56,374 bases of DNA, taken from positions 1-56,374 of IMG/VR virus record IMGVR_UViG_3300027051_000027. The stretch is one strand, 5' to 3'. Below, piece after piece: positions 1-56,374 of the stretch; within the stretch, counting starts at the first letter, position 1; every line of letters begins with the position of its first letter. The translations under genes were made by a program, and so were the position numbers. This stretch comes from a virus (taxonomy: Duplodnaviria; Caudoviricetes). Under the pieces are notes generated by a model. The model was not told the origin of the DNA and searched no databases. It saw only the letters and a program-made list of their open reading frames with translations.

Positions 1-38
1 CAGACCAGGTCGCCTCGTTGATCGGCCTTCCGACAGCG

Positions 39-71
39 AGAAGAAGCCCCGCCCCCCTTCGGGGGCGGGGC
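39..71 (-). terminator. Intrinsic terminator ending the late/lysis operon
   Basis: 11-bp stem GCCCCGCCCCC (46-56) / GGGGGCGGGGC (61-71), followed on the - strand by TTCTTCT, just past the holin. Confidence 0.75.
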
Positions 72-132
72 ACAAATAATGACGAGCAGCCGCTTGCCTT
101 GGCCGCAGGCAGAGATGGTCCAGCTCCCAGGG

Positions 133-429
133 TTAGTCCCGGACAAAGTGGCTGTATAGCCACGCCTTGAGACCGGGAGCCCTCTCGATGAACCAGAAGA
201 ATGTTACCTGGGACGCGGCCACGATTGCGCCGATGAGTAGGGCCCAATCTCCGGGTCCAGCTATCTTGAGCTCACCGGCGATCGCCAAGCTCATCACCCC
301 GACCACGGCTGAGGCTAGCACCACGATCAGGAACTTGAGCCAGTTGGCCCACGAATGCTTGAGCAGGAGTCCCAGCACGAACGGTAGGAACAGGCCTACC
401 ACCATCGCCCAGAGTTGCACAGTCGTCAT
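133..429 (-). CDS. Holin
   Basis: 98 aa, three hydrophobic helices, GAGG RBS, last gene of the lysis cassette. Confidence 0.75.
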   Translation of the reverse strand: MTTVQLWAMVVGLFLPFVLGLLLKHSWANWLKFLIVVLASAVVGVMSLAIAGELKIAGPGDWALLIGAIVAASQVTFFWFIERAPGLKAWLYSHFVRD

Positions 430-432
430 TTG

Positions 433-693
433 CTACCTCGCTTTCAGTTGAGGGTGGAGCCGGGGTGGCAGAGGCGGGAGACCGGCGGCCTTCCGGAAAC
501 GACGGGAGAAGATGGGGCATACGTACTCGCCACATTGCCTGGCACAGGTGTGACAGCCAGGCTCGGTGTCCATGAGGCGGGGGCAGTGACGATAGTCCGC
601 GCAGGCCTCAAATAGCGGAGGGGTCATGCGTGTCCCTCGGGTCCCGCTGTGTTCGTGACCGCCATGGTCGGCTTCCTGGCGATCTGCGCCCAC
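433..693 (-). CDS. Small Cys-rich hypothetical protein
   Basis: GGAGG before the GTG (alternative ATG at 627); six Cys including CHTCARQC; fills the gap between lysin and holin. Confidence 0.45.
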   Translation of the reverse strand: MGADRQEADHGGHEHSGTRGTRMTPPLFEACADYRHCPRLMDTEPGCHTCARQCGEYVCPIFSRRFRKAAGLPPLPPRLHPQLKAR

Positions 694-1219
694 GAGCCCT
701 CCCTATCCACCAGTCGAACCCGGCGGCCCTTGCTTTCGCCCGAACCCCCGCTGCTCGCTCGTAGAGCCCAGCGGCGTATTCCGGGAAGCCTTCGACGCTC
801 TCACCGTAGTAGATGGCTGCAAAGGCGCGGAGATCCCCGGCTGAGAGCAATTCGATGTAGAGACCGTCTTGCCGGCCGCTCAGGTACCTCCCCCAGGCCT
901 CCATGCCGGCGGCCGCAGTCGGGAACGTGTACCAGTCGGTTCCTCGGATCCGGATCGTGCCGTCAGCGAGCTCAGACCAGGAGCCTCTGACGGCCGCCTT
1001 GAGGCAGCCGAAGTTGCTCCTGCGCGCGAGCTCTCCACCTTGAACCGGATCTCCGAGTGAACTCTCCGCCCCCAGGATGACGAGGGTCCAGAGGGGGTGG
1101 ATGCCGAAGCGCTCCTCGAGGCCGACAATCATGTCTGCAGTGATGGGAGAGCTATGAGGACGAAGGTACTGCTCCTCGAGGAATGCGGTCAGGGCGGAAT
1201 CTACTTTGGGGGCTGCCAC
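608..1219 (-). CDS. Glucosaminidase/lysozyme-like peptidoglycan hydrolase (GH73-like)
   Basis: FGIHP...ILGAESSLG catalytic-Glu motif, NFGCLKA, later IYY; start uncertain (no RBS), possibly reached by frameshift. Confidence 0.7.
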   Translation of the reverse strand: MAAPKVDSALTAFLEEQYLRPHSSPITADMIVGLEERFGIHPLWTLVILGAESSLGDPVQGGELARRSNFGCLKAAVRGSWSELADGTIRIRGTDWYTFPTAAAGMEAWGRYLSGRQDGLYIELLSAGDLRAFAAIYYGESVEGFPEYAAGLYERAAGVRAKARAAGFDWWIGRARGRRSPGSRPWRSRTQRDPRDTHDPSAI

Positions 1220-1929
1220 CCAACGGGTAGTCCGCTTGAGTTGACGAGAGTCTCCTTGCCGTCGACAAGGGCGGTCCGCGGCCAGCGCTCATAGAAGACG
1301 TCATTCAGGCGCCGGGCCTCGTCCCACCACTCGATAGCGAGCGCGTTGTTGATGGCCGCTACGAATGACTGCTTGACCGCGGTCGTGTGACGCAGTTCCT
1401 GCAGATCCTTGCGGTCTTCGTCTCCGAACATGTCGTCCTCCTCCCAGGCCGCTTTCACACGCGGCCATACGTCAGTGCCCCAGGGGCTTGTTGGGTCGGG
1501 CTTGCGACCGCGGGGCATCGCTATTTGCCTGTGAGTCACGGGTTCGATGTCCGGGTACTCGGACTTAACGAGACGCATCAGGTTGATGATGGCCCGCACC
1601 TGGGCCTCGGGGTACGTCTCCCCGGCGCTGTGCTGGATCTCGAAACCGAGCGACCAGTAGTTGCAGCTCGCCCGGCCGCGCCATTCGGAGACCCCGGCGT
1701 GATAGCAGGCCACCGCCTCCCCCGGCCTCCAGGGCGCATACTCGACCACCGCCCCGTCGGCGTAGATGCACCAGTGAACCGAGTAGGCGTAAGTGGGGTC
1801 ATCGCCTCGGAAGGCTGTGTCCAACCAGGTCGTCGATCCACCCTCGGTCGTGTGCATGACAAGCAGCTCTGGTACGATCAGGCGGCCGTGGTGCGGTGTC
1901 GGGTAGGGACTTGACCTGCGATAGTTCAT
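1201..1929 (-). CDS. Endolysin, N-acetylmuramoyl-L-alanine amidase (Amidase_2)
   Basis: Zn-amidase motifs VMHTT, SVHW, CYHAG, SLGFE, VTHRQI, RKPDP. Confidence 0.9.
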   Translation of the reverse strand: MNYRRSSPYPTPHHGRLIVPELLVMHTTEGGSTTWLDTAFRGDDPTYAYSVHWCIYADGAVVEYAPWRPGEAVACYHAGVSEWRGRASCNYWSLGFEIQHSAGETYPEAQVRAIINLMRLVKSEYPDIEPVTHRQIAMPRGRKPDPTSPWGTDVWPRVKAAWEEDDMFGDEDRKDLQELRHTTAVKQSFVAAINNALAIEWWDEARRLNDVFYERWPRTALVDGKETLVNSSGLPVGWQPPK

Positions 1930-1941
1930 GCCTGCTTCTCC

Positions 1942-2298
1942 CTACCAGTGATTGAAGATTGCGATCGCCGAGAGAACCACGTAGCCGGCGCTGAGAACGG
2001 CGGCGATGATTCTCCAGATGCTCGAGCGCCCCTTCGAGCTGCCTTCCTCCTCAAGGTGCTTGTCCTCGATCGGTTTGAGTCGGTCTTCCAGCGTTTCGTG
2101 CACCGTGGCGTGCCTGTCCCATCGGTCGTCCTGCTCTTCACGACAGCGTTGATGCGCGTCCTGAGCGTTCTCCTGTTGCTTGTCCCAGGACTCCACCTTT
2201 GTCTTGAGCTCCGTTGTGGTGACGACTAGCTCATCCAGCTTCCTGGTGGATTCCTTCTGACCATCGAGAATGAGATCAAGCACGGTCGGCTCGGCCAC
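1942..2298 (-). CDS. Lysis-region coiled-coil protein with C-terminal TM helix
   Basis: Charged coiled coil followed by IWRIIAAVLSAGYVVLSAIAIF; immediately upstream of the endolysin. Confidence 0.6.
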   Translation of the reverse strand: MAEPTVLDLILDGQKESTRKLDELVVTTTELKTKVESWDKQQENAQDAHQRCREEQDDRWDRHATVHETLEDRLKPIEDKHLEEEGSSKGRSSIWRIIAAVLSAGYVVLSAIAIFNHW

Positions 2299-2367
2299 GG
2301 GTAGCTCCCTTCGAGCGGGGATGGTGATTTCACAGGGTTGAACCGCTGAGGAGAAAATCCCGGGACG

Positions 2368-4956
2368 CTAGATCCGGCGGCCGACGCCCCTCGTGCCGGT
2401 TCGGGCGGTGAAGAAGCCCGGGGTCAGCAAGGTCAGACCGCCACCGCCGCGACCCGCTCTCACGTACGCGGCTCCAGGAGGCGCCCACTCGTTGCCGGGA
2501 ATATCGCTCCCGGTGGGATACAAGGTGCCGGCGACTGTATCCCACCGCCAGTCTTCGTCCTGGGGACTGTGATCGCCGACCTTGAACATCTCGACGAACC
2601 CGTGGAACTCGCCGGCGCCCGGCTGCAGGCTGCCGTTGCCGGCCAGGAGATCGTAGACAGCGTAGAGGGGTGCCTGGATCTCCGCGTCATCGCCCAGGCG
2701 GTGGTACTGCCCGTAACCTTCGGCAAAGTCCGAGTAGGTGCCGTGCCGATAGATCCGAAACACGAGCCGCGGCCACGGTTCCTCGGTGATGAAGATCTCC
2801 CCGCCGTTGGGCGCGTGCAGATCGAAGCTGTTGAGGCACTCGACGAACTCCCCCTCATGATCGTAGACAAGTAGGGCATCAGGGCCATAGAGCGATCTCC
2901 CGGCCGTCCACTCATCGTAGGCGGAAAGCAGGACAGGAGAATGATCGTCGTTGTTCAGCGGCCCGATGTATCCGGGTTTGGCCGGCACCCAACCCTGACC
3001 GGTGTCGGTTCCATCCTTGAACGTGAAGGTCGCCTCGCGGGCCCCAACGGTCCACTCCCAGGACTCCTCGAGCCAGGGATCGAAATAGAGGGTCGCGCCG
3101 ACCAGATATCCACCAAGAGGAAGAGCCTTGCACTTGGGAATGGGCACGACGCTCTTCACCGTCCAGTTGGTCTCACCCAACCCAGGGGTGTCCACCTCTG
3201 CGAAGTCGACAATCGTCTCCCAGGCGACTCCATCCAGGCGCCCGACCACCGCTTTCCAGAGCGGCATCTGCGCGAGCCGTTTCCCCCAGGCGCAGTAGCA
3301 GAGGACCGACCCGTCCAGGCTGGTCGTCAGATGGTAGCGCGGGTTGTAGGTGCCAGCGAGAGGCAGCACGAAGGATGCGCCCGTGATCCCGTGGTCGCGC
3401 TTGAGTACGTGGGTTGGCTGACCTTCGGGAGCAAGGGTGTTCTCGATGGTCACGCCCATCCCGGTAGCCACCTGATTGCCCACCGGGTTGAGCCAGCCCC
3501 AGTCGGGATCGGGCCACATACCCATGGCCACGGGAACGCTGGCGAAGAAGCCCCAGAACCCGTCGTAGGTGTCGCCTTCCACTCCCGGGAACCACCAGTC
3601 CGGAGATCCGGTGGGATAGTCGGAAAGGTCGAGCAGCACGTCTCGGCGATAGCTGATCGTCTGGCCGCCGATGTCGAAGATCTCTTTGCTGCCGACGATC
3701 GCGGTCGTTCGCTCGCACGGAGGGTACGCGTTGGAACCTGAAGGAACCCGGTCGTCAGGAAACGGCAGAATGTGGTCGGCCCGCAGGTTGGTGCGCAGAG
3801 CATATTCGCCCATCCACCCCAGCCGATCAGTGCCAGCGGTCACGGGGATCGTGGTGCGCCCAGCGCGCTGATGCGGGTCGAGAACGTAGACCGTGAACGA
3901 GATCGCGTTGTCAAAGTTGGAGAGCCCAACGTACCAGCCAAGCTGCGAGTTGTAGCTGATCGGCAAGGTGCTGGGAGGGGGCCCGGATTGTCCGTGGTCA
4001 ATGCCGTCGAGATCGTAGTCGTCGATCAAGTATCCGCCGTCCTCTTGCTGACGATAGTCCCAGTTGGTCTCCCACGGTCGCTCGACCGAGACCAGGGGTG
4101 ACGATCCGGTTGACCAGTACTCGCCACCCAGAGCGGACACCTCGTTCTTCATGGCGACCCATTGTTCCCCCGGAGCCGGGAGAAGGCCGCGCGACATAAC
4201 CCCGTAGGCGGATGTGTTCTGACCAAAGGAGCCCTCGGCCAGGTAGCTATCCTTCGTGGTCGTCTTCGGAACGGAGGCATAGAGCCTGTTAGGATCTCCC
4301 GGATCCTCGCCGGCCCAACCCCAGTAAGAGCCAAACTGTCGCATGCGATATTCGCCGAGCCCCTGCCAGTTGGGAATCCAAATATCGGTGCCCGCGTAGG
4401 CGACTGTCGTTCCGGAGCCGAGAACGGTCACCAGGAGCGCCGAAGTTCCGCCTTCACCGTCCACCCATGCGTAGCAGCTATGGCTCGGGTTGACCCCGTT
4501 GGTCCCCATGGACTGGGATGCTCTGCAGGTGTCTCTAAGCCCGTCCAGCAGGTCGTATAGATAGAACCCGAAGGTCGGGTCCCAACCATAGAAGAACGCC
4601 GCTCCGCTGCCGTATCCAGTGCTGAAGGGGATCATGTGAAGCCAGCGGTTACCCCACACCTGATGGGAACGGTCCCAGCTTGAGAAGGCAGAGTAGTTGC
4701 CCCAGGCCCCGCCGATGCCGTTGGTCACCATGTTGGGTCCATGACTGAGGCTGTTTGTCACTGGATCATAGACGCACCACAAGGGCGTGTCGTCACTCGC
4801 GTAGGCCAGCACCAGGATCTTGCCGCCCCACGGACAGACGAAGTCGCGGGTGTTGATCCCCGCGCCCCCGGGCGTCTTGTATGCCTTGATGCCGGGGACG
4901 AGTTCTTCCATGTTGACAGTTCGAAGCTCGCCCCACTTCTTGATCTTGAAGCTCAC
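2368..4956 (-). CDS. Large tail / receptor-binding-type protein
   Basis: 862 aa, G/W/Y/D-rich beta-type composition, at the distal end of the tail module; function from position only. Confidence 0.5.
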   Translation of the reverse strand: MSFKIKKWGELRTVNMEELVPGIKAYKTPGGAGINTRDFVCPWGGKILVLAYASDDTPLWCVYDPVTNSLSHGPNMVTNGIGGAWGNYSAFSSWDRSHQVWGNRWLHMIPFSTGYGSGAAFFYGWDPTFGFYLYDLLDGLRDTCRASQSMGTNGVNPSHSCYAWVDGEGGTSALLVTVLGSGTTVAYAGTDIWIPNWQGLGEYRMRQFGSYWGWAGEDPGDPNRLYASVPKTTTKDSYLAEGSFGQNTSAYGVMSRGLLPAPGEQWVAMKNEVSALGGEYWSTGSSPLVSVERPWETNWDYRQQEDGGYLIDDYDLDGIDHGQSGPPPSTLPISYNSQLGWYVGLSNFDNAISFTVYVLDPHQRAGRTTIPVTAGTDRLGWMGEYALRTNLRADHILPFPDDRVPSGSNAYPPCERTTAIVGSKEIFDIGGQTISYRRDVLLDLSDYPTGSPDWWFPGVEGDTYDGFWGFFASVPVAMGMWPDPDWGWLNPVGNQVATGMGVTIENTLAPEGQPTHVLKRDHGITGASFVLPLAGTYNPRYHLTTSLDGSVLCYCAWGKRLAQMPLWKAVVGRLDGVAWETIVDFAEVDTPGLGETNWTVKSVVPIPKCKALPLGGYLVGATLYFDPWLEESWEWTVGAREATFTFKDGTDTGQGWVPAKPGYIGPLNNDDHSPVLLSAYDEWTAGRSLYGPDALLVYDHEGEFVECLNSFDLHAPNGGEIFITEEPWPRLVFRIYRHGTYSDFAEGYGQYHRLGDDAEIQAPLYAVYDLLAGNGSLQPGAGEFHGFVEMFKVGDHSPQDEDWRWDTVAGTLYPTGSDIPGNEWAPPGAAYVRAGRGGGGLTLLTPGFFTARTGTRGVGRRI

Positions 4957-5198
4957 AGTGGATAGACCCTCACCACACCTGGGTAGACCCGGGCCATACC
5001 CGGGTACACGCGCGCGAGTTGTCCCTCTGGTCCTGGACCAGGCCCCGACGAACCAGACACGCCGTAGAAGATCAGTCCCGCGCTCATGCTCACCACGTCC
5101 AAGCCCAGAACCTCCACCTCTGACACGAACACATACGGGCCTCCACGTCCGCCCATGCTTACCAGATCGAGCGCCCGGGCATCATCGTAGAGACTCAT
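4953..5198 (-). CDS. Small tail-associated hypothetical protein
   Basis: 81 aa, tightly coupled to both neighbours; C-terminal RVYP x3. Confidence 0.55.
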   Translation of the reverse strand: MSLYDDARALDLVSMGGRGGPYVFVSEVEVLGLDVVSMSAGLIFYGVSGSSGPGPGPEGQLARVYPGMARVYPGVVRVYPL

Positions 5199-5199
5199 C

Positions 5200-7494
5200 T
5201 CACACCGTCACCGATAGATCGTCCACGTACAGGTTGTAGGTGGTTCCCCCCCACGCTTCCACCCAGGGCTCAACCACGCCCGTTTCGGTCGGGGTGAAGG
5301 TGACGCTCACCAACTCCCAGATGTTCGCGTTCGCTTCGATTTCATCGACGTAGTCATCGGTATCCATCCCGGCCAACCACCCACCGGGGATCCGCAGTCT
5401 GCCGTTGATCCCTGTGTTGTCCCGGCGCATGTAGACGCCGATCGTGACCTCGACGCCCGCCTCTACCGCGATCTCTCCTAGTCTGTGAAGAATCGCTCTG
5501 TCATATGCGTCGGTCGGCGAGAACTTCCAGGCCACTCCGCTCGCCGTGTGCCGTACCGACGTTTCGGATTGAATCGTGCCGCGCGCGTCGTAGATAATGT
5601 GATCATCCGCGTCTCCGTCCCGCTTCAACAGCGCCAGCCTTCCCTGCTGGTACAGGTCGGTGTTGATCGTCCCGTCGTCGATGTCCGGGTTGTAGCAGAT
5701 CACGTCCAGGTTCCCCACCGCGAACGTCTTGGTATTCCCGCTCGCCACCAAGTTCCATATCCTCACCCTGCCGAGGCAGTCGGTCGAGCAGAACGCTGCG
5801 TAGGTCCCGTGGGTGTTGTCCTTCAGTTCCAGCCCCACGATGTCCATGTCCATCGTCCGCTCGTAGAGATACCAGCACTGGTAGCCGCCCGCCCGGCAGT
5901 TCGACAGCTTGATGTTCCTCGCCCTGAAGCGCCGCAGGTCGCCCGTGAAGAAGCCCTCCGTCGAATAGGCCGTGATGTTCTCCCACACCCAGTCGATAAG
6001 CATGTCCCCGTAGCCGCCCACGAGCTGGTGGTTGTGGAGATACAAGGCCTGCGTGTACATGGCCGAGAACCACAGATCGCGTAGTACGCAGGACGCCTGG
6101 AACCCGTTTGTCGTGAAGCTGCTGTAGTAGATCTTCAGCCCGCAGTTGCTCCAATCGACCGATCCGGTGAAGCCGCACTTCTCGATTCGAATTCCATCGT
6201 CGTATTTGTCTAGTTCGAACTTCGCCGGGAAGATGAAGTGCTCCACCGCGTAGTAGGGGTTGGATGGACTGCTCACGGCGTAGTAGTTGCTCGAACTGCT
6301 CGGCAAGAGCCGCCAGCACGTCACCCCATCCTGCGTGTCGGTGCTCGTGTTCCAGCCGCCGGAGTTCACCACTTCCATGCCCGTCTTGAAGTTCCGGGAG
6401 CTTGACGCCGAGGCCAGCGTGAAGTACGTACCCCACATCTGCCCCGGTTCCACCCTGTAGGAAGTCACCGCGCCCGGCGTGCCTCCGTACCACTCGTCGA
6501 TCAGCTTCACATGCGTGGCGTCCGTGAAGCCTTCCACCGCCCACATCATGTCGTCGATGGTGTTGCCCTGCCCAATCAGGCAGTTATGACAGATGTGGTC
6601 CGCGTCGCCTGTCTCCGCCTTCACCGCCACGATGTTGTCGATGTAGATCGTCGGAGTGCCTGGGTCCGCCGCCGCGTAGAAGGCAATGCTCCGTATCGAG
6701 CTTCCCAGAGCGCCGCCGCCCGTCCGCGTCCCTTTGAAGACATGCCATTGGGTGTTGTAGAGCGCCGAGCTTCCCCCCATCAGCGGGATGGTATCCACCA
6801 CCGTGTCTCCCGCCGCGTCGGAGCACAGGCACATCACCAGGGAGTTAGCCGCCAACGACGAGCTTACCTTCGCCAGCATGGAGACGCCCGCGAAACTGGA
6901 CAGATCGAGTTCGTTTCCTGCGCCCAGGTCGAAGAAAGCCATCTTCCCTGTCGTGAAGGACGAGCCCACGACCATCTTCAAGCTGCCGCTGCCGAATCGG
7001 TGGTAGGTGCTGCCCGTGTCCAGCGTGACGGTCATATTGGTCGTGCCCGCCCAAGCGCTCTCACACTGGTCGATGATGGCCACCCGGCCGGCCGCTATGA
7101 CCACCTCGGCATTCTGGCTCGTGTAGGTGATCGTGCCGGCAGCTTCCCAGCCGCCCGTCTTTGGGTACTTGATGACGTCGCCGTCTTCGAAGTAATCACT
7201 GTAGCCCAGGTAGCTGTATGCCTGCACCGCCCCGCCGATGGCCCACGGGCGCCCACTGCCGCTGCTACAAGTGGCATCCAGGGTGCAGTTCGTGTCGCTC
7301 TCCACGCTCACGATCTTGCGCAGCCAGCCTGCTATGCGGATGAACCGACCCGTCCTGCCCGTGAGTCCACCTGTGACCGTCGTGAACGTGGTCGTGCCGT
7401 TCGTGACACCATCAGCGCCCGAAGCCGCCACCGCCCAGGAGTCACCGCTGTTTGCGTTGTTGCCGCCTGCCGGATCGTAGTACCAGTCAGCCAT
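5200..7494 (-). CDS. Tail fibre/spike with carbohydrate-binding-like and beta-helix-like regions
   Basis: 764 aa; N-terminal YYDPAGGNNANSGDSWA, CBM-like segments (GSGSLKM...TIYIDNI; C-terminal NLYVDDLSV). Confidence 0.6.
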   Translation of the reverse strand: MADWYYDPAGGNNANSGDSWAVAASGADGVTNGTTTFTTVTGGLTGRTGRFIRIAGWLRKIVSVESDTNCTLDATCSSGSGRPWAIGGAVQAYSYLGYSDYFEDGDVIKYPKTGGWEAAGTITYTSQNAEVVIAAGRVAIIDQCESAWAGTTNMTVTLDTGSTYHRFGSGSLKMVVGSSFTTGKMAFFDLGAGNELDLSSFAGVSMLAKVSSSLAANSLVMCLCSDAAGDTVVDTIPLMGGSSALYNTQWHVFKGTRTGGGALGSSIRSIAFYAAADPGTPTIYIDNIVAVKAETGDADHICHNCLIGQGNTIDDMMWAVEGFTDATHVKLIDEWYGGTPGAVTSYRVEPGQMWGTYFTLASASSSRNFKTGMEVVNSGGWNTSTDTQDGVTCWRLLPSSSSNYYAVSSPSNPYYAVEHFIFPAKFELDKYDDGIRIEKCGFTGSVDWSNCGLKIYYSSFTTNGFQASCVLRDLWFSAMYTQALYLHNHQLVGGYGDMLIDWVWENITAYSTEGFFTGDLRRFRARNIKLSNCRAGGYQCWYLYERTMDMDIVGLELKDNTHGTYAAFCSTDCLGRVRIWNLVASGNTKTFAVGNLDVICYNPDIDDGTINTDLYQQGRLALLKRDGDADDHIIYDARGTIQSETSVRHTASGVAWKFSPTDAYDRAILHRLGEIAVEAGVEVTIGVYMRRDNTGINGRLRIPGGWLAGMDTDDYVDEIEANANIWELVSVTFTPTETGVVEPWVEAWGGTTYNLYVDDLSVTV

Positions 7495-7498
7495 GACG

Positions 7499-9301
7499 TC
7501 ACTTCCTGTATCTGATCGTGAGAGCCAGGTTGCTGATATCAGCAGCGCTGTAGTTCGTCACCCGCGCGTAGATCGCGGTCCCGCCGAACCACTCCCACGG
7601 CACCCTATCCAGGAAGGTCGCCTGCTGGATGCCGGCACCGCTGCCCTCTCCCGCTTGGTAGGCGAGGACCGTGCGCCCGCTGTCCTCGTAGAGGTACAAG
7701 TCGTAGTCGATCGCTCCACTGCTAGTCGCCACTGCCCGTACCGACGTCACCAGCGCGCTCTCCATGTTCGGCACCGTGAAGTCCGTACTCATGCTGTTCG
7801 GACAGGTTTGATTCACCGTGTCCATAAGGTGCGCCTTCGAGGCGTGTGCCTCTGCGTCCGCGGCGTGCGTGTTCAGATCGCCCGCTATCCCCTCGTCCCC
7901 GGAGACACGTGCGGCAGTCTCATCGACAAGGGTGGTCAGCAGCACCCGGCTGTCGGTGATGTCCGGCGTGGAGATCTCCATCTCGGCGTGTGTGACGTAG
8001 ATCTCCGCGATGATCAGATAGCCGGCCGGTGTCGTCGGCGCCGAGGGCTCAGCCCCAGGAGTTCCCTTAAGGTTTGCGTTCTCGGTGGGGCCCTCGATCG
8101 TCCCGTCGTCGGCCAGGCAGATGATGTCGATGCGATCGAGCGTGGGATCGGCTGTGGGGATCGCAAGTTCGATGGCGCCCGGCGCGAACATACCGGCAGC
8201 GATGAGAGCGACGCCGGTGGCGACATCGACGGCCATATCTGCCGGGGTATGTGCTGTGACTAGAAAGCCGGACAGCAGACAGTCCCCAATCGGCAGTGCA
8301 AGCTCAGTATCAAGAGCTGCCTCGTCTGGCAATCTGGTCCAATCGAGGGTGCCGATGACCTCGGTGCCCAGGTCCAAGGGCCGCAAAGCCTTCACCTGAG
8401 AGACGGGCGGCGGGTAGCCAGGCGCCGACTGCTCGGCGGAGCCGGTGTACAGGAGCGGATATTCCACCGTCGCCGGGTCCCACTCCTCGACTCCCCCGAT
8501 CCTCAGGCGAGAGTCCTGGGAGGTCCAGACCGAGCCTTCGGGGCGGATGTAGAAGCGGGTGAGAAACCCGTGCTCTCCGACCGGCGAAGCCCCGGTGATG
8601 TCGATAGCGTTGATCGAGCCAGTGCTGCGTGCGAGCGGGATCGAGCGTTCGCAGTCGGCCACGGCCCCGGTGAGCGTGATCTCATCGACGTCGTCTGTCT
8701 CTATCCGGTAGGCAAGCACTACGTTTCCGCCCCGGTGACGGATGTAGATGTTCGCTCCAGCCGCGCCCAAGAACGCCGGCGTGGAGGGCAGGGTGAGGGC
8801 GACCTCGGATTTCAACCCACCGGCCTGATAGGGAACCTCGACTTGGGCTCCAGGCGAGGCCAAGGTCTCCCCTCCGGCTCCATCGGTCCAGGAGAACCAG
8901 ATCTCGAGCAGTCCGCCCTCATATCCGGATGCCCCACCCAAGGTTGGGGTGCCCAAGGTCGGGGGTTCAAGCGGATCGACCAGGGCTACCGGCGTGGTAA
9001 CGAGGGCAACCGGCCCGGCTTCGGTCTCCCGTCCGAACTCATCAACGAAGGTTTGGGCTATCTCAAGGGCCACCTCGCCGGGGATGATGCCCGCGCTCGC
9101 CGAGATTCCTGCTGTCGGGGCAGACGCGGGGGCAGCCAAAGGCACGCTCCCGTCCCGAACAGCCTGGGCAAGCCCACTCAAGGCCGCATCCAACCAGTAC
9201 TGATTCCAGTAGGGAAAGCCCCACCCTTGCGAGTCGGCTCCGGCGATCATGAGAGCAAGAAGACCCAGATAGGGGGTGCGGTCGGTGCGAGCTTCAGGCA
9301 C
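7499..9301 (-). CDS. Minor tail / baseplate protein
   Basis: 600 aa; TFVDEFGRET and PTADPTLDRID motifs common in phage tail proteins; position. Confidence 0.6.
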   Translation of the reverse strand: MPEARTDRTPYLGLLALMIAGADSQGWGFPYWNQYWLDAALSGLAQAVRDGSVPLAAPASAPTAGISASAGIIPGEVALEIAQTFVDEFGRETEAGPVALVTTPVALVDPLEPPTLGTPTLGGASGYEGGLLEIWFSWTDGAGGETLASPGAQVEVPYQAGGLKSEVALTLPSTPAFLGAAGANIYIRHRGGNVVLAYRIETDDVDEITLTGAVADCERSIPLARSTGSINAIDITGASPVGEHGFLTRFYIRPEGSVWTSQDSRLRIGGVEEWDPATVEYPLLYTGSAEQSAPGYPPPVSQVKALRPLDLGTEVIGTLDWTRLPDEAALDTELALPIGDCLLSGFLVTAHTPADMAVDVATGVALIAAGMFAPGAIELAIPTADPTLDRIDIICLADDGTIEGPTENANLKGTPGAEPSAPTTPAGYLIIAEIYVTHAEMEISTPDITDSRVLLTTLVDETAARVSGDEGIAGDLNTHAADAEAHASKAHLMDTVNQTCPNSMSTDFTVPNMESALVTSVRAVATSSGAIDYDLYLYEDSGRTVLAYQAGEGSGAGIQQATFLDRVPWEWFGGTAIYARVTNYSAADISNLALTIRYRK

Positions 9302-9310
9302 GGATGTCTC

Positions 9311-9811
9311 CTATCCCTTGAGAATCGCGGGTCCGGTGAACACGGCAAAGACAAGGGCCCGGTATCCGCTAGGAACGGCCCCCAGCGCCCAGATGAGAAG
9401 CTTGGCCCCGACGTACATGCCCTGCTCGTCGGTCTTCCATTTGAGAACCTGGGGTTTACAGGGCACGGTGAAGTGCACAGCCGGATTGAAGTTGCTGGCC
9501 TGGGCATCCAGCCTGGGCTCACCGTCTTGCCCCACTCGCTCGTCGTCTCCGGAGAGCGCCGGCTTCTGAGTGAACTTCAGGTCGGCAAACTCGATCCACT
9601 CAGAAACGAAAGCACCACCTTGGGTGTCTTCTCCGAAGGTGGCGTTGATCTCGGCGGTAAAGACGCACCCAGTCTTGACCTGTGCGTCTCGCATGAGCCG
9701 ACCGCGCTGCTCCTCATCTCTAAGATTGGTCGCGGTCTCCTTGGCGAAGGTACCGGCGCCGACCCCAAGGAAGGCCTGCTCGAGCTGGGTTGAGGTAGGC
9801 ATGTCAGGCAC
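9311..9811 (-). CDS. Tail-module hypothetical protein
   Basis: 166 aa, packed within the tail operon. Confidence 0.6.
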   Translation of the reverse strand: MPDMPTSTQLEQAFLGVGAGTFAKETATNLRDEEQRGRLMRDAQVKTGCVFTAEINATFGEDTQGGAFVSEWIEFADLKFTQKPALSGDDERVGQDGEPRLDAQASNFNPAVHFTVPCKPQVLKWKTDEQGMYVGAKLLIWALGAVPSGYRALVFAVFTGPAILKG

Positions 9812-9814
9812 GAC

Positions 9815-11062
9815 TCACCACCATCCCGTCTCGTTCCAGCCGCCCGAGCCCCAGGTGATGGCCGTGCGCGGCGCCGCAATCTCTATCTCATAGCGGTAGG
9901 CGTTCCCGTTCCAGTTAAGAGACCGGGTTACCCGAGTGGCTGTGGTGGCAAGGGGGCATACTGACTGGCATCCCTCGGCCGGGCCCCGCCACAGGCTGAT
10001 GCCTCCCCCGATGGCAATGCGCGCCAAGCGTTCGCGGGCAATGCGCTGAGCGACGGTCGGTGAGATGGGATAGTCGTTGATCTCGATCCGTTCCACCACG
10101 GGGCGTGATCCCTCGATGCCACCCAGACCCTCGGTTACCTCGACCGCCACCAGCTTCGAGTAGCGGCTGACGGTGTAGGCCGGGTGCCCGGGCCAGATGT
10201 TTCCCGGGTGCATGGGGTCTTCCCGATCGGGCTGGGCGGGGATGGTCACGGTCTCGTGCCAATATCCGTGCCCGACCACGGTCACGTGCGAGGCCCGATA
10301 CAGGGTGTCGTGGATTTCCTCCTCAAGGGTGGCCGCCGGCCAGGGATGGCCTCCCCCGCGGCCGAAGACCTCCGGCCAGTCAAAGACGTGGACCACGCCG
10401 CTACGGTCGAGGAACACCGAGCGCCCCGACCAGCTGGCGATCTCGCGTAGCGCGGTCATGGCCGGTTTGTCCAGGGGCTGGTACTCATCCGCGCAGCAGT
10501 CCAAGCGAGCATCAAACTGGCACGCAAGCCCCACCCAGCGACAGACCTGGGCGAAGATGTACTCGGCCCCATGAACCGGGATCCAGGCGCGCCGGCGCTT
10601 GAGGGCCTCCTGGGAGCTTATGGTCTTGTCGCTATGGTAGGCGGCGTCGATCTCCGCGCAGATCTGAGCGTATCGCTGGGTGGTGCAGAAGCGAGGCGGG
10701 TAGTGATCGGCTCCGCAGGTTGCCTTGGAGAGGGTGGCGCGGGCCTCGAGGTAGCCCTTGCGCCTGAGGTGGTAGGCGACCAGGGGGACGTGGGCATACC
10801 CGGCTCCGGCCCGGCGCCGCCAGGTCCTTTCGCCCGAGCGATTGACTACGGGATCCTCGATCACCCAGTGGCCCGTGCTGAGGCCACCCTCGATGCTCTG
10901 AACCACCGCCCCCTTCGCACATGGGCCTCCAGGGGCAATGGTCACAGCAGAGGCGGTGTCATAGTCGGCATCGATATCCTCGCTTGCCGACAGGCTTACG
11001 AGCGCCTGGTCACCCAGCCTACAGTTGGCGCCGGTGAGATCGGAAAAGAAGGTGCGGACCAT
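9815..11062 (-). CDS. Tail hub / Tal-like protein
   Basis: 415 aa; AMTALREIASWSGRSVFLDRSGVVHV resembles hub proteins; downstream of the tape measure. Confidence 0.55.
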   Translation of the reverse strand: MVRTFFSDLTGANCRLGDQALVSLSASEDIDADYDTASAVTIAPGGPCAKGAVVQSIEGGLSTGHWVIEDPVVNRSGERTWRRRAGAGYAHVPLVAYHLRRKGYLEARATLSKATCGADHYPPRFCTTQRYAQICAEIDAAYHSDKTISSQEALKRRRAWIPVHGAEYIFAQVCRWVGLACQFDARLDCCADEYQPLDKPAMTALREIASWSGRSVFLDRSGVVHVFDWPEVFGRGGGHPWPAATLEEEIHDTLYRASHVTVVGHGYWHETVTIPAQPDREDPMHPGNIWPGHPAYTVSRYSKLVAVEVTEGLGGIEGSRPVVERIEINDYPISPTVAQRIARERLARIAIGGGISLWRGPAEGCQSVCPLATTATRVTRSLNWNGNAYRYEIEIAAPRTAITWGSGGWNETGWW

Positions 11063-11064
11063 GC

Positions 11065-11349
11065 CTAGACGGAGTCGCCATCGGTGTCAAGAGTCGTGGT
11101 CGTTTCCCAGACAATGGCGCCGTCCAACTTCTTGTCCGGCAAGATGGTGGTCTTCTGAGTCTTGATCGTCCCGGTGTAGCTACCGGCGCCTCCCTCTGCC
11201 CCTGCGGTCACGGTGGGTTCGGCGCCGACCCGTTCGATGACCTCCACGTTGCACTTGGTGGTGCCGGCGTAGCGGACGTTCGTTCCCGTGATGTCGGGCA
11301 GGAGCTCGTTGTCGGCCTCAGCCGTCTTGGTTACGTGGTGGATAGGCAT
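11065..11349 (-). CDS. Small Thr-rich tail protein
   Basis: ATG at 11349 preceded by GAGG; 94 aa. Confidence 0.55.
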   Translation of the reverse strand: MPIHHVTKTAEADNELLPDITGTNVRYAGTTKCNVEVIERVGAEPTVTAGAEGGAGSYTGTIKTQKTTILPDKKLDGAIVWETTTTLDTDGDSV

Positions 11350-12326
11350 GGCAATACCTCCTCGATGATGGCCGAATACGCGGCGTAGGTAGACCGGGTT
11401 TCCGCCCATGAGCGGGCAGAAAGAGAAAGACCCCGATGCCTTTCGGGGTCGCCCAGGATGGCTAGGAGAATCTCCGCCCACTGGGCCGGCGGGGCAGTGA
11501 TGGTGCCGGGAGGAGCGCCGCTACGCGTGGTCACCGATGGAATTCCCAGTGCCGCCGCTCGAAGCAGGGCCAGGTCGCTCGCGCTGTCCGCGTACGCCCC
11601 CGGGGGATAGCAGTCGAGACTTACCGCGCAGGCGGCGAATCGATCTCGCAAGACAGCTATGCGCACGTGGACCGGGCCATCACCCTCGGTGAAAGCGCCC
11701 AAACGAGCAGCTCGGGCCTTCACTTCCGATGCTTGAGCCCCCAGCATGAGCGGGGCATGGTGCGCGAACTGATAGTGATGGATGCGCGCGTTCGACTTTC
11801 CCAGAAGCTCTCGGAGCCCGGCAGCCACCAACTCAAAGCCGCTTCGCTGCCGTCCGTCGCTCCACCAGCCGATGATCGGAGGCTCCGATGCCGGTCTCGG
11901 GTCCCAGCCCGCATCCAGGGGAATCACCGGGGGGATGACCTCGACCGGCGCCACATAGCGCTCAAAGGCGGGCACAAGCGAACCGGAAGCTACCACGATG
12001 AGGCTGGCTGCGCGCAGGGCCCGCTCGGCAGCTTCCAGGCGGGCCGGCCGACAGGGTTCGGCCACATCTCCGCGGAGCCAGGGATCCTCGGAGAAGTCAA
12101 CGACGACCGACCGACCGGACCGCCGGCCCAGCTCGGCAAGGGCGGCAGCCTTCAGGCTGGTGGGCTGGTGTATCCATATGACGTCGGCCTGAAGAGCCCG
12201 CTCATCAGTACCTGCGAAACCGGCCACCAGAGCGTCAGCGCGTAGGGCCCGGGCCGGCAAGAGAACTCTCCAGTAGGCCTCGGGCGCGTCCTGGTCGTGC
12301 CCGACCACAAAGCAGACCTGGGTCAC
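11331..12326 (-). CDS. Glycosyltransferase (GT-B, GT4-like)
   Basis: YWRVLLPARAL, ADVIWIHQ, VVVDFSED, IIGWW, SDLALLRAAALGIPSVTT. Confidence 0.75.
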   Translation of the reverse strand: MTQVCFVVGHDQDAPEAYWRVLLPARALRADALVAGFAGTDERALQADVIWIHQPTSLKAAALAELGRRSGRSVVVDFSEDPWLRGDVAEPCRPARLEAAERALRAASLIVVASGSLVPAFERYVAPVEVIPPVIPLDAGWDPRPASEPPIIGWWSDGRQRSGFELVAAGLRELLGKSNARIHHYQFAHHAPLMLGAQASEVKARAARLGAFTEGDGPVHVRIAVLRDRFAACAVSLDCYPPGAYADSASDLALLRAAALGIPSVTTRSGAPPGTITAPPAQWAEILLAILGDPERHRGLSLSARSWAETRSTYAAYSAIIEEVLPCLSTT

Positions 12327-12523
12327 TCCCCCACGACCTCGGCGTTGCCTGAGGCCACAAGAGCGGCCCAGTGCCCCTCTAGCGGCGCCTGGACGGTCTC
12401 CTCCTTGCGGAGTACCACCTTGCCGTCAAGAACGTAGCAGGAGCCCCCTGAAGCGCCGGTGAAACGGATCTTCACGGCACCACCTGGTGCCCGCGGGGGA
12501 TTCTTGGGCTTGCGGGCGGCCAT
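12323..12523 (-). CDS. Small hypothetical protein
   Basis: 66 aa, overlapping start/stop with both neighbours. Confidence 0.6.
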   Translation of the reverse strand: MAARKPKNPPRAPGGAVKIRFTGASGGSCYVLDGKVVLRKEETVQAPLEGHWAALVASGNAEVVGE

Positions 12524-13260
12524 TACAGGCTCCGGTCCTCGATGGTCTGCACCCGGAAGGCATCCCCGTTGGTACCGCCCGTGAAGGTGATCCCGGTTAT
12601 GTTGGCCACGCGATCGGCGGAAGTGCCGAGAGGGATCTTGGTTCCCACCGAAGACTCAGCCGGAATGGTCTCCTCGCGGTCGTAGGTGGCGCCGGAATCG
12701 GTCACGCAGGCGACCGTAGCCACGATCTGGGCCGCGCCGATGGGATTTCCGGTCACCTCGAGCTCGATCTGAGCCCCACCGTAGGTGGCGGTAGCGACCG
12801 CCGCTCCGTCGGTGAACGTGCCGGCGCCGGATCCGGTGACGGCCATGGAGCCGAGAATGGTCACCGGCGGAAAGACGTTCGCCGGCAGAATGGAGACATT
12901 CCCGCCCTGACGAAAGAGCGGGTGCACCCGTAGGCCTCCGGCCGAGAGCCAGGCATTGAGGTCCGACCCCAAATGCGAGAGCATCGCCGAGTTAAGGCCG
13001 GCCACATAAGCGGCGATCCGCGCCAGGTTGCTGACACTCGTGACCATGTCCCGGGCGGAGGTGAGCAGATCGATGGTGATCTTGGCCTCGTCCGGTTCGG
13101 CAAGAGCGGTGATCTCGTTTCTGACCGCGGCGGCATAAGCGGCGGCCGTGGTCGGCGTGTCCTCGTCTCCGATAGCAGCCTCCAGCACCTGCACCATGCG
13201 GGCGATGTTGTCGGTGAGCGAGATGTACTCGGCCTGGGTGATCAGGCGTTGAGCAGGCAT
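12523..13260 (-). CDS. Putative virion structural protein
   Basis: 245 aa, strong AAGGAGG RBS, helical N-terminus and T/G/A-rich beta C-terminus. Confidence 0.6.
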   Translation of the reverse strand: MPAQRLITQAEYISLTDNIARMVQVLEAAIGDEDTPTTAAAYAAAVRNEITALAEPDEAKITIDLLTSARDMVTSVSNLARIAAYVAGLNSAMLSHLGSDLNAWLSAGGLRVHPLFRQGGNVSILPANVFPPVTILGSMAVTGSGAGTFTDGAAVATATYGGAQIELEVTGNPIGAAQIVATVACVTDSGATYDREETIPAESSVGTKIPLGTSADRVANITGITFTGGTNGDAFRVQTIEDRSL

Positions 13261-13384
13261 GGGGGCCTCCTTGGGGCGTACTGAAGGGACTTTCAGGGGT
13301 TCGAGGAAGTGGAGGTCAGTGCTGGGGCCTTGCTCGCGGGCTTTTGCCCGGCCGCGAGCGTGACGGCCCTATGTGACTGGAATC

Positions 13385-15193
13385 CTAGTAAGCCGAGGGG
13401 GAGTTGCTGCCCGAATCGATCTGGGATGCCTTCACCCCGGCGGCGGTCCGGTCTTGAATCGTTACGTTGACGCGGGCCTGAACGGGGACCGCTCCTTCAC
13501 GCCCGCCTCGGTGAGCGCGCTCTGAGGCCTGCCACTTCTCGATGTTGCTAGACAGGCGCTGGCCATAGACATTGAAGGAGGCGAGTTGGCCGTTGATGTA
13601 CTTCCAGCTCCTGGCGATATACGCGGCCTGCTCCGGGTCGTTGATGTCCCCCATGCCGGTCTGCTTGGCTACGAGAATGTCGTGCTTGCGTCCGGCTTCC
13701 ATATCCCGCGCGAGCTGTTCCTCGGCGTTCTTCTGCATATTGGAGCCGTACTTTAGGAGCAGGCCCGCGCCCACGATAGCCGGCGCAGCGAGCACTCCTC
13801 CGCCCGCTATCCCCCCAGCGAGGCTGCCGACCCCGGAGGCCCCGGGCATTGCCGCAGCCAGTCGAGCGAGAATCCCTCCCCCAGCCGCACCGCCGGCCGC
13901 GAGCTCTTTGCCTGCTTGCGTGCCTTTGCCGAGAAGGCCCTTGCCCTTGCCGAGCAGGTCACCTAGCAGACCCTTGCCACCACCGCCGCCAAGGGCGGTC
14001 TCAGCGGCGGACGCGGTCGCCTGCCTACCCAAGGACCTGATGGCCACAATGAGGGCATTAAGGCCGATGATCGCTCCGCCGATAGCCGTAGCCATGGCGG
14101 CTCCGAGCCCAGCCCAGACGCTGGCCTTCAGCAAGGGCTCGGGAATGGCCGCCACGAAATCAGCGATGGTGTTTGCGATAGGGATCAGAGCTTCCCCGAC
14201 CGCTTCCTTAGCCCCTTCCATCGCCGAACTGAATCGCAGCATCTTCTGGCTGCTCTCATCTGCGCTTCTGGCGGCATCGGCCGCGACCTTGGCGCTCTGC
14301 TCCACCAGGTAGTTGTAGCGGGCCTGAGCCTCCTGGGCTGGGGTTATGGCGTCCCCCAGAGCTCTGAAGGCCGCGTTGGCGGGGATACTCATGACCTGCA
14401 CGGTGTCCATGCTGATGCCGAAGTCAAGGAGGGCGTCGCTGGTGCCCTTAAGAGCCGCGTCAATCGCGCCGGTCGTGGCGCTGATGTTGTTCGCGTACTG
14501 CGGTAGACCGGAGGAGAGAGCGAGATTCCCGGCGAGTTTCACCATCGGTTGAATCGCGCTCGCATCCAGTCCGACTTGAGCGGCCGTCTTGTTCATAGCG
14601 ATCTGGGAGGCTTCGATCTCCTTGGTCATGAATCCGGCGGCATCGGCCATGGCCTCGGCTTCGTCTTCGAACGTCCCGGCAGCCGCACCGAAGACCTGCT
14701 CGACTGACTTCTCCATTTGACTGCTGGAGTAGGCGCTCTTTAGGGCCGAGCTCGCGATCATCCCGGCGGCCGCGAGACCACCCGCCATCATGCCCCCACC
14801 GACCATCATTCCCGTGCGCCCGGTAAGCGAGCCGCCCGCGGGACTCGGGGAGGCGGCGTCCTTGACCTTCTCCTCGAGCCGGGCCATGTCCTGGTCAAGC
14901 GGCCCGAAGATCTCCGCGTGCAGCTGCTGCCTCCAGGCTCCCATCTCAGCCCTCGCGCCCGAGGTGTCGACCTTGAGCTTCTTGGGCTTCTCTATTTCCC
15001 GCGTGAGAGCCTTGGTTTGAAGCTCAACCGAGGAGATGGCCGAGCGAGCTTGGGCATCATCTACGTTGACCCGGGCCCTGACCTCCTGGCCATCGATCTT
15101 CTCGAGCTGTCCCTGCGCCTCGTCAGCGAGAGAGCTCAGCTGCGTGGTATCAACGGTGAGCTCCCCACCGAGATCAAAGATGGTGTTGGGCAC
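13385..15193 (-). CDS. Tail tape measure protein
   Basis: 602 aa, Ala/Gly-rich helical, directly downstream of the chaperone pair. Confidence 0.85.
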   Translation of the reverse strand: MPNTIFDLGGELTVDTTQLSSLADEAQGQLEKIDGQEVRARVNVDDAQARSAISSVELQTKALTREIEKPKKLKVDTSGARAEMGAWRQQLHAEIFGPLDQDMARLEEKVKDAASPSPAGGSLTGRTGMMVGGGMMAGGLAAAGMIASSALKSAYSSSQMEKSVEQVFGAAAGTFEDEAEAMADAAGFMTKEIEASQIAMNKTAAQVGLDASAIQPMVKLAGNLALSSGLPQYANNISATTGAIDAALKGTSDALLDFGISMDTVQVMSIPANAAFRALGDAITPAQEAQARYNYLVEQSAKVAADAARSADESSQKMLRFSSAMEGAKEAVGEALIPIANTIADFVAAIPEPLLKASVWAGLGAAMATAIGGAIIGLNALIVAIRSLGRQATASAAETALGGGGGKGLLGDLLGKGKGLLGKGTQAGKELAAGGAAGGGILARLAAAMPGASGVGSLAGGIAGGGVLAAPAIVGAGLLLKYGSNMQKNAEEQLARDMEAGRKHDILVAKQTGMGDINDPEQAAYIARSWKYINGQLASFNVYGQRLSSNIEKWQASERAHRGGREGAVPVQARVNVTIQDRTAAGVKASQIDSGSNSPSAY

Positions 15194-15202
15194 AGGGTCC
15201 TC

Positions 15203-15343
15203 CTAGAAGCTGAAAGCGGCGTCGGACTCGGGTGGGCTCAAGTCGTCCGGATCATCATCGAAGAAGTACTCGATCTCCCGAAGCTTCAGCCAGGCAAGGT
15301 CGGGGATCTGATAGCCGAGGTGACGAATGGTCCTTAGCGTCAT
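15203..15343 (-). CDS. Tail assembly chaperone downstream (T-like) ORF
   Basis: -1 frame relative to the upstream chaperone; LAWLKLREIEYFF; directly before the TMP. Confidence 0.55.
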   Translation of the reverse strand: MTLRTIRHLGYQIPDLAWLKLREIEYFFDDDPDDLSPPESDAAFSF

Positions 15344-15735
15344 TCCCCAGGTGGGGGTGACGCCGGGGTCTGAGGGTCCGGCTCCCTGACCGGGGGCTCG
15401 TTCCAGATCTTCACGAGGAGCACGATGACCTCGGTCGGGTGCGCCAGCGACATGATGCAAGAGACCAGCTCATCGGTGATGGGTCGTGGCTCGTCTCCGC
15501 CGAAGAGTGCCCGGCGGCGTTCTCCTCCAACCAGGGCGATCTTGAGAAGGACCGCCATGTCCTTTTCGCTCAGGTCTTTAGCCAGCCAGCCGTTGGCCAG
15601 AATGTGATCGAAGCTCTGCTCCTTATGCTCCGCCCATTCCTTCATCCCGGCGATGGTGATAACCAGCGGGTAGCGCTCGTCGCCCATCACTACGGCCGGC
15701 GTGCCGGTTGCAGTGAGGGCCAGGTCGTCCTTCAT
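15340..15735 (-). CDS. Tail assembly chaperone (G-like)
   Basis: Position; ATGA overlap with the upstream gene; Pro-rich end ...EPDPQTP. Confidence 0.7.
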   Translation of the reverse strand: MKDDLALTATGTPAVVMGDERYPLVITIAGMKEWAEHKEQSFDHILANGWLAKDLSEKDMAVLLKIALVGGERRRALFGGDEPRPITDELVSCIMSLAHPTEVIVLLVKIWNEPPVREPDPQTPASPPPGE

Positions 15736-16091
15736 GGCATCCTCCAAAGGGTCATGGTTACCATCCAGTCAGCCGAGTCTCCATCCTTGCGGCGGATTGT
15801 CGGCAGCGGAGCTGTCTTGATCCTCCAACCGGTCGACACCGTCCCGTCCCGCTCGGTAAGCTCAACCGCGCAGTCTTCATTCACGAACGCCTCGAGATAG
15901 GCGGCCTCCTGCTTGCTCTTGATCCGGCCCGCAACGGGAGCTTCCCGCACGCGCCCGGCCTGCTCATAGACGACCGGCGTCCCGGCGATGTCTGGGACGA
16001 CCTCCATGCCAAGCGGCGGAGCCGGGCGCTGCTCCGACACCTCCTCGAGAACAACAACCCGGGTCCCGTCAGATACTTGTACCTGGGCCAT
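15732..16091 (-). CDS. Tail tube-fold candidate (119 aa)
   Basis: Occupies the major-tail-protein slot between terminator and chaperone; beta-rich. Confidence 0.45.
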   Translation of the reverse strand: MAQVQVSDGTRVVVLEEVSEQRPAPPLGMEVVPDIAGTPVVYEQAGRVREAPVAGRIKSKQEAAYLEAFVNEDCAVELTERDGTVSTGWRIKTAPLPTIRRKDGDSADWMVTMTLWRMP

Positions 16092-16100
16092 CTGCTCCCC

Positions 16101-16550
16101 CTAGAGATTTACCTTGACGTTGTAGAAGGAGCTTGCCCGGTAGACCTTGGCCCACTCGTCGAACCAGACGTCACCGCCACCCGAGCGCCTGATCCGTTCG
16201 ATTCTGCATTCGTAGAGATCTCCGGGGCTGGCCTCGTCCTCCACTGCAAGAACCGTGTCCTTGAGGGCGCCGGCAAATCGGGCATCAAGGAGCCGGAAGA
16301 CCTGGGCGGCGAGAAACCCGGCGGTATCCCTCCGCTCCGCCCAACTATCAAGCTGAAGTCGAACTTCATCCGCCTGGATTGCGGAGTCCGTTCCTAGCGC
16401 CCCAAGCCCAGCGGGCTGCACCACCAGCAGCGGATAGGCGCGCTGGCGTGGGACCGCGGTAGTCACGCGGGTGCCGGCGATGGTGGCGCCGCTCAGGAAC
16501 CGGCAGAGCGCGTGGGGCAGAAACGGGTGTGGCCAGGTGAACGTCGGCAT
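16101..16550 (-). CDS. Tail terminator/completion protein (SPP1 gp17-like)
   Basis: YPLLVV...RLQLDSWA...LAAQVFRLL pattern; position. Confidence 0.7.
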   Translation of the reverse strand: MPTFTWPHPFLPHALCRFLSGATIAGTRVTTAVPRQRAYPLLVVQPAGLGALGTDSAIQADEVRLQLDSWAERRDTAGFLAAQVFRLLDARFAGALKDTVLAVEDEASPGDLYECRIERIRRSGGGDVWFDEWAKVYRASSFYNVKVNL

Positions 16551-17207
16551 CTACCCCTCCCCTTCGTTGATGCGCGCCGCCGCCCGGCCTGCGCCGTCCC
16601 GAAGCCGGTTCTCGATGAAGGCAAGTGAGCCTTCCCAGCCGGGAAACATGAAGGGGCGCTTGCGACCGGATACCCAGACTCCCCACACCGGCCTCGAGTT
16701 GCGATCTCTCTGCAGATACAGACGCTCAGGATGCGTGGTCAGATAGGTGGCATGTTTGCCTTTGATTGTGCTTGTGCCGTGTGGGCCCCGCCTTGCCGCG
16801 GGGTTCCCGACCTTAAGCGCCCGGTTCTCTTTGCGGCGCATATCCGGCTTCACCCATCCGAACTTGCGCTGCATCTCCAGGTAGAGCCCCGGGGCCAGGT
16901 TGAACGGTACGAAGTGAGCGACGGTACCGAACTCCTTGTAGATCCCATGCTTGACGTTGGTGCCGACCGCGCCCCAGACGACCGAGTCCTCGAGCCCCAT
17001 GGCCGTGGCGATCGAGCCTATGAGCTGCCCGGTGTCGATGAGGTCGTCTTCCTCGATGATGAGCTTCACGCGCTCCTGGACATGGAGGGCGCAGTCACCG
17101 ACCGCAGCGCGCATCTCTTCAAGGAAGATCTGGTGGGCCCGGCTATACCCTTCCGGGTCGACCGGACGGATCTCGAAACGCATGGGAATCTCGACCGTGT
17201 AGGTCAT
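16551..17207 (-). CDS. HK97 gp10-family neck protein
   Basis: IDTGQLIGSI, YKEFGT and RPFMFP motifs; ATG at 17207. Confidence 0.8.
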   Translation of the reverse strand: MTYTVEIPMRFEIRPVDPEGYSRAHQIFLEEMRAAVGDCALHVQERVKLIIEEDDLIDTGQLIGSIATAMGLEDSVVWGAVGTNVKHGIYKEFGTVAHFVPFNLAPGLYLEMQRKFGWVKPDMRRKENRALKVGNPAARRGPHGTSTIKGKHATYLTTHPERLYLQRDRNSRPVWGVWVSGRKRPFMFPGWEGSLAFIENRLRDGAGRAAARINEGEG

Positions 17208-17548
17208 GGCACGAGGATCGCCTCCACCGAGAGCTCCAGATGGTGGCCACGCCTCCCCCAGTTGACGTACCTCACCTCGTAGTGTTCGGGCTGAGCGGGA
17301 ATGACCATGCCCTCGCGAGTGCGCGGGTTCTTCAGGCGGCACTGCTCGGTGATCCCGGTCCTGGGCTCAAGCGCCACCAGATGAGTAAGGTGCACGCCTT
17401 GGGCCGCCGCGGTGAAGCGGGTATGACCGGAGAGACGCAGGAACTGACCGGGCACATCGGCGTAGAGCAGAGTGTCGCCCGAGTCGCTGGGCTCCGAGTT
17501 CACCGTCTCATCCACACGTCCGTAGAGGTCCCAGAGAAGATCGAACAT
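17204..17548 (-). CDS. Head closure protein (SPP1 gp16-like)
   Basis: 114 aa; YEVRYV...HHLEL C-terminus; position. Confidence 0.7.
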   Translation of the reverse strand: MFDLLWDLYGRVDETVNSEPSDSGDTLLYADVPGQFLRLSGHTRFTAAAQGVHLTHLVALEPRTGITEQCRLKNPRTREGMVIPAQPEHYEVRYVNWGRRGHHLELSVEAILVP

Positions 17549-17550
17549 GC

Positions 17551-18156
17551 CTAGACCGCTTCCGCGATGGCGGGGCGGTAGAACCCACGGAGCCGGATCT
17601 TCACGTCGTAGCGGAGCAGGTTCTCAAGGGTCTCGCGACGATCAAGGCTGCTGTCTCGATCGGCTCGGAGGGCTCCATCGGACACCGCGCCCCAAGGGGC
17701 GAGTTCGTCCCGGCGGGAGACGGCGTCTGCCTTGCGCACGGCCATGGCCTCAATCACGTCCATGAGCACACCCTTGGGAGCCTCCGGACATTCGAGGCCC
17801 CACTTGCCGGTGATGGTAAGTGGGTGGCGGAAGGTGATCGCATGCGGAAACATACCAGTGAGCATCCAGCCGTTCACGATGGTCTCCACCTGGTCGGTGA
17901 TGTCCCCCAGAGCGTCGGAGACCACGGCGGTCTTCGCGCCCAGGCGCTCAGGAAGCGGGAGAATCGTCTTCCCGCTTCCTGAGACGCGAACGGCAACATC
18001 GGTGGCATCTGCGGTCAGCCGCCGGCCCAGTTCTGCTTCGAGAAGGGCCAGGGCCTTCTTCTCCAGAGGCTCGAGCGCAGATTCGGTCAGAGCCTGGACC
18101 TCGGCCAGACTCGACTCGGCCTGCATCTCATCGAGAGTTATGACCTGGAGCGCCAC
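17551..18156 (-). CDS. Head-tail adaptor (gp15/gp6-like)
   Basis: LLEAELGR...ITGKWG...PEAPK...LRGFYR pattern; position. Confidence 0.7.
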   Translation of the reverse strand: MALQVITLDEMQAESSLAEVQALTESALEPLEKKALALLEAELGRRLTADATDVAVRVSGSGKTILPLPERLGAKTAVVSDALGDITDQVETIVNGWMLTGMFPHAITFRHPLTITGKWGLECPEAPKGVLMDVIEAMAVRKADAVSRRDELAPWGAVSDGALRADRDSSLDRRETLENLLRYDVKIRLRGFYRPAIAEAV

Positions 18157-18166
18157 CGGATCCCCT

Positions 18167-18670
18167 CTAGGCTACGCAGGTGTCGGTGAAGTCCGCGGCG
18201 CTGACGTCGGGGGTGATACCGAGGATGTCCGCACACGCGGTCGTGAAACCGATCTCGTCGCCTTCGGCGTAGGTCTTGGCCTCGGCGCCGGGATCGCCGT
18301 CGGTGTCGTAGGTGAGCACCACCGTAGCCACCCCGTCGACGAAGGTGGGAGTGTTGCCACCGGTCACGACCGGCACGCCGATGTCCTCGTCTGTGGCGAC
18401 CTCGACTGGGGTCAGAGTCACCGGGGTCCCGTTGATCCAGGTATGCACGTGACCGTCCGCGTCCTGGAACTTGAGCGTGACCGTCTTGTGGAACGACCCC
18501 GCCACGGCGGCGCTGAGCGCAGCCGCACTGGATCCGGCGGTGGCGGGGGTAGCCACCAGCTCGATGGTTCTCTGCTCGGTAGTGGCCTGGGCCTGCATGA
18601 CCAGGGCATCGATGATGCCCTGAAAGTCCGGTGTCCCCACGGACCCCGGGGTGATGAGATGGAGCTTCAT
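18167..18670 (-). CDS. Putative head decoration / Ig-like protein
   Basis: 167 aa, T/A/V-rich beta composition, after the capsid gene. Confidence 0.5.
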   Translation of the reverse strand: MKLHLITPGSVGTPDFQGIIDALVMQAQATTEQRTIELVATPATAGSSAAALSAAVAGSFHKTVTLKFQDADGHVHTWINGTPVTLTPVEVATDEDIGVPVVTGGNTPTFVDGVATVVLTYDTDGDPGAEAKTYAEGDEIGFTTACADILGITPDVSAADFTDTCVA

Positions 18671-18703
18671 GACTTCTCCTTACCTACGGCTTGGGCTGTT
18701 CTT

Positions 18704-19294
18704 CTAGGGCCTGGTTGGGCCGCCTTTGAGCGCTCCGGGCGGAAGCATGTCCCTGGTGATCGCGCCCCCTTTCCCCGCGGAGGGAGCGCTTGCGCGAAGA
18801 AGATCTTTCCGGGTGGCCGAACGGAACCGACCGGTGCCAAGAATGTCGGCGCGCTCGCAAGGGTCGGGCACCAGGTAGAGCTTGCTGCGAAGAGCCGTGA
18901 TCCGCTTGCCGCCGACGACGATCGGCCCGAAGGAAGCCGGACCGTTCAGCATCACGTACTCTTTGGGGAGAGGCTCGTCGTCGGGGTCGGTCCTTTCCTC
19001 GCCTGAGTCCTCGTCCCCGTCGGGCTCATCACTGCCGGACGGAACTTGAGGCGCGTCCTCCGGGATAGTCTCTGTGGCCGGCGCCGGCGGCGGAGAAGCC
19101 TCCGCGGGTCCCTCACCTACATCCTCTGCCCCATCCCACTCCCCGTCATATTCATCCTGAGGCGCTTCGGGTTCGCTCGCATCCTCGGGTTGCCTCGCGG
19201 ATGCGTCCGCGGTTGCGGTTTCCTTCGCAGCCTCGGCTTCGGCCTGCTTCTGCGCTCTCTTGCGTCGGGCTTGCTCGGCCTTGGGTAGAGCCAT
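18704..19294 (-). CDS. Acidic low-complexity hypothetical protein
   Basis: ATG at 19294 with AAAGGAG RBS; E/D/P/A-rich N-half and a small globular C-terminal domain. Confidence 0.6.
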   Translation of the reverse strand: MALPKAEQARRKRAQKQAEAEAAKETATADASARQPEDASEPEAPQDEYDGEWDGAEDVGEGPAEASPPPAPATETIPEDAPQVPSGSDEPDGDEDSGEERTDPDDEPLPKEYVMLNGPASFGPIVVGGKRITALRSKLYLVPDPCERADILGTGRFRSATRKDLLRASAPSAGKGGAITRDMLPPGALKGGPTRP

Positions 19295-19390
19295 GACTCG
19301 CTCCTTTCGGGTAGCACTGGGGCCCCGGGGCAAAGGTCGAGGGACCCCACCCCGGGGCGAAACGCTGAGATGCCTGGACGGCTGCCGGGC

Positions 19391-20341
19391 CTACTCGGAC
19401 TCGATGCTCATGCCGTCGATGATGGCGATGGCATCAGGCTCCTCGATGATCACGTCGTCATCCAGGAACACCGAGTAGTACCGCATGTCGTTCATGACGG
19501 CCGATTTGCCCTCGGTGGCCTTACGGATGCGCACATCCCAGGTGTAGACATCGATGAAGTTCATCGGATCGGCGAATACCACCACGCCGTCTGCGAAAGA
19601 TGGAACCTTGACGATGGGATACCCCAGTGGCCGCGCCTGGGCGGCACCGAGAAGGACCGCGTCGCCGGCGCTGGTGGCGCGGCTGGACACGTATTCCTTC
19701 CAGGCATCGTCGGTGGACTCGTTCATCATCCAAGCCATGCGGCCGGCGCGGAAGTACTTGGCCGGGATGGCTCGTTTGGCCGCGAAGAAATGCGCCTTGC
19801 TGATGACGCCACCGTTGTACGCGGTGCCGTCCACGACGTGGGAGCTGGCGGTGATCTGCTTCAGCCAGCCGTCGTTCAGCTTGAGGAAGTCGTAATCCGG
19901 GTCACCCGGATCGGTGGCGGTATCTGCGTTCCAGCGGAGATCTTCGAGGTCGATCCCGAGCTGAGTGGTCATCATGCCCATCAGCTTGTCCTCGAAGCCT
20001 TCGTCCTCGATGTTGTCGTGAATGGTGTCCTCGGAGATCTCCCAGGGGAGCTTGAGCCGCACGCAGGTGTACTGCACCCGGCCAAAGTTGGCGCCGACCC
20101 GGTAGCCGTCGTCACCCTCCGGGCCCTCCACTTTGGCTCGAAGCAAACGCTGGCCGATGCCGAGCTTGTCGATCTCACCGGCTTTGGCGCGTTTCTTCTC
20201 CTTGCGATGGAGCTTGGAGAACTCCAGGGTGTCGAAGATCTGGACGTAGAACTGCTCAGCTTGCTCGGGTACGAGCAGACCGTAGGTCATATCGGTGGTG
20301 ACGATCTTCTTGATGCCTTGCGCTGCCTGTGCGGGATCCAT
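19391..20341 (-). CDS. Major capsid protein (HK97 fold)
   Basis: GLLVPEQAEQF, ISEDTIHDNIE, NDGWLK, IEEPDAIA; follows the protease/scaffold. Confidence 0.9.
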   Translation of the reverse strand: MDPAQAAQGIKKIVTTDMTYGLLVPEQAEQFYVQIFDTLEFSKLHRKEKKRAKAGEIDKLGIGQRLLRAKVEGPEGDDGYRVGANFGRVQYTCVRLKLPWEISEDTIHDNIEDEGFEDKLMGMMTTQLGIDLEDLRWNADTATDPGDPDYDFLKLNDGWLKQITASSHVVDGTAYNGGVISKAHFFAAKRAIPAKYFRAGRMAWMMNESTDDAWKEYVSSRATSAGDAVLLGAAQARPLGYPIVKVPSFADGVVVFADPMNFIDVYTWDVRIRKATEGKSAVMNDMRYYSVFLDDDVIIEEPDAIAIIDGMSIESE

Positions 20342-20482
20342 GGAGGGAACCTCACTTTCCGGAGGGGGTATGCGGGAGCAGGAATGGCAAAGGGCCCCAA
20401 TCGCGGGACCCTTTGCCGGGAGCTACTACTGTGGGGGGCGGGGATGACCTCGGGGTATCGATGCCCCGAGGTTGGGACAGGA

Positions 20483-21796
20483 CTAGAGGATGCCGGAGCC
20501 GGCCCAGCTGAACTCACCATCGGCGTTCTTTGCGACTGGATGAGCACCGCCTTCTTCAAGACCGGACTGGCGCTGGCCGGCAGCACTCTCCAGTTTGCCG
20601 ATCCGCTCCTCGAGGGGTTTGAGGCCCTCCTTGATGCCCTCGGCGATGGTGGTCTTTGTGACCTCATCGGCCGTCGGTTCGGCCGCGGCCGCCTCATCGT
20701 CGGTCTTGGCGACCGCGGCGCCCTCTTCCGCTGCCGGGGCGGGTTCAGTGGCGGAGTCCTCGAGCTTCTTGATCCGCTCCTCGAAAGGCGCGAGGCCTTC
20801 GGCCAGGGACTCGGTCACGGCTTTCTTTACGTCCTCCGGGGTCATTTCGGTACCTCCGTCTGTTGGGCCGGAAGCACCGGCCACTTTCCTTAGTGCGTCG
20901 CGGACCCACCCGAAGAGAGGCGGCCCGTCCGCCTTCGTGATGCTCCCGGGCATGTCGTTCGGATCCGCATCGGGGGTGGACTTCAGGATGAAGAACTTCT
21001 TGCCGTTGGCACCCTTGGTCACGCCGGAGACCTCCTGGATATCCATGCCCCAGAGCCAGTTAAGAGCCACGGTTGCCTGCGTACCATCGGCCGCTTTGGA
21101 AACGGTCGTCTGCTGGGTGCCCTCAGCGTCCGTGATGGGCGTGCGCATACCGAATCCGCCCACCGAGTACCCGGTGTACTCCCCTTTGGCGATCTTCTTC
21201 CACTGCTCATTGGGCCACTTGACGGCCAGGACCCATGAGCCCTTAAGGACGGTCTCAGGGCCATCAGCCGTCTCGACTACGAAGTCCACCGGGGCAAGAT
21301 ATGTCTCGATGATCTTGGCGCCGGCGACGGCGGATTTGTGCATGTCGCCTACCGTCTGCCAGCGCTCCATGAATCCGTGGGCGGCGAGCTCGACGTCCTC
21401 TGCCTTTACGCAGTCGCCCTGCAGATCGGCCTTCTTTGCGTCCTCGGTGGTCGGTTCAAGGACGACGCCATAGGAGATCTGGCGCATGTGCGGCGGGGTG
21501 TCGGCCTTCTCGACCGGCACCAGCATGCGGATGGATTTGGTGATGTCCGTCCAGGTCTGGGCGACCTCGGTCGCTTCTCCCAGGGTGACCGCGTTCTTCT
21601 CATCGATGGAGTACGGGATCTTCCACCACTTGTTCTGAGAGTAGTCGCGGACGATCACGAAGTCCTGATAGGTCTCGCTCACATACACATCGACCGAGCT
21701 GTCCTTGGTGCCCGGAGGGGCGCTGGCCTTCGCCTGTGCCTGGATGGCCGCAGATACCTGGTCGCGCCGCCATTCGAAACTACCCGGGGATTTCAC
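20483..21796 (-). CDS. XkdF-like prohead serine protease with C-terminal scaffold
   Basis: YGVVLEP, DLQGD, GDMH, KGSWVLAVK, GEYTGYSVGG; acidic coiled-coil tail; GGAGGTGA RBS before GTG 21796. Confidence 0.85.
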   Translation of the reverse strand: MKSPGSFEWRRDQVSAAIQAQAKASAPPGTKDSSVDVYVSETYQDFVIVRDYSQNKWWKIPYSIDEKNAVTLGEATEVAQTWTDITKSIRMLVPVEKADTPPHMRQISYGVVLEPTTEDAKKADLQGDCVKAEDVELAAHGFMERWQTVGDMHKSAVAGAKIIETYLAPVDFVVETADGPETVLKGSWVLAVKWPNEQWKKIAKGEYTGYSVGGFGMRTPITDAEGTQQTTVSKAADGTQATVALNWLWGMDIQEVSGVTKGANGKKFFILKSTPDADPNDMPGSITKADGPPLFGWVRDALRKVAGASGPTDGGTEMTPEDVKKAVTESLAEGLAPFEERIKKLEDSATEPAPAAEEGAAVAKTDDEAAAAEPTADEVTKTTIAEGIKEGLKPLEERIGKLESAAGQRQSGLEEGGAHPVAKNADGEFSWAGSGIL

Positions 21797-21809
21797 GTCG
21801 CTCACCTCC

Positions 21810-21839
21810 AAAAAGGAAGGGCCTCCTGGCGGAGGCCCT
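21810..21839 (-). terminator. Intrinsic terminator between MuF and protease genes
   Basis: 9-bp stem AGGGCCTCC/GGAGGCCCT, then TCCTTTTT on the - strand. Confidence 0.65.
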
Positions 21840-21869
21840 CGGTTCTTAGGTCCGGCTGCTTGCGGTCTG

Positions 21870-23828
21870 CTATATCCCGGCGACCACGAGGCCGGGGGCC
21901 CGTTTCACATCGGCCAGGCCATGCTCGTCGATTCCAAGAGCGGGGTCGTCGGTGACGCCCGGCTTGATCTTGCGGTCAGAGCACCGGCACAGAATCACGT
22001 TGGATGCGCTGGCGCCGAGCGACGTGTCGCCGGGATAGAGAAGCTTCTCAGATGTGCCCTTGGCGTTATCGACAGTGAAGGGCTCGTCGTAAGGAACGCG
22101 CTGCCCGGAAGCGGCTAGGTGCCAGGCCCGGACGCGCGAGTCCTTGCGCGATCGCCACTCATGCTCGCTGCAGCCGGCGTCAGCGCCCAGGTAGTAGGCC
22201 CCCGCGCGACTTGCGGTTATCACCTCGGTCCGGGCGATTCTCTCGGCTCGCGCAGAACCGAACGCCCTATCGAGGTGCCTCACCCGCTCGGCCAGCTGCT
22301 GAACGCTCTGCCCTTTCTCAAGCCCGTCAGCCAGAGTCTCAACGAGCGCCTGGTGGGTAGCGGTCGTTACCTGATCGACGACTCCCCGGATCTTGCGTGC
22401 GCGCAGCCAGTCGGCAGCCCCGGCCACAGCTAGATCCCAGCTAATCTGCCCGCCGAATGCCGATCCGCCGGTGAGCCCGGAGGCAAAGGCGGATGCCTCC
22501 TCGGCCGTGAAGGTCAAGCTGCCCCCCGACCACTGCATGCCCAGGCGCTCGTAGAAGCCGATTGCTCCCTTGGTCGGCTGATCGATCACCACGCCCAGGC
22601 CGCCTTGGCGGGCGATGGAGGCGATCTCCCCCATGACCCGGCGACCAATGCCGCCGCCGACGGGAGATGCTGGATTCACAGACAGACAGGTGACGACCAG
22701 GTTCTCGCCGGCCAGGCGATACTGAGCCACGGCAAGTACGGTGCCGTCAGCTCCTTTGGCTACCAGCACGGGAACGGTCGTGCCGGTGAACTCAACCGAG
22801 GAAAGGGCTACCTCGGCTAAGTCTCTGCGGGTGCCGGTCCAGCCGGAGACGTCCCGCAGGACGGCCGGCACCGAGGGAAGATCAACGGGAGCGATGCTTA
22901 CCTCCGGCCCCTGGAGCCAACCCACCCGGGACCAGGCTGGTCCAAGGACCGAAGGCGACTGCGCCAAACCTGACGCAGCCTGGGCGGCGAGCGAGAACCG
23001 CCCTTCCGTCTCGGCGGCGAACCCGAGACCCTCAAAGAAGGCACCGGCCTCTGCGGGGGCTTGCAGGGCAATGCCCTTTCCGTTTCTAGCGGCCACGGCC
23101 GCCAGCTCGCGCACCAGCTGAACACCGGTTCCAGGAACCTCGGTCTCAAGCGCGCCTAGATGGACTACGTCAAGGGCCGAAGCCCCGATGCGATAGGAAA
23201 CCGCCGCCACCAGTCGGCCGGCGCCGTCGCGCAAGGCAGCGCCGCGGAGACCTGCGCTCCCGGCTCGGTCGGCGATGGCCTGATAGATGGCTCGTGCCGC
23301 CGCGTTCCTGGAGGTCTTCCAGGCCGCGATCTCCCGGGCGAGCGCCTGGGCTTGAGGCTGGGTGACGCCGGCAAATCCCGGGGGGAGCGCCCCGGTGGCG
23401 GTCCGCGCTGCCATCCCGCCGGTGCCCACCGCCTCCTCGAGCGAGTCCCCCAGGGCCGAGGCGAGCTCGCGCGTATCAACCTGGAAGCTTTGGGTCTCCT
23501 GGTTCCACCATTCCCGGCGGACCGTTACCCCCTCCAGCCAGAAATGGTGGGTAAGGACGGTCTCGGGGGGAAGGTCTTTTGCAGCCCCCTTGGCTATGGG
23601 GGCAAGAGCGGGCGGATGCGAGAGGATGTAGGCGACATACCGATCCCTCTGGGCTCGCAGGAGTCCGGTCAAGGCCTCCTTGAGATCCACCATCTGAGCG
23701 GCCATGGCCGCCGGGGCGGGTAGGCCGTGGCCTTTGGGTAGACCGGCGAGAAGCCAGGCTTCGGTGTCAATCTCCCTGGCTTTGCGGACCACCCGGCGGC
23801 ACTGGGCGGAAAGAGCGTCAAGCTTCAC
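21870..23828 (-). CDS. MuF/SPP1 gp7 head morphogenesis protein with two inserted GNAT domains
   Basis: MuF motifs RAERIARTE, W...DSRVR..H, YPGD, CRC; two GNAT repeats (PGTGVQL...AFFEGLGF; GGIGRRV...GFYERLGM). Confidence 0.85.
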   Translation of the reverse strand: MKLDALSAQCRRVVRKAREIDTEAWLLAGLPKGHGLPAPAAMAAQMVDLKEALTGLLRAQRDRYVAYILSHPPALAPIAKGAAKDLPPETVLTHHFWLEGVTVRREWWNQETQSFQVDTRELASALGDSLEEAVGTGGMAARTATGALPPGFAGVTQPQAQALAREIAAWKTSRNAAARAIYQAIADRAGSAGLRGAALRDGAGRLVAAVSYRIGASALDVVHLGALETEVPGTGVQLVRELAAVAARNGKGIALQAPAEAGAFFEGLGFAAETEGRFSLAAQAASGLAQSPSVLGPAWSRVGWLQGPEVSIAPVDLPSVPAVLRDVSGWTGTRRDLAEVALSSVEFTGTTVPVLVAKGADGTVLAVAQYRLAGENLVVTCLSVNPASPVGGGIGRRVMGEIASIARQGGLGVVIDQPTKGAIGFYERLGMQWSGGSLTFTAEEASAFASGLTGGSAFGGQISWDLAVAGAADWLRARKIRGVVDQVTTATHQALVETLADGLEKGQSVQQLAERVRHLDRAFGSARAERIARTEVITASRAGAYYLGADAGCSEHEWRSRKDSRVRAWHLAASGQRVPYDEPFTVDNAKGTSEKLLYPGDTSLGASASNVILCRCSDRKIKPGVTDDPALGIDEHGLADVKRAPGLVVAGI

Positions 23829-25341
23829 GAGCTCGGCCCTCGCGGAGGACCTCGATCAACGCTTCGGTAGCCGCCTCGGCCGCCTTGACCCCTTCCGCCT
23901 TGGCAACATCAGCCGGGATCTCCTCGATGCGATCGATGATGTAGCCGAGGTTGGCGGCCATGGCGGCGAACTCCCGGTGCTGGGGAGCCAGGCTCTTATG
24001 AACCGGAGGGGTCCCGGGGATCTGCGAGCCAAATGCGGCCGGGGTTATGGTCTGCTCAAACGGAGCCTGGCCCCAGTCCTTAAGTGCCGGATCGGTGATC
24101 GCGCCGGTGTCCGGGTCGATGCCGGCTTTCCCCATGCCGAAGAGCTCGCGCACGTCGTTGTTGGTCATGGCCGGCATGTAGTAGGAGCGGGTGCGAGCTA
24201 TCTGCTCCTCGTCTTCTAGACCCATCTCCTCGAACTTAAAGAGCACGGGAAGATCAGCGCCAAACTCGTCTTCAAGTAGCCACTGGATGCGAGACTCGTA
24301 GCGTTCCTGATCCGGTTTGATCACCTGCTCGCGGAAGGTCTTGTCCTGATCGGTGGTATTCGAGCGATTGGCGTCCTCGATGATGGTGACCTTCGAAGGG
24401 CTCACCCGGTGCGACATCATCACCGTGTCCCGACACCACTTGCGATAGGCCATGAAATCCGCGTCGGTGCGCGAATCGACCGTGAGTTTCTCGATCTTGA
24501 TCTTGGCTTGACCGGTCTCGGTCTGCAGAAGCAAGGTCTGGTGGGCTTGTCCCTTGACCCCTTCTTTCAGGTAGGTAAGAACGTAGGCCTTGGTCTCCGC
24601 GTCCAACGTGCCGCCCTCCACCAGGATGGCGATCCGGGGCACGGCGTTATTTTGGAAGAACTGGACCTGGTAGAGCTGAGCGGCCTCGTCTCCCAGCATG
24701 TCACCCAGAGCGGGCACGTGATCAGGGAGCGGATAAAACGGGGAGTCAGGAGCGTCCTCGCCGATCACCAGGATCTCGTTTGAGCCCTCAAACGCCGCCG
24801 GGTCCTTGGTGTCCTGGGCCGCCAGGCCGTACTCCCGGAAGTACACGTACTTGCCGTTTACCTTCTGCACCCAGCCGTCTCGATCGATGCGGCGGCGCAA
24901 GGTGTAGGCATGCACGTGAAAGAGGCCGTCGATCTGCCCGCGTCCGTTGCGGGTTATCTCAAGAGCCGCCCAGCCTACGGCCTCCTCGTCCTTGCGTGCG
25001 CTGGTGAGTACCTCGGTGAACGTCTTGCGATCACGGCGGGCAAGAAGGTTCAGGAAATCGTGGAGCAGCTCGGAGTACTCGGCCACCTGCTCCTCGTCTT
25101 CGCCCTTCTTGGCCTCGAATCGCCACCCCAGGCCCACGCAGTTGGCGGTCTTGGCATCCACGCAGGCTTTGTGGGCCACGTTGCGGGAGTAGAGCCGGGC
25201 CAGGACCACCGGGTCGACGATAGGAGACGCGCACCTATGCTCGTCGTAGCGCCACTCGCCCTCATTGAGCTGACGGGAGCGACCCTCGCCTGCCTCGGGC
25301 GCGCGCAGAATCTCGGCTGTCACCTTCACCGGTTCAGCCAT
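23818..25341 (-). CDS. Portal protein (PBSX-like)
   Basis: GWAALEITRNGRG, FFQNNAVP, SHRVSP; between TerL and MuF. Confidence 0.9.
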   Translation of the reverse strand: MAEPVKVTAEILRAPEAGEGRSRQLNEGEWRYDEHRCASPIVDPVVLARLYSRNVAHKACVDAKTANCVGLGWRFEAKKGEDEEQVAEYSELLHDFLNLLARRDRKTFTEVLTSARKDEEAVGWAALEITRNGRGQIDGLFHVHAYTLRRRIDRDGWVQKVNGKYVYFREYGLAAQDTKDPAAFEGSNEILVIGEDAPDSPFYPLPDHVPALGDMLGDEAAQLYQVQFFQNNAVPRIAILVEGGTLDAETKAYVLTYLKEGVKGQAHQTLLLQTETGQAKIKIEKLTVDSRTDADFMAYRKWCRDTVMMSHRVSPSKVTIIEDANRSNTTDQDKTFREQVIKPDQERYESRIQWLLEDEFGADLPVLFKFEEMGLEDEEQIARTRSYYMPAMTNNDVRELFGMGKAGIDPDTGAITDPALKDWGQAPFEQTITPAAFGSQIPGTPPVHKSLAPQHREFAAMAANLGYIIDRIEEIPADVAKAEGVKAAEAATEALIEVLREGRAREA

Positions 25342-25344
25342 GGC

Positions 25345-27030
25345 CTACCCCAACACCTCGGCCGTCACCCGGCCGACCGAAAGGCGCCCCAGGGCGATCT
25401 CGGCGTATGAGTCGGCATGGGCGAAGTGATCCGGGCCCCGCTTGATCCAGCGCGCCTGCTTTCGTCCGGTCACCGGGTCCTCCTCGATCGAGCGCAGGAT
25501 GTTGGTCATCTGCTGGGCGTAGTTGGTCATCTCATCCTCGATGCGCGGTAGGCGCCGCCGGCCCAGCTTGTGGGCATCGCGCCAGGCATCAAGCGCCTCG
25601 GTGCGATTGACGTTCACGGTCTGGGCGCTCTCGGCGTCATACCCCCAGGAGACCCGCCCCTTGGCGTTGCCGTAGTAGCTCAGCCACACCCGGCCGCGAA
25701 AGCGGCCGGCAAAGGCCCGGGCGGCGTGGGTATTGGGTAGGGCGTCTATCACGCACGCCCGCACGTCAAAGGCGGCCATGAGGTGATCCAGATGGGTGAA
25801 GGTGGCGTCGGTGCGAGGCTCGTGGTAGGCCCGGACGACAAAGACCAGGCCCGACTCGTGCGGTTCTTTGACCACCACGTGCAGGCCGTTACCCTGGTCC
25901 ACGCCCATGACGCATCCCTTGCCCCGTTCGGTCATGCCGTAGGGGCCGACGAGCTGCAATAGGTCCTGCTCGGTCAGTCCACCTTCGGCGGCCAGGTAGG
26001 GAAGGCCGAGCTCTGAGTTGTAGAACTCGGCCGGGAACTTGGTCTCCTGCCATTCCTTAAGAAGCGCCGAGGGCTTGGTGTGACAGCCTCGCTCCCGGTC
26101 CTGCTGACTGACAAGGACGCTGATGAGCTTCGAGATGTGGTATCCGCGCTTGGGGCGACCCGGGTGTTTGGCCACCCATTCACCGCGAGCCGGATTGAGC
26201 CAGCGGCTGCACTTCAGGCAACGCAGGCGCTCCCAACCCGGTCTGCCCTTGATGAAGATGATCTCCTGCCGGGGATCCTGCGGGGATCCGTGATGCTCGA
26301 GGAAGAGGTCCTCCAGACACCACCAGGAGTCGCAGCGATCGCAGTAGAGAAGCCAATGGTGCTGGTCGGTTTCCTCATAAGCGGCGTCTATGCCGTATCC
26401 GGGAAGCGACGGGGTAGATACGTCAAGCTCCCAGCCCCAGCAAGAGTGGCCCAGGCGCTTGCGGGCAAGGGCCACGTTGGCCGGCACCATCTCATCAAGC
26501 TCGTCAAAGACCAGGAAGTCAGCCGGGACGCTCTTCATCCGGGTGCGACTGTTGGTGCCTCGGAAGTAGATCGAGCCGCGCCCGATTTGCTTGAGTCCCG
26601 CGGTATCGGTGTCGCGCACCATGGTGCGTAGGTAGTCCGAGTCGGCCACCGCCGGCGCGAATCGGTCTCGGGAAAACTCCCCTACGTCGTTATCAGACGG
26701 GAAGAAGTAGATCGTTCTACCCCCGTGGGCTACGCAGAAGTGAAGCGCCCGGGAAATCGCATACTCGGACGCTCCCATCTGGGCGGCCTTGCGGATGACC
26801 ATGGTGGCGGACTCATCGGCGTAGATACGCCTGAGGTACTGGTGACCAGGGAAGCCGAACTTCTGTCCATCGATCAGGCGAGCGGCTGGGGCCCACTCAA
26901 TGAGACGCTTCGAACCCCGGCGGGAGTTGGTCAGGGCGTGGATGCATGCAAGACCTTGCCCAGTCGTCCAGATCGGCGTTGAGCCGGGCGAGCTCGCGCT
27001 CGACATCGGCCGGGTTGTCGTCTCCTCCAT
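25345..27030 (-). CDS. Terminase large subunit (GpA-like)
   Basis: Walker A RKAAQMGASE, Walker B LVFDELDE, VSTP, CxxC pairs, nuclease MGVD...DH; RBS GGAGGAGGAG before ATG 27030. Confidence 0.9.
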   Translation of the reverse strand: MEETTTRPMSSASSPGSTPIWTTGQGLACIHALTNSRRGSKRLIEWAPAARLIDGQKFGFPGHQYLRRIYADESATMVIRKAAQMGASEYAISRALHFCVAHGGRTIYFFPSDNDVGEFSRDRFAPAVADSDYLRTMVRDTDTAGLKQIGRGSIYFRGTNSRTRMKSVPADFLVFDELDEMVPANVALARKRLGHSCWGWELDVSTPSLPGYGIDAAYEETDQHHWLLYCDRCDSWWCLEDLFLEHHGSPQDPRQEIIFIKGRPGWERLRCLKCSRWLNPARGEWVAKHPGRPKRGYHISKLISVLVSQQDRERGCHTKPSALLKEWQETKFPAEFYNSELGLPYLAAEGGLTEQDLLQLVGPYGMTERGKGCVMGVDQGNGLHVVVKEPHESGLVFVVRAYHEPRTDATFTHLDHLMAAFDVRACVIDALPNTHAARAFAGRFRGRVWLSYYGNAKGRVSWGYDAESAQTVNVNRTEALDAWRDAHKLGRRRLPRIEDEMTNYAQQMTNILRSIEEDPVTGRKQARWIKRGPDHFAHADSYAEIALGRLSVGRVTAEVLG

Positions 27031-27493
27031 CTCCTCCTCCAGGCTCAACCGAACGCCACCTGGGTAGATTCGAGCCGGCGTAGAGCCCGAGGAGCTTGCA
27101 GCGCTCGCGCACGCACTTCATCACCCCGTCGAGGAACATGGGATTGCCCACCTGACGGCGCTTGCGCACCCACACCTCGCGCCCTTCCGCCGTCTCACCC
27201 TTCTGCTTGCTCATGCTGGTCTCATCATCAGCCTTTGATGCCAGCCAGGCCTGCCAATACTCCTGTTCGGCCACGATGAGCGTGGCTAGTTCGCGGACCG
27301 CCCAGTCGTGGTAGTCAAGGTCGGCCGACTCCTGCCAGCGCTTGCTCAGAAACTGGAGATCCCGGGTGATCTGGGAGGAATGCACACCGAGGGTTTCCGC
27401 GATCCTGGCGATAGGCTGGCCGGCCTTATACAGGCGAGCCACCTCAGGCAGGCGCATCTCCCGGATGACACTGGTTCTTCGGATGTGAGCCAT
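26897..27493 (-). CDS. Terminase small subunit-like HTH protein
   Basis: N-terminal HTH (IAETLGVHSSQITRDL), ERCKLLGL; directly upstream of TerL. Confidence 0.7.
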   Translation of the reverse strand: MAHIRRTSVIREMRLPEVARLYKAGQPIARIAETLGVHSSQITRDLQFLSKRWQESADLDYHDWAVRELATLIVAEQEYWQAWLASKADDETSMSKQKGETAEGREVWVRKRRQVGNPMFLDGVMKCVRERCKLLGLYAGSNLPRWRSVEPGGGDGGDDNPADVERELARLNADLDDWARSCMHPRPDQLPPGFEASH

Positions 27494-27496
27494 GGG

Positions 27497-28723
27497 TCAG
27501 CCCTCCAGAAGCGTGGGCATGGCGCCCATCTGACTCAAGCGCTCGAGAGTCACGGCCACATACTTAGGATCGAGCTCGCAGCCGAAACCAGTCCGCCCGG
27601 TCTGCTCGCACGCGACCAGGGTCGAACCCGACCCGCAGAAGGGATCAAGGACCGCGCCCCCGGCCTTGGCGCTGTTTCGAAGCATGGGAACAATGAGCTC
27701 CGGAGGCTTCATGGTGGGGTGCTCCTCCGAACGCCGCGGTCTGGGCACCGCAAAGACCGTGCTTTCCCCATGGCCTCCGTACCACTGAGTGCCGGCATGA
27801 TTGCCGCGGCCCGGGCGTCCCTGGCCGGGGACAAATCCGTAGAGAACGTCCTCGTGCTGGTAGTGGTAGTCGGAGTGCCCGAGCACGAAGGCGTCCTTCA
27901 CCCACACGAGTACCTGATGGAGCTTCCAGCCCGCGCGTGCGATCGCCAGGCGAAAGACCGTGCCTTGGGGCCCGGCCGGAGCGGCGATGTAGAAGCGGGC
28001 GCTGGGAGACAAGGCCGCAGCTACCGCGCCCAGGGCGGCCTCCAGCAAGGTCGCCAGATCATCGGCCCCGTCGTTTTCGATGGTGAGCGCCGCCTTGGTC
28101 TTGCCCACGTAGCTGACCCCATAGGGCGGATCGGTCCAGAGCACGTCGGCTCGCCGGCCGCCCATGAGGCGCCCAAGGACAGCGGCGTCGCGGCAGTCCC
28201 CGCAGGCCACTCGATGAACGCCCGCCGCCCACAGCTGCCCGGTCTCGGTTCCCCACCGCTCCCTGAGTTCCTCGGCCTTGTCGATCTCAGCGCCGGGGTC
28301 CTCGGGCGAGGCGCTTGCCATCTGGCTTTTCAAACGCTCGATGGCCGGCTCATCGAAGATGCCGGAAAGGTCGAGCCCGGCGCGAAGGTCGGCCATCATC
28401 TGCTCGCTATCCCACGAGAGCCCGAGCTCGCCGGCGCGGTTGTCCAGATAGGCCAGGCGCCGGGCCCTCTCCCCTTCCGTAAGTGACAAATCGGTGCGCT
28501 TGACCACCACCAGCTCGTCACCGACGGTCTCAACCACCCGAACGGTGAGTCCCAGCTTGCGGGCCGCCTCGAGCGTCTTGTTGCCTGCGATCACCGTCCC
28601 TTCCCGATCGGCCAGGATGCTTCGACCGGCTCCGCACTCGCTTAAGCTCGCCTCCACCAGGGCCCGGCCCTTCTCGGTGCCCTGGTTTGCGTTGGCCGGA
28701 TCGGGAATGAGCCTGTCGGTCAT
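27497..28723 (-). CDS. ParB-like domain + N6/N4 DNA methyltransferase
   Basis: LIPDPANAN...VIAGN N-terminus; TDPPY, HPTMKP, VLDPFCGSGST. Confidence 0.9.
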   Translation of the reverse strand: MTDRLIPDPANANQGTEKGRALVEASLSECGAGRSILADREGTVIAGNKTLEAARKLGLTVRVVETVGDELVVVKRTDLSLTEGERARRLAYLDNRAGELGLSWDSEQMMADLRAGLDLSGIFDEPAIERLKSQMASASPEDPGAEIDKAEELRERWGTETGQLWAAGVHRVACGDCRDAAVLGRLMGGRRADVLWTDPPYGVSYVGKTKAALTIENDGADDLATLLEAALGAVAAALSPSARFYIAAPAGPQGTVFRLAIARAGWKLHQVLVWVKDAFVLGHSDYHYQHEDVLYGFVPGQGRPGRGNHAGTQWYGGHGESTVFAVPRPRRSEEHPTMKPPELIVPMLRNSAKAGGAVLDPFCGSGSTLVACEQTGRTGFGCELDPKYVAVTLERLSQMGAMPTLLEG

Positions 28724-28890
28724 CGCGCCGGCGTCTTTCGGGGCAGGCGAACGGGATGGGAGCGTGCCTTGGGCACGCGCGGGGTCTCGCGCATCATCTG
28801 AAGGAAATCCCGACGCGCACACGCCTCGGCCGCCGCTACCGAGGAACACTTGGCCCCACACACCGTGCACTTGTGGAGAGGGGCGTGCAT
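28720..28890 (-). CDS. Small Zn-binding hypothetical protein
   Basis: CTVC...AEAC, GGAGG RBS, ATGA overlap with the MTase. Confidence 0.5.
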   Translation of the reverse strand: MHAPLHKCTVCGAKCSSVAAAEACARRDFLQMMRETPRVPKARSHPVRLPRKTPAR

Positions 28891-28997
28891 GAGGCGATGG
28901 CCTCCTTCCAAAGGGGAAGGTGCGAGGCAGGGCGGGGGCGGGATGCGCGAGCTCCTCCGGCGCGACCGGAAGGGGTCAGTCGATCAGGCCTGGAGCT

Positions 28998-29300
28998 TCA
29001 CTCTTCGAACCAGAAGGTGATGGAGTCCCGAGGGCAGGAGTAGCGCTCCGCGCACCACCCGCGCAGATCTTCGATGCGTATCCCGAATGTTGCCCGAAAG
29101 ACTTGGGGCTCAGGCCCGCCGTTGACGCAGGTCCTGATGGTCTCGAGCTTGAAATCGCTTCGGTGGTCCCCGAACTGGATCGTCTCCACGAACCCCTCGA
29201 AGTCCTTGCACCGAAACCGCGTCCCGGCCTGTTGTCGGGTCGCGATCTCTTCAGCGTCTTCTTTGGTGACGTCGACCATCAGGGCTCCTCCGCTGGTCAC
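28998..29300 (-). CDS. Hypothetical protein, first late-operon gene
   Basis: About 100 aa; GGAGGAG RBS before the internal ATG (MVDVTK). Confidence 0.55.
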   Translation of the reverse strand: MTSGGALMVDVTKEDAEEIATRQQAGTRFRCKDFEGFVETIQFGDHRSDFKLETIRTCVNGGPEPQVFRATFGIRIEDLRGWCAERYSCPRDSITFWFEE

Positions 29301-29326
29301 GGTGGGAGTCCCAACGCGTGTTACGG

Positions 29327-29356
29327 AAAGAAAAAGGCCGGCGCTAGTGCCGACCT
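29327..29356 (-). terminator. Terminator just downstream of the late promoter (tR'-like)
   Basis: AGGTCGGC/GCCGGCCT stem (one G-U), then TTTTCTTT. Confidence 0.65.
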
Positions 29357-29391
29357 ACTTTTGGGCGCGCGAATACGACTTCAACGCTCGC

Positions 29392-29421
29392 AGCGTACAC
29401 CCGCCTCAAGCCGGCTGTCAA
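29392..29421 (-). promoter_or_regulatory. Sigma70-type late promoter (pR'-like)
   Basis: TTGACA-N18-TACGCT on the - strand, right after the late regulator gene. Confidence 0.6.
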
Positions 29422-29433
29422 GAGCCGACGGCG

Positions 29434-29940
29434 TCACCAGCCCCTGCGTGGGGCCCGGTGTAGGGCAAAGAGCACCCACACGGCCCGCTCGAGCAGGTAG
29501 TCAAAGGCTTTGCGATGCAGATGGTTCCGGGACTTGAGAACCAGACCGGCCTTGGCTGATGCCTCCACCCAGCCCGAGGCGTCCTCGCAAAGGCCGCGGC
29601 GGTAGTAGTGGTGAAGGAGCAGATGCAGCTTCGGCTCAACCGCTCCGAGGCGCACCATGGCTCGGTCGATCGCCTTGTTTGCCAGCATGAACCGGGCCCA
29701 CTCGTCGGTGAGCTGGATGCCTTGCCCTTCTCCCCGGCCGTGCCCGCCTCCCTCGAGCTTCCGGGTGACCGTGCCTTCATGGTAGTGGTGGTAGCGCTCG
29801 AGCGCATCCCAGAGTGATTCGACATCCCTAAAATGCCACGGGCGCCCCGGCTTGGCGTGTGAGCCTGGCCCCTCGGGATGCTCGGCATCGTCATGGACAG
29901 GATCGCCTTCCTGCGGGCTCACGGCCTCCTCCCCCTCCAA
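29434..29940 (-). CDS. Late transcription regulator (Q/RinA-like)
   Basis: Last early gene; IDRAMVRL...LLLHHYYRRG plus an HTH-like C-terminus; start uncertain. Confidence 0.55.
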   Translation of the reverse strand: MEGEEAVSPQEGDPVHDDAEHPEGPGSHAKPGRPWHFRDVESLWDALERYHHYHEGTVTRKLEGGGHGRGEGQGIQLTDEWARFMLANKAIDRAMVRLGAVEPKLHLLLHHYYRRGLCEDASGWVEASAKAGLVLKSRNHLHRKAFDYLLERAVWVLFALHRAPRRGW

Positions 29941-30225
29941 ACGTGATGCTCCACTGGAGAGTTAGGCTATCAGACCGAAAAGACGACTCTCACCCCACGG
30001 CTTCGCACCAGGGGCATTCTGTCACCGGGCCACCTAACCTGCCTCGGTGTTTGCCTCACCCCCCTGAGAATCCATTTGCCCCAGTCGACGATTAGGACCC
30101 CGTCTGAACAAGTAACTTGCTCCACCTCGTTCAGCTTCTCGTGCCCGCCGCTCAAGTCAGTCCGGTGGCGTACAGGTGAGCGCGCAGACTCCAAGTCTCG
30201 GCCAGAATCGGTTACAGTTGGGACC

Positions 30226-30786
30226 ATGTCTATAGCAGCTTTCACCAGCATCGTTGGCGGGATCCTACAGGTCGTTGGGGTCATCTTCCTACTGCTCGAC
30301 CTCTACAGGGATAGTCTTCGGGACATTGGAGCTTCCATCATCTCCTTGCTCAGCAAGTGTCGTCGACTGGTGGCCAGATTAAGGAGGAGATTCCTCAAAG
30401 AACCGCACCTCCAAGTGGTACACGAGAAGACGGTAAGCGCCGCCGTGACCACGGCTGCCGCACAGGTTGCGGGAACAGGCTATGTCGACAACTGGCCTGC
30501 GCTGGATCTTGATGGTCGACTGGAGTGGATCCGTGACCGACAGAATTCTCTTGGAGACGCGCTGTCATCACTAGGTTCCCGCGTGGATCTGAAGCTTGAC
30601 GATCTTGTTGGCGCGATGAAGAAGCAACCCGAAGCGAATGAACGGGTGGTCGAAGTACTTCGCGACGAGTGGCGAACCCAGGAAGAGCGCAGGATCAAGA
30701 TCAGCAAGCGAAGTTCCATCCCCTTACTACTTGGGGTTGCTTTGTCTGCGGTGCTAGCCCCAATCCTTCAAGTCACTGTGGGCTAG
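30226..30786 (+). CDS. Moron: membrane protein (TM - coiled coil - TM)
   Basis: Opposite strand; TACAGT 7 nt before ATG 30226; hydrophobic N- and C-termini. Confidence 0.7.
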   Translation: MSIAAFTSIVGGILQVVGVIFLLLDLYRDSLRDIGASIISLLSKCRRLVARLRRRFLKEPHLQVVHEKTVSAAVTTAAAQVAGTGYVDNWPALDLDGRLEWIRDRQNSLGDALSSLGSRVDLKLDDLVGAMKKQPEANERVVEVLRDEWRTQEERRIKISKRSSIPLLLGVALSAVLAPILQVTVG

Positions 30787-30887
30787 GCACTATGGCGGTA
30801 CTATCTCTCGGTCATTTCCGATGGGTGCCACAGCTTTTCTGGCCAGCCCAGTCCCGGATGTAGACATGACCTCTGCCTGACCGCTCA

Positions 30888-31067
30888 TCACTCCTCGCAC
30901 CGAAGCGCCGTCTTCAGACTCCCCTCGGCATAGAGCAGCCAGGCGGAGGTCATGGCAAGGGCCTCGCGGCGCAGGCTACCCACGTCCCCCGCCTTAACCG
31001 CCTCCTCAAGATCCCGGCGACCGGCGGCGACGATCTCGAGCATGGCCTGGATCTGCTCGGTGGTCAT
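30888..31067 (-). CDS. Small hypothetical protein
   Basis: 59-aa helical ORF (MTTEQIQAML) with a GAGG RBS. Confidence 0.45.
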   Translation of the reverse strand: MTTEQIQAMLEIVAAGRRDLEEAVKAGDVGSLRREALAMTSAWLLYAEGSLKTALRCEE

Positions 31068-31321
31068 GCCAAAGAACCTCGGCCTACCCACCCCTTGCCA
31101 GGAAGCTCGGGAGGATGAGGGGGGCGACAGTGAGGCAACGCTTGGGCTCCTCCTCCCCCAGCGCATCGGTGGGCCCCAGCTTGGCACTGCGCCTCGTCGT
31201 GGCCACCCGCCGGCCCCCGCCGACCCAGTCCTTCATCCTCCCCAGCGTTGCTCCTGCCATCACCTACTCCCTTCCACAAAACGTTGCATTTCTATGGCGT
31301 GCAATATGCCGTGCATAAACG

Positions 31322-31828
31322 CTAGCCCGGTCCTCCATCGCCGAGCAGGCCCCGAGCCCCATCGCGCAGCAGTGACGGCAGCACCGCCTCCCGGACAGTC
31401 CGTTCCTGCACCTGCCCGTACATGCGCAGGAACTGGCCCCGCAGCACATCGACCTCCTCGCACAGGTTGATGTCCCGCCAGCCGATCATTTCCGCCACTC
31501 GGCGGGTGGCGGGCGACAGGCTGGCCATACCTTCGGACTCGCGGTAGTAGCCATGCCGGCGCACCGCTGCCATGAGCTCACCCCAGGCCTCGGCGGCGGT
31601 GGAACCGTCCGGGGCCATAAGGGCGGCGGCGTGCTCTCGGATCTCTGCGACCGACGGGGCAAAGCGCGAGCTCATCACGTGGCGCCTGACCGCGGTAATC
31701 GCGAGCCCATAGTCCAGGTCGCCCAGCATCTCGAACCAGAGAGCATCCCGGGTCTCTGTCACCTCGAAGCTGGGGTAGGCGGCAACGACGACGGCCATCA
31801 GCCTCGAGACTTCAGATCGCTTCACCAC
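31322..31828 (-). CDS. Replicative helicase loader/inhibitor (G39P-like)
   Basis: AYPSF...LWFEMLGDLDY...FAPSVAEIR...AAEAWGE; follows the initiator. Confidence 0.8.
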   Translation of the reverse strand: MVKRSEVSRLMAVVVAAYPSFEVTETRDALWFEMLGDLDYGLAITAVRRHVMSSRFAPSVAEIREHAAALMAPDGSTAAEAWGELMAAVRRHGYYRESEGMASLSPATRRVAEMIGWRDINLCEEVDVLRGQFLRMYGQVQERTVREAVLPSLLRDGARGLLGDGGPG

Positions 31829-32954
31829 ATGCCTCCTCCAGCTCGTGTCGCCGCACCAGGTCCAGTGCTTGATCCACGTTCCGGCGCGATGTTGAAGGCG
31901 GAGAGCGGTTGTCGTGGACGCCCTCCAAGATCCGCTGCATGTTCTTGGGCTCGAGAATCCAGTCTAGGTCCGCCCGCCAGCCCTTCACTCGACCGGCAAG
32001 GAAGTCGGAGGCCTCGACGCGCACGAAGAAGGCGCGCAGCCCCTCCTCCCCCATTTGGGCACACGCCCGCTTCAGACGATCGCGTCTGGTGCCCTTGAGT
32101 TTCTGCACTCGGGGGAGCGAGGGGCACAGTTCGTGGTATAGCGCCGCCAGGACCTCAGGAGATGGCGACCGCCCTTTCGGCGGCGGTTTCTTTTTCGCCG
32201 GCGTTGACGGGAGGTGTTCTTGAGGCGGGTGGGGGGCTCTTTGGGCGGCCTCCGACTCCTCCTCCCCGAAGTCCACATCCGCGAAGTCATCGCCTGAGTC
32301 TGGAGGGTTTTCCACAGGCGCGTCCTCCGCCGGATTCTCTTCCGGCGAGGACACGTCCCTACTACCACCAGGCTTCGTATCATCTGGAGGTTGAGTGGGA
32401 GATTGGAGACTGGAGATTGGAGCTGGAGGTGGCCCGCACTGTGCCCGAGACCCTCCCCCAGACCGTGGGGTAGACCCTCCCCCACACCCTCCCGGATAGC
32501 GGTCGGGCATCTGGGCAAGCAGCACTTTGGCGAGAACCGGACGGTAGACCTCCGCGAGTTCCAGAAGCCGTCGAAAGAGCCCGCTTTTCGGCAACTCCGC
32601 CAGTTGCTTGACCCCAGCTTTCGCATGATCCTCGTTGTCCGGCGCCTGATACTGAAGCGCGTTTACGATCAGGCACAAACGAGCTCGGCCGTCGTACTCC
32701 ATGAAGCCCTCATCTAGCAGTTGCTGGAAAGGCTCGGCCAAGCGGTCGGCATCCCATCCAAGGTCGTCTAGGATGTAGCCCTTGGGCAGCCGGAACAGCC
32801 CCTCCAGGTTCCGATGAGGGCAGGTGAGAATGTAGAGGGCGAGATACCGGGTGTCCTGATCCCACTCCACAACCTTCTCGTCAGTCCAGAAGGCTGGCGA
32901 GACTCGCCAGTAGGGGCGCTTCCGCCCTGCTATGGTGACGGTGGCTTCAGCCAA
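31812..32954 (-). CDS. Phage replication initiator
   Basis: FWTDEKV...YLALYILT N-terminal wHTH, low-complexity linker, C-terminal SDFLAG...WRADLDWIL. Confidence 0.8.
   Translation of the reverse strand: MAEATVTIAGRKRPYWRVSPAFWTDEKVVEWDQDTRYLALYILTCPHRNLEGLFRLPKGYILDDLGWDADRLAEPFQQLLDEGFMEYDGRARLCLIVNALQYQAPDNEDHAKAGVKQLAELPKSGLFRRLLELAEVYRPVLAKVLLAQMPDRYPGGCGGGSTPRSGGGSRAQCGPPPAPISSLQSPTQPPDDTKPGGSRDVSSPEENPAEDAPVENPPDSGDDFADVDFGEEESEAAQRAPHPPQEHLPSTPAKKKPPPKGRSPSPEVLAALYHELCPSLPRVQKLKGTRRDRLKRACAQMGEEGLRAFFVRVEASDFLAGRVKGWRADLDWILEPKNMQRILEGVHDNRSPPSTSRRNVDQALDLVRRHELEEACGEAI
32398..32493. repeat. Iteron-like repeats inside the initiator gene (candidate ori)
   Basis: GGAGA(T/C)T x3 plus two degenerate copies (32398-32429); AGACCCTCCCCCA x2 (32448, 32472) plus a partial third. 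Confidence 0.45.
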
Positions 32955-33061
32955 GGCTCCCCCCTTCTTCCCGGTTCTCGCATTTGCTCACAAGACAGCG
33001 GCGTGGCTTCTTCGACAGACGGGGTGAAGCAGCAGACGTCAGCCGCGTGGAGAGCTTCTCA

Positions 33062-33310
33062 CTACCTGACACCGCACACCTCCACTCCTCGGGGGTGTGT
33101 CACCATAGCGTCACGTGCGCACGATGCAAGCCAATCTCGGAGCCGTCTTTCCTGCCGTGCCTCAAGCGGGTCGTCCCCGCGGATGATCCTGCTGGCAGAC
33201 GCGCGACTTGCGCCGATGATGCTCCCCAGCTCATCGCAGGTCATGAGCTCGAGGGTGTGCTCGATCGGCCGGGAGAGAAGCTCCTCTGAAGTGTAGAAGC
33301 TGGGCTTCAT
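33062..33310 (-). CDS. Small HTH protein
   Basis: TCDELGSIIGASRASASRIIRG. Confidence 0.6.
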   Translation of the reverse strand: MKPSFYTSEELLSRPIEHTLELMTCDELGSIIGASRASASRIIRGDDPLEARQERRLRDWLASCARDAMVTHPRGVEVCGVR

Positions 33311-33588
33311 TGCCCCGTCCCTTCCTCCGTATCCTCGACCTTCGTTCCGCAGTCCGGGCACGTCATGACAAACCCGGCCATGCGCACCCGCTCAAGGCAC
33401 GAGACCCCTCCGCAACCCGGGCACCGATAGCGAAAGTCGGGGCGGCGGTGGTAGTGCCCGCAGAGCGCGCACCTGCCGTGAAAGCGTCCGCCCGCGGGAG
33501 CAGGCCCAAGAAGCGGTGGCGGGATCCGGTGCCGCTCGGCCAGCGCTCGGCGCCGGGCGGAATGGCGAAAGGCCTGTCGGGAACTCAT
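33307..33588 (-). CDS. Zn-ribbon protein
   Basis: CALC, CPGC, CPDC. Confidence 0.6.
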   Translation of the reverse strand: MSSRQAFRHSARRRALAERHRIPPPLLGPAPAGGRFHGRCALCGHYHRRPDFRYRCPGCGGVSCLERVRMAGFVMTCPDCGTKVEDTEEGTGQ

Positions 33589-33989
33589 GGGGCGCCTCCT
33601 TGGGGTGGGAATCGGTAGAGCTCCATGGTGATCAGAGTCAGGGGCTTCGCGCCGGGGATGATCCTGGGAGTGTGAAAGTCGCAGTGCTCGGCCGTATCAT
33701 CAGGGATGATGTGGCACCACACGAGCACGTCCTGGAACCACTTCTTAAGCACGGCGCCCATGTTGTCTGAGTCCCGCCGGCGGACGTCCGGATACATAAG
33801 GACGGCGTGGATATCGACGCGATCAAACCCTCGAGGGCAGGCGTTCCCCTCCTTGTTGAGCTCGGCGTTATAGACCCTCTGGAAGACCTCGCGCTGGCTT
33901 TTGCGTTTGGTCCAGTGCCAGGTTCGCCATTCGTTTAAGGAAGGCGCCATCTCCGGGAAGGAGCAGACGTAGATAACGGGCCCGGTCAT
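33585..33989 (-). CDS. rusA: RusA-like Holliday junction resolvase
   Basis: PSLN, RRRDSDN...K...D.L...IIPDD acidic motifs. Confidence 0.7.
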   Translation of the reverse strand: MTGPVIYVCSFPEMAPSLNEWRTWHWTKRKSQREVFQRVYNAELNKEGNACPRGFDRVDIHAVLMYPDVRRRDSDNMGAVLKKWFQDVLVWCHIIPDDTAEHCDFHTPRIIPGAKPLTLITMELYRFPPQGGAP

Positions 33990-34302
33990 CGCGCCCAGAG
34001 CTCCCGCCAGGCCGCCCGGCACGCCGCGACCAAGACGAGAAGCCGCCAGAGGGCAAGGCCTCCGGCCAGAAGATCATCTCCAAGAGCACGCGGGGCCGGG
34101 GGGACCCAACCGATGCGCATCAGAAGATCTCGGAGCCCCCGGTCCGGGCTGCACCCTTCGCCCGGCCAGAGCGGCCGCCCTGGCTGGGGCGAAGGCGCGT
34201 TTGAAAGCCCACGGGTTGCGGGGAGGCAGCTCCCATGGGGGGTCCGAACCATGTCAGCGGTACAAAGGTTCGGATCCCCTTCTCGCCCGTGGTGCGGCTC
34301 GA

Positions 34303-34533
34303 TCATGACCTCACCCCGCCTGCCTCCAGATGAGCCCACCCCAGCGGCCCCAGGCACTTGCCGAACGGACCGGGAAGGCTGACGATCTCATCGAAGTATC
34401 GGCGCATGGCATCCTCGGCCGTCTCCTTGCTTGCCCGGGCGCAGAAGGCGCAGATGCGTAGCGCGCGTGCCGGAACAGGACCGGATCGATACGAACAAAA
34501 GCAGTCGCCCCCACAGGGCGCGCGGGCCGTCAT
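34303..34533 (-). CDS. Small Cys-rich hypothetical protein
   Basis: CxxxCxC...CAFC; GGGGGAG RBS. Confidence 0.45.
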   Translation of the reverse strand: MTARAPCGGDCFCSYRSGPVPARALRICAFCARASKETAEDAMRRYFDEIVSLPGPFGKCLGPLGWAHLEAGGVRS

Positions 34534-34611
34534 ATGCTCCCCCTGTCCTTCCCGATCCTCGCGGGCTCGAGCATCATCTGAGTTTGGATCCTACGGCCTG
34601 GGCGCACGGCC

Positions 34612-35214
34612 TCACTCCTCCTCAAACAGGGTGGGTTGCCGAAACGCCTGCTCCGCCCATTTGAGATCCCTGGTCCAGGCTCCATATTCCTGGAGCTCGA
34701 ACACGAATCCCTCGAAGTCGTGAGGGTCGACCCGAGGCTGGTAGTCTTCGGTCGCTGCGGTGTGAAGAAGCTCGTGAAAGATGAGCGCCTCCATATCGCG
34801 AAAGGTAATATGCGAGTTGCGGCAGTGATCCGCGGCGGCCCAGATGACAAAGTCCACCCCGGAGAAGTTCCGAAGAAGACCGGCCGTCTTCTGACAACGC
34901 CCGAGCGTCGCCTTGCCTCTGGTCTTCCCACCCCTTGCCCGCCAGCGGAAGCCGACCGCAAAGTTCTTAAGGAACCCGAACCGCGTCTCGTGCTTGGCGA
35001 TCAATCGATGGGCACAGGCTTCGAGATCCGCCCCGCCAATGAAGTCGAGCGTCTCCCCTTCTTCGGTCTTAAACGCATCCTCCGAGGGTACCGGGTAAGG
35101 ATCTCGGGGCCCGTGCGGAATCAGCCACAGATCCTCCGCGTCAGGCATCTCTCGGGCCAGAGGTTCGGCAATAGCTAAACCTCTACTAGACCCTTGGTGT
35201 TCCCCATCTGACAT
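34612..35214 (-). CDS. Putative phage metallopeptidase
   Basis: ALIFHELLH zincin motif and HDFEGF...YG. Confidence 0.8.
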   Translation of the reverse strand: MSDGEHQGSSRGLAIAEPLAREMPDAEDLWLIPHGPRDPYPVPSEDAFKTEEGETLDFIGGADLEACAHRLIAKHETRFGFLKNFAVGFRWRARGGKTRGKATLGRCQKTAGLLRNFSGVDFVIWAAADHCRNSHITFRDMEALIFHELLHTAATEDYQPRVDPHDFEGFVFELQEYGAWTRDLKWAEQAFRQPTLFEEE

Positions 35215-35232
35215 CGCTTTCTCCTCCCCGTG

Positions 35233-35838
35233 TTAGCTCGTGGCTCGCCCACTCATGACAGAGCGCTCGAGCTCGGTAAGATCCCACGCTGCTCTTATGG
35301 CGTAGAGATCTCCTCCGAGGAACTCGAGCAGGTATGGATCCCGGTCCGGGGTGGCAAAGAGACTCCGCTCCGACCAGTGCTCGACCTCCCAGAGGATGTA
35401 GCGGTAGGGAAGATCGGCGACCGGGATCTCAAGATCGGCCGGCACCAGGGGTACCAGGGCAAAACCTCGAGGGCGATAGGTCAATCCCTGCGGGATCGGG
35501 GGCATCTTGCGGAACTCGATCGAGGTGACCAGGGAGTCCGAGGAGCGCCGGCTGCGTCGGGTGTCAAAGACTCCCACCGGCTGATTCCAGTGCCAGCTGA
35601 ACTCCACCTGGCGCCGATCGGCCCGCGCGACCGCTAGGCGCGGTCGCCCCTTCTCGTCAAACCCGCCACCGCTGATCACCTCGGTTAAGTTGATCAGCGG
35701 TGTTCCTTCGGCCATGGCCTCGTATCCGGCGGCGATCTGCTCGTACTCTTCATCGGCTCGCCGGCGCAGAGCCTTCTGGTAGGCCTCAAGCTTAGATTGA
35801 GCTTCCTCTCTCGGCATGGTGATTGTGGCTACGTCCAT
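35233..35838 (-). CDS. Hypothetical early protein
   Basis: 201 aa, AAGGAGG RBS, DPYLL...AAWDLTELE C-terminus. Confidence 0.7.
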   Translation of the reverse strand: MDVATITMPREEAQSKLEAYQKALRRRADEEYEQIAAGYEAMAEGTPLINLTEVISGGGFDEKGRPRLAVARADRRQVEFSWHWNQPVGVFDTRRSRRSSDSLVTSIEFRKMPPIPQGLTYRPRGFALVPLVPADLEIPVADLPYRYILWEVEHWSERSLFATPDRDPYLLEFLGGDLYAIRAAWDLTELERSVMSGRATS

Positions 35839-35925
35839 GGCTCCTCCTTGTCAACCGATGCTCGTGCTCGCGGCCGTCGTTGCCTGGCGTCTCCCGGTGC
35901 CCCTGCCGGTCGACCGACTCGGCCT

Positions 35926-36348
35926 TCATGAGCCCCCTTCCAGAGTCAGTTGCCTTATGCGCTGGGCGAGATCTTCAGCGCGCACGGTCGTCGCCTGCGG
36001 CCGGAGCCGGGCCTTCCTCGCCTCCTGCGCCGCTCGTTTCATGTGCTCCCGGACATGCCGGGCGGAGGCTTCGTCCGGATCGGGCAGACGGGGGTCGCGC
36101 TTCCAGCCTCGAGGCGCTTCCCCGGTAACCGGGTTGACGGGCCCGAGATCAAACAGGGTCTCCCCGTCCAGAAGCGCGCCGCACCACATCTGGCCGGCGT
36201 CCACGCCCAGGCGCAGTAGCTCCTGGTCTGTGGCGCCCTGGGCGCGGGCCCGACGCTGGGCTGCGCGCACCATGTCGCGAACCAGACCAGCGAGCTCAGA
36301 GCCCAGGACGTCATCAAGACTTGAGGGAGGCAAGGCGAGCGCGCTCAT
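35926..36348 (-). CDS. Hypothetical early protein
   Basis: 140 aa within a translationally coupled chain. Confidence 0.6.
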   Translation of the reverse strand: MSALALPPSSLDDVLGSELAGLVRDMVRAAQRRARAQGATDQELLRLGVDAGQMWCGALLDGETLFDLGPVNPVTGEAPRGWKRDPRLPDPDEASARHVREHMKRAAQEARKARLRPQATTVRAEDLAQRIRQLTLEGGS

Positions 36349-36461
36349 GGAAACGCTCCGCCCGCAAACGGCTCCCAGACGGTAATGGCGGCAATCCAGG
36401 CAGCGAGAAGGACTATCCCGATGGCAAACCCGATCAGCATCTCGCGGGTCTCAGGGCTCAT
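36345..36461 (-). CDS. 38-aa single-TM peptide (not in the ORF track)
   Basis: MSPETREMLIGFAIGIVLLAAWIAAITVWEPFAGGAFP; ATGA overlaps on both sides. Confidence 0.6.
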   Translation of the reverse strand: MSPETREMLIGFAIGIVLLAAWIAAITVWEPFAGGAFP

Positions 36462-36667
36462 GTGGTCTCCGCTGCGCGCAGCACCAACTGCTTTGCCAGT
36501 CTCAGGCCGTGGGTCTGCCCCAGGTGCGTGCCGTCGTACCAGGCGTCGAAAAGGGTGACGCCACGTCCGGCCAGGTAGCGCTGCACGTTGCCGCGCCCGT
36601 CATCGGTCTCCCACACCTTCTTCCACCTAAGGCGCGCCGGCGGGATGAGGGCTTCTCGCGCCCTCAT
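36458..36667 (-). CDS. Small hypothetical protein
   Basis: 69 aa, ATGA-coupled to SbcC. Confidence 0.55.
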   Translation of the reverse strand: MRAREALIPPARLRWKKVWETDDGRGNVQRYLAGRGVTLFDAWYDGTHLGQTHGLRLAKQLVLRAAETT

Positions 36668-38901
36668 GCGAGCACCTCCACATGGCTCAAGCCCTCGTCG
36701 TCTAGGCTGAAATTGATCTGGCTGGGAAGCGCGTCTTTTAGGTCCGGGTAGTGGCTACACAGAAGCACCAGCCCCAGCTCCTGGCTGAGGCCACCCAGGA
36801 TCCGCATGAGATAGGAGCGGCCGGTCAGGTCGAGCCCCTCGGGTTCGTCGATGAACGCCATGTCGATCTGCGCGCCACTCCGATGCGCGAGTAGTCTGGC
36901 GAGCGCCAGACGCATGGACGAGGCGACCCGATAGCGCTGGCCCCCACTGAAGGACTCGAATCGTCTCCAGAAGCGGCCGTTATGCACCATGATCTCGAGC
37001 GAGTCCCGGCTCTCTCCGCTCTGAAGTACCTTCTCCATGTCGAAGCGGACGCCAAATCCCCCGTTGTAGGCGGCCAGGATCTCGTTTACGTGCGCCTCAA
37101 GGGCCTCGAGCACGTTGGCGATGATGAGGGTCTGCACTCCCTTGTTGCCGAAGTGGGCCTTAAGTAGTTCGAAGTCACCCAGGTCCCGCTCGTCGGCCTT
37201 GATGGCCGCTCGGAACTCCTCTGCCAGGCGCTCGCGTTCGCCCAGACCGCCGAGCGTTTCCTCGTGCCGCGCGACCGCCCGCTCAAGTTCCGTCTGCCGA
37301 GCGCGCAGGTCAGGAAGGGTGTTCTCGGCGTCGGTGACCGCCCGGTCGGCATCAGCCGCGGCCTGGATCGCCTCCTCGGCAGAATGGGCCTCCCGAAGAG
37401 CCGCCTCTAGCTCGCGGTCGTCGCTCCACTCGGCCGAGGCTTTTTCCATCTCGGCCCGCACCACCTGGGCTCGCTCCTCGCACACCCTGATCTCGGCCAG
37501 CTGGGCCGGGATGCGGCTCAGCTTCTCCAGCGCGTTCTGGATCTGGACCACCCGGGCGGGTTTGCCACTACCCGGCGGCACCGCCGCCAGCTTTGCTTCC
37601 TGGTCCTGGAGCTCTGCCTTCCGCTCGGCGAGCTGCGCGCGCAGGTTCTCCACCTCGAGCCCTAAGGTGGCGGCGCTCTTGCCCACCTCGTCGTTCTCGG
37701 CGCGCAGTTGCTCCAGCGTGCGGGCCAGTGCTTCATCGGCTATCGGCTGGCCGCAGCGATCGCAGATCGGGGCTTTGGCGTCTTCGATCTCTCTTATGCG
37801 CGCCTGCAGACTCGCGCGGCGACCTCGGAGTTGGTCGAGTTCGTCTGCCTTCGGTTTCCCCTGGCTCACGGTGGAGGCAATGGCCGCCTTGGTAGCCGCA
37901 ATCTCGGCGGCAAGTACGGCGCGCTCTTGACCCAGGGCCGCATCTGCTCGCTCGGCGGCTTCCAGCGCCGCCAGTTCCGCCCGAAGGGATTCTCGGCCAA
38001 GAAGATCGGCCTCGAGCTGGTCTTTTCCGGCGACCCGCCTCTCGAGCTGCTGACATTCCCTCTCCAGGGCCTCGCGTCGTTCGCCTATGGCCTCACGTCG
38101 CCTGCGAAGCTCGCCTGCGCGCACCTGGGCGGTCTTGGCTTCGGCCAGGCCGTCGTGGGCCACTCGGGCGCGCTCGCGGGCGCGCTTTAGCTGCTCCTCG
38201 GCGCTTGCCAACTGGGCCGTTACGGTTTCCAGAGTCTGGGTCGAGCCCTGGAGTTCGATCTCGCGAGCCTTCAGCCCGGCGATCTCTTCTTCCAGGCGCG
38301 CGAGATCCCGACGGGCGGTATCGAGCGCTGCGCGTTTCTCGCTGGCTAGACCCTTGAAGTGCTTCTCGATCGGGCGGTAGGTTTCATCTATCCGAAGGAT
38401 CTTGGCGATCGAATCGATCCTCTCCCCCGCCGGCAGCCGAAAGAAGGCACCGCTGTCTTCTTGACCGATGAAGTTGGTGAGCAGGAGGGTCTTCTCGTCG
38501 ATGCCCAGGATCTGCCGCAGCTGCCTTTCGGTGCTGACAACGCCGCTTCCCTCCGGGCGCCAGCGGTCAGCCTCGCAGGTCCAGCTTTCGCGTTCCGAGA
38601 CCAGCTCCAAGGTGCTGGTGGTGCTCTCGCCCCGAATGGATACGGTGCGGGTGGCCTTATACGTCTTGCCCCCGGCAAGGAAGGTCTCGGCTACCCGGCA
38701 CTCCTCGGTCCCGTCTCGCACGAACTCGGGAAGGTCCCTGAGCGAACGGCAACCGGTGAGCGGAAACAGGATCGCCTCTCCCAAGCTGGACTTGCCGCTA
38801 CCGTTCTCTCCTTGAAGGCTGTAGATCTTCGAGGTGCCAAGATCGATGTCCGCGTCGGCAAAGGATTTGAAGTTGTGGAGCTCCAGACGCGTGGGCCTCA
38901 T
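36664..38901 (-). CDS. sbcC: SbcC/Rad50 SMC-like ATPase
   Basis: Walker A GENGSGKSS, coiled coils, CDRC hook, FSGGQ signature, FIDE Walker B. Confidence 0.92.
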   Translation of the reverse strand: MRPTRLELHNFKSFADADIDLGTSKIYSLQGENGSGKSSLGEAILFPLTGCRSLRDLPEFVRDGTEECRVAETFLAGGKTYKATRTVSIRGESTTSTLELVSERESWTCEADRWRPEGSGVVSTERQLRQILGIDEKTLLLTNFIGQEDSGAFFRLPAGERIDSIAKILRIDETYRPIEKHFKGLASEKRAALDTARRDLARLEEEIAGLKAREIELQGSTQTLETVTAQLASAEEQLKRARERARVAHDGLAEAKTAQVRAGELRRRREAIGERREALERECQQLERRVAGKDQLEADLLGRESLRAELAALEAAERADAALGQERAVLAAEIAATKAAIASTVSQGKPKADELDQLRGRRASLQARIREIEDAKAPICDRCGQPIADEALARTLEQLRAENDEVGKSAATLGLEVENLRAQLAERKAELQDQEAKLAAVPPGSGKPARVVQIQNALEKLSRIPAQLAEIRVCEERAQVVRAEMEKASAEWSDDRELEAALREAHSAEEAIQAAADADRAVTDAENTLPDLRARQTELERAVARHEETLGGLGERERLAEEFRAAIKADERDLGDFELLKAHFGNKGVQTLIIANVLEALEAHVNEILAAYNGGFGVRFDMEKVLQSGESRDSLEIMVHNGRFWRRFESFSGGQRYRVASSMRLALARLLAHRSGAQIDMAFIDEPEGLDLTGRSYLMRILGGLSQELGLVLLCSHYPDLKDALPSQINFSLDDEGLSHVEVLA

Positions 38902-39212
38902 GATTCCAGCTCCCCCTTCTTGACGGCCTCGACCGCGTTCAAGAAGAGATCGGCCGCGAGTTGCGCCTCGGCTTTCTTGACCTTGGCTTGGCAGAGCACG
39001 TACTGTTCGTCTGACTTGAGCGGTCGCTCGCGCCGGAGCCCCGTGACGTCAAGGATGGTCGACTCGGCTCCTGCCGCCCGCCTCTCAAGCGCGTCGGCCT
39101 CGCCGGCCAGGGCGTAGAGGGCCCGGACCAGTTTGCGATCGCGGGTGGGGTCGAGCCCCAGTCCATCAATGGCCACTCCGCGCTTCTCCGACACGCCCGT
39201 GCAGATCAACAT
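38898..39212 (-). CDS. Hypothetical protein between sbcD and sbcC
   Basis: 104 aa, overlapping both neighbours. Confidence 0.55.
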   Translation of the reverse strand: MLICTGVSEKRGVAIDGLGLDPTRDRKLVRALYALAGEADALERRAAGAESTILDVTGLRRERPLKSDEQYVLCQAKVKKAEAQLAADLFLNAVEAVKKGELES

Positions 39213-40477
39213 CTCGTCACCTCGATCGCGTCGGCCACGTGGTGGCGTAGGCGCTCAAGGTCCGGCCCTTCGATGCACTGCATGGCCGCGTACTGGAGCC
39301 AAGCGTCCATGGCGCCGGATTGCTCGGTGAGGGCGTTTGTGACCCTGATGCTGGCGTCGCGGACGATGGTGGCCTGGGGGCCGTAGATCTTGCCGGCCCC
39401 CGCCTGGCGTAGGACCTCACGGATCCGGTTGTGGTCGACTGTCGCGTGGATCTCGGGGGTGGCCGTGTACCTCACCCGAACGACCGCACCATCCAGGTCG
39501 GTGTCGCTGACCAAGTCGGCGAGCTCGACCTCCCAGTCCCGGGGCCGCTCGAGCTCCACATCAAGGAACGCCCGAGGACCGGACGATCGCCACTCGAAGG
39601 TATCTGCCTCCCAACTCTCGCCCAGGGTGACCAGCCAGAAGCCCTTGTCTTCTTTGGCCTCTCCGTAGTCGTGTCGCTCGATCGATCCGCAGTAGCGGAT
39701 GCGCCCCTCCAGCGCTTGGACCCGATGAAGGTGGCCCCAGGCCTGATAGCGGAAGGGCATCCCCCGGAGTTCGGCCACGGGGACGACGGCGTCTCGAAAG
39801 ATGTCTGACTCCTGATGCTCGCCCACCGCGGCGCTGGAGATGGTGCCGTGAGCCACAAGAAGAGCGCCGAAGGGCGCCTCGAGGTGTGACGCCTGGGCGG
39901 CTAGAGCCCGAAGGGTCTCCACCAGCCTGTCGGCGAGATACCGGTTGCGCTCGTCCATGCCAAGCGCCCGATAGGTTTCGTCAACCGCGCTGATATGCGC
40001 CGGGTTGATCCAGGGAAGATACGCGATCGCCACCGGCAGTCCGACTCGGTCCGGCCCCTCGATGAGCACGGGAGGCCGGCCGTCGACCAGGCGACCATCG
40101 GCAAACCATGTGTTCCCTCCTTCGAAGGAGTTGAACATCTCAAGGGCTTGCCTACGCCTGACCTGACGGGGGTTGTCATGATTGCCGACCACGCCCCGGA
40201 CGCGAATGCCCGCTTGGGTAAGCATCCGAAGGCCGCTGGCGAACGCGGCCTCTTCGGTGGGACCACGCTTCTCCGATTCGAAGGCATCTCCAGTGAAGAG
40301 CACCAGGTCGACCTTCTCCTCGATCATCTGCGCACATGAGCGACGCCAAGCCGCTTCGAAGTCGTCTAGGCGCGAGTTGACCCCTCCGGCGTCCTCGGTT
40401 CCGTGGATGTAGCCGGCGCCAAGATGGCAATCCCCCACCTGGGCTATGCGCAGGCTACTCCCGGCCTCGGGGCTCAA
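39206..40477 (-). CDS. sbcD: SbcD/Mre11 metallophosphoesterase nuclease
   Basis: DCHLG, TGDAF, GNHD, AHG, GHLH; likely TTG start at 40477. Confidence 0.9.
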   Translation of the reverse strand: MSPEAGSSLRIAQVGDCHLGAGYIHGTEDAGGVNSRLDDFEAAWRRSCAQMIEEKVDLVLFTGDAFESEKRGPTEEAAFASGLRMLTQAGIRVRGVVGNHDNPRQVRRRQALEMFNSFEGGNTWFADGRLVDGRPPVLIEGPDRVGLPVAIAYLPWINPAHISAVDETYRALGMDERNRYLADRLVETLRALAAQASHLEAPFGALLVAHGTISSAAVGEHQESDIFRDAVVPVAELRGMPFRYQAWGHLHRVQALEGRIRYCGSIERHDYGEAKEDKGFWLVTLGESWEADTFEWRSSGPRAFLDVELERPRDWEVELADLVSDTDLDGAVVRVRYTATPEIHATVDHNRIREVLRQAGAGKIYGPQATIVRDASIRVTNALTEQSGAMDAWLQYAAMQCIEGPDLERLRHHVADAIEVTRC

Positions 40478-41682
40478 AACGTCACATCCCTGAAGTCGTC
40501 CGGTTCGCCCTCCCAGTAGTGGAGCCATTCTTCGGTGAGCACCCCCAGCGGGGGCGGCGCTTTCAGGAAGTGCTGGCGGGCATAAGCCGGATCGTCTTTG
40601 CACACATCCGAGAGCTGGCGACCGACGTACTTGCCCCGGGGAATCTCGCGGTCGTCTGTTGGTCTCTGGCCATGCCCTTCTTCTGCCGCCGGCGGAGCTT
40701 CTTCCTCCTGGTCTTCAAGGCAGGTGCCCTCGACCACTCCGGTCTCCGGATCGACCTCAAGACCGGTCCGGGGATCGGTTACTGGGCTGCTCGGGCGCGG
40801 ATCCCGGCCGTCGCCCAGCATCTGCCGGACCTCCTTGAGATCCGGGTCGCTCAAGGGCGCTCCGAAGAGAGCCTTGGCCGCGGCGTCGCCTGCCTCGATC
40901 TGGGCAAGGACGATGCGAATGTCGGACGGGTCGGGGGTGAAGGTGTACCTGACGATGATAAACGGCTTGTCCAGATCCTCGGCTGCAAATTTGGTCGGGA
41001 TCTCGCCGGCGAAACGAATAGCGGCCTCAAGCGCCTTGGTCTCGGTCATCCGCAGGGAGAACTTTTTGCGCTGGAGCCAGTTCTTGGCGATCCAGGCGTC
41101 CTTGTCCTCCTGGGTGAGCTCGACCTGGCCCCGCTCCTGCCCGGATCCCTCCCACCGCTTCTCCGGGCACTCGGCCACGGTCCGCTCATACTCATCGTCG
41201 TGGATCCACATCTGCGAGCCGTAGTGGGTGACCCAGGTCCCGTCGACGTCCCGCTCCTGCACGGCGGCGGTGATGATGATGTCGCGACCCTGCATCTTGA
41301 TATCCGGCTGAAGCACACGCAGACCCATGGCTTTGGCTATCTGAAGCAGCTCAAGCTTGCCCAGAGCCACCACTTTCCAGATCTCTTGCTTGGTCCGCCC
41401 GTCCCACCGCTTCTCCAGCGGATAGGTGGATCCGCGCTTGACGTCGAACTTCACGATCGCGATCGAGGGGGTGAAGTTGGGATTGGCCTGCACCATTACC
41501 CTGGTGGGCGCCAGCACGTTGTAGTTGTCGAGGATCTCGGGACTCGACAGGTCGATCACAGCCAGGCCCCCGCGATTGACCAGCACCCCGATATCCGATG
41601 CCGTCTGCATGAGAGCCCGCTGCTCGGGTCTCACCAGCTCAAGGGCGGTGCCCGGCTCCTTCTTCACTGCTTGCGCTGCCAC
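40474..41682 (-). CDS. Putative ssDNA-annealing / recombination protein
   Basis: Upstream of sbcDC; RMTETKALEAAIR, VDPETG linker, C-terminal GKYVG..L....DPAY module. Confidence 0.5.
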   Translation of the reverse strand: MAAQAVKKEPGTALELVRPEQRALMQTASDIGVLVNRGGLAVIDLSSPEILDNYNVLAPTRVMVQANPNFTPSIAIVKFDVKRGSTYPLEKRWDGRTKQEIWKVVALGKLELLQIAKAMGLRVLQPDIKMQGRDIIITAAVQERDVDGTWVTHYGSQMWIHDDEYERTVAECPEKRWEGSGQERGQVELTQEDKDAWIAKNWLQRKKFSLRMTETKALEAAIRFAGEIPTKFAAEDLDKPFIIVRYTFTPDPSDIRIVLAQIEAGDAAAKALFGAPLSDPDLKEVRQMLGDGRDPRPSSPVTDPRTGLEVDPETGVVEGTCLEDQEEEAPPAAEEGHGQRPTDDREIPRGKYVGRQLSDVCKDDPAYARQHFLKAPPPLGVLTEEWLHYWEGEPDDFRDVTF

Positions 41683-41712
41683 AATGCCTCCTGATACGCT
41701 TCAGTTGTCTGA

Positions 41713-42054
41713 CTACGAAAGGGCCGCTTCCCGGGCGGCCTTTTCCGCTTCTTGGATGCGGGCTCGGTAGCCCTCGATCAGCCGTTCGATGGCCACCAGG
41801 CTGAGCCAAGCCCACTTGAGGATTGAGCACTGCTCTTGGGCGAGCTGGTGCTGAAGAGCGGCGTGTCCGCGGGCGTGCCTGACCTCGGCCCGGCTGAAGA
41901 TCCCGTCGGCCGCAAAGGTCCGAAGATCCTCCAGAAGATGGGCGGCGTTTGCCTCCATGGCCTGGGCGCCCTCGTTAGCATCCAGGGTCTGGCTCTTGTG
42001 CAGGGCCAGGGCCGCCGGAGGCGCTCCCACCGCCTTTCGTGTTCGGTGCTTCAT
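41713..42054 (-). CDS. Hypothetical early protein
   Basis: Helical ORF with DGIFSRAE; start assumed at MKHRTR. Confidence 0.5.
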   Translation of the reverse strand: MKHRTRKAVGAPPAALALHKSQTLDANEGAQAMEANAAHLLEDLRTFAADGIFSRAEVRHARGHAALQHQLAQEQCSILKWAWLSLVAIERLIEGYRARIQEAEKAAREAALS

Positions 42055-42451
42055 GGCTTCTCTCACCCCCTTTCGCGTGGTCTTCCAGCCAGGCAAGAAA
42101 CCGGCCGCAACGAATCTGAGGGTTGGGTTCCGGCATCCAGAGCAGGCTGCCTTCGGGAAGAAACTCCTGGGCCTTGGCTGAGAGCGCCTCGCGACGCGCG
42201 TAAAGAAGCAGCTCGTCTAGGCGTTGCCCCGCCTCTTGGGCCAAGGCCTTGCCCACCTCGCCGGATGCGCGGCTCATGAATGCCTCGCGCAGGTTCTCGT
42301 AGTTCTCTCGGAGTTCGTCTATCTCAAGATCGACCGCGCGGATGACGTCTTCGGACACGCCCAGAGAGGCAAGCAGCCGGCGGGTAACCAGGGCCTCTGA
42401 GTAGATGGCAAAGGACGCGGACAGATGCGCGATATCCTCGTGCCTGCCCAT
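41975..42451 (-). CDS. Hypothetical early protein
   Basis: Helical ORF in the early operon; 3' end overlaps the next gene. Confidence 0.45.
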   Translation of the reverse strand: MGRHEDIAHLSASFAIYSEALVTRRLLASLGVSEDVIRAVDLEIDELRENYENLREAFMSRASGEVGKALAQEAGQRLDELLLYARREALSAKAQEFLPEGSLLWMPEPNPQIRCGRFLAWLEDHAKGGERSHEAPNTKGGGSASGGPGPAQEPDPGC

Positions 42452-42645
42452 CATCCCCACCCCGCCCACAAGCAGAGAAAGACAAACGCGAAGAGCCCGA
42501 GGATGAAGATGAGCGCCGGTATCCCCTCTCTTCGGTTGTGGGCTCGGCGCCGCCGGGCTCTCGCCTCGGCATCCAGCCTGGAGATCCGTATCTCCCTCTC
42601 CAGCTGGTCCTCCGGTGGCCAGATTATGTCCCGCTGGGTGGTCAC
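42451..42645 (-). CDS. Small membrane protein
   Basis: AAGGAGG RBS before GTG; C-terminal TM helix. Confidence 0.55.
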   Translation of the reverse strand: MTTQRDIIWPPEDQLEREIRISRLDAEARARRRRAHNRREGIPALIFILGLFAFVFLCLWAGWG

Positions 42646-42731
42646 TTGACCCTCCTTTGGTAGCGGATGACGGCGCATCCCAGACCCGCGGTCATCAGTA
42701 GAGCGATCACGATGGAGACGTTGGTAGCCAT
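42642..42731 (-). CDS. 29-aa single-TM peptide
   Basis: MATNVSIVIALLMTAGLGCAVIRYQRRVK, coupled to its neighbours. Confidence 0.45.
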   Translation of the reverse strand: MATNVSIVIALLMTAGLGCAVIRYQRRVK

Positions 42732-42912
42732 CAGCGCTCCGTGTCCGCCCTTGCCGCGATAACCCGGCCGCCGACTTTCACCCAGAAGGCCGCAAGTGCC
42801 GCGATTCCCGTGGGGCAGCGCTCGGGCTCCTGCGAGGGAGCCGGCCAAACACCGGGCTTTCCCTCCCGGGTATCCGGAGCCCTCATAGCGGTCTCAGGCT
42901 CAGGAACGGCCT

Positions 42913-43164
42913 TCATGACGCGTGCTCCAGTGGCTCTCTGAGCTCGATCAGATCCTCGACGGTGCAGCCCAGAGTCCGCGCATATGCCAGGGCCGTGAGG
43001 ACGTCCATGGAGGTAACGCCGTTCACGTGCCGGGAGACAGTGGCCTCCGCGACTCCCGTGAGCACGGCGAGGCGCCGCTGGTTCATCACGGGTTCCCCCG
43101 CTTCGCGCCGGGTTCGGTTGTAGTCGTCTATGAGTTCAATCAATCTCGTCATTGGACCGCTCAC
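42913..43164 (-). CDS. Cro-like XRE HTH regulator
   Basis: MNQRRLAVLTGVAEATVSRHVNG...YARTLGCTVEDL; divergent from the repressor; start 43164 or 43152. Confidence 0.85.
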   Translation of the reverse strand: MSGPMTRLIELIDDYNRTRREAGEPVMNQRRLAVLTGVAEATVSRHVNGVTSMDVLTALAYARTLGCTVEDLIELREPLEHAS

Positions 43165-43170
43165 TACTGT

Positions 43171-43242
43171 ACTTGCAGTACTGAAAACCTACCTCCGCAC
43201 TTGCACACTTGTCAAGCGGTATTGCACTGGTGGATTTACAGT
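43171..43242. promoter_or_regulatory. cI/cro divergent promoters and operator-like repeats
   Basis: - strand TTGACA (43210-15)-N18-TAGGTT (43186-91); + strand TACAGT (43237-42); repeats ACTTGCA (43171, 43199), ACTTGTC (43207), ATTGCAC (43221). Confidence 0.6.
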
Positions 43243-43252
43243 GGCTGCAGCC

Positions 43253-43618
43253 ATGGAAGAGAAGCGAAATACGGATCCGCTGCCAGTGGCCCTTCGCGCA
43301 CTCCTGAACCTTCGTGGGATGACGGACACGGAGCTGATGGCGAAGGCAGGCCTGTCCCCCTCCACGGTTACCCACTACCTACGAGGCAGCCGCGGACGAC
43401 GCATGGACCGACAATCCGTAGCCACCGTGAAGAAGATGGCCCAGGCTCTAGACGTGCCCCCGGAGCACTTCCTCGAGTATCGAATCTGGCGAGCTCAAGA
43501 GATCATGAAGGCCTACCCAGACCTGGCCGATCAGGTCTATGACCTCCTAGTTGCCCAGGCCGACACGTATGACGCCTACGACAAACGCGAGAACAAGCCG
43601 CGGAGCAGAGGCAAGTAG
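43253..43618 (+). CDS. CI-like XRE repressor (no peptidase domain)
   Basis: GMTDTELMAKAGLSPSTVTHYLRG...MAQALDVPPEHF; 121 aa. Confidence 0.85.
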   Translation: MEEKRNTDPLPVALRALLNLRGMTDTELMAKAGLSPSTVTHYLRGSRGRRMDRQSVATVKKMAQALDVPPEHFLEYRIWRAQEIMKAYPDLADQVYDLLVAQADTYDAYDKRENKPRSRGK

Positions 43619-43719
43619 GTCCTGAGGGCTTTGCGTGCAGGGTTGCGGGCCAGAAGAGACGCAAACTGCAGGGCACCGATTGCGAGACGGATGAGCAGAC
43701 GACAGGTGGCCAACCGCAT
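43576..43719 (-). CDS. 47-aa cationic amphipathic peptide antisense to the cI 3' end (not in the ORF track)
   Basis: GGGAGGT-agaaa-ATG; MRLATCRLLIRLAIGALQFASLLARNPARKALRTYLPLLRGLFSRLS*; downstream of a sigma28-like promoter. Confidence 0.5.
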   Translation of the reverse strand: MRLATCRLLIRLAIGALQFASLLARNPARKALRTYLPLLRGLFSRLS

Positions 43720-43848
43720 TTTCTACCTCCCACGTAACAATGAGGGCGCACCCGGACACAGACAGGTACGGGAGCGCTGCAGCATTGGCCGTGGGAAAGC
43801 AGCGCCGCAGACGCTCCCCTAATACCCGAGCGCGAGGGAACACCGTTG

Positions 43849-43876
43849 TTATCGGCTGAGGGGGCGATCTATCTGA
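43849..43876 (-). promoter_or_regulatory. Sigma28/WhiG-like promoter
   Basis: TCAG-N16-GCCGATAA on the - strand (perfect -10, imperfect -35). Confidence 0.5.
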
Positions 43877-44026
43877 GAGGGGACTAGCGAGGAACGGAGC
43901 TCGCTGAACCGGCGAACATCGGGTTGAAGCCGGCAGACAAGAGGCTCCAGAACAGACACGTGTTGAGAGAGTCCGGACACTAGTCAGAGCAGAAAGGCCA
44001 AGAGGAGATCCACGGAGGTGATCCGA

Positions 44027-44830
44027 ATGCCAGATCCTGACAACGTCGTTCCATTCGCCCGCGATGCTAGTCCACCGGCCGATGATGAGCCTGAGATCCC
44101 GAACCAACCAGAGTCTAAGACCGCAAGCGCTCATCGGGCTTCTCGGCCCAAGTGGGAGACGGCTTCGCGTGAGCGAGTGAAGCAGGCGCTGAAGAAGTAT
44201 GCCCGGCCGTTATCCGACCTTGCGGAGCGCGATGCGAATGAGGGCGACACCAGGCTGCTGGTAACGGATTTCCTGTGCGAAGGGTTGGGCTACGACAAGT
44301 ACACCGACCTCACCACCGAGTATCGGGTCAGGGGCGAGTTTGCCGACTTTGGTGTCCGCATTGACGACGAAATGGTGGCGTTCATCGAGGTCAAGCGCAT
44401 CAGGACCAAGCTTGGCGCCAAGCAGCTCCGACAAGTTCAATCCTACGCGGCAAATGAGGGCGTGTCCTGGATGATTCTCACCAACGGCGCTGAATGGCAC
44501 CTGTACCACCTGTCAGACACTGTTCCCCTGGTGAACGAGCTCCTATTCACCGTTGATCTTCTCGGTTCTGAGAGCCCGAGCAGCAAGGTGGACGACCTCT
44601 TCTATCTCAGCCGAGAGGCGATGAAGCGCAACCAGATCGAAGAGCTTTGGAAGGCCAAGCGCGCCACTCGCCCCCAGGCGCTAGCCGAGTTGCTTCGATC
44701 ACAATCCGTTGTCGATTCGATCAGGAAGGAACTCTGGCGCAAGACCGGCCATCGAGTGCAGGCCGATGAAATCGTGCGCCTGCTCGAGGAAACGGTGCTC
44801 AGACCGGAGTGCCTTGAGCCATCGAAGTAG
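44027..44830 (+). CDS. Stand-alone HsdR N-terminal-like PD-(D/E)xK nuclease
   Basis: NEGDT, LGYD, ADF...IEVKR, QVQSY, ILTNG..W. Confidence 0.8.
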   Translation: MPDPDNVVPFARDASPPADDEPEIPNQPESKTASAHRASRPKWETASRERVKQALKKYARPLSDLAERDANEGDTRLLVTDFLCEGLGYDKYTDLTTEYRVRGEFADFGVRIDDEMVAFIEVKRIRTKLGAKQLRQVQSYAANEGVSWMILTNGAEWHLYHLSDTVPLVNELLFTVDLLGSESPSSKVDDLFYLSREAMKRNQIEELWKAKRATRPQALAELLRSQSVVDSIRKELWRKTGHRVQADEIVRLLEETVLRPECLEPSK

Positions 44831-44863
44831 GGGCGGACCGAGCCTCAGAGCAAAGGAGGGGAG

Positions 44864-45112
44864 ATGGCCATCAACCGCAAGGAGACTTCAGACGACATAG
44901 CCGCGCTAGCATCGGACATACTGCGCGACAAGAACGCCTCGGCGATCGCCAAGTCCCTGGCGGGGTCCGCATTGGCTCAGGCGAGCGGCGGCCGGCAGAC
45001 CGGAGCCGAGATGGAAGACAAGGCCTCCAAGGTGCTCAGCAGCGATAAGTACAGCGACGAGACTAAGAAGCTGGCCGGGTCGGTGCTTTCCCAGTCGAAC
45101 AGGAGGCGGTGA
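44864..45112 (+). CDS. 82-aa protein with an internal tandem duplication
   Basis: AAAGGAGG RBS; two copies of T...AS..L...S...K.LAGS.L.Q. Confidence 0.75.
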   Translation: MAINRKETSDDIAALASDILRDKNASAIAKSLAGSALAQASGGRQTGAEMEDKASKVLSSDKYSDETKKLAGSVLSQSNRRR

Positions 45113-45128
45113 GATTGCCGCGGGAAAG

Positions 45129-45875
45129 GTGGCCACGGTGAGTCAAGATGACGGTGAACAAGAGAGCAAGGTAGCCAGAGAGACACGTCCCGTTATACCG
45201 GCGGCAGTGGCACGTGATGCCATGCGCCAATACCGGGTGGTTTTCAAGAACCTTGATGCGTTCGCCCCGATCATCGAGAGAGCTCAGCGAGCAATTCGCG
45301 AAGCGACCGGTGGAATACCAGCCAACCTGGCGAGCGACGCCATGCGAAACATGGCCGTCTTCCAGGAGGCAGCCTCTATTCCGAAGTCCAGCGGACTCAT
45401 GCAGGAGGCTGGGCGAATCGCGGCCGACCTAAGTCATTCCATGCTGCCGGACATGGTAGAGAAGATCACACGAGACTTCGGACCGGTTCTTGACCAATTC
45501 GCTTCACATGCATCCGCCATCCCGGCAATCGATGGGCTCGATACCCTCCCCAGCCCCCTCGGCGCTCAAGTTACCGAGGTGCACGACCTGCTTATTCAGC
45601 GCGCCGCGTGGTCTCCTTCCCCGCTCCTGTCCGAATGGCTTGAAGCCAGCCACGATGGAGTTGAGCTCGCGGAGATGCACATTCAGCCAGCGAAGGAGGA
45701 GGTCGAGACTCACTGGATGGGTGCCTACCTCTGGGTGCTCATGTTGACGGCACTCTTCGGATCCGCTGTCCGCACCCAGCAATGGGACCTGGCCGGAGAG
45801 ATACTCGGCTACCTGGCCGACGCGGCGACCGTATACCTAGCCGTTGACCTCGTCATGAAACGGGTGATGAGGTGA
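45129..45875 (+). CDS. Hypothetical protein with a hydrophobic C-terminus
   Basis: 248-aa ORF in the cargo island. Confidence 0.6.
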   Translation: MATVSQDDGEQESKVARETRPVIPAAVARDAMRQYRVVFKNLDAFAPIIERAQRAIREATGGIPANLASDAMRNMAVFQEAASIPKSSGLMQEAGRIAADLSHSMLPDMVEKITRDFGPVLDQFASHASAIPAIDGLDTLPSPLGAQVTEVHDLLIQRAAWSPSPLLSEWLEASHDGVELAEMHIQPAKEEVETHWMGAYLWVLMLTALFGSAVRTQQWDLAGEILGYLADAATVYLAVDLVMKRVMR

Positions 45876-46011
45876 GAAGCCTCGATTGCCACCTCAAGAC
45901 GGCGCCGCCCTATTTCGCGCAGCCCGCGGGAGCCAAGGAAGAGACATGCACTGAACGTCAAGTTGACAGACGCCGGCAAGCCACCGATGAAAAGCCCGTG
46001 AGGACTTGAAA

Positions 46012-46776
46012 ATGGCACGACTGGACCCTGAGCAGGAACGGCTGCTGTCGAGAATGGTCGAGGCGACCAGAAACGTACCATCGTCGGAGAGGCAGCCCAT
46101 CACTGTGTTCCAAGGTGAACGGGGCGGCGTGATGCATCACCCAGGCGTCCCGCCGGGCGAGAAGGACATCAGCTTGGAGGACATCGCCCTTCTGGAACGA
46201 TACGGCCTGATCCTGCAGACAAGCAGCAGCAACAGTGGCCTCATTCGATGCATGGTGATCACGCCAGAGGGAAAGGAGTACTACTCCCGACTTCGGGCGG
46301 AGGACCCGGCGGTCCAGACGGAGGAAGAGATCCTAGGCTACTTGGACTCGGATCGGTTTCGCTCGCAGCATCAGGCCGCCTATGACCATTGGTCTCGTGC
46401 CATGCGCTCTCTTGGCAATGGCGACACAGATGAGCAGTACACAGAAATCGGCCACCACTGCCGCTTGGCAATGCAGGAATTCTCCGATTCCCTCCTGGCT
46501 CTCTATCCCAACAAAGGAGCTCCATCGGACAAGACGAGGACCATCGACCGCCTCCGAGCCGTCTTCGCGCCAAGGCGCGATTCAGTCAGCAAGAGCGTTC
46601 TTGAGGTCCTTGATGCGCTCATAGTCTATTGGGGCGCAGTGTCTGATCTTGCCCAACGGCAAGAGCATGGCGCACACAAGGAGGGGGAGGCCCTGCTCTG
46701 GCACGACGCCCAGAGACTTGTCTTTCTGACCGGGGTGGTGATGTTCGAGATCGCGCAAGAAATGTCGATGGCCTAG
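46012..46776 (+). CDS. wHTH + HEPN/Abi_C-like protein
   Basis: LERYGLI...ITPEG wHTH; all-helical C-terminal domain with CRLAMQEF and QRQEHG...DAQRLV. Confidence 0.5.
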   Translation: MARLDPEQERLLSRMVEATRNVPSSERQPITVFQGERGGVMHHPGVPPGEKDISLEDIALLERYGLILQTSSSNSGLIRCMVITPEGKEYYSRLRAEDPAVQTEEEILGYLDSDRFRSQHQAAYDHWSRAMRSLGNGDTDEQYTEIGHHCRLAMQEFSDSLLALYPNKGAPSDKTRTIDRLRAVFAPRRDSVSKSVLEVLDALIVYWGAVSDLAQRQEHGAHKEGEALLWHDAQRLVFLTGVVMFEIAQEMSMA

Positions 46777-46921
46777 CAGGATGAACGCCTTCTCCAAGAC
46801 CGATCGCTTGAATCTCTCGTGGCGGCGGGGTCCATGTCTGTCATATCCCGAGGGCTCCCGGACACTACTGATAGCAGCGAGGCAAAGAAGCCAAAGCCGC
46901 GATCGGAAGGAGACGAGACGG

Positions 46922-47122
46922 ATGGACGCCTACTACGTCAACAACGAGGCGCAGTCTAACGGCGATCACGAGGTTCACAAAGACGGCTGTAGCTGGATGC
47001 CGAAGGACCGAGAGTATCTCGGACGGTATGGCAGCTGCCAGCCGGCTGTTGCCGAGGCAAGGAAGACCTATCTCCAGTCAAACGGCTGCCTCTGGTGCTG
47101 CCTGGAGTGTCACACGCAGTAG
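46922..47122 (+). CDS. 66-aa Cys/His metal-binding protein
   Basis: AAGGAG RBS; YYVN...GDHEVH..GC...GC..CC..CH. Confidence 0.7.
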   Translation: MDAYYVNNEAQSNGDHEVHKDGCSWMPKDREYLGRYGSCQPAVAEARKTYLQSNGCLWCCLECHTQ

Positions 47123-47242
47123 GCTGAAAGGAGTTCAAGTCTGCGCCTGATTGATCTTGCGCATATCAACCTGATCCTGACGAGCATGAGGCACTCCGAG
47201 GCCGAGTGCGACGAGACAAGGCAGACGAGCAGAGGAGGAGTC

Positions 47243-47497
47243 GTGACCCCTGACCCCGAGACCGTCCTAACGACGGGCGAACGAGGCAGGAGACTGCCCT
47301 CGCTTGGGCCTCCTCTGATCCTGCTCGTGCTGGCGGTGATTGGGAACGTCATCATTGCGCGATCGGGGGTCAGTCAGTCTGTGCCTTCCACCCTCATCAT
47401 AGCTCTCGGCCAGATACTCTCCGCGGCCATGTGGGTCGGGGCCGTGTGGCTTGGGGGGATTCTGGCCTATCGGGGAATCGTGGGCGCGCGAGGGTGA
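47243..47497 (+). CDS. Small two-TM membrane protein
   Basis: GAGGAGGAG RBS before GTG; two hydrophobic helices. Confidence 0.55.
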   Translation: MTPDPETVLTTGERGRRLPSLGPPLILLVLAVIGNVIIARSGVSQSVPSTLIIALGQILSAAMWVGAVWLGGILAYRGIVGARG

Positions 47498-47602
47498 TCT
47501 CGTCCACCTCTTGCCCACTTGAACACCACCCGAGACCCCCGTGTTCGGCCGTCTTCATGAGGCCAAAACTTCGATCGATTCCAGTGACCGGGAGGGTCCA
47601 AG

Positions 47603-48724
47603 ATGGCCGACGAAAGCTTCTTTGAAGAGGCAAGAGAACAGTCAGTTGTTAAGGGCGCCATTCTAGGCCAGTACTTTGATGCCTGGACCAACGTAATGCT
47701 GAGGAATCTGCAGAAGTATGGTGGCGACCGGATTGCATACATCGACTTGTTTGCCGGGCCCGGGCGATACGAAGACGGTACCGAGTCCACCCCCCTCATC
47801 GTGCTTCGCCAGGCAATCACCAAGCCGGGTCTCCGGGACTCCTTGGTGACCATCTTCAACGACATTGATCCATCCTCTTGCGACAAACTGCGCACCGAAA
47901 TCGGCGCCCTTAAGGGCATCGAGACACTGAGGTTTCAGCCCAACGTTCAGAACGGAGAGGTGGACGAGGAACTCGTTGAGTACTTGAAGAGCATCGAACT
48001 CGTGCCCTCTCTCTTCTTCATCGACCCATGGGGCTACAAAGGGCTATCGCTAACACTCATTCACCGGGCGAGCCGTGACTGGGGCTGTGACTGCGTGTTC
48101 TTCTTCAACTACAACCGCATCAACATGGGCGTTTCAAACGATGCGGTGGAGCAGCGTATTGATGACCTCTTCGGACGGGAACTGGCGCAGGAATTACGAA
48201 GTGAACTTGAAGGACTGACCCCCGAAGACAGGGAAGCAGCTGTGCTCGAGAAGCTATGCCGGGCCGTGGGTCAGTCGAACGATGGTCGACCGCGGTACGT
48301 CCTGCCATTCCGCTTCAAGAACGATGCGGGCACCCGTACGAAGCACCACCTGATCTTCGTCAGTAAGCACCAGCTTGGGTACGGGATCATGAAAGACATC
48401 ATGTCTCGCCAGAGTTCGCGCGCCGCACAAGGCGTCGCTTCCTTCGAGTATTGCCCAGCAGATCGCAACTTCCCGACGCTGTTTGAGCTCGCACGTCCGC
48501 TTGACGATCTTCAAGACATGCTTCTGGTGGAGTTTGCCGGCGACACTCTCAGTGTTAAGGAGATATTTGGCAGGCACAACGTGGGTACCCCATTCATCAT
48601 GTCGAACTACAAGTCTGCCCTGCTCGCTCTTGAGACGGAGGGACGGGTCGAAGTGCAGTCGCTGCAGGGTACTCGTCGTGCAGGAACGATGGCCGAGCAC
48701 CTCCAGGTGACCTTTCCGGCATGA
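47603..48724 (+). CDS. tcmP: Three-Cys-motif partner protein (MTase-like fold + wHTH)
   Basis: YIDLFAGPG, GTESTP, FFIDPWG, HLIFVSKH..G...MK; adjacent to DUF5131. Confidence 0.85.
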   Translation: MADESFFEEAREQSVVKGAILGQYFDAWTNVMLRNLQKYGGDRIAYIDLFAGPGRYEDGTESTPLIVLRQAITKPGLRDSLVTIFNDIDPSSCDKLRTEIGALKGIETLRFQPNVQNGEVDEELVEYLKSIELVPSLFFIDPWGYKGLSLTLIHRASRDWGCDCVFFFNYNRINMGVSNDAVEQRIDDLFGRELAQELRSELEGLTPEDREAAVLEKLCRAVGQSNDGRPRYVLPFRFKNDAGTRTKHHLIFVSKHQLGYGIMKDIMSRQSSRAAQGVASFEYCPADRNFPTLFELARPLDDLQDMLLVEFAGDTLSVKEIFGRHNVGTPFIMSNYKSALLALETEGRVEVQSLQGTRRAGTMAEHLQVTFPA

Positions 48725-48743
48725 TGCCATGCCAGCCAGGCGT

Positions 48744-48796
48744 TCGACAGCGAAAGTGACTCTGTTATATGATGAATGATGGTAAACATATGTTCG
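48744..48796 (+). promoter_or_regulatory. Sigma70 promoter with a LexA-box-like site
   Basis: TCGACA-N18-TATGAT (48744-48773), then TAAAC-ATAT-GTTCG (48783-48796). Confidence 0.5.
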
Positions 48797-48817
48797 TACT
48801 GCGTCAGAGGAGGGACG

Positions 48818-49540
48818 ATGGCCAAGTCGAGCATTGAGTGGACCGAGTCTACCTGGAACCCTGTAACAGGCTGCACCAAGATCAGTGCCGGCTGCCGGCA
48901 CTGCTACGCCGAGCGCATGGCCATCCGCCTCCAGGCCATGGGCCAGCCCGCCTACGCAGGTGGTTTTGAACTCGCCCTCCATCCGGAGAAGCTACGTCAG
49001 CCCCTGGAATGGCGCAAGCCGAGCACGATCTTCGTCAACTCCATGAGCGATCTGTTCCACGAGGACATCCCTGAGGAGTTCATCCAGGATGTGTTCGAGA
49101 CAATGCGCGAGGCTTCTTGGCATCGCTTTCAGATACTCACCAAGCGAGCTGATCGACTCGAGGATCTGAGCGATTCTCTGGAATGGCCGGAGAACGTGTG
49201 GATGGGCGTGACCGTCGAACGGCAGGACTACGTTACGCGCGTCGACCGGCTGCGTCGGACTGGAGCGCGGGTGAAATTCCTCTCGTGCGAGCCTCTCCTG
49301 GGCCCGATTCCTGGTCTGAACCTTGAGTCAATCGACTGGGTCATTGTCGGGGGAGAGTCTGGTCCGAACTCGCGACCGATGGACCCCGCGTGGGTCACTG
49401 ATCTTCGCGACCAGTGCCTCAATGTGAAGGTACCATTCTTCTTCAAGCAATGGGGTGGCAGAAACAAGAAGAGGGCCGGCCGAGACCTCGAAGGCGACAC
49501 CTGGAGTCAAATGCCCATGCCGAGTCCGGTTCCCCTGTAG
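48818..49540 (+). CDS. DUF5131 / phage Gp37-Gp68 family three-Cys protein
   Basis: [59 protein letters not shown]. Confidence 0.92.
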
Positions 49541-49552
49541 AGACCCCTGCCC

Positions 49553-51181
49553 ATGACAAACACTCTGTATTACGGCGACAACCTAGACGTCCTCAGGCGC
49601 TACATCAAAGACGAGACCGTCGATCTCGTCTACCTGGACCCACCCTTCAATTCGAACGCCACCTACAATGTGCTCTTTGCCGAGCAAGACGGTAGTCGCG
49701 CCGCGGCTCAAATCAAAGCCTTCGAGGACACGTGGCGCTGGGATCAGGAAGCGGAGCGGGAGTACCAGGAGACTGTCACCGAAATCGGCGGTCAGGTTGG
49801 CCAGGCGCTGATTGCTTTCCGGACACTGCTCGGCGAAAGCAACATGATGGCCTATCTGGCTATGATGGCACCGCGGCTTGTGGAACTCAGGCGGGTACTG
49901 AAATCGTCGGGGAGCATCTATCTGCATTGTGATCCGACAGCAAGCCACTACTTGAAGTTGCTCATGGATGCTGTTTTTGGCGCAGCGATGTTCAGAAGCG
50001 AGCTGATATGGAGGAGAACCCGCGGACACAACGATTCTCGAATCCGCAAGTTTGGCGCCATCCATGACAGCATCCTCTTCTATACAAAGGGTGAGAGATG
50101 GACGTTCAATCGGCTTTTCCAGGAGCGCGACCCCAGAGCAGCCAAGACTCACGACCTTTACCGACACACCGACGGAGAACTCTACAGGAAGGGTGATTGC
50201 CGGGCTCCAGGAGGACGTGGACCGCGCTTCGTCTGGAATGGACATGAGCAGAATTGGAGGTTCACGGAGGAGCAGGCCGAGGAGTTGGAGAGCCGAGGTC
50301 GCATCGTATATTCGTCGACGGGGATGCCGCGTATTCTGAGACCGGTGGACCTTAGCCGCGGGCACCAGTTGCAGGATGTGTGGGTCGATATCGATGCCCC
50401 AAACTCCGGGTCAGGTGAACTTCTTGGATACCCGACCCAGAAACCAGCCGCCCTGCTCGAGCGCATCGTCCAGGCAAGCAGCAACGACGGGGACACTGTG
50501 CTCGACCCATTCTGCGGCTGTGGGACGGCTATCTCTGCTGCCCAGAAGCTCACTCGAGAGTGGATCGGCATCGACATCACCCACCTGGCCATCAACCTGA
50601 TCAAGTTCCGGCTCTTGGACGAACACAAGATTGCGGCCGGCAAGGATTACCAGGTGATCGGCGAGCCGACTGACTTGGCCGGCGCTCAGCAGCTTGCCCA
50701 GGAAGACCCCTTCCAGTTCCAGTCCTGGGCCCTTGGTCTGGTCGGTGCCCGCGTGACAGAGCAGAAGAAGGGAGCCGACAAGGGTATCGACGGACGGATC
50801 CGCTTCTTTGACGAAGCCGCACCCAAGCCAAAGCAGGTCATCCTCTCGGTCAAGGCCGGGCATACTGGGGTCGCCCACGTTCGAGATCTACGCGGGGTCC
50901 TCGATCGCGAGAAGGCTGAGATCGGCGTCCTCATCACGATGCAAGAGCCGACACAACCGATGAAGACCGAGGCGGCCTCCGCCGGTTTCTACCAGATCGT
51001 GGGGATCGACGAGAAGTATCCCAAGATGCAGATCCGGACCATCCGAGAGCTACTAGACGGTAGGGGCATCGACATGCCCAGCCGCCACGCGAACGTGACG
51101 TTCAAGAAGGCACCGCGTGCCGCCCAGAACAATGGCACAGTGCAGGCACTCCCTCTCAACTTTGAGCCTGACCAAGAGTAG
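49553..51181 (+). CDS. N6/N4 DNA methyltransferase fused to an Mrr-like endonuclease domain
   Basis: YLDPPF, YPTQKP, LDPFCGCGT; C-terminal FQSWA...GADKGIDG...SVKAG...VRDLRG. Confidence 0.88.
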   Translation: MTNTLYYGDNLDVLRRYIKDETVDLVYLDPPFNSNATYNVLFAEQDGSRAAAQIKAFEDTWRWDQEAEREYQETVTEIGGQVGQALIAFRTLLGESNMMAYLAMMAPRLVELRRVLKSSGSIYLHCDPTASHYLKLLMDAVFGAAMFRSELIWRRTRGHNDSRIRKFGAIHDSILFYTKGERWTFNRLFQERDPRAAKTHDLYRHTDGELYRKGDCRAPGGRGPRFVWNGHEQNWRFTEEQAEELESRGRIVYSSTGMPRILRPVDLSRGHQLQDVWVDIDAPNSGSGELLGYPTQKPAALLERIVQASSNDGDTVLDPFCGCGTAISAAQKLTREWIGIDITHLAINLIKFRLLDEHKIAAGKDYQVIGEPTDLAGAQQLAQEDPFQFQSWALGLVGARVTEQKKGADKGIDGRIRFFDEAAPKPKQVILSVKAGHTGVAHVRDLRGVLDREKAEIGVLITMQEPTQPMKTEAASAGFYQIVGIDEKYPKMQIRTIRELLDGRGIDMPSRHANVTFKKAPRAAQNNGTVQALPLNFEPDQE

Positions 51182-51315
51182 TCCTCAACCGTTCCCCGAG
51201 CTTCCCGCACAACTTCTCCGTCTCATCCCCTCGGGCGGCTGCCCCAGAAGGACCGCAACTCCCTCCAGGGCTCACGCGTAGTTACTAGGTCTTCACTTTC
51301 CCTGCTAGTGGCTAC

Positions 51316-51343
51316 TAAAGGGGATCTCCTCCTAGGCCGATAA
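51316..51343 (+). promoter_or_regulatory. Sigma28 (FliA/SigD/WhiG) consensus promoter
   Basis: TAAA-N16-GCCGATAA, about 120 nt upstream of the kinase start. Confidence 0.7.
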
Positions 51344-51460
51344 CAGGGACACACCGCCTGGACGCGAGTAGTTCGCACCGAAGGTTCACAGGACGAGATG
51401 TTCTGGGCGGAGCGAGAGGACGCGCTCCTCGTCTGAAACAAGCGGAGAAGGGGGACTCCC

Positions 51461-53392
51461 TTGAAGAGCCTGCTCGCCGATTTCATGACGCACCACCTGT
51501 CCACCGGCGTGATCGTTTACCTGAGGGACGGCCAGTGCCATTACGCGAATGAGGCAGCGGCCGAGCTTCTGGGGGTACCTCTCAAGAAGCTCATATTGGA
51601 GAACATCTTTCACTCGCGATCCGGGGATGGCGCAGAGATGCTGTCTTTGGGGCGCGGGACTCTGGAGACAGGAGAGTCCCGTGAGTGCGAAATCTCGATC
51701 GCACATGAGTCAGGAAAATGGCGCCACGCAGCCATCCGCTTCTCCCTCGTCTCGTTCGCCGAGGATCACGCGCTTGTAGCAACGCTCTCTGACGTCACCG
51801 AGCAGAGAACCGCGGAGAAGTCCGTCAGTTTCCTAGAGTTTGCCGTCGAGAACGCTGAAGAAATGGTCTTCTCGGTCGATTATGACGGCAGATTCACCTA
51901 CGTGAACGATTCGGCATGTCGACACCTGGGCTTCACGAGGCAAGAACTCTTGAGTTCGCGGGTAGACCGAGTAATGGACGGTCCTTCCCGAGAGCGCGTG
52001 CACGAAGCGTGGCTTCGGGTCCAGAAGCACGGAACAGGAACCTTCCAGGTGATGGCCATGCGCAAGGACGGAAGCTCATTCCCGGTGGAGATCACCGCCG
52101 ATTACTACGGATTGCAGGAACAGAACCATGTAATTGGCTTCGCGCGGGACGTCACGGCGGCAACCGCGGCGCGACAAGCTCTCGCCGCAACCGAGGAACG
52201 CTACCGCACGATGGTTGAAGCCACCTCTGATGCAATCTACAGCTATGACCTCGATCTACGGATAACAGGCATGAACAGGGCTGCGGAGGCGGCCACCGGA
52301 GTCTCTTCCGACGTCGCTCTGGGACAACACCTGGACTCTCTCGGCTTCCCACCCGCCACCCTGGAGCTATGGATGGAAATGACCGATCAGGTCCTGACCG
52401 AGCGGGCGGAAATCATGAGGGAAGTCGAAGCCTTCATGCCGGACGGACAGTCTCATTTCTATGAAACATTTCTCAGCCCCATCTGGAACGCTGAAGGTGA
52501 GATTGTCGGTTTTCGAGGTCGCTCCCAGGATGTAACCGCGAAGCGAACGGCCGAGGAAGCGCTCAGGAAGAACGAGGAACATCTCCGCCAGGTCGAGCGA
52601 GTAGAAGCCATCGGCCAGCTGGCGGCTGGCGTCGCCCATGACTTCAACAACCTTCTCACCGGCATCATGGGATACAGCGAATTGCTCCTGGGCAACGAGG
52701 ACGAAGGATTCATGAGCCCCGAGGCGCGGGAGGATGTACGAGAGATCAGGGCAACCGCCGAGCGGGGCAAAGCCCTTACCAGGCACATCCTCGCCTACAC
52801 GCGGGCAAAGGACGTCAAGCCCGCACGGCTGTGTTTGAACGACGCCATAGCAGGGATGAGGGAGCTTCTGACGAGAACCCTGGGCGGAAGCATCGAGGTG
52901 GACCTGCACCTGGAGGATGGGCTGGAGGACACCATGGCAGACCTGGGTCAGCTCGAGCAGGTCTTGATGAATCTTGCGATCAATGGCCGTGACGCGATGG
53001 CTGAGGGCGGAAGACTCACGATACAGACTGCCAACGTGTTTCTGGAGGAGGACTTCTGTCTATCTCACGGCTGCTCAGAACCGGGAAGATACGTTCTGCT
53101 CTCGGTGGCAGATATCGGCTGCGGAATGGACGAGGGAACCAAGTCTCGCATCTTCGAACCCTTCTTTACGACCAAGGAGGCCGGCAAAGGAACCGGCCTC
53201 GGCCTGGCCACGGTGATAGGCATTGTGAGACAAAGCGGAGGTTTCGTTGCTGTCGAGAGCGAGGTCGGAAGCGGCTCTACGTTCAAAGTCTATCTGCCCT
53301 CAGTGGAACACGGGCATGATGCTCCCACGAAACGATCCAGCCGAGAGCACCGAGCGGAACACAGGATGACGACCCTGGCCGTGACGAGCTGA
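51461..53392 (+). CDS. Cytoplasmic triple-PAS sensor histidine kinase, no receiver domain
   Basis: Three PAS repeats (YANEAA, YVNDSA, GMNRAA); H-box AHDFNNLL; NLAINGRDAM, DIGCGM, FEPFFTTK, GTGLGL. Confidence 0.92.
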   Translation: MKSLLADFMTHHLSTGVIVYLRDGQCHYANEAAAELLGVPLKKLILENIFHSRSGDGAEMLSLGRGTLETGESRECEISIAHESGKWRHAAIRFSLVSFAEDHALVATLSDVTEQRTAEKSVSFLEFAVENAEEMVFSVDYDGRFTYVNDSACRHLGFTRQELLSSRVDRVMDGPSRERVHEAWLRVQKHGTGTFQVMAMRKDGSSFPVEITADYYGLQEQNHVIGFARDVTAATAARQALAATEERYRTMVEATSDAIYSYDLDLRITGMNRAAEAATGVSSDVALGQHLDSLGFPPATLELWMEMTDQVLTERAEIMREVEAFMPDGQSHFYETFLSPIWNAEGEIVGFRGRSQDVTAKRTAEEALRKNEEHLRQVERVEAIGQLAAGVAHDFNNLLTGIMGYSELLLGNEDEGFMSPEAREDVREIRATAERGKALTRHILAYTRAKDVKPARLCLNDAIAGMRELLTRTLGGSIEVDLHLEDGLEDTMADLGQLEQVLMNLAINGRDAMAEGGRLTIQTANVFLEEDFCLSHGCSEPGRYVLLSVADIGCGMDEGTKSRIFEPFFTTKEAGKGTGLGLATVIGIVRQSGGFVAVESEVGSGSTFKVYLPSVEHGHDAPTKRSSREHRAEHRMTTLAVTS

Positions 53393-53834
53393 TCGGTATC
53401 TAAGAAGCCCCGGACGAGGCAGGTCGAATACTGCGGGCCCCATATGCCCTGACAACAAGCCGGACGCGCAGGCCAGCAGATTGGCCTGCAAGCCGTCCCT
53501 CTCCAGCTCATCGCCTTCGGCACCTGTCCCAATAGTAAGTAGCCTACTGGAGCCTCTCAACCGGTCACTTCATCATCCCTCCCTCGTGAAACATCCGGGC
53601 CGCATCTGGACACAGGATAGTCGGAGAGGGTCCCTGTGGATACGTCTTCCCCTTTTCGCGTGACCGGCCACGGGGCCCTCTTCCCGGTAAGCATCGTCTC
53701 GTCCTCGTAGACGACGGCTCGAGCAGATGCCTCCCACAAGGATTTTCGGCCGCCAGATTCTGAGCGTGCAATTTTCTCCGGCTATCCGGACACACCCTGG
53801 TTGAAGCCCAACAAACTCTGACGAGGGTGAGGGG

Positions 53835-54035
53835 ATGAGTGGCATGGATAGTTGCCCCGGGTCGAGCTATCTCTTCATCGAGGGCGGTGATGGCACCTGG
53901 CAGCTTGGCTGCGAGGAGACCGGCCAGATGGAGATGGTCTTCGAAAGACGGGAGGAAGCCTTAGGTTTCGCAAATGAGCTGATGGACGAGGCGGGGCCAT
54001 GGCGAATTGTGTTTCGCAAAGGCAACCCGGGATAG
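53835..54035 (+). CDS. Small acidic hypothetical protein
   Basis: 66 aa, purine-rich RBS; FERREEALGFA. Confidence 0.5.
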   Translation: MSGMDSCPGSSYLFIEGGDGTWQLGCEETGQMEMVFERREEALGFANELMDEAGPWRIVFRKGNPG

Positions 54036-54042
54036 GGATACA

Positions 54043-54366
54043 GTGAAAGCAATCGACACCCAACCTCGGTCGCTGGTCGCCTACGAGATCGCGCTACGCC
54101 TCATCTACCACGCCCCGCCGACCGCAAGCTGGAATGCCTCCCCAGTGCGCGCCGCGCAGCTCACAGTGGACCATCTGAGGATGCAGGGAAAGATTCCGGA
54201 GAGCGAGCACCGTCAGCTCACCTCATTGCTCAACGGCTTCCGATACAGCGATACAGACCAAGACGATCGCCTCAACGAATTGGTCGCAGAGATCTCCCTG
54301 ACGCTGACAGTCTCACAAGAGGACTTTCCAACCGAGAGGCTCGTGAAACTGCGGGGGCTGCTATGA
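54043..54366 (+). CDS. Hypothetical protein
   Basis: Helical ORF upstream of the integrase; GTG start assumed. Confidence 0.5.
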   Translation: MKAIDTQPRSLVAYEIALRLIYHAPPTASWNASPVRAAQLTVDHLRMQGKIPESEHRQLTSLLNGFRYSDTDQDDRLNELVAEISLTLTVSQEDFPTERLVKLRGLL

Positions 54367-54378
54367 GGGAGTCAAGAG

Positions 54379-54810
54379 GTGCTGGGGAACCACTCATTCA
54401 CTTCTGAGGAAGTCGGGTATCTGGCCACGGCCAGCCGTCTCCAACACCAGTTGGCCTTGCTCTCGAAAGACGTCACAGTCCTGCTCGCGGGCCAACGGGA
54501 GTTGTCCGATTGGCCGGAGGCAAGACTGGCAGCGCTCGATGCCTACATCACAGAAGCGCGGATTCTCCTGCGCGGCTGGAGAGCGCCTGAGCCAAGCCAG
54601 AGATTCACCCTCAGCTGGAAGCTCTGGACGACGGTCTTCTCGGACTTCCACCGAGCCCTTGATACGCTTCATCGCGCAATCGACGAGAATGATCCGCTGC
54701 TCCTGACTGAAGCAGAGGCAATCCTCAACATCAAGCATCCGGTCAACGTGCGCCTGGCGGCAGATGAGCAGAGGCGAGCTCTCGACTCGATTGACACAGT
54801 GGACAGGTGA
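54379..54810 (+). CDS. Hypothetical helical protein
   Basis: 143 aa, directly upstream of the integrase. Confidence 0.55.
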   Translation: MLGNHSFTSEEVGYLATASRLQHQLALLSKDVTVLLAGQRELSDWPEARLAALDAYITEARILLRGWRAPEPSQRFTLSWKLWTTVFSDFHRALDTLHRAIDENDPLLLTEAEAILNIKHPVNVRLAADEQRRALDSIDTVDR

Positions 54811-54829
54811 AGACGATGATGAGTACCTG

Positions 54830-56374
54830 ATGCCCCACATCTGTGCATACATACGGCAATCCGATGAGGAGGGACACAAGAAGGAGCTCTCGTGCCCCTC
54901 CCAGGAGAAGCGCTTCCTGGAGGATCTGCAGCGCCGGCGAGAGTGTGGAGAGGACATCACCCATGAAGTAGCCCCCTGGGACGAGGGCCACTCCGGCGGC
55001 GAGATGGACCGCCCCGGCCTTCAGTGGCTTCTTGCCAACCTCGATCGCTTACAGGAAGTCTGGGTCTACGATCACGACCGGCTGGTCCGTCACGACTTCT
55101 ATGCGCCGCTCATCATGCGCGAGTTCCGCACCCGTGGGGTGAAGCTCTGGTGCTCGACAGGCGGGGCTGACGAAGAGACACCTATGGGCAGATTCATGAC
55201 GGACCTGAGGTTCAGGTTCGGGGCTCTCTACCGAGAGCAGATCGCCGAGCGGACCAAGATGAACCGGGACCACCGGCTGCGCGAGGGGTTGTGGAGCGGA
55301 CCAGCCCCCGCTGGCTACAAGTTCGTCAACGAGAACGGTGAAGGCAGCCGGCGCATCCTCGTGCCGGATCCGGAGACCGCCCCCCAAGTGAAAGCGCTCC
55401 TTGGGATGATGGCCGATGGCGTCTCCCAGAAAAAGGCCTGTGAGCGTTTGGGGACCTATCCCTCGAAGGTCGTCTGGCAACGGGACAATCCGCTCTACAT
55501 CGGCCTCGTCTACAAGCACCGCCAGAACGTTAGCCTGCTCACCGACCGTAGCTATCGAGCACTCTGGACCCTTGCCGAGGATCCCGAATGTGACTGGCTC
55601 TACCCAGGTCGCCAGGAGCCCATCGTGGACGCAGGGGTCTGGGATAAGCTGCAGCGGAGGCTAGCGACCAGTCCGCGGGCCCGAATGAGCGAGCGCCGCG
55701 CACTCTCAGGACGCCTTCGCTGTCAGACCTGCGGCTCCGTACTTCGCATCAGGCCCAATCAGGGCCGGCGGCACCCATCGCTCCAATGTGAGAAGTGCCG
55801 CTGGGAACGGTCCTATAGATATGCAGAGAACACGGCGATCGCCGCGCTTGCTCTGTTGACCTCGTCGCCCGAGTTCGAAGAGGCCCTCGAGGCGGAGCTG
55901 CGAGCTCGGTCGAAGGCCAAGGAAAGCAAGGAGCATCTGGCCCGGCTGGAGCGCGAGCGGGCGAAGGTAGCTAAGAAGCTCGATCGGACGATCGACGCCC
56001 TGGTCGACGCAGACGAGCTTTCCCCCACGCTGCGGGCGAAGGCCGGGGAGCTTCAGAGGATGGTCAAGGAGCTCGATGATGAGATCGCCGCGCTGAAGGC
56101 CTCGGAGCGTGGTCGGTCGTCCGCGGTCAAGGAGTGGCGCCGAGCCCGAAAGCAGCTGCTGGACCTCGACCTGTGGACCATCTGGCGGGAGGCTTCTGTT
56201 GGTGAGCAGAGGGACGTCCTCATGAACACGTTCACCACGATCACGGCGTCGCCGGAGCAGGTCACATTCGGGATTCGAGGCCTCGATCTTGCCCTGGAGT
56301 TGGAGTGGCAAAAGGGGGATATGTCCCCCTTTGTGGAGGTGGCGGGACCCGGACTTGAACCGGGGACACCATGA
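54830..56374 (+). CDS. Large serine recombinase (integrase)
   Basis: YIRQS catalytic motif, SG...RPGL, DRLVR, GPAPAGY, Zn ribbon CQTC...CEKC, coiled coil; stop TGA at the window end. Confidence 0.93.
   Translation: MPHICAYIRQSDEEGHKKELSCPSQEKRFLEDLQRRRECGEDITHEVAPWDEGHSGGEMDRPGLQWLLANLDRLQEVWVYDHDRLVRHDFYAPLIMREFRTRGVKLWCSTGGADEETPMGRFMTDLRFRFGALYREQIAERTKMNRDHRLREGLWSGPAPAGYKFVNENGEGSRRILVPDPETAPQVKALLGMMADGVSQKKACERLGTYPSKVVWQRDNPLYIGLVYKHRQNVSLLTDRSYRALWTLAEDPECDWLYPGRQEPIVDAGVWDKLQRRLATSPRARMSERRALSGRLRCQTCGSVLRIRPNQGRRHPSLQCEKCRWERSYRYAENTAIAALALLTSSPEFEEALEAELRARSKAKESKEHLARLERERAKVAKKLDRTIDALVDADELSPTLRAKAGELQRMVKELDDEIAALKASERGRSSAVKEWRRARKQLLDLDLWTIWREASVGEQRDVLMNTFTTITASPEQVTFGIRGLDLALELEWQKGDMSPFVEVAGPGLEPGTP
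56310..56332 (-). terminator. Terminator-like hairpin downstream of the tRNA, inside the integrase CDS
   Basis: AAAGGGGGA-TATG-TCCCCCTTT; on the - strand the stem is followed by TTTT. Confidence 0.5.
56338..56374 (-). tRNA. 3' half of a tRNA (probably tRNA-Phe); phage att site
   Basis: - strand TCATGGTGTC-CCCGG-TTCAAGT-CCGGG-TCCCGCC-A-CC gives the T-arm, acceptor 3' strand and discriminator. The anticodon is outside the window, so the isotype is inferred. Confidence 0.8.

What the first reader, a model, noticed from the sequence alone, without database searches (positions are those of the whole stretch)
43576..43888. Hidden sigma28-type unit firing antisense into cI and encoding a 47-aa amphipathic peptide
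Seen: - strand TCAG-N16-GCCGATAA, a leader of about 120 nt with a long stem (GGGAGCG...CGCTCCC, ~43770-43818), a strong GGGAGGT RBS, and an Arg/Leu-rich 47-codon ORF overlapping the last 43 nt of cI. Known: GCCGATAA is the FliA/SigD/WhiG -10 element. Inference: the prophage reads host motility or developmental state and antagonises its repressor by antisense RNA or an antirepressor peptide. Alternatively it is a type I toxin-like peptide.
Basis: partly seen in the sequence, partly recalled or inferred. Interest (0 to 1): 0.7.

Follow-up and report, generated by a model that had tools for sequence, protein, structure and literature searches.

The report
Orphan small ORF facing prophage repressor
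Behind the repressor gene of a metagenomic prophage lies a unique 47-codon reading frame with a good ribosome site, pointing back at the repressor; related phages keep a DNA-damage-controlled small gene in that place, but nothing shows that this one is switched on by a motility sigma factor or acts on the repressor.

Summary
Only the ribosome site plus ATG on the pyrimidine-rich minus strand exceeds chance (0.6% of 20,000 shuffles). The GCCGATAA octamer occurs at chance frequency (2 seen, 0.91 expected). Its -35 is poor for classical sigma28. The hairpin is one of some 25-30 equally stable ones in the window.

The 47-aa product has no relative in 5.8 billion or 1.84 billion proteins. None appears in 93 related loci either. 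No RNA data exist, and the host genome is not held.

New context comes from relatives. Thirteen distinct related immunity regions carry a conserved small acidic protein, here called MTGRE. Its gene converges on the repressor gene, and eight of the 13 have a LexA box upstream, which suggests an SOS-controlled antirepressor. The window's own MTGRE copy is a decayed pseudogene 7.5 kb away.

The 47-codon ORF sits in the same geometry as MTGRE in relatives but is unrelated and has no LexA box.

Verdict: about even odds that this is a real lineage-specific small gene rather than a chance ORF. Sigma28 control and repressor antagonism remain unsupported, at roughly 10%.

The parts
43849..43877 (-). 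Sigma28/WhiG-like motif: CTCA-N17-GCCGATAA, which can also be read as TCAG-N16-GCCGATAA
   Evidence: The octamer alone is at chance frequency. The -35 matches TAAA at 2 of 4 positions, T(A/C)AA at 3 of 4, and CTCA exactly at N17.
43762..43826 (-). Stem-loop in the proposed leader
   Evidence: -35.6 kcal/mol on the minus strand (z -3.85) and -27.3 on the plus strand; not exceptional across the record. No T or U run follows it on either strand.
43725..43731 (-). Shine-Dalgarno GGGAGGT, 5 nt before the ATG
   Evidence: this combination arises on the minus strand in 0.6% of 20,000 spacer shuffles.
43576..43719 (-). 47-codon orphan ORF (orf47), Leu/Arg-rich, no acidic residue
   Evidence: No homolog found.
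43253..43618 (+). cI-like HTH repressor gene without a peptidase domain. Its last 43 nt are overlapped by orf47. The longest frame starts at 43130.
   Evidence: HTH_3 at E 9e-9 and no other domain; homologs in relatives.
43619..44026 (.). 408-nt spacer, not conserved in relatives, 61% GC, 61% purine on the plus strand
   Evidence: No Rfam match.
43913..43926 (.). Best LexA-box-like site in the spacer, with 2 mismatches to CGAAC-N4-GTTCG; at chance level
   Evidence: 38 such sites in the window against 31.3 expected.
44027..44830 (+). HSDR_N-like nuclease-family gene. It follows repressor genes in several phages.
51159..51290 (-). Decayed copy of the MTGRE small gene, the window's true ortholog of the conserved convergent small gene
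   Evidence: Compared with the G001 gene it shows two single-base gaps, GTA where G001 has its GTG start, no ribosome site and a broken LexA box.
51316..51343 (+). Perfect TAAA-N16-GCCGATAA, about 115 nt before the PAS histidine-kinase ORF
   Evidence: 0.01 expected per window.

Best explanation
The spacer behind the repressor gene carries a lineage-specific (orphan) minus-strand unit. It consists of a 47-codon ORF with a near-perfect ribosome site, whose coding region converges on the repressor gene and overlaps its last 43 nt.

It sits in the same slot and geometry as the conserved MTGRE small gene in related phages. That gene is LexA-box-controlled and is inferred to encode an SOS antirepressor for these peptidase-less repressors. 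The window's ORF is not homologous to MTGRE and has no LexA box.

What is shown:
- The motifs are present.
- The ribosome site plus ATG is unlikely by chance on this strand.
- The slot is used for a convergent small gene in relatives.
- The window's own MTGRE copy is a pseudogene elsewhere in the record.

What is inferred:
- The ORF is transcribed from a promoter in the 307 nt between its start and the divergent HSDR_N-like gene.
- It is translated into a cationic amphipathic peptide.
- Any effect on the repressor would come from convergent transcription or RNA overlap at the 3' end.

Which sigma factor reads the promoter is open. I put real expression at a little under one half.
For: - GGGAGGT, 5 nt, then ATG directly after an in-frame stop. 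On this pyrimidine-rich strand that combination, with an ORF of at least 40 aa, arises in 0.6% of 20,000 shuffles.
- By my reading, most GGAGG-N4-10-ATG sites with ORFs of at least 30 aa in the window are real gene starts. Clear off-frame or antisense exceptions number only 2-3.
- GC by codon position is 0.58/0.52/0.73, so GC3 is gene-like.
- A gene caller listed the product, which is in the protein collection as the window's own sequence.
- Relatives use the same slot. Thirteen distinct MTGRE peptides were found, always on the strand opposite the repressor gene. Ten of them end within -167 to +16 nt of the repressor stop (seven of these between -27 and -79 nt); the window's overlap is -43.
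- Two relatives (L119, L121) share the full order cro, cI, spacer, HSDR_N-like gene.
- The window's MTGRE ortholog is decayed, so the classical SOS input appears to be lost.
Against: - No homolog of the peptide was found. The window's own sequence is the only hit at 25-83 aa among 5.8 billion proteins. No candidate of 84-2000 aa scored (78 candidates). Only itself appears among 1.84 billion representatives by phmmer.
- Nothing was found in 82 cI-related loci (best E 0.25) or in 11 HSDR_N-related loci (best E 1.2).
- The codon-usage score of -0.018 per codon lies between wrong-frame ORFs (mean -0.33, 12% reach it) and real-gene windows (mean +0.37, 2.4% fall that low).
- Zero Asp/Glu occurs in 11% of wrong-frame ORFs but in 0.2% of real 47-aa windows. 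The R+L content of 45% is reached by none of 123 null ORFs and none of 420 real windows.
- The composition is what a 61% pyrimidine strand encodes.
- The spacer has no detectable homology to the spacers of L119 or L121 (scores at the null).
- It is absent from the closest relative G001, where the repressor gene is followed directly by the next gene.
- No terminator-like site exceeds chance.
Confidence: 0.42

Rival explanations
1. A chance constellation in a recombination-junction spacer. The 408 nt are non-conserved filler at the left edge of an accessory and defence cassette inserted behind the repressor gene. The ORF, hairpin and octamer have no function on the minus strand. Any function lies on the plus strand: read-through or a promoter for the HSDR_N-like operon, with the hairpin as a weak terminator or insulator.
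For: - Compared with G001, about 4 kb are extra between the repressor gene and the TcmP-like/DUF5131 pair, beginning with this spacer. G001 shares TerL at 68%, Cro at 53%, cI at about 39-45% and DUF5131 at 87% identity.
- The spacer has no homolog anywhere.
- Its GC is 0.61, like coding DNA and unlike the 0.50 of the cro-cI control region.
- Strong purine loading of the plus strand fits plus-strand transcription.
- The octamer and hairpin are at background frequency.
- The peptide's composition and orphan status fit a spurious ORF.
Against: - The all-purine ribosome site followed by ATG on the pyrimidine-rich strand is improbable: 0.6% on the minus strand, 6.4% on either strand.
- The same convergent geometry is functional in relatives.
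- The hairpin has no T run after it on the plus strand and is weaker there.
- No sigma70-like promoter was found on the plus strand.
Confidence: 0.38
2. A sigma28-family (FliA/SigD/WhiG) promoter at 43849-43877 fires leftward. It produces a structured leader and orf47 mRNA that antagonise the repressor by antisense pairing or as an antirepressor peptide, coupling induction to host motility or development.
For: - A perfect -10 octamer. TCAG-N16 is one mismatch from the WhiG2 consensus, and CTCA-N17 equals the WhiG1-type -35 quoted in PMC12871210.
- The motif lies 130 nt before the start codon.
- A second, perfect TAAA-N16-GCCGATAA lies in the same record before a histidine kinase (0.01 expected).
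- Leads point to an actinobacterial host. The nearest endolysin cluster is mostly Actinomycetota, 127 of 235 capsid hits are Streptomyces phages, and one MTGRE homolog is named from a Thermoleophilia MAG.
- The LexA-controlled module is decayed, leaving room for another input.
- Unterminated minus-strand transcription would run into cro and the lytic operon, which lie on the same strand.
Against: - The octamer is at chance frequency.
- The -35 matches the classical TAAAGTTT octamer at only 2-3 of 8 positions (my reading). Single -35 changes reduce an E. coli sigma28 promoter to background.
- The match to actinobacterial variants was chosen after the fact, and the relaxed query is at chance.
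- The motif is not conserved. No related locus has GCCGATA[AT] on that strand downstream of its repressor gene.
- The host is unknown. A Thermus phage carries the same repressor/HSDR_N pair; from recall, Thermus is not known to have a flagellar sigma.
- The phage itself encodes no sigma70-family region 2.
Confidence: 0.1
3. A type I toxin-like module. orf47 is a small membrane-active toxin whose mRNA is held in check by a structured leader and by 3' overlap with the convergent repressor mRNA.
For: - The peptide is 47 aa with net charge +9.
- The best 19-residue hydropathy window is 1.61, and the C-terminal half is strongly amphipathic (muH 0.6-0.67).
- It has a long leader with a stable hairpin.
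- It overlaps a convergent gene by 43 nt at the 3' end. From recall, this resembles the 3'-overlapping prophage type I pairs of Bacillus subtilis.
Against: - The hydrophobic stretch contains two arginines, so there is no clean membrane span.
- The small hairpin over the ribosome site is weaker than in shuffles (z +1.13).
- No dedicated antisense RNA or terminator was recognised.
- There is no homolog and no PADLOC or Pfam family.
Confidence: 0.05

Closest known systems
LexA-controlled small antirepressors of prophages with non-cleavable repressors: Gifsy GfoA/GfhA, coliphage 186 Tum, N15 AntC (PMC3121763; abstract and passages read)
   Same: A short repressor without a cleavage domain (121 aa, HTH only). 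A small gene with its own promoter close to the immunity region. In relatives that gene (MTGRE) carries a perfect LexA box 24-134 nt upstream.
   Different: orf47 has no LexA box and no similarity to MTGRE or to any protein. It is basic rather than acidic. Binding to the repressor is untested. [quoted passage not shown]
MTGRE small-protein family of related phages
   Same: Same strand, same convergence on the repressor gene, and a similar overlap with its 3' end (seven of 13 distinct peptides between -27 and -79 nt, the window -43). Similar size (42-59 aa for eleven of the 13 distinct peptides; two weaker members are 85 aa). A ribosome site 5-9 nt before the start.
   Different: No sequence similarity. 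MTGRE proteins mostly carry more acidic than basic residues and have a conserved N-terminal motif and a GD motif; orf47 has none of this. The window's real MTGRE ortholog is the pseudogene at 51159-51290.
Sigma28-family promoters: E. coli TAAAGTTT-n11-GCCGATAA (PMC2859248); actinobacterial WhiG2 T(A/C)AA-N16-GCCGATAA and WhiG1 CTCA-N16-17-GCCGAACT (PMC12871210)
   Same: A perfect -10 octamer with the spacing of the actinobacterial variants.
   Different: The -35 does not match the classical element. The site combines a WhiG1-like -35 with a WhiG2-like -10. There is no evidence for the factor or for a transcript.
Lambda OOP RNA, a short antisense RNA overlapping the 3' end of cII mRNA (recalled; no paper read)
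   Same: A convergent transcript would overlap only the 3' end of a lysogeny regulator's mRNA.
   Different: OOP is a non-coding RNA with a defined promoter and terminator. Here the unit is a putative mRNA with no recognised terminator, and the target would be the maintenance repressor.

Membership tests
Sigma28 (FliA/SigD/WhiG)-dependent promoter | -10 element GCCGATAA | tested here: met
   Exact octamer at 43856->43849 on the minus strand. At chance frequency in the window (2 against 0.91 expected).
Sigma28 (FliA/SigD/WhiG)-dependent promoter | -35 element TAAA(GTTT) at N15, or T(A/C)AA at N16 | tested here: not met
   TCAG at N16 matches TAAA at 2 of 4 and T(A/C)AA at 3 of 4 positions. It matches the 8-mer at only 2-3 of 8. 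Only the WhiG1-type CTCA at N17 fits.
Sigma28 (FliA/SigD/WhiG)-dependent promoter | Host encodes a sigma28-family factor | not testable with these tools
   The window is a provirus record with no host genome held. The phage itself has no Sigma70_r2 match. There are only leads on host phylum.
Sigma28 (FliA/SigD/WhiG)-dependent promoter | Transcript start about 7-8 nt after the -10, dependent on the factor | not testable with these tools
   No RNA run is listed. Only one DNA contig could be laid.
LexA-controlled antirepressor module (Tum/Gifsy type; MTGRE in relatives) | LexA (SOS) box in the promoter of the small gene | tested here: not met
   No GAAC-N4-GTTC in the spacer. The only perfect core in the window lies at 23120, inside a gene. 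The best spacer site has 2 mismatches, at chance level.
LexA-controlled antirepressor module (Tum/Gifsy type; MTGRE in relatives) | Sequence membership in the small-protein family | tested here: not met
   A profile of 5 MTGRE sequences finds no hit in 43.5-44.0 kb. The alignment is not credible.
LexA-controlled antirepressor module (Tum/Gifsy type; MTGRE in relatives) | Partner repressor lacks an autocleavage domain | tested here: met
   Only HTH families were found in the 121-162 aa product.
LexA-controlled antirepressor module (Tum/Gifsy type; MTGRE in relatives) | Small protein binds and inactivates the repressor | not testable with these tools
   This needs a binding or reporter experiment. 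See Tried and rejected for the one computational attempt.
Type I toxin-antitoxin | Small hydrophobic peptide with a membrane-spanning helix | tested here: inconclusive
   The best 19-residue window scores 1.61 but contains two Arg. The peptide is amphipathic rather than hydrophobic.
Type I toxin-antitoxin | Dedicated antisense RNA antitoxin | tested here: not met
   No RNA family was found. There is no promoter/terminator pair above chance. The only overlapping transcript would be the repressor mRNA.
cis-antisense RNA regulator of a phage repressor | Defined transcript on the opposite strand with a terminator inside or beyond the target | tested here: inconclusive
   One weak terminator-like site at 43602->43586, with 2 found in the region against 0.9 expected. 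No expression data.

The most novel reading that the evidence does not exclude
Input swap in a prophage switch. This lineage normally triggers induction through a LexA-box-controlled small acidic protein (MTGRE) whose gene converges on the repressor gene. In this prophage that module has decayed. Two sigma28/WhiG-type promoters have arisen instead. One drives an unrelated convergent small gene and antisense RNA against the repressor, and if unterminated it reads on into cro and the lytic operon. The other, a perfect consensus placed in the old MTGRE promoter region, drives a PAS histidine kinase. The prophage would then read the host's WhiG/FliA state (motility, development, c-di-GMP) instead of DNA damage.
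Probability: 0.08. Interest if true: 0.8.

Novelty: new variant of a known kind. Interest (0 to 1): 0.35.

Why it matters
If the unit is real, a prophage would have replaced the usual DNA-damage input of its lysis-lysogeny switch with a different, host-state-dependent one, using a newly arisen small gene. That would give a testable case of how phage decision circuits are rewired and how new small genes arise.

Two things are already useful, whatever the status of orf47:

- Phages of this group keep an unannotated, LexA-box-controlled small protein gene converging on a peptidase-less repressor gene. It is a candidate new antirepressor family in phages whose LexA box is of the Gram-positive type.
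- This particular prophage has lost that gene, which predicts that DNA damage would not induce it.

If the unit is a chance ORF, the case is a caution. In GC-rich, strand-biased spacers, long Arg/Leu-rich frames and isolated sigma-factor octamers appear readily.

Tried and rejected
- **Expression:** no RNA holder is listed for 43200-44400. The one DNA run, a possible source of the record, only confirms the sequence in one contig with no differences.
- **Binding test:** orf47 was tested against the repressor (alignment of 14) with complex prediction. The result was no verdict (score 0.00, mark 0.32, controls not run). This counts neither for nor against binding.
- **RNA families and tRNAs:** none in the window or in 43450-44100 at E up to 1.
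- **Single-protein scans for relatives of the repressor or the HSDR_N-like protein:** these found nothing usable. There was no DNA match in phage records or in 5 related viral records, and no exact 24-mer match in IMG/VR.
- **Operator-like or terminal repeats in the spacer:** none convincing.
- **Other frames of the spacer (195, 82, 43, 63 and 39 aa):** no Pfam or PHROG family.
- **Spacer as a decayed L119/L121-type spacer:** rejected, because local alignment scores are at the shuffle mean.
- **orf47 as a frameshifted MTGRE:** rejected, with no profile hit there. A 34% match over 50 aa at 43859-43999 has E 0.17 and I treat it as noise.
- **Host inference:**
  - The histidine kinase was uninformative.
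  - TerL hits are too distant, at 29% or less.
- **Earlier notes of the scan:** none.
- **Literature:** a search for sigma28/FliA-controlled prophage induction listed 10 of 66 papers, none with such a title (listing only).
- **Strand asymmetry of the hairpin** (-35.6 against -27.3 kcal/mol): not used as evidence, because equal or larger asymmetries are common.
Full report
**Setting**

The window is a 56,374-base provirus record from IMG/VR. No host genome is held for it.

It is a siphovirus-type prophage at 63% GC. Lysis, tail, head, packaging, replication and SbcCD-like genes lie on the minus strand from about 1.2 to 43.2 kb.

At 42913-43164 (minus) is a Cro-like HTH gene. Diverging from it is a cI-like HTH gene: the longest frame is 43130-43618, and the probable start is the ATG at 43253. 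It has only HTH domains and no peptidase domain.

Everything to the right lies on the plus strand:
- an HSDR_N-like gene (real start 44027, behind a GGAGGTG site);
- four ORFs without family;
- a TcmP-like/DUF5131 pair that matches the PADLOC candidate systems PDC-M30/M41;
- a methylase-endonuclease fusion;
- a PAS histidine kinase;
- a large serine recombinase that runs off the end of the record.

The finding lies in the 408-nt spacer 43619-44026, between the repressor gene and the HSDR_N-like gene.

**The observation**

Against chance the picture is mixed.

- The octamer occurs twice in the window against 0.91 expected.
- Its best -35 is as poor as that of 25 of the 45 near-octamers in the window.
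- The 65-nt hairpin folds at -35.6 kcal/mol with z -3.85 against its own shuffles. However, 58 of 22,524 windows of the same size across the record do as well, in some 25-30 places, mostly coding.
- The full leader has z -1.84 and the whole spacer z -1.0 on this strand.
- The length of the frame means nothing. The minus strand is 61% pyrimidine here, stop codons are purine-rich, and all three minus frames are open.
- The one feature that stands out is an all-purine ribosome site followed by ATG on that strand. It arises in 0.6% of 20,000 shuffles of the spacer on the minus strand, and in 6.4% on either strand.

**Is the ORF a gene?**

The codon-position GC (0.58/0.52/0.73) is half gene-like.

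A codon log-odds score trained on 21 confident genes of the window gives -0.018 per codon. That lies between wrong-frame ORFs of 40-70 aa (n 123, mean -0.33, 12% reach it) and 48-codon windows of real genes (n 420, mean +0.37, 2.4% fall that low). Two small ORFs that look real by position score the same.

The product has 13 Leu, 8 Arg, 7 Ala, no acidic residue and a net charge of +9. Its C-terminal half is amphipathic. Zero Asp/Glu is seen in 11% of null ORFs and in 0.2% of real windows. An R+L content of 45% is seen in none of either.

It has no relative. Only itself appears among proteins of 25-83 aa in 5.8 billion, none among longer ones, and only itself by phmmer over 1.84 billion representatives. 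There is no Pfam, PHROG or PADLOC family.

I put the odds that it is translated at a little under even.

**Relatives**

TerL-based searching found six viral contigs at 67-75% identity. Two of five of these records that I searched hold a repressor homolog.

In the best one, G001 (TerL 68%; Cro 53%; cI 45% and 39% in the alignment; DUF5131 87%), the repressor gene is followed at once by the TcmP-like gene and DUF5131. Compared with G001, the window therefore carries about 4 kb extra, starting with the spacer.

A profile scan of metagenomes gave 253 repressor relatives, of which 80 were kept. The best has 58% identity, on a contig too short to help. None of 82 loci has similarity to the peptide or to the spacer. 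None has GCCGATA[AT] on the opposite strand downstream of its repressor gene.

The HSDR_N-like gene follows a repressor gene directly in Thermus phage Riverbug. It also follows one in several of 10 viral loci found with a two-sequence profile.

Two of these, L119 and L121 (61% and 64% identity), share the whole order cro, cI, spacer, HSDR_N-like gene. Their spacers are 260-350 nt. The two spacers are homologous to each other but not to the window's: local alignment scores of 16 and 19 sit at the shuffle mean of 19, while L119 against L121 scores 84.

**What relatives keep in this slot**

The spacers of L119 and L121, and many other loci carrying the repressor family, hold a small ORF on the strand opposite the repressor gene. 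Its N-terminus is conserved (MTGRE...), and it has a conserved GD motif and a Leu/Trp-rich second half.

A profile finds it in 17 loci, giving 13 distinct peptides, always convergent with the repressor gene.
- Ten of the 13 end within -167 to +16 nt of the repressor stop. Seven of these lie between -27 and -79 nt.
- Three lie 1.4-1.7 kb downstream, with other genes in between.
- All have a G-rich ribosome site before the start.
- Eight of the 13 have a perfect GAAC-N4-GTTC 24-134 nt upstream, and seven of those have the full CGAAC-N4-GTTCG.
- Two more sit on contigs too short to tell.

That 14-mer is the Bacillus subtilis LexA consensus (passage in PMC4551915). It occurs 16 times in the 310 kb of related loci, against 0.29 in shuffles.

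The family has no Pfam or PHROG model. It has 33 clusters in the large protein collection, and every named one is 'hypothetical'. One is from a Thermoleophilia MAG.

The partner repressors are short and lack a cleavage domain. The closest known logic is therefore the LexA-controlled small antirepressors of Gifsy phages, 186 and N15 (PMC3121763, abstract and passages). This is inference; nothing was tested.

**The window's own copy of that module**

G001 has the order cI, TcmP-like, DUF5131, then MTGRE on the opposite strand with its LexA box, then the serine recombinase.

The window shows nucleotide homology to the G001 MTGRE gene at the syntenic place, 51159-51290 on the minus strand, converging on the methylase-endonuclease gene. 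Compared with G001 it has:
- two single-base gaps;
- GTA where G001 has its GTG start;
- no ribosome site;
- a broken LexA box.

The profile hits are weak and split over two frames (E 1.5 and 2.1; tblastn E 0.002). The window has no perfect LexA core outside a coding region.

The conserved SOS-linked module of this phage group is therefore a pseudogene here. orf47 is not its ortholog. It merely occupies the position that MTGRE has in L119 and L121.

**The sigma28 idea**

The -10 is right for the family. The E. coli consensus is TAAAGTTT-n11-GCCGATAA, and single -35 changes drop the aer promoter to background (table in PMC2859248). The actinobacterial WhiG2 consensus is T(A/C)AA-N16-GCCGATAA, and WhiG1 is CTCA-N16-17-GCCGAACT (passage in preprint PMC12871210).

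The site is poor against the classical -35. It is one mismatch from WhiG2, and exact for the WhiG1-type -35 at N17. That choice was made after seeing the sequence, and the relaxed query is at chance (4 against 2.34).

Two things keep the idea alive.
- A second, perfect TAAA-N16-GCCGATAA lies at 51316-51343, before the histidine kinase (0.01 expected).
- There are leads to an actinobacterial host, and the LexA boxes of relatives are of the Gram-positive type.

Against it stand the lack of conservation, the unknown host, the Thermus-phage link, and the absence of any expression data.

**Verdict**

The most likely readings are close to each other:
- a real but orphan small gene with a ribosome site that converges on the repressor gene (0.42);
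- a chance frame in a junction spacer (0.38).

The slot is a genuine regulatory slot in relatives, held by a LexA-box-controlled small protein. This prophage has lost that protein.

Noticed in passing
window 51316-51343 (+): A perfect sigma28/WhiG2-type consensus, TAAA-N16-GCCGATAA, lies about 115 nt before the PAS-PAS-HisKA-HATPase histidine-kinase ORF (51461-53392). Only 0.01 such sites are expected per window. It sits in what is the MTGRE promoter region in relative G001, and the sequence there is not conserved with G001.
   Followed up: partly
window 51159-51290 (-): A pseudogene of the conserved MTGRE small gene. Compared with G001 it has two single-base gaps, a lost start codon, a lost ribosome site and a decayed LexA box. 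This predicts that the prophage has lost its SOS-linked induction input.
   Followed up: yes
L121:1505-1684(-), L119:1600-1752(-), L048:480-650(-), L049:751-921(-), L053:2870-3001(-), L054:2818-2949(-), L129:6213-6359(-), L044:4619-4771(-) and others: An unannotated family of 42-59 aa, mostly acidic proteins (two weaker 85-aa members; N-terminal MTGRE motif). Their genes converge on peptidase-less cI-like repressor genes, and a perfect Gram-positive-type LexA box lies 24-134 nt upstream in 8 of 13 distinct members. The family has 33 clusters in the large collection and no Pfam or PHROG model. It is a candidate SOS-controlled antirepressor family.
   Followed up: partly
window 43619-47602 versus L036/L129 (G001): About 4 kb (the spacer, the HSDR_N-like gene and four ORFs without family) are present between the repressor gene and the TcmP-like/DUF5131 pair. 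They are absent from the closest relative. This appears to be a hot spot for accessory genes between the repressor gene and the MTGRE gene.
   Followed up: partly
window 44027-44830 (+); L118 (Thermus phage Riverbug) 2531-3325: The HSDR_N-like 'restriction endonuclease' gene directly follows the repressor gene in a Thermus phage (5-nt gap). It also follows an HTH repressor gene in several IMG/VR loci. The repressor/nuclease-like pair is conserved, and its role is unknown.
   Followed up: partly
window 47603-51181 (+): A defence-type island in the lysogeny arm. The TcmP-like (GMT-wHTH) plus DUF5131 pair matches the PADLOC candidates PDC-M30/M41 (E 1e-20 and 1e-121). It is followed by an N6/N4 methylase fused to an Mrr-like endonuclease domain.
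   Followed up: no
window 43165-43252: The cro-cI control region has 50% GC and contains a palindrome around 43173-43186 and repeated ACTTGCA-like words. No ribosome site precedes the ATG at 43253, so the repressor mRNA may be leaderless. The consensus scan found no sigma70-type promoter anywhere in 42700-44300.
   Followed up: no
window 43547-44134 (-): A 195-codon open frame spans the whole spacer and both flanking gene ends. Its codon score is -0.30, its GC3 is 0.57, and it has no family. It is best explained by the pyrimidine richness of that strand.
   Followed up: yes
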